DNA of 64,000 nt from Tubulanus polymorphus (lineage: Eukaryota > Animalia > Nemertea): contig NC_134030.1 of the NCBI RefSeq assembly GCF_964204645.1, forward strand, positions 7,979,122 to 8,043,121, written 5' to 3'. A program made the translations under genes and the position numbers. The notes below the pieces were generated by a model, which made no database searches, was not told the origin of the DNA, and saw only the letters and a list, made by a program, of their open reading frames with translations. Shown piece after piece: positions 1 to 64,000 of the stretch. Position 1 is the first letter of the stretch, and each line of letters begins with the position of its first letter.

Positions 1-764
1 CCACAGAAGACTCATTAGCAGATACGAGATAAAAGAGATCCACATTTGCAGCAAAGAGATTTTGTGTCTTGTATTGAAGTCTCATTTCAATCGTACCGTT
101 AAAAAGTGTCTGTTGAATTTTTATTTCGTTAGCCAACTCTTTACTGTATCCGCTTATTTCTATTGATTTTTCCATTAACCTTACCAGAAAACTTTCATAT
201 GAATGTTAGAATGCGGTTTATACAGCGAACGGCTAGAACGCTGCAATTACAACAAAATCGTTAGACGAATGAAACTGTTCAGAATCGGATAATACTTCTT
301 TTTAGACCGGGCGATGCTCGCAGAGATTTTTCCCGACAGAAATTCATCGTGCCTGGGTGTTGAAATATTAATGTTGTACTGTGGCGTAGAGGCTGGCGAA
401 TCGGATAAAACGCAAATGACTCGATATATTATAGATAAATCAATTTTGAATCGCGTAGTTCTAAATATCTGTCTGCATACATTTCGGTCGTCGTTCCGAT
501 CAATCGAATTTAATATACCGGGGGCATGTCTGGTGAAATATGAAAAACACGGCCCCGAGTCTCACGTAACTTATTTAATAAGCGAAAAACAATCGTTTAA
601 AGACAACATAACACGTAAAATCGAATCATCTGAAACAATCAATACAATTAAAATGGTCGCAGTACAAGTCGAGAAATATACGCAATATCCGTGTAATAAT
701 AATCCATTCAATACATGAGAGAAATCCCTCAATAATTCAGCCAAAGATGAACAGTTTTTTAGTA

Positions 765-848
765 GAAGTGTATATATTTGAGCGCCGTTTCGCGCCTGAT
801 GATGGCTAATAGTCTTTAGTTGAAACGTTGCTCAAATATATACACTTC
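765..848 (+). ncRNA. Minimal hammerhead-like motif enclosed by a 19-bp perfect inverted repeat
   Basis: CUGAUGA(796)-U-GGCUAA-UAGUCU-UUAGUU-GAAACGUU; inverted repeat 765-783 / 830-848. Confidence 0.45.
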
Positions 849-1718
849 CATTCAAGAAGCTTTCATTTTTGCCTGAATTATTGTTGGATTTTTCTCGCTG
901 AATTAATTGTGCAAATTTTGAAATTGAAAATTTCAATACGTCATTCGAAACGTGTTTCAACATTCAATTTTGAAAAATGTATCTCACAAGCTCGCATAGA
1001 ATTCCATTCAGTCACACACTCGGTCGTGCGGGAAATATTATCGTTAATAGTTTTTATCCTATTGATGATTCACGCCACCACAACATAATTTGAATGGATG
1101 GTTTAGTCCCATTTGATACCAGGCTTTCAGCGGTTAGTTAGCTATTATTATCAGGTAGAATTTCGTGCGTCTCAACCCGTTTATTTCCCCTAACGTATAA
1201 CGCAAAAATATCGCCTTAAACATAATTGACCATAATCGCACTAAATCTGAGTCGTTCGTCGCCCTTTTAACGTCAAATTGCGATACCCAACTTTCGAAGT
1301 TTTAGGTTCGCAGTATACGCCAACAAACTGAATGAGTAACAGAATAGTTAATTTTGGCGTGCAGTGTCGTAAAAGTTATTTTTTCGTCAGCAGTTGATGG
1401 ATTTATCAAAATGAAAAAAAAGAATACACGTAAGCCGCACAATCGGCAGATTACAACACGCGAAATGTGTTAATCGAAACTTTACATTATTGATGATGAC
1501 GTTTTTCAGGCTGTCTGTATTGGGACTAATCATCGACGCGTCATGAGCGAACGCGATCAATAAAACAGCGACACGGAAGCTAGTTTCTGTCGCTCTAGCT
1601 TTCCTATATTTCTATCGATAGGTGGCCGAAATCTCGTTTCTTTGCTGTAACTATTTTAGAACTTGTTGAACCTCTCAGCAGCTTCGCGATGAAATTTTTT
1701 ACAATTCAGAACCCTGGC

Positions 1719-1940
<222 letters not shown>

Positions 1941-3193
1941 TCGATGACGATGCTGGGCATTGTCGGCGTTTGGAATTTCTGGCTGATTTTGAAGTATGAA
2001 GATTGGATTACGCCTTGTACGCTCTGGTATCCCGCGCGCTCGCCCGCCGTCGGTTTGATGCTAAATTGGTCTTCATTCACGCTGTGAATTGCGTCTATAC
2101 TGATTGCTGCGTTTGGTGATTGCTACAAATTCGGTCTCGTAATGTACCACCGAATAAATCAGTTCAGTCCAATCAGCGATTGTGAAGGTGCTGTTTGTCG
2201 GAATTTCACTTGCGGTAAATACGGGAAAATTAACTCGAAAAATCGAGCCCGCGAACGAACCGGTGGTGCTTATCCGTAAAGTCGTTGCTAAAACGATGGT
2301 TTGATCTTATTCTGTATTTTCACCGCCGTCGAAGAAGAGAGTTATACCCGGCCGGTTTTCGAGATGTTGAATCAATTGTGCAATCTTCGCCGTCTCTTTT
2401 CGAAATTGGCTCCGTCGCCGGCAAGTAGGTCTGATTCACTTTTCTCATAAAATCGTCCATTCTCGAGAGCATATTCAATCTTGCGGACGGTTTTGACCTC
2501 AGTGTTCGATTATTCGCCCAAAGATTCGAATTATTGTATCCGCATTTGATATGGATGGCCATTGGATGGTAATGCAGTGGCCATTTACTGCACCGTACGG
2601 CTGTAATCGCCAATTTTATTGCCAGTTATAAGACGTCCGAGGCGGCTAATCTGCTAAGCATAAAATTGTCTACAGTTCGATACCTTTTGGGGATTATTGT
2701 TTCCCTGAGCGGTTTATGCCAAAAAGCTCTATGTACAAATAAAGGAAATTAGTAATAAAGCACAAGTAAAATAACATAGCTTGATACGTTTACTGAACCT
2801 AATTTCCTCAATAGCTTTTGTTCGACGCCGTTCGCCTTTCTTTATAAGATCGGTCCACCCAGTGACTGTAAATATACGAAGTCGTTGATTACTTGACGCG
2901 GTAAGGGGATTCATCTCTCCTGGCCGTGACGTCGCATGCAATCTTTTGCTCGTCCCGGGCGGCCGTCACCGCCCGACGTACGTATCTCATCGAGACGAGA
3001 CGCATGCAATAAGCCCGATAGAACCGCGCTATACCAGATTATAAAGCAGTTAATAATTTAGCTCGATATTAACGAACGACGGGACTTAACTATCTTTGAT
3101 TAAATGCGCACAAAATAATGGAGAATTGCTTTTCATATGTATATCGTATAGATCAAACGAACGACTAGCATCGCATTTTACGTAGTATGTAAA

Positions 3194-3196
<3 letters not shown>

Positions 3197-3273
<77 letters not shown>
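3197..3273. repeat. (AT)n microsatellite
   Basis: Uninterrupted AT dinucleotide run. Confidence 0.95.
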
Positions 3274-3276
<3 letters not shown>

Positions 3277-4735
3277 TATATCCACTTCAGACGCTGAAGG
3301 AGAGATCGATAGCTTCGGCGTTTGCTAAGAATTCTCTCTCGCTCGTTCAGCATGCATGATTTCATTCTTGACATAAGAGGAGAAACTTGCGATATCATAT
3401 TATATGCTACGCCAAAATATTTATGGACAAAGTACAATGCGTGTCTTCTCCTCCCGAGGCACAGACGCTTAGCTGGCTATGTATTCAAGATGGCCCCGAT
3501 CCAGCGTCCTTGGATAGGCTTATATATGCACTTAATGTACGTACTCGAACTGCGTCGTACGTTGTATATCGTTATCCGATAATCCATTTTCGAACGACAA
3601 GGGTTGCAAGAAAATGATAATTCTATTAATTACAATTGAAAAGTCAACGAACCGACAGTGCACCGAAATGCGATATTTACATCGGAGAAATATTGTCGAT
3701 ATTCCGATCAAGACGGATGAAGTCGATGTGCGCTACGTCATCGGTATTGACGTTTCAAAATAACAATTGCAATTGTGTATTATGGTGTTCATTTTGTAAT
3801 TGAATATATTTCATAACTCTTATTTCATATTCGATTCGAGAAATCATTTTTGAGAGGATATGCACTATCGGGCTAGACTGGTTGCCGGTCAATTCAATTC
3901 AATTTCAATATATTTAAATCCAAAATAACTTTATTGAGTCTCGATACTACATAATCTATATTATGTTATTTATTATCGACAATATTACGCAATATTATGT
4001 GCTATTTTTCAAGGCGTCAATAAACTTTTAAGCTAGTTTTCTTGTTCACTCTTTACGTTGCTTGGTAGTATTTATCATACCGTTGATTAAAACTACGAGG
4101 TTATTTCAGTTTATGAATCCGTGCCACCTTTTTCTTCCAGGGGAATTGCTGTTAGCTCGACTTGTAACGATCACGCGTAACCGTCTCAATGAGATCCATT
4201 ATTATATGCTTTTAGCTGCCACAATATTCCGCGTTATTCTATTTGCTTCGCATTATATTTTGATATCGATATTGTCGCTGCCTCGACGATGATGGATGCG
4301 AACGTATCCGGTTGCCGAAACCGATTTGAATTTCCTGCCGACACCTTTCACGATTCGCGCTAACACGCAGATCTCTCCTCCTGACGGCCCGGTATTCGTG
4401 GAAGCGAATTCGAATCCGATGAGACGACACTGGAGAACACTGCCTGTGTCTTGAAAGGGGATGAATTCTATTTGCAACGTGTGATTACAATGATGCGGCT
4501 TTTCGTGAGAATACACATTGTATATCTCAGCCAAAATGGCAAACTTTTTATTCAGTTTCCCCAAATCTCGACGATTTCCCTTAAGTAGCAATAGCTACAG
4601 TCTAAATAGTGGACTGGTGTGATAGAAATAAGTGACTTTACCAATTTCTAATTATATGATATCCATTTTGATTGATTATGTATTGCTATTTGATGGCGTT
4701 TTAAATCATCGAGCGCTTCATTGTGCAATCTATTC

Positions 4736-4947
4736 GGCTTATGAAAATTGATACCTTGTTTCTCATTTACAAGTTCACCCGGTCAGCCACCTATCTACCC
4801 TATATGTAACTTTCTGGCTAAAATCATGATCAGGGTAACAATAGCAGACCCGGCAGTTATAGAAACGAACTGATTACAAATTCTATTGCAGTTTACAAAA
4901 GTCACCCGGTCGATTATGAGAAACAGGGTATCATTTTTGTTTAGCCT
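4736..4947. mobile_element. MITE family A, copy 1
   Basis: TIR-like ends ggctt..aaaattgataccttgtttctc / gagaaacagggtatcatttttgtttagcc; the interior matches 46493-46700. Confidence 0.7.
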
Positions 4948-6560
4948 TACCGAAACAATTTATGAGATACTTGTGAATAGAATTGTTTGATGTACGTACT
5001 GCCCTGTCTGGCAACAGTGACCAGACCGTTGACTCTGTCAAGATGTCGGACGTGACTCAGATGTCAATACCGCGACTGGACAAACAAGGTTTCTTGTTGC
5101 GGCTGATGTGTCTAAGCCGAACACAGCCGAAACATCGTGACCTATTTCAGGTTCATATGCGTAACTCGCTATATCCGATAATGGAGTCAGTAAGCCACGC
5201 TGACCGTCTTCTGATGTCCTCAGTAATGAATATACTAGGAATGTCATTTTCATTGCTCTTATATCCACATGGCTGACTAGTACGTATAGTGAAGTATATC
5301 TATTTGTCCGTAATGATTCATTTCGATTCCGTCAACAGTCAGTTCCGAGTGCGTAACCTAATAATCTCTTCACGTATAAGTTTCCTTGGAGAAGATACGG
5401 CCAACTTACAGAATATGAAAAAAATCGCTTGCTCAATCGCGGCGTGAAAGCGTACGATTTGATATCGAACGGTTTTAAATAAATATTAGGCCAGTACATT
5501 CAAAGGTTTATTAGTGTATTGAAAAGATTCTGAAATTGTCACTTTTCGTAGACGATTTCCCCTAGAAGGCAGTGGATCTCGACGAAAAATTAAATTTCGA
5601 ATTATAGGAGAACATTTTCGATTTTAATGTCGAGATAATAACACGATATGAAATCGGCAAAACTTGTTATTAATCGTTAATGAATTTGATGTAATAGATA
5701 ATAACTCGACATAGAATCGGGAAAACTCGAAAAAAATCAAATTTTTTTGTACATGATGTCCCCAGGACGTTTCCTATGATATCATATCAACTAACGAAAC
5801 ACCGAGATCGCATCGATGATCATGAGGCTCGCGATACAACCTTCAATGGTTAAATGCTGTATGGAATATGCCTTTAGCTGAATATCATCCTGTTATTGGG
5901 TTGAGCATAGTCATTAACTGTTGCGTGCAATACAAAATGGCCGCGCATCTATTCATCATTTGTTGATTAACGATAATGTTTAAAAAGGACTTGCAGTTAC
6001 GTTAGGTTACCAGGAAAGGTCAAAATGTCCGCGCTAGATTTAACAGGCAAGTGTAATCCAAATTAGCTGCTTTTTATTTGTTCGGTGTGGACGTTGGAAA
6101 AGATGCGTACGTGTAATTTACCCCAAGACGAACGGCGAACATGAACTTTAGTTCAGCGAGAGTCATGGTGCCAATCTGCGTACAAGCAGCGAACTTTAAT
6201 TTTGCCATTTATGAAACATAATCTCAGTCACTAGAATACCTTTAACCACCTGTGAAAAGGCGTCTAGTTCATCTTCTTAGTAAGACAGATAAATTATTCA
6301 TACCCGATCAAAGACAACTGCTTACGTTCAAGATGGCGACCAATTGGTCTACAACGTGGCGTATCGGTACCGGGATTCTTGCCGTTATTTTGTCAGGTCT
6401 TACTGTATATGTGGTGTCAAGTGCATTCATTACGGTACGACTTGCCTATAAGAAACCCTGTGGGTATACATTATATGCTTCGATATATACTTAACAACAT
6501 GTCATGTATTTTTCAGATACCATTGCATGATGCTGTGAACGGGAATGGTTGCAAGGCAGT

Positions 6561-40025
<33,465 letters not shown>

Positions 40026-42571
40026 ACCTCTTAGAGACAAAATAGTGGTTCGAAAATATTCGCATATCGTAACCGTTGAGTTTGGGACATACAACTCGAT
40101 TCTTCAGAGCTGCGAAATTCGCAACGTAAGAGAAAAAACAAGACAAAGCAGCGATGAAGATCGTCCGCAGTTGACGTTTAGATATGATATTACGGTCCAG
40201 ATACGACAAAACGCGATCGAAAAAAGATACTGACTGATCGAAATCGAAAATTCCCGATTGTCGCATTCAAAACAGGGCCAACCTTACCGCAACTGGCATG
40301 CCAGGTATTATGTCGAGTGCTTTAGAAAATCTAATAATCCCTGTACAGGAAAAACAAGTATCGTCGCGCGGAATAAGATGAGAAAAATAGGCCATTTTCG
40401 TATTCAACGCATTCCTGGTATATCCGATGCGTCGATGGAACGGTCTCTTAACGGCTTACGAGTTCCAGAAATAAGATGTAATCTTTGCATTAGGTGCTAG
40501 TGTATAAAGCGATGCTTATCATGTACGTAATATCAAATTCGTTTGATGATTTTCTAGTAATAATGCATAGTGTTTAGTATAAGATTCGCATTTAAAATCT
40601 TGAAAACAAATTCCAACTCCAAGTAATCACGCGGGTTACTCTGAGCAAGACTTAATCTTACTGTCTAAAATATCATTTAGGCTAAAGAAAAGCAATTCCC
40701 GAATACGGTCGATAGTTATCCGGAATACAAAATGCTTCATTGGCCTTGTATCAGGTTTATGGATTATGGTATGCCGACACGAGGTGTCAAGGGTGTATTC
40801 ATTCTGGTCGAAACGAACGCACCGGAAGAGTATTCGAGAATCGATCGTAACCCGCGTAATATTCTAGGAATGTCGCTATTCGGAAATCGTCGGGTTAAAC
40901 CCAACTTGGAAATCCCGTTACGTTCTTCTTATCTAAATACGAAAGTTGTACTTTCAAACTCGCCGTGAAAAATGTCGACGAGTGGGTGACAGTTGTGGCA
41001 CGATCAGCGGATGTGCCACAGTCGTGTCTACCGTATCTGATGGTAAGACGCGTAGATTTCTTGTGTTAATAAAACATACTTATTTCTTTCTTACGATATT
41101 TTTTCTACTTGATTTTGTAACCTACACGTATATATCGGTGATGAGTGTGGGTATTGGGTATCAGGGATATATCAGTGGTATTTTGTAGCCAGATTCTGGT
41201 TCTATAGACTCGGTGTACTTACCTTGACCTCGTGACCCCAGTTTTACGCTGCTTTGATATTTAGATTGCAACTTTCAAGGGGCTTAAAACGTGATAGCAT
41301 TTATCAGATTGACAGCTACATAAGTAGTCGGTCTGTAAAATCGGCTCCACCGTTAATTCAAACAGCTTTAATGCAAGGGCTAGTAAGTTTATAGACTTCG
41401 ATTTCGACTGAGGAACCGATCCAAGTATTTCGATTTCCCTAATATCAGATGATTTTTTATCAAATCATAAATTTGTTGAAGTTGTCTCCGTTTTACTTTT
41501 GAAAAAAAAATACAGCAGATAGTCCGTTATTTCCTGTTTGACGTGTGTAAAACGAGTAAATTTTAAGGACACTTTTTGTATATTAAGCTTAAAAATCGGT
41601 TATGAAGTAACTTGAACATGAAATTAGTCGTTGCATTCAAATTAAAGTATTGTAACGATGATGTATAATGTATAGAAGAATATGATGTGTTAAATAGTTG
41701 CAAAAGAGGGAAAATAGAATTTTAAATGAAGACTGTATAAATATTGTGATAATATACGAATCCTTTTTGTTTTTTCTTTTGATGCGCTGTAGTTCAATGA
41801 TGATTTGAGGCCTATTTGAAATTTTCTAAATGGTGTAACAAATGAAACTGGTCTAGTAGGCGCTGGTACGTTAATGGATCCTGCGACGCTATTTTCACAA
41901 GGGGTGGTAGCAGACTCGAGGCCAATACACCTCCACCTTGCGATGCGATGCACCCGTCAGCACAGGTACACTGCTAATCTTTATCAGTCATTAGAGCGGC
42001 TTTGGTTAAAGCCGCTTACGACAGGGAGTAACGCCACGGTCGTCGACCCTAAAGACTCTCCAACGATTTATTGTTGTAAATCTGATACGTCCAATGCGTT
42101 CGAACTTATATTAGCGCAGCGCAAGATGCGCTCGTTTGCGGGCGCCTTTACGATAAACAGTGAAACAGCGGATGCCAACCTTAACAACTGAGTGAATTTT
42201 TTGATAGAAGGGTTGTTTTAATGAGCATGTTTTTTGTCTATAGTTTTCGATTGTTCTCTTTAGTCCTATGCCCTCTTTGAATGAAGTGCAATACCTATAA
42301 ACCTATTCATATCCAAGCGATGTTCTTGAGGACAGCCAAGCTATATCAAAAATGTGCCAGTTTTTCACTCAACCGACTAATCGATGTGAAATTAACATAT
42401 TGTATTGGCTATATATAGTTTCACGATGATAAATGACACCAATAAAGACGTGACCAGGTGCCATCGCACACGAGAACTTACGTACGATGGAATAGGATAT
42501 GTCTTTACATATACATGGTGAATAGAAGAAGGAACGGAGATACAGATTAGTCACATATCAATACCATGTAT

Positions 42572-42960
42572 TAGGAGCTGTCCTTAAAAGATGTCCAAGG
42601 TGTACTTAAGTGGACGAGGGTGCGGGGTTGTTTTTTCTTCCTGATTAATTCCTTTAAACCAGAACAAATCATTTAGTGCATTTCATGGATCTTCAACTTC
42701 GATGAGAAATAGCTCGCATAATATATGTTTACAAGATAATGTAAGGAATAACGAACTGTAGTTCAGAGTGAGCAATAAATGATTAAGTGAATGAAAAAAA
42801 AAAAATTATTTTGCATGACATGACTCCGTCTTTAATTTATTTATGTCCGATGGGCGAGGGGTAGGGGGATTATTCTAATGGGGAGATTCTGTGAACATGG
42901 GATAGGCAGGGAGTCAAAATTTTGCAATGTTGTGTGGACATCTATTATGGACAGCCCCTA
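42572..42960. mobile_element. MITE (Harbinger/Tourist-like TIR)
   Basis: taggagctgtccttaaaagatgtcca / tggacatctattatggacagccccta. Confidence 0.7.
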
Positions 42961-43202
42961 CGCAATATTATCACCTCAAACATCTGCCGATATTGAGTAG
43001 GTGTTTGAGATAAATGTAGCACTGAAGCCACACTATTGTTTGTGAAGATGATTAGCATTTGTAAAGTGTTTTTAAACGTCTAGTCTAACCGCAACTGCTA
43101 GAATATTGAAAACACCTGATCGCGACCACAGCACCGGAGACTCGAACACATATAAGACGAACATAGGACGAATATACCACGCTTTACTTAAGCACGTTGA
43201 AT

Positions 43203-44493
43203 ATGAATGGATTGATCGTTTTTGTGAGTAGCTTATGTCCGATCATACTTTCAAACCGTGTTTTCGCAGCATCATCGCTAGGAAATGATGCAATTTTTAT
43301 AATCTTAATTGTTGCAATTTCATATCGAAGGGCTTTATCTTCGTTGCCGCTTTGGCTGGTGCATTGGCAGAATGCGAAGATGTGAGTATTAGGTTGGTCA
43401 CCATCCCCGTCGTGTGGCCGGTGTCAATTGATTATAGACAGAGAACGACGGGTTTAACCATGGACTCTAAATCGAGTCCATGGAGTTCGAACGCGTTTAC
43501 TGGTCCATGTTGTAGTCCGAGACCACAATTATTTATGCTCGAACTTTTATGTAAATGGGGCGTAACGCATGACTCTGTGTATTTGTAAATTGTGTTTCTT
43601 CGATTAACTCACCTATCGTTTGATTTTCAACATGGCCGCTCTCAAGAATCGGTGTGAACCGGATGGATCTTGCGACAAAGAAACATGTGAGGTTCCTACG
43701 GGTAAAAAGCTTTCCAAATTCTGTTCAGAAATTCTTTTCGGCGAGTCGGCGAGGTTTTATAGTAACTTCGAATGAAATAATTTCGATTCAGAAAGTGGCC
43801 TTCGAACATGTCTGGAGATTGGTGATAAACCCGATGATAATGATTGCTCCGACGAATGCCAAACAGACGGTAAAACATTGATTTGATCTGTTATTTTGTT
43901 TCATTCTTTAAAGTCTCCATTCAGGCAGGGGTGGATCCATGAATGTTGTTAGAGGGGTTCCATGCTTATTCAAATGGCCGCAAATTGTTTAGAATTTGCC
44001 TCTCTGAGACGCAATCTGATGTATATTGATGGGGATATAAGCTGAAGTACGTACGGTGGATTGCTAGGCTTATACAATAAATACATTTCCCGATTCTTTC
44101 TTGAGGCATTTAGGGGAGTTCACCGGCAATAAGTTAACCCCTGGATTCGCCCCTGTACAGTGGTTATGGACCCATAGTTTTAATAAAAAGAGTTATATTC
44201 AATGTATTGCTGAACTTGTGGACCCTGTGGTTTATCTCCCCGCAGTCGATTGCCCGGCTGATGACGAATGCTGCAAAAGCCCGTGCGGGAACAGGTGCGA
44301 AAAAGCTCTGAGGATACCGACTACCATGGAAACCGGACGCTGTCCACCGATCAGGGGTGGCGCGTGCACGTACGATCACGGAGAATGTATCGAAGACAAC
44401 GACTGCCCGGGTACCGAGAAATGTTGCCCGATCAATTGCGGTACGACTAAGAACTGCGCTGAAGGGGTCGTCATTGAAATTCTTAACGATTAA
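43203..44493 (+). CDS. Secreted acidic double-WAP (four-disulfide core) domain protein, perlwapin/WFDC/waprin-like
   Basis: Exons 43203-43223, 43331-43381, 43647-43701, 43792-43869, 44246-44493. Product: MNGLIVFGFIFVAALAGALA (signal peptide), a 4-Cys segment, and two 8-Cys WAP motifs (ECQTDVDCPADDECCKSPCGNRC; ECIEDNDCPGTEKCCPINCGTTKNC). TATAA at 43151, AATAAA at 44498. Confidence 0.8.
43928..44155. mobile_element. MITE family B in the last intron of the WAP gene
   Basis: caggggtggatcca ... tggattcgcccctg. Confidence 0.65.
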
Positions 44494-45438
44494 ACTCAAT
44501 AAAAGAATCATTGCATTATTATGGTATATAAACTATTTCTTTTATTTTATGCCTACTCGAAAGTAGGCAAATGTATAACGGTCAATAATCATGTTGTTGA
44601 TAATATAGTTGATATATAGATATCATACCATTATAAATGAAAAGTACTTAAAGACAACGACGAATTGTCAAATATCACTACCTGGGTATGTATAGTCCGG
44701 TAGTCTTGCTTGTTACCCAAAAAGTTATGAAGAGAAAAATATACATTCATGTTTCAGAGATTATCCTGATTGTATTATGACCCAACAACTTTCCCCAGTC
44801 ACACGGGTTGTTGCAAAACTGGCTCTCTCCGCTAGATGGTGCGAGTAAAAAGCGATGCTTAACAGTAAGGTGAATATATTCCTTTCTGCCGAACTCTTTT
44901 CTAATAATTCATTTAGTTTTAGTATATTTGATTTGAAAAATATAGATATCGAATCGGAGGGTTTATCGCCGCGGAGAAGACTTCGCACTAGCGAACCAAG
45001 CAGTTCTTTGGCCGGTTGCCACTCTTATCATGCACTACTCTTATCTTGGACGGTCTTAATCCACATACGCACTTGGTCGATAGTATTTCATTCAATCTAT
45101 GGGTAATGTTTTAGAAATGTCGATATCCTTACACATTTTCATTATTCTAAACTATTTCACGCACAATATACGTATTTAGTAGTAAATGGCTCTATATATA
45201 AATAAACTATTTCATATATGAAACATTGTGAGGCCTTTCTAATGATAGTCAACGCGTAAGGGTAGGTCGAGTTGGATGGTTCTAGTTCAGGTAGTGATAA
45301 ATAGTGAAAAATGATCTCTGAAACACTATTTAAGAAGGGATCCTCGTTCGTAAGGAATCGAGCATGTATGTTTTTCGCAGATGATTCTCGAGGCGATCTG
45401 GTTCGAATCCCTGCGATAGATGATAGAACGAAGTTGCA

Positions 45439-48400
45439 TTACCAAGTGCCGTTTTTCTTTTGCACCTCCGCCGCTCTATCCGTTTGATTGATCCGTTCCT
45501 CCTTACCGTTTATTGAACCCAACTTGCCATTTTGATAATCCCGAATTGCCTGCAAATATCATTAATATTATTATTGGAAGATACGTGGAGGAGCCGTATT
45601 AACCTGGTGTAGAAAAAAATACAACGAGACGATTAGTACTTTATAGGTTAACTAGTTTGATGCACGACCTTTCGCTACTAGTGTCTAGTAGCTTCATCAG
45701 GTGAATGAGTATGAATATCAGAAATTTATTTACCTGTTGTATCTCTTCGTTTGTCGACATAACGAATGGTCCGTGCCTAACGACTGGCTCTTTTATCGGA
45801 AGTCCCGTGCACACGAGAACGTGACAGTCTAAAAATAAAAATTATGTTATTGGACAAATCCTATGACGGGTGATTCGGGACAAATCAATACTTTTCTTTC
45901 ATCCTCCACGAGGATGTGCAAAACAAATAATTTCGTTTTTGGTGCGCTTAAGATTTGTTTTGCGCGCAGAGATTTGTTTTTGCGCGGTAAGATTTATTTT
46001 TGTGCGTTCTCGTGGAGGATGAAAAAAATATTGATATATCCCGAATCGGCCACCATAAAAATTGGTAATCTATAGTTTCATGGTAATCTTATGTATTTCT
46101 GCTTAAGAGAAATCTATGGAGATGAATCATCAAAAGCGTCATTCAACTATCAATATATTTCATGGTTGATGATGTCGTTCCCGCGAGATATTTCCTCAGC
46201 CTTCGTGAACGGTGACACTTTCATCGTGGAATCTTGACATTGATCATTCTTCAGGACCAAGCGGCTTTGATACTTGGCACTTTTATCATCAAATGCGTGA
46301 TGATCATCCTTCAAAGATTCATCCTTCTGAAGTATGTACACTTTAGCGTACCTTGCAGGTTGTCAGCGGTCATTAAGAATTTATTGCCTCGTTCACTAAG
46401 AAGAGCGACGTTGCCCATTTGAGCAGGCTTCTGTTCATGACCCAGGTAACCTGGATAAGATATCGAGTGAATTACAGAAAGAAATAAACTTATAAGGCTA
46501 AATAATTGATATTCTGTTTCTGATGAGCTTGAGAAGCGGACCCGGCCGGCCACCTAATTACCCTACATTACTTGTCTAAAAATCATGATCGCGCAAACCA
46601 TGACAGACCCAGTAGTTATAGAAATGAACTGATTAAAAATTCTATTGCAGTTTCAAAAATGACCCGGCCGATTAGGAGAACAAGGTATCATTTTTGTGTC
46701 TGGCTACGTGGAATTATATCTAGATCACCTTTTCCTCGCCAGACATAAGCAAATGCATTGTGACCTTCGGGAATATTCAATGTGAATTCTGAACCTTGTT
46801 GCAAGTGAATATCCAACATTAAAATCGGTATCCTCGTGTGGACGGGTGATTTATGACCTGAAATCGAATAGATGAATAGATTAAATTGATATTGCATCCT
46901 CGGATCCTATGCATCAGAGGCGTTAGATTTAGTGCCGGTTACCAGATATCAATCCGTTGAGACCCGTGCACATCCGGTATGATACGACGGTGGAGTTGAT
47001 GCGATACCGGAACCGATTTCAATCATGATAACACCAGACGAAAAATGGTTCGTGGCAAAAGCGAAAAGGGCATATACCTTCCCCCGCTATTGGTTCAGCC
47101 TAAGGCTTGGGGATGTCTATTCAATTACGATCGATGAATTCTCGAAATTAACATGTACACAGATACTGTTATACCATATCATTATTATTAATTAACATAT
47201 CATATGCTAACGAAGGTGTAAACGAGATGATTTACTTACCATCATGTTCACCGGCTAATACTTTCACCACCACTTTTCCTGTATCGATAGTCGGTATCGA
47301 GTCGGGGGACACATCCGAATACGATGGTGGTATCATCTTATACTGTAGATTGATTTAAACACATTCGATTCAATAAAGGGACTGTGACGGGAGCTGATGT
47401 CCTATAGTAATTGTCAGCAAAGATTCTAATCTGAATTTTAGTTTGATTGCTGATAACCAGGACCCTGGGTCATGGGTAACAGGTTTTTATCACCATTCGG
47501 ACCACGGAACAGCATTGCTTTATCATCAGCATTATGTTATTGTAACTAATAAAACTTTAGGTTATTCTTTAAAGGGTTAAGGTTTTACCTTCTTGGGAAG
47601 ATTGACCCACAGTTGAAAGCCTTCTGAACGGCCGCCATTTACGTAGATATCATCAATAGGCATCTCAGCATGGACGATACCACTACCTGCTGTCATCCAC
47701 TGCACCCAACCTGATTTCAGGATTCCTACAATTATAGTAACCAATTAGTTGTTTATTGCTACGACAGAGAAGATACGTCCTACACTATATGTTATCCATT
47801 ACCCATGGTAAAATAAAATGGTAGTTTGCATCCATTGAGTATCTAAATACGCGAGAAATGGGTGGGTTCGTTTATAATTCGGTTTGAACTGTCTTATTTT
47901 CAACGTTGATGCTCAGATATGGCCTCTGAGCGAGTCCCGTTGATCCAAGGTATAATAAATCTTTTTGCTTTTTGCTTTTCCACGATTTTAGACGATAAAT
48001 ATAGTATCAATTATTTGTACCTGTATTGCCGGCCGAATCATGGTGTTTGACACCTCCATCGATGACGTACGTGACTGTTTGAAAACCACGATGAGGATGG
48101 TCCGGGGCTCCTTGAGCTTCTCCAGGTTTATAATCCACTGGTCCTGAAGTGTAAAAAATGCCGTTTTTAACGACCATAAGGGAACTGGAATTCATCTCGT
48201 AGGGAAACTATGAAAGTTCATGTGGACTTCTGATTACATTATTTGAATAGATATTGCATTCGTGCATACGTCATAACTGAAATACGATGTATTCATTTGC
48301 CATACTCAAAATAGTGTTTTGATCGATGCATTGCATGATTGATGCAAGTACGGATCCAAAATCTGCAATAGTTTATTGCTCCATCTAAAAAGCCATCAAT

Positions 48401-48702
48401 AAAAATCTCTAAAAGAATTTCAAAGGACAATTAGTTTCTTTCTTCCAATGCATACAAATTTTTGACGACCCCTGTATTATTTTTTATAAATTTTTCGATA
48501 AGTTGCTTTTCAAATAGTACATTTTGTGCAATGATTACGTCTTTGCAAGCCAAAACTATACGCTGACATTACCTATATGATCCAGCATAAGAAATGGATC
48601 CCATGATGGTATGATGCTGCCGATAGGTCTGCGTACCAAAAATCCACCACCCTCTCTCTGTAATTGCGACGCCGCGAGTTTCACTATTGTTTTTTCCGAC
48701 AT
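45439..48702 (-). CDS. PIR: Pirin-family bicupin (iron-binding, quercetinase-like), 8 exons, 308 aa
   Basis: Exons 48702-48573, 48143-48021, 47725-47589, 47342-47240, 46857-46729, 46450-46352, 45828-45734, 45549-45439, all GT-AG and phase-consistent. Motifs: [56 protein letters not shown]. The His-His-His-Glu metal ligands are intact. Confidence 0.93.
45660..45706 (-). ncRNA. Minimal type-I hammerhead ribozyme-like motif (Penelope/retrozyme type)
   Basis: Minus strand reads AUUCAC-CUGAUGA-A-GCUACUAG-ACA-CUAGUAGC-GAAA-G-GUC-GUGCAU: core boxes, perfect 8-bp stem II and a stem I. Confidence 0.55.
45863..46056. mobile_element. MITE in pirin intron 6
   Basis: gattcggga.a.atcaata.ttt..ttcatcctccacgag / ctcgtggaggatgaaaaaaatattgatatatcccgaatc. 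Confidence 0.75.
46493..46700. mobile_element. MITE family A, copy 2 (pirin intron 5)
   Basis: Shares the blocks cagaccc..agttatagaaa.gaactgatta.aaattctattgcagttt and ggtatcatttttgt with 4736-4947. Confidence 0.7.
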
Positions 48703-50139
48703 GGCGAGGCACAGAAGCTCATTTCCCGAAGCTAGATTAACATAGGAAAAAAAAACACGCTCGTAATTGGTGATGAATACGACGGACGTGTGTGCAAGGC
48801 TTTCGGTCTCTGTGCGAGATACTATAATGGAAGGAATACCTGTCCTGGTAGAAGAGACCAACAAAATAATTATTTGGATTACTTTAAATTCATGCGACGA
48901 ATATGGATCTTGCGTTTATTTCATCTTACGCTGTTACTAGCGACAAGGATCATAGGGTCTTCGCTTTCTAAATTTTGATCGGATTAGGTTAGGGCTCGAA
49001 ATTGCGGACGATCTTCATCGCATTTTTTTCATTAGATTTTATTTTCCATTTAGATTCATTTGACACTTGTCCTCAATATGAATTTATTAATTCTTTTTCG
49101 CCTTTTTGCCAACAACGATACAATTTGAAATCCCGAGACTAAAATCAGAAAAATGCCGATAATATTCATTATCCTAACCAATACTCACTTCTTTACATAG
49201 CTGCTGGAACTCGATACCTATCGCTGGAACCAGCTACGCCCCTAGTTCCAGCTATCATTTTCATATGCCTACCCAAAAATTGGTATCCTGAATTACTCTC
49301 ACAACCAACGCTACGCTACCACTGTGTAAAGCCAACGATGAAGCTCGGAATGCGCTTCCGATTCGACCATCAAACCACCAACAATCAATATAACTGAGCC
49401 TGGCGTAGACTTGGGAATCTTGGCGAAAATGAGGCGAACATTTTAGATCCTTTTTTGTTACATTTCACATATACACAAAAAATATTGTTTCGGCTGACCC
49501 ACATGTAGGCTACAATGCTGCCGTCTCCTAAAAGCATTGATTGCATTATTTTGTTCTTTCTTTGATTGTATTCTAATATAACCATGTATAATTTCGGTAC
49601 ATACTGCGCGAACCGACGAAAACTATTTCTTGCGTCTACTGCTAATCGAATTTTATGTGTGGTTATTGGAAGTCGATGTATCTGCGCCTAAGCCGACGTG
49701 TAATATATAATACCGAGCAATATATTGATACTTGTTTTAATGTCGTCCCAACAGATCCGTGTCGGGTTATTTTTTCAAGTGATTTGCGGATGCATAATGG
49801 GATATCGCAATTGATTATGATAAAAACGCCTCCCACTGCTCGGCGACTAATTGCAATAGCGTGCTTTCATATTAGTGCGTTAGCGATTGCTTCCGAAAGC
49901 GAGCGAGCAGTCGCTCATTCAACACATCTGACGCGAAGTTAGATAATATAACAATAATATAAACGTCCTTCTATGTACGTGAAGGGTGTTGCCTGCAACT
50001 ATCGTTTCAAACTTTTAATGGTCCTTCAGTGAATGAACTATTATTGTATAATATTATATATATTTATATTGGTGTTTTTTTCAGTCAACGAGTGTTTACA
50101 CGAATATTTTTTGATAGATATATGCGCGCAGTATAGGCC

Positions 50140-50345
50140 CCAGGGTGCACACGTTGCCCTGAAATTTTAGGAGGAAATGAAAAATATTAAACTGATACCT
50201 GAAACAAGTTAAGATTGATAAGCTTGTTCAAAAATGAGTAAATGTTCCCCGATGCGCTTTCTTCCGGGGTGCCCTTGTGATTATATGAAATGCCCCTTTT
50301 TGGGTAGCACACCTCCTTAAATCAGACCCTATATATCCGCCCCTG
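50140..50345. mobile_element. MITE family B, degenerate copy
   Basis: gggtgcac...atcagaccct..atccgcccctg, shared with the 38299 copy. Confidence 0.5.
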
Positions 50346-51883
50346 GGCTCTGCTTAGACTGTCAGTAATTTTCAATACAATAGCGGATAGATTGGAAGCT
50401 ATCTCGTGCAACGAGAACAATTTTAGATTTAAATGATAGCTAAGGTTTTAGAAGGTTCAATCCCTGAAATCGATATACGGTAGTTGTCAGGACGATAGCA
50501 CTGCATCTAGATCTGCAGCAATGATCAGGTGCTGAAAATTTACATTTTATTGCCATTACGACAAATCGAGATCCCGAGAGCAGTAATTGCACTTATCTTA
50601 AACGAAGTACACAACCTTTTATTCTGTTGATATAATTGGAGGCTAATAGCAAAGATATAATTCCAAATCCCATATTTCTACGTATATACAATCAAATGTC
50701 CATTCAGATACGTGTACGTGTGTATTTCTTCATAAAACCCCTATGCAATTGTCGTTTAGTGTCGTTCAATGCAGGTCCATGGGATTATGCTTCATGAGAT
50801 TTTGAGATTCAAGTGTTGAGTACGCGATAACTGAATTCTTCTAGATCGTCTGGCCAGTAAAAAACCCAAATCGCTGCATAATTGAAAGCCGTGAAAGAAT
50901 ACTCCATAATTCACGGTACCATCCCTACATGCAAAATTCCAAAATTCGTCACACTTACCGTAATTGATGTGTGATAAGATGTTACCCTGTATTGCGGTCG
51001 GGCGAATCTAGAGGTTTTCCGGATCGCGCGAATCTCTCTGGCTTCAATTCCACCTGTGAAAACGAACGCCGAGTATCATGGCGCATCAGTAGCTCTCCCT
51101 GCGTATCCTAGCAACAACGTATCGTCGTCTGTCAGGATATTCACGATACAACGCTGTATTTGCGCCTTGTTTTATATCGTTATTTAGAGAATTCGGTCGC
51201 TGTGCGGTGCGCGCATTTATTGCCGATTGGATTTTAAAAGAAAGGAAATAAATACGTACCATCTATGTATGTTTACATGTATGGGTTCGATGCGCTTGAA
51301 AAGGAAAATCGACCTTTGCATAAACCAAACGACGTATTAACGACCTGGCTGTCCGAGAGTAAAACGAATTTCATTTCTGTTGATATATTCGTAAAATGAA
51401 ATCGATCATTTTCTGCGAAAAAGACTGTTGTTTTCTGTAATTCTTTTTTGGGTCTTCTTTTTGGAATTCTTTTTTGTTCCTATGATATTTTAGGGCTGAC
51501 ACACGCATTAGAATTTAATAACGTGGTTACTTCCATCGAGGTTGCAATATTTCCGGTGTGTCAACGCCAGTCGTTTTACCGACAGTGCTGTCACCTTTTG
51601 AAATTTATAACCACATTGCCTATAATGAAAATCATAGCAAACCAGTCCTCTACCGTCTATTCAATTATACACATCTTAATAGGTCAGCGCAAACATTGGT
51701 GAGTTCGTGCATAATGTTGAAATCTGAAAGACTTCGTATTCCAAGACTTACAAGACTCTTTATCGTTCTTATAAGTGCGCGTACAACGTATGCGACACTT
51801 CGTAGTTTAAACATTTATAGGTTTTGTTGCGTTGGAGAAGTCGGATAAACGACGACGCACTTGAAGGCTGGCGAATTTGTTAA

Positions 51884-53106
51884 ATGAGGGTTCTTTACAC
51901 TAACAACTTCGTGGTAGCTGTGCTAGTCAGTCTGTACGCAGTTTATTGCAGTAAGTAATGCGGGCACACCTCACACAATCTCGTCAGAATCTAACAAATA
52001 TCATTTGCTATTTCTAGAGAAAATGCACTTTACCGTTGAACCGCACGTAGTTGAAATCAAATGATGAACCCTAAATATCAAAAACCGTCAATTACTAATT
52101 GTTCACTAATTGTTCACTTGTTTTCTTTGGATGGATTTGGGTGCAAGTTCGATATTACGTGCGCTGGTCCAAGCTGCGCCCATATAACGAGATGTTCTAT
52201 AGTGGAATGAAGATGTTCAATAACATTCAGATAGAATCTCATTATTCATTGTAAGATAGAAATCTCATTGCATCATTTCCAAATTTTGTACTATCCAAAC
52301 GATACGTCATATCATTCATTGGAACGCATTCTAACAGTCGTTTCTTGACATGCTATTTTTTCTGAATTTTGTAAAAACCTGAATTAGTGGCATTCTCCCT
52401 TGGTGGAACGTATTTTACCTTCCGTCGTTTATATATGTCGCAGCGGTTTCCCTGCGTTTTTAAACTTCGTATATGTGTTGTTTAGGGGCAGCAACGACAG
52501 CCAAACCGACGATAGATCCGACGCTATGCCAACCTATGTGCATCAATGACGGCGAGTGTATAGTTAAACCGTTACCGACTACCACGTCATTTCCGCTCAA
52601 TGAAACGACCGATATTTCGTCAACAGAAACTACGGCGCCGGACACCCCACCAACAACGGCGAATACGGCGGATCCAACGACGCCGGACACCCCGCCAACA
52701 ACAGATCTTACGAATACATCGACGGAATACGTTTGCAAATGTGTCACCGGTACTAGCGGTAACATTTGTCAACATGGTAATGAAATTTCTAATGCGATAA
52801 AATCCCTTTTTTTAAAAAGTCGTTTATTCGGCAAAATAAACGTTTAAAAAAATCATCAGATATGAAAATGCGTGATTTACTCAATTAATCTTAACATCTT
52901 TTCAATACTCTTTCTTCGTTATTCTTACAGGATTTCCGAAGACGAAATGGTTGTGGGCACTGGCATTCTCGATACCAATCGCTGTAGTTCTTGTCGCGAT
53001 GGTCATCGCTGTTATGTGTTATCATCGTAGGAAAGAAGATGATACCAAACTCGCGCTCGCCGCTAATGAGGCCATTAATATCGAAGATGAACTAACTGCT
53101 ATGTAG
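51884..53106 (+). CDS. Small type-I membrane protein with a single EGF-like module interrupted by a Thr/Pro-rich mucin-like loop
   Basis: Exons 51884-51950 (signal peptide MRVLYTNNFVVAVLVSLYAVYC, gtaagt donor), 52486-52776 (C-x3-C-x5-C-x58-C-x-C-x8-C), 52931-53106 (TM WLWALAFSIPIAVVLVAMVIAVMCY; tail ends ELTAM*); AATAAA at 53175. Confidence 0.8.
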
Positions 53107-54441
53107 TAGATATATCTGATTGTGTATTAGTGAGTATTGTTAGTGAACTGATACTAGAAAAATCGTGTATTTTCAATAAATGAACGTTAAGTATTGATAT
53201 AGTTTAATCTAGGACGTTTTTGTTTTTAGTTCATTTACTTAATGCGGTTATGTAATGATCTGTATATCAATTCGTATGATCCATGTGTAAAAGAAGACAT
53301 CAATTGACTTTTATTACCGGAAAACTGTTGTTTAATGATATTTCATTCTATTGAGGCTAAGAGCGAAGACTGTTAATGACATTTTAGTTATTTCCATCAC
53401 ACTGGCGATCACTCTTTCGAGTTGTAGACTGTTAATGAGTTCGTGCAGAAAGTCTACTCTGTTTACGTATATATTTCAATTTTAGTAACGTCCATTACTC
53501 ATCGTTTTACACGACGAAGACAAAGGACACGACACTTGAAGTATTTCCAAGTCACGATCTTCACGTTCATGCTGACCACTGCAACCACTTCCTGATAATT
53601 ATACATACATTCGCGCTTGAAAGCATTTATGAATATCTTGTTACCGACGATATTGAGAAAACATAACATATACCTGAACATCGCTTAACTTCATTCAGAT
53701 AAACCACAAAAAACACGTTCTCTTTCAGTAATAAAGATAATTTATTAATCGCTTTTAATTTTCGAACGTCAATCAACAGATCGATATGTTTAGTTCGCAG
53801 CTTACTAAAATGGATGCATTAAAACGCTTCACTTTCCATACGGTAAAAAATAAACGGCCTTTTTCTCACGAAGGCATATCCAGTATGCATATGAACTAAT
53901 TTTAGAATTGTTGAACAATTAAGTAGTAAAATGATAGGCCTATAGGTAATCTTTGAGGGTGACGTAACATTCTTGAATACGTTTTCGATGTGTTTCTTCG
54001 ATATCATGTCGAATCGGCTTATACAAGTGAATTGCGTCGAAACAAATTTCAATTCACTTCGGGGGACCAATAATATTGAGGTTTCTGCGCTGCTGGATTA
54101 ACTCAGACATTTCCATATCTACGTGTTCATATAGGTACGTTATTTATTGGACATTGGGCTTTCGGGGGGATAAGTTGAACATTTTTTTTATACTCAGAAA
54201 AACTTTATCAAATCTACAGATAATCCGTGGTTTTATAGAGAATAGAACTGTTTGCGCGCGATTGCAGCTGGATGCAGCGAGGAAAAAACGTTGTTTGTGT
54301 TCCTAATTACAAAAACTGAATTACGGCCAATGAGTTTCCGGAACCAATGAATCGAACCGTGATATCCAATTATTCGAAGACCGGATGTTATTGGCTGGTC
54401 GGCTGATGGACATTATCGATGACGTAGACGTCTCGGAATTC

Positions 54442-57400
54442 TCACTGCTGTTCGTCGTACCTGCGCGCACCGAACCCACGACTTGCGACTCGCAATAACT
54501 TCTTCTTCAAAAGACCCGCGTGGTGGTTATCTGAAACGGAACCAGCCGATGAAATTATTCGAATCTTCGTCGTTTGTAATCGATTCAGGGGTGGATCCAG
54601 AAATTTGAGCGCAGAGTAGGGAGTGAAGTGCAGTGTTTTCTCAGCTATATTGTTTCATATTACAATGAAAAAGGCATTCGTAAAAAATGTGTGCATTACC
54701 TACAGAACTGACGGATGCCGAAACAGCTAGTAATGGATAACGATGTGAATTGTGGTTAGTTTCATCATTAATATGATTGGTGTCGCTATCAGAAAATTTT
54801 CGAACACGGAGCGGGGGTCGAGACGCCCTAAATCCCCCTTGGATCCGCCCCGGCGATTCAAATTTTTACAATGATATTCATTTTATGCCGCTGTGAATGC
54901 GAAGAGTCCCTTTACTATTTTTGGTTTAAAACACATTCGTTTGATGTCGTTATTACTACAGCATTTAGTTACCTATTTTACGACGCTGGTTGATCAGCAA
55001 ACTCAGCAGTGACTTCGAAAATAATGAGTACAATTCGTCCGATATTTCGTCATCGCTGTTGGAATATGTATAGGCCATCTTGTCGGGAACCTCTCCTGAG
55101 ACAAGGTCGACGTTTGAAGCGGTCTTCTGTTCGTCGCCCGATGAACTGGGTCCGTGACTTCGCCGGCCCAAACGCGGGTATTCGTTCTCTTTTGAGTCGG
55201 TGTAAAATATGGCATGCACCGAGGACGAAACGACGAGCAAGACTATGGTGAACGTGAGCAGTTTACGCGAACTGAAAATACCTACAAGACATAAATGTGA
55301 AACAATTCATACTATATGCACAAAAAGCCAGAATTTGCGACCATTAATCGTTATAAGTGTCTGTTACTTGAAAGTATGTGATAAAAGTGAAATGCCATAA
55401 CAAACAACGGGTTCGCCCTGATTGGACAAACGTATTCTTTTACAGGCTTGTATCATGTAACAGATAAAGGTTGAAATGAAATTCAATAATTCTGCAAATA
55501 TCATGATCCTCATGATATTGCCATGGGTTATAGTGTGATAATAGCAAAAAAAACAGAATCAAGTCATCTCAAGAACAATGATATCAAAATGATATCATCC
55601 ATTTATTCTATCTTCGATTTATTTCATCTCATTGTATCCTATGACGGACCGCAACACCAGCTATCTCACCAAATGGCGTGACGAGCATTCATTCAGTCTA
55701 ATGTTGTCAAAATTAGTTCATTTTCGATGAACTTTGGACCGAATTTTAGGCTCCCCAATGAATACATTATCACATGACTCACCAAATACACACACAACTA
55801 ATCTCTACTCAGTAATTGGTATAGTTTTCGTTAATAATTGATTTATTTTGGAAAAATTTCGTACGGTTTTAATCAAAATGTAATTCAACGTGGGAAAACT
55901 ACTAGAAAACCTGGTGGATCCTCGCCTGCCATAAGTGGAATCTTCGATTGCCACGGTAAGTTGGAGATTCCCCCATTGCGAGATGACTAGACTTTTTTCT
56001 ATCACCGCATACTTCTACCGTACTATATGTGTTGCTAGCTTATCAGTATTCAAAGCTCGTTTGTATAACGGTAGGAGTGCCATAAGCAGATTAATTAACG
56101 CGTGGCCACACGGCCCAGGTAGAACACAGGTGTCCCCAGAGTGCGTCTTGTCACCCGGCGATTATCAATCGTCATTTTTTCGTGTAATCATTTCATCTAT
56201 GAATTAATACCGTACATCTCTCGATGGGTGAATATCATTGGAATGTCCCCCGTACGTAGACCAGTTCTCTCCCGTGACTAACTGTTCGAATTTCCTCGCA
56301 CCAGTTCGTCCTCCTTACACAGCCACGGCCAGCTTATAGACATATTGCCCACTATTACGTAGTAACCAGGGACCGGTTGCATAGTCATGGCTTAGACTTA
56401 AGACCTGGCTAAGACCAACTTAGTTCTATAGCCAATCTAACAACTTAAGACCAGTCTTAAGATTTAAGACCACTATTGGACTTAAGTCACGACTGTGCAA
56501 CTGGCCCCAGGAACCTAGTTGCAATTCAAAGAGGCAACGCAACTCCGTCTTGCCGAAATAATTCAGAATTCGAACCTGGTTATAGATAACATATAGCACA
56601 GCATTTCGACTGCTCGATTTGCGAGGGTGCTCACTCGATTCGATGAATCAACTAAGAGTTTTTGATAATCAGGCTCCTTTTCAGAATTAAGACATAACTG
56701 CCCAATGGTCTACAGTCGTGAGCGCCATGAATATAACTGATTAAAACCGGCCGACCAAAGATCCATTTGGACTCGAAGCTGTGGGTCCTGCCTTTTGGTC
56801 ACCGACGGTATACAATTTCTACACATTGAGATTGACTTCTACGTTAATACGTATGTCGCAAATATTAAACATAACTCCCAAAATCGCGAAGCCGAAAAGT
56901 TAGAATATAGAAAAGTTAGAATTTATTCATCAAAATCCGATTTCCGGTGTTCAACTAAAATCTATTATCAAAGAATAAAAATGAATTTTATGAAGATATT
57001 TTAACGTTTCTATATTTCAACTTTTGGGCTTCAGGATTGTTGATATTTAACATTTTAACGATCTCAAAAGATCCGACTCCAGCGAAGTCTACTGTATTCA
57101 CTTCGTGTAGAAGGAAAAGCGCAATCATAATTTAAGAACATGTGTGTTCCTTTCAACGTCGTGCGTTGTACTTCTAGATTTTTACATGACATTTTACAAT
57201 TTACATTCCACTTCTCATGTTATCTCGGTTATGTTGATTACGAAGGTAGTTATTGTATCGACTTGGTGAAGAATATCATCAGACACATTGATGTCGGATA
57301 GAGGAAATTCAAGATCGCGTGATTCGGTAGAAACTGTTAATATTTGATGGTTTTAAGTGTTCGATGCCGTTTTCTCTATAGTTCACCGGATAACTGACGT

Positions 57401-60400
57401 GTTCAACGATATCACTGTAAATCGGTCATACATTCAATTAATGCTTTCATAATCACCACAGTCAAATACAGATGAGATTTGTCAGATGAAATCCTAATAT
57501 ATCTAGTGAAATGATTTTCCTAAATTCGACAGCGTTTAATGGAAATAACTAATTTTCATATGGGCTTAAGCATTTGTGAACCCAACAATTAACAGTTATT
57601 TTTGTAAAGTTTATCACAACCCGTTTTTGCATAGTACGTGATATTTAAGTGTCAAACTCGTGTTTGCTCACTGAAGTGGCACTTGTAAATTATACTAGAA
57701 TTGTGTCAAAAGTTGCTGTCTATTTTGGCGCGTTTATTTTCCACTTAAGTGTAAACGTGTAATTCTGCATTCTACAAAACATTTTTAGGCTTACCGCTCG
57801 ATTGTTTCTATTCTAGTCTGTGGACAGACAAGACTACCCCGAGTTTGTTTGTATATTGATATTCGTACTGCTTCGCGAATCCTCCTCCGAAATAAAATAT
57901 TAAAAACATTAAGAAAATACTAACTCTGTAGGAAGAGGGGAGATAATATGTCATCGGTTATTTCTGTCCATAAATCGAGTCTAGTTGTTAGATATTCTCG
58001 GGATTGCTTCTCGTGACACGGGATTCGAGTTTCATGCGTCTATTAATTGTCGGAAAGCAGAAAACCGTAATCGCCGTTCGTAGATATATTTTACATAGTT
58101 TTCGTTGCGTAAGAATTACGTGTGCGATATTGTGTTGCTGCCCTTTCAAACCTATCATCCCTGTCGGGCTAAACGATGCCACTCTACTCAATTGCGCGTA
58201 ACACTTGCAAAAAGGTATACGGAAATCGATGAAATATCAGATTTTTAAACCGATATGATCATTCGCGAACGGTAAAAACTAGAGAAGAAAAAGCAGTGAC
58301 AGATAAGAAAGAGATACAGCGTAACACAACGGCGGTCTTTGTTACGCACGTTCAACATTTTCTTTGATTTTGTGCAGCGAGTATCATTTGGAAGCAATGT
58401 GCCCGCGGATGTCCCACGGTGAAGTGCTAGCTGAAAAACCACTTGAGTGGAAACCAGCAAGAGGAAAAACATCTCCGTCTCTTGGTATCTTTCGCCAGTA
58501 ATATAATAAAGAGGCTCCTACGCTATCGACGCTATCATATTACATGTACTAGTTTTCCAAAAAAGACGTTTTAATTGGACGAATTTAGACGCTATTTCTT
58601 AGCAACCTAACTACACAGTATACTATAGTGTGAACAGGGCACGGGAAATAACATTGGCGATCCCCCTACATTTGCAGTACTGCTCATTATCCAATTTCAC
58701 CGAGATCTGTTCAGTGTTCAACACTAAATCCACGGGAAAAAATAATCGTCGAAATTCCCTAAGTGAACTTTAGTATATGTGCTATATATCGTATACCAGC
58801 AATACTTAATGTACAAAAAACAAATACGGTCAATCTTTCAGCACGTCCGATCGTACCCCGGAGCAAGCCTCAAAACAAAATAAGAAACTATTCCTTAATC
58901 GAAATTAGAATTAAGAATAAAAAGATTTAGTAGCTAACTGGATAGTTTCAAACGTTTTCTGGCATGTAGCTAACTATATTGCTTTGCAACAATTCGAAGC
59001 CTCGAAAATAGTGACATATTTAGAAATTTTACCACGATCCAGGAGGCGTCATCTCCGATTGACGTACGCACGATTTGACTCCATCGAGTATGAAACGCAC
59101 CAGAAATCGAACCTTGAGTGATCTATATTTATAAAATGTCGTCGTGTATCCGAAAAACCGGGTTTCACTCGTAAGAATAATACGCGGCAAAGAGGGCAAA
59201 TATTTGATTGCCGTAGAAGAGAGAGAGAGAGATCGATCGATACGAGTTTCGCTTTCATTCGTTATGTCTGGTTGCTTTCTGTTTTACATATTTTCGCAAT
59301 TAAAACTATCGCAATGCAAAATTGAAACCTGATATAAGCATATGTACGTAGACAGATAGAGTATAGAATCGTCAATTTTTGGAAACCGAAAATTGATATT
59401 TTCTTGAGACGGACGAGCGAGAAGACACGATTAAAAGGTTTAAAGCTTGATGGAATATCGGATCGCGCCGAGTGCAATCGTTCGCATATATGCATATGTA
59501 TATTATCTACAGCAGTTATCATCAGCAGTATCTGCCCCATCAAAAAGAGTTTTAACAGTTTCTGTGGGATTTGATCGATACCTAACACTGTAGAAGTGCA
59601 CGCATCAATTGAAACTGTACTGTTTCTTGGGAGAAACATATTCCTCATACGCGATTTTTTTTTTGATTAGCCTCTTCAATACAACGACGACGGAGAACAA
59701 TTTTAAATTGCAAAACCACAAATGAGAATGATACAAAATGTCAAGTTTCTGATATCGAGGTAATGTACTGTATCTGGAGCTGTGGTTGAAATCGACTCCA
59801 TTTTCCAGGGCTTTTTTGGTGGAAAAGTTCGTGGATAGATGAGGTTTTTAACCTAATTAGCCTACTTAGCTCAACGCAATAGCTATCCGTGTAATAGATA
59901 AAATGATTCAAGCTTCAAAATGAATTCATACCATTACATTATTACGCTATGAATATAAGATTTTTGAAATAATTTTGTTGAGTAAATAGTATCCATAAGT
60001 TTGATTTTAGCATCTAGATTCTGATAAATCATGTGTATGAAATCGGATATCCATGATTCGAATATGATAATATAGGCCTATACTATAAATGGAAAACATG
60101 ATTGAGGCAGTTTATGGAAAAATCTCTGCGCAAATGTCATCAAAAACCTCATGTGCGAGTCCCTCAAAGCTATTTTGGTGTTGATGTCTTTTTTTGCTTT
60201 GGGAAAGATTCAAAATTGAAATTTTCAATTAGCACCAGAAGCCGTATGTAAGCCGATGCCAGATAAACCACGGACGCCGGGCCTCTTTCATGTGGTGGAT
60301 TACCCAGCAATCTTTTGTTAGATTAGTGGTTTAATCTTTAACGAATTAGCCATAATTACCCCCCGAGATATCAAGTGTAGATATCTCAATATTCATCGAA

Positions 60401-62487
60401 ATGACAACAAAGAATAGTCAGGGTGAGACCTGTTCAGGCGTTACTTTTTTGTGTCGATTCAATGAAAAATGGTCAGACATTATAGAACACTCTTTAAAAA
60501 CAATGTCTCGAACTTAAAACCGACGGAAAGTTGGCCTGAACTCCAAATTTAAGGTCGATTATCAAGGTCCGCCTTATAGAGAAAATAAGTCATGCGTTTT
60601 TAGTTCGGCGTGTGACTAATAGTATTGCATTATCAACATCAGAAAAATGTGTCGTAGTTCCTCCAAATAGTGAATCATTATGTGGTAACAGGTGGTTTTC
60701 CCAGGCGCAAATATAATGTTTAAGTATTTCTTGAACTTTCTGACTCGAATAGTAAAAGCGTCGCGTGTTTGTTTACGAAGCAATCGTGCTTCGTTCTAAG
60801 ATTATTAAAATAGTTTTCTATTGTTTGATATTATATGCCATATTCAATTATGCTGGATTCGGTGATTCTGCGGTATGCGCAATTGCCCGGTTTCAAACGG
60901 GATACAAGGTATAGTCAACGATTCGGGAAATCCTACTCGTCGATGAGATTTCTTCAAAATATCGCGCTCGTGACTTGTCACTTTTATTGTTAAACCCTAT
61001 ACAAAAGCTCGTGAATATACTTTCAAATGTAGCTGACTAATTGTAATCGGGAGAAGCTTTCATTGAAATCGTAAACAATGACGACTTTCCGAGAAAGTGG
61101 AGATGGCTTTTCAGACGGATATCGAGGAAACACCCAACGACGTCTTCCGCCATATCGTCCAGATGCTGGATCAGTTATGGTATGCGGAAATACTCTGTTC
61201 CACCACATCATTGATGACCACTGCTTGTACCATATTTTTATTAACAAAAATTCTGATCGTCGAGATTGTGTTTTCGTAATAAAACTAAAATGCCTAATAG
61301 AATATAATGTGTTCACATTGGTTTTCACAAAATGAAAGTTTTGCTAGACCATCTGCGTTACACATGTAATTCGGGGCACATTAACCTGACTGGTAAGGCA
61401 ACAGTTGTTTTTTGGAAATCTATCACCAACTTACCAAATAAAAGCGACAGGAACGAAATCGAAAATACGTATCGTGTGTATTTGCTTTAGATGAATAAAT
61501 AAATACTAAGAATGGCTGTTTAAGCTGTCCGGTTCCTTGGCCGTACAAGCAAAAGGAGACACGTAAATTCTAGTGTATCAACAACAGAGTGTATATTGCA
61601 AAACAGGTCGCATTTCGCTGCGTATTTTTACCAGGGATAATTTCTATCTAACTAATGCGATTAATATACGTAATCACCCACAACCCTCCCTATAGACGCT
61701 CCCGCAGCGTCAAAGTACTTATACACATGAACCGTACGCAACCGATATCCTTTATGGTTATCATCGAAATATTTTCTCTGCTAAAATTAAATCCTTACGT
61801 CGTAACCTGAACCATCTTTATTTTGTAACGTTGTATTGCGTGTGTATTATTTTATCAAGAGGGAAATCTCTATCAGGTCAACGACAATAGTTCTAGTGTG
61901 CAACCGGCTTTTTATCTTCATCGACATCATCATCGCATTCAATATATATACCGGTCCTCGGTGGCTCTTAAAATGGTTTTTCATATTTTCTATATATCCT
62001 AACAGTTATAGTCGCGTACGCGCCTATACAATATACATGATATATAATTATTCGACGATGTATCTTTATTGCACGGACGTCACAGGGCGTAACGAAATTG
62101 GAAAGCGAAACGGATTCACGGTGTTGGAAAATTTGTTGTTGTGAAATTTGTCACGTTCGTCGCATTAACACACGGCAATCCGACCAATTTTTACGTCAAT
62201 TTGTGCATCGATTCAATCGTAGTTTTCGAGTTTTTTTTGTCCAAATGTTCGTTATCTAAGGTTGACTAAGGAGTAATGCATGTGTATACTACATTTCAAA
62301 ATGGTGACAATGTTAATCAACCTAGAGGGTCACGTTCGTGTTAATGCGCATTAAATTTTCTAATTGTTGATATCACATAATCATTCATTTTAATTAAATC
62401 ATCTCACTTTCTTTCAATCGGAAAATTGTGATAAAATAAAAGAAGAAAACCGTGAAGATACTTACCAGAAATATGTACTGAGAACAT
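54442..62487 (-). CDS. Neuropeptide precursor, pleurin / ecdysis-triggering-hormone-related PRXamide (predicted mature peptide IFYTDSKENEYPRL-NH2)
   Basis: Exons 62487-62466 (MFSVHIS G|gtaagt), 55281-54973 and 54530-54442, all phase 1. The signal peptide ends ...LLVVSSSVHA and is followed directly by IFYTDSKENEYPRL-G-RR (amide donor + dibasic site). The xFYT...YPR[LIV]amide pattern matches molluscan pleurins as I recall them. The first exon is the least certain part. Confidence 0.8.
54586..54853. mobile_element. MITE family B in neuropeptide intron 2
   Basis: caggggtggatcca ... tggatccgccccgg, flanked by the direct repeat cgatt (candidate TSD). Confidence 0.7.
56370..56507. mobile_element. 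138-bp PIF/Harbinger-type MITE with CAG target duplication
   Basis: TIRs ggaccggttgcatagtcatggctta / taagtcacgactgtgcaactggccc; cag on both sides; internal taagacc repeats. Confidence 0.8.
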
Positions 62488-62799
62488 TTTGTAGTAATTG
62501 TAGTAAACTTGATGTCGGCGAAATCAAAGCGTTGAAATATGGCGATTTATATGACGGCAACTTTCTTTCCTTCTAAGACGATGTTTCGTAGATTTTTTGT
62601 TAGTTCCCAATTTGAGTTCTGCTATAGCTGATGCATAGTATCGCTTCACTTGCTCGCTGATGAATGAATTTTTATCGGTGCAGATCGGAGGCCGGCTGTT
62701 CTATGCGTCGATATCTTTCGGCAGATTTTCGAGGTTTTCCGGGATTCTAGGCGACAGGGACTATCGATACAAAAGATCAGGACAAGTTAAGTCACAAAC

Positions 62800-62863
62800 T
62801 TTATATCTGTAGTGGCTATTAATCTTGCGCGCGCGGCCAAGACGTATGACGGGCGCTGATTGG
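62800..62863 (-). promoter_or_regulatory. Putative core promoter of the neuropeptide gene (TATAAA, CCAAT, CRE half-site)
   Basis: Minus-strand TATAAA 62805-62800, CCAAT 62863-62859, TGACG 62847-62851; ~310 nt upstream of the proposed ATG. Confidence 0.45.
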
Positions 62864-64000
62864 AGCATCCAGTCGTTTCTAGGTGTATCTGCGTGGGATG
62901 TGCCGCGTGTATGACTAATTTTCCGTCGCTCTAACGAACGCAAAATCTTATAGACGACAATTACGACTAAGACGATCAAGAGAGACTTTCTTTCTTTCGA
63001 TCACAATTAAAATCAGTTTGTTCCAAGTCACAGGATCGGAAGTGACGATTTCGCCGCCACCTCTTGTAGCAGAAATTATCAGCTGAACTGCTGAGAGATT
63101 CTCGAGAACCGGAACACTTTTGTGGTGATTCTGATTTCTGATAATTTGTTCATTTGCTAATAACGCAACACCCTTTTAGCCTATGGCCTGGGCGTCGTCT
63201 AACCGAGTGACGCTTCGCTGACTCTTTTTGTACAAAAAAAAGCTATCTTATCCATAATTCAGCGTTCTTGGTGACAAAAAGATCCTCCTATCTTTCCCCA
63301 CGGATCTAAATATTGTCAAAACTTAATGCAGGTACTAGTGGCCACATACGCGCTGCTCAGGTATTCCCGTTGATATAAAAGAAATACACATTCATGTTAA
63401 GTATATTTCTAGTCGATTCTACTACTTGTTGAGGGCTGGAGAAGACGTTAAAAACTCAAAATCTACTTAACCCAACCGCGCACGGAACCGAAAAAACATT
63501 TTATGCCGTGTGCGGTGGGCTTTAGAAGGTAATAGAAGCACTTTCCATTGGTTTCTTTTGCAAAACCTTTCCAAATTCTAGATGTAACATGTATAAAGGA
63601 AAGAAATATAACTGAAAAAAGTAATATATTTTGATAATAGAAATAAAGGGGACAGGGGAAACATTTTTTTTCTATCAATGCAATCGATGAAAAGTATTCT
63701 TTATTGGCGGTGGCTTATTGAAGACTAGCCTGCATCATCGTCACAAAGTTCTAGTCCATCCACGAGTTGCCATGCAAACATCTATCTTAACAACCGAATC
63801 CGGTCTAATGAATAAATCAGAGTCATTTTCAGTGGACGTCTGTATATAGCCACTAATTATAAACTGGAATAACAATTAGCCGGCCAAAAAATCCCATGTA
63901 GCCTAATTCGTCTGTTGTTTACCGATGCATGCGCATGAAATGAGATGATTCGTAAGCCATCCGTAATCATATACGTCTAGGTTGTCATGAACCTTCGCAT

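Follow-up and report, generated by a model that had tools for sequence, protein, structure and literature searches.

The palaeonemertean ribbon worm Tubulanus polymorphus (Nemertea) possesses a three-exon gene, LOC141907451, on the forward strand at positions 51884-53106 of the window, by which we mean the whole 64-kb stretch of DNA that was analysed (G000:C6:7979122-8043121). Its second exon encodes the two halves of an EGF-like cysteine pattern, separated by a long Thr/Pro-rich segment. Such an arrangement poses two questions. First, do the six cysteines belong to a single EGF-like module of a genuine protein, with a mucin-like segment lodged in one of its loops? Second, is that protein a ligand of the EGFR/ErbB class, or a membrane glycoprotein of another kind?

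Joining the three exons by script gave a frame of 534 nt, the 177-aa product of which is identical to RefSeq XP_074653200.1 (P0001); the gene structure in the original prediction, made from the DNA letters, is thus also the annotated one. In RefSeq the product bears the name "uncharacterized protein LOC141907451", and it was the sole match of a word search. The features of the gene are collected in Table 1.

Table 1. Features of LOC141907451, in positions of the 64-kb window (a slash marks an exon boundary).
Feature	Position	Strand	Description
Exon 1	51884..51950	+	ATG, hydrophobic signal-type N-terminus MRVLYTNNFVVAVLVSLYAVYC, first base of codon 23; donor a/gtaagt
Exon 2	52486..52776	+	phase 1 at both ends; acceptor tttag/, donor g/gtaatg
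EGF-like motif, N-terminal half	52527..52559	+	Cys37-x3-Cys41-x5-Cys47 (CQPMCINDGEC); Pfam EGF profile positions 4-17
Cys3-Cys4 loop	52560..52733	+	58 residues, acidic, Thr/Pro-rich; sequons N61 (NET) and N99 (NTS)
22-nt direct repeat	52636-52657 and 52681-52702	+	CGCCGGACACCCC[A/G]CCAACAAC; copies 45 nt apart, one mismatch
EGF-like motif, C-terminal half	52734..52769	+	Cys106-x-Cys108-x8-Cys117 (CKCVTGTSGNIC), preceded by Tyr104
Exon 3	52931..53106	+	stalk, membrane helix, tail, TAG stop (53104-53106); acceptor ttacag/
Membrane helix	52948-53022	+	25 residues; best 19-residue Kyte-Doolittle window mean 2.8
AATAAA polyadenylation-type signal	53175..53180	+	69 nt past the stop codon

Exon 2 comprises 96 full codons (52488-52775), which specify a short Thr-rich N-terminal stretch and then the entire split EGF-like motif. 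The stalk, made up of the eight residues between Cys117 and the start of the membrane helix at W126, starts with QH at the end of exon 2, and Gly120 straddles the exon 2/3 junction. The tail is 27 residues long and acidic (HRRKEDD...ELTAM), with T-A-M at its C-terminus. Exons 1 and 3 agree with the earlier statement that the gene adds a signal peptide, a membrane helix and a short tail to the split module. The -3/-1 rule makes it more likely that Cys22 is still part of the predicted signal peptide.

Two further open frames of the window may be mentioned. The one at 44101-44493 (+) codes for a four-disulfide-core domain of WAP type (Pfam PF00095, E 6.4e-9, 36.4 bits); it probably belongs, as an exon, to a neighbouring WAP-domain gene some 7.4 kb upstream. 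The other, at 52460-52765 (-), is a 101-aa antisense frame opposite exon 2; it is rich in Val, Gly and Ser, as the ACN/CCN-rich codons of the loop lead one to expect on the opposite strand, and is without the signs of a gene.

The cysteines of the ectodomain are residues 37, 41, 47, 106, 108 and 117, and the recomputed spacings of 3, 5, 58, 1 and 8 match those first proposed in every position. Several residues around them belong to the EGF consensus, namely Tyr104 two positions before Cys4, Gly111 and Gly114 in G-x-x-G-x-x-C, and the N-D-G-x-C of the N-terminal half. The site of Cys6 reads G-N-I-C in the translated exon, as had been noted, instead of the G-x-R-C of EGFR ligands. The Pfam EGF profile (PF00008) covers both halves as two stretches, with 20.8 bits (E 4.7e-4) for exon 2 alone and 15.6 bits for the whole of XP_074653200.1, which places the protein below the curated cut-off of 21.5 bits; a shortfall of this kind is expected from a split motif. 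In the six-frame translation of the 64-kb window, the six-Cys pattern and the half-motif CxCxxGxxGxxC each occur once, at exon 2. Since Pfam EGF matches both halves and this occurrence is the only one in the window, the motif goes beyond chance.

A sequence search of the PDB gave heregulin-alpha, NRG1, an EGF/TGF-alpha chimera and EGF as the best EGF-type rows, with E-values of 0.6-5, which are not significant. In the heregulin alignment, residues 39-50 of the query fall on residues 12-24 of the chain and residues 95-122 on residues 24-50. The two halves thus abut at one and the same heregulin residue, which puts the insert between the two halves of an EGF. Residue 24 is the tip of the main hairpin, and it is at this tip that the insert would lie.

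The mucin-like character that had been ascribed to the insert is borne out by its composition, with 20 Thr, 10 Pro, five Asp and four Ser among the 58 residues (T+S+P, 59%). A tandem duplication of 15 codons at 52636..52702 has left the PDTPPTT unit encoded twice; this duplicated unit and the two N-glycosylation sequons had been predicted, and all were found within the loop. By the criteria for mucin-type sequence, the high content of Pro, Thr and Ser and the repeat units are both present, and the length is far below that of classical mucin domains. The loop has no second copy in the 268-Mb genome, at either the DNA or the protein level.

A loop of this kind could be an artefact of the transcript model if a cryptic intron removed it. 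With a minimum length of 40 nt, exon 2 contains seven in-frame GT..AG pairs. The pair 52558-52626 (69 nt) would delete Cys3 and retain most of the loop, the pair 52558-52704 would also delete Cys3, and the remaining five of the seven all end at 52756 and would delete Cys4 and Cys5. No in-frame GT..AG pair in exon 2 excises the loop while retaining the six cysteines, and hence a normal six-Cys EGF cannot be obtained from this exon through a canonical intron.

We propose, tentatively and at somewhat less than even weight, that XP_074653200.1 is a small type I membrane glycoprotein, a mini-mucin built on an EGF-like knot. Its ectodomain of about 100 residues beyond the signal peptide would derive almost wholly from one phase 1-1 exon and would consist of a single EGF-like disulfide knot, placed eight residues above the membrane, in which the acidic, Thr/Pro-rich, mucin-like segment has brought the Cys3-Cys4 hairpin (the B-loop) to a length of 58 residues. 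Part of this growth is owed to the 45-bp tandem duplication. With their cysteines paired Cys1-Cys3, Cys2-Cys4 and Cys5-Cys6, the two halves would form a rigid clamp from which a loop with dense O-glycosylation is displayed on the cell surface, and the short tail, with its basic RRK stretch and a terminal T-A-M that fits the pattern of class I PDZ ligands, would serve to anchor or sort the protein. These disulfides, the glycosylation, a role at the surface and expression itself are all inferred here from the sequence.

The layout also suits a second interpretation, in which XP_074653200.1 is a divergent membrane-anchored EGFR/ErbB ligand of the Spitz, TGF-alpha or neuregulin type, be it latent, decoy or juxtacrine, and the loop modulates, masks or times its binding. 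We consider this interpretation unlikely, though it survives better than the other alternatives. According to Stein & Staros (PMC1618406), ErbB ligands are marked by two features of the EGF module, which has a splice site separating Cys4 from Cys5 and is positioned near the membrane helix. The second mark is present in XP_074653200.1, given the eight-residue spacing, but the first is absent, as all six cysteines are encoded on exon 2.

The hallmark that LOC141907451 is without does exist in Tubulanus. As a control, a neuregulin-like gene of the same genome (G000:C4:3364600-3372400; L023, L030) was found to carry the Cys4/Cys5 splice site: one of its exons ends in ...PTGHYYPCEKQTYCLNGGTCIYIPAIKASFCK/gtaagt (...SFCK/gtaagt) right after Cys4-Lys, at about L030:340, and two downstream exons with good acceptors (L030:2590 and L030:3673) encode different Cys5-Cys6 parts, CPSKYAGMRCQE... 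and CPKEFTGNRCQTKDIFTLLRKMK. The membrane-helix exon of this gene lies near L030:7850, and the helix resembles that of Lineus NRG. We take this split to have the same position and layout as the alternative alpha and beta exons of vertebrate NRG1; to judge from these exons, the NRG1-type design of alternative Cys5-Cys6 splicing may be old.

The residues and loop lengths also speak against a ligand. In the classic EGFR-ligand consensus, CX7CX4-5CX10-13CXCX8GXRC, the first loop has about seven residues, whereas XP_074653200.1 departs from it with a first loop of three residues, a Cys3-Cys4 loop of 58 and G-N-I-C. In structures of EGF bound to EGFR, the Cys3-Cys4 hairpin contacts domain I of the receptor, and a glycosylated insert at that hairpin should therefore hinder binding. 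Barberan et al. (PMC4914847) listed candidate EGFR ligands across animals, among them four candidates, beside one EGFR, from the nemertean Lineus ruber. As judged by eye, all four of these (EGF-1, EGF-2, EGF-3 and NRG) have G-x-R-C, and their Cys3-Cys4 loops are 10-12 residues long. In the protostome EGF-type candidates of that study, also inspected by eye, the signal peptide closes with a Cys, after which comes S-(S)-R..PKPRP; the EGF is preceded by sequence rich in Thr, Ser and Pro, 10-17 residues separate its Cys3 from Cys4, and G-x-R-C stands at Cys6. A stalk of some 17-25 residues then leads to a membrane helix that starts with [TK]A[SN]IA[AS]G; the Cys1-Cys2 loop of the candidates has 5-9 residues, as against three in XP_074653200.1. 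The stalk of XP_074653200.1 is short, its helix starts with WLWALAFSIPIAVV and not with the rhomboid-type [TK]A[SN]IA[AS]G, and its ..AVYC-RAATTAKPT is only loosely similar to the Spitz-type motif at the signal site.

There are leads in favour of a ligand, too. Besides the heregulin, NRG1, EGF and TGF-alpha rows from the PDB, the Atlas feature search placed a molluscan 'gurken-like' cluster at the top (score 0.89), which by the calibration of the tool is a lead only, and the Atlas structure search gave precursors of HB-EGF, betacellulin and neuregulins with TM-scores of 0.3-0.45, again leads only; the PDB E-values, 0.6-5, and the Atlas scores, the latter all below 0.9, are at the level of chance. 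Two echoes can be noticed by eye, both loose: CINDGECIVK resembles CLNDGTCFTVK of Keren, and C-R-AATTAKPT together with the shared TTAPDT unit recalls Lineus ruber EGF-2. Tomoregulins likewise are without the conserved Arg before Cys6 (PMC1618406). In addition, no canonical Spitz-like ligand turned up in the Tubulanus genome when its DNA was matched against patterns of TANIAAG, YIRWRKK and N-x-G-x-C-F-x-V-K, motifs which may differ in Tubulanus; the matches of these Spitz-type patterns were chance ones or members of an unrelated repeat family.

Two repeats were noticed in the course of these searches. An identical 21-mer, TACAGAAGATGGCGAAAAAAG, is present on many contigs, at more than 20 places in the genome (e.g. 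C1:2283470, C2:828195 and C6:8104298; L008, L010, L012, L014-L016), with one copy some 61 kb past the window's end; it probably belongs to a dispersed repeat or mobile element. A unit of 13 codons, which reads NPHNCGTCFRVKL in one frame, forms tandem arrays on several contigs (G000:C6:19750455, C8:2234669-2234734, C9:616156 and C10:2724933; L033, L036-L039); these are a repeat family, not an EGF ligand.

Taken together, the absence of the Cys4/Cys5 splice site, of G-x-R-C, of a seven-residue first loop and of a rhomboid-type helix start sets XP_074653200.1 apart from the ErbB-ligand class, and with these sequence features it is unlikely to be a canonical EGFR agonist. What stands of the TGF-alpha/Spitz-like precursor that had been suggested is the overall layout, along with the weak PDB and Atlas leads; the membership of the ErbB-ligand class is not supported.

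A third possibility, somewhat less probable again than a divergent ligand, is that the six cysteines do not form one EGF fold, but separate small hairpins or intermolecular pairs that flank an ordinary mucin linker. Two single-sequence runs of AlphaFold2 drew two separate hairpins, though with low confidence (mean pLDDT 56-57); in the one of the two that took the ectodomain only, the half-motifs reached a pLDDT of 64-73. For these low-confidence models, no structural match to solved chains was obtained (Foldseek PDB search, VIA wide search), and the Pfam EGF score below the cut-off points in the same direction. However, each half has three cysteines, which cannot all pair internally, so that there must be at least one cross-link between the halves or one free Cys. 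The N-D-G-x-C, the Tyr two before Cys4 and the G-x-x-G-x-x-C also fit a single EGF. Furthermore, the Atlas model superposes, with residues 35-121, on single EGF domains over 38-48 aligned residues, with a TM-score of 0.61 as normalised by the 52-aa EGF target. The Atlas model thereby lends weak support to an assembly of the two half-motifs into one EGF, as the mini-mucin proposal would have it.

A search for relatives left XP_074653200.1 on its own. No paralogue of this single-copy gene was found in the 268-Mb Tubulanus genome, and when 1.84 billion representative proteins were searched in full with HMMER, no true relative came up, the matches being the protein itself and P0002. The latter (148 aa, E 2.2e-4) was rejected. 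It stems from a 2.9-kb metagenome contig of an AT-rich eukaryote (ENA ERZ27271826:k141_204811; L005:624-1070) and consists of two ordinary EGF exons translated through their intron: each exon ends in ...TATG/GTATGC, and the short intron is translated with TGA as Trp. The part of P0002 that resembles XP_074653200.1 past Cys6, in the juxtamembrane region, is intron sequence; P0002 is therefore not a relative, but a gene-calling artefact in the protein collection.

That the annotation is a computational model laid over a chance or decaying open frame, which is not made as a protein, would be in line with the lack of any relative or paralogue and with the fact that open frames of similar length are not rare in the window, but it is doubtful, more so than either alternative above, in view of three exons with good splice sites and matching phases, a signal peptide, EGF-like motif, helix, basic stop-transfer stretch and AATAAA in the correct order, an intact frame and a motif that is single in the window. 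As far as its sequence can tell, LOC141907451 is a real, single-copy, lineage-restricted gene, seen in one species.

A regulatory role may be imagined for the EGF knot as well, as a latent or glycan-masked signalling module, or for the protein as a membrane-bound decoy or modulator of the worm's EGFR. In the former case, the loop would block the contact with the receptor until a protease or glycosidase removed or trimmed it, and cleavage would leave a two-chain EGF joined by the Cys2-Cys4 disulfide. We regard this as very improbable, the least probable of the readings discussed here; if true, it would be an undescribed way to regulate an EGF-type ligand.

The preferred reading, a mini-mucin on an EGF-like knot, has consequences of its own. 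Provided that the protein is produced and adopts a single EGF fold, a knot of six cysteines can take up a long insert, disordered and glycosylated, at its hairpin tip. This would be a natural case of loop display on a very small scaffold, of some relevance to protein engineering, and a new layout for a minimal membrane mucin. The weight of the case is modest at present, resting as it does on a single gene in one species.

Among known systems, the precursors of ErbB ligands (Spitz, Keren, TGF-alpha, the neuregulins and the Lineus ruber candidates) share with XP_074653200.1 a signal peptide, Thr/Ser/Pro-rich sequence, one EGF near a single membrane helix and a short tail, and locally also CxNxGxC[FI]xVK and YxCxC. 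They differ in that the mucin-like stretch lies ahead of the EGF, the Cys3-Cys4 loop has 10-17 residues, G-x-R-C precedes the end of the module, the stalk is longer, a site for a rhomboid or a sheddase is present, and the genes are spliced between Cys4 and Cys5, except in Drosophila, where this splice site has been lost. Tomoregulins (TMEFF1/2) resemble XP_074653200.1 in having an EGF near the membrane helix, and differ from it in their follistatin domains, normal loop lengths and Cys4/Cys5 splice site. In the membrane mucins MUC3, MUC4, MUC12 and MUC17, mucin-type sequence occurs together with an EGF module close to the membrane helix, and MUC4 is a membrane-bound partner of ErbB2 that modulates it (PMC1618406). 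All four are very large, with long tandem-repeat mucin domains located outside EGF modules that have the Cys4/Cys5 splice site, whereas XP_074653200.1 has 177 residues and its mucin-like part is inside the EGF module.

Argos of Drosophila, the historical model of an inhibitory EGF-like protein, has been described as bearing an EGF-like motif of atypical form (PMC2717834) and acts by sequestration of Spitz (PMC1618406). Different from XP_074653200.1, it is secreted, with a length of 444 aa. The atypical motif of Argos has an extended Cys3-Cys4 loop, and its solved structure turned out not to be an EGF fold, which calls for caution against over-reading a pattern of cysteines.

The closest precedent for the site of the insertion is the L4 domain (domain IV) of laminin and perlecan. 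In laminin L4, an LE (EGF-like) module carries an insert of about 180 residues between Cys3 and Cys4 (PMC3544776), from which it follows that a large insert at this loop can be tolerated by an EGF-like module. The laminin insert is folded, conserved and globular, in contrast to the 58-residue, low-complexity, mucin-like insert of XP_074653200.1; the LE module has eight cysteines and belongs to a secreted matrix protein, whereas the six cysteines of XP_074653200.1 are located beside a membrane helix, and neither Laminin_B nor Laminin_EGF of Pfam matches exon 2 or the whole protein. The architecture had at first been put down as unrecognised, but the insertion site has its precedent in laminin L4 (PMC3544776). 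Our literature searches found no description of a mucin-like insert within an EGF domain. The insertion site is thus known already, and what is new here is the predicted presence of a short, disordered, mucin-like insert in a single six-Cys juxtamembrane module.
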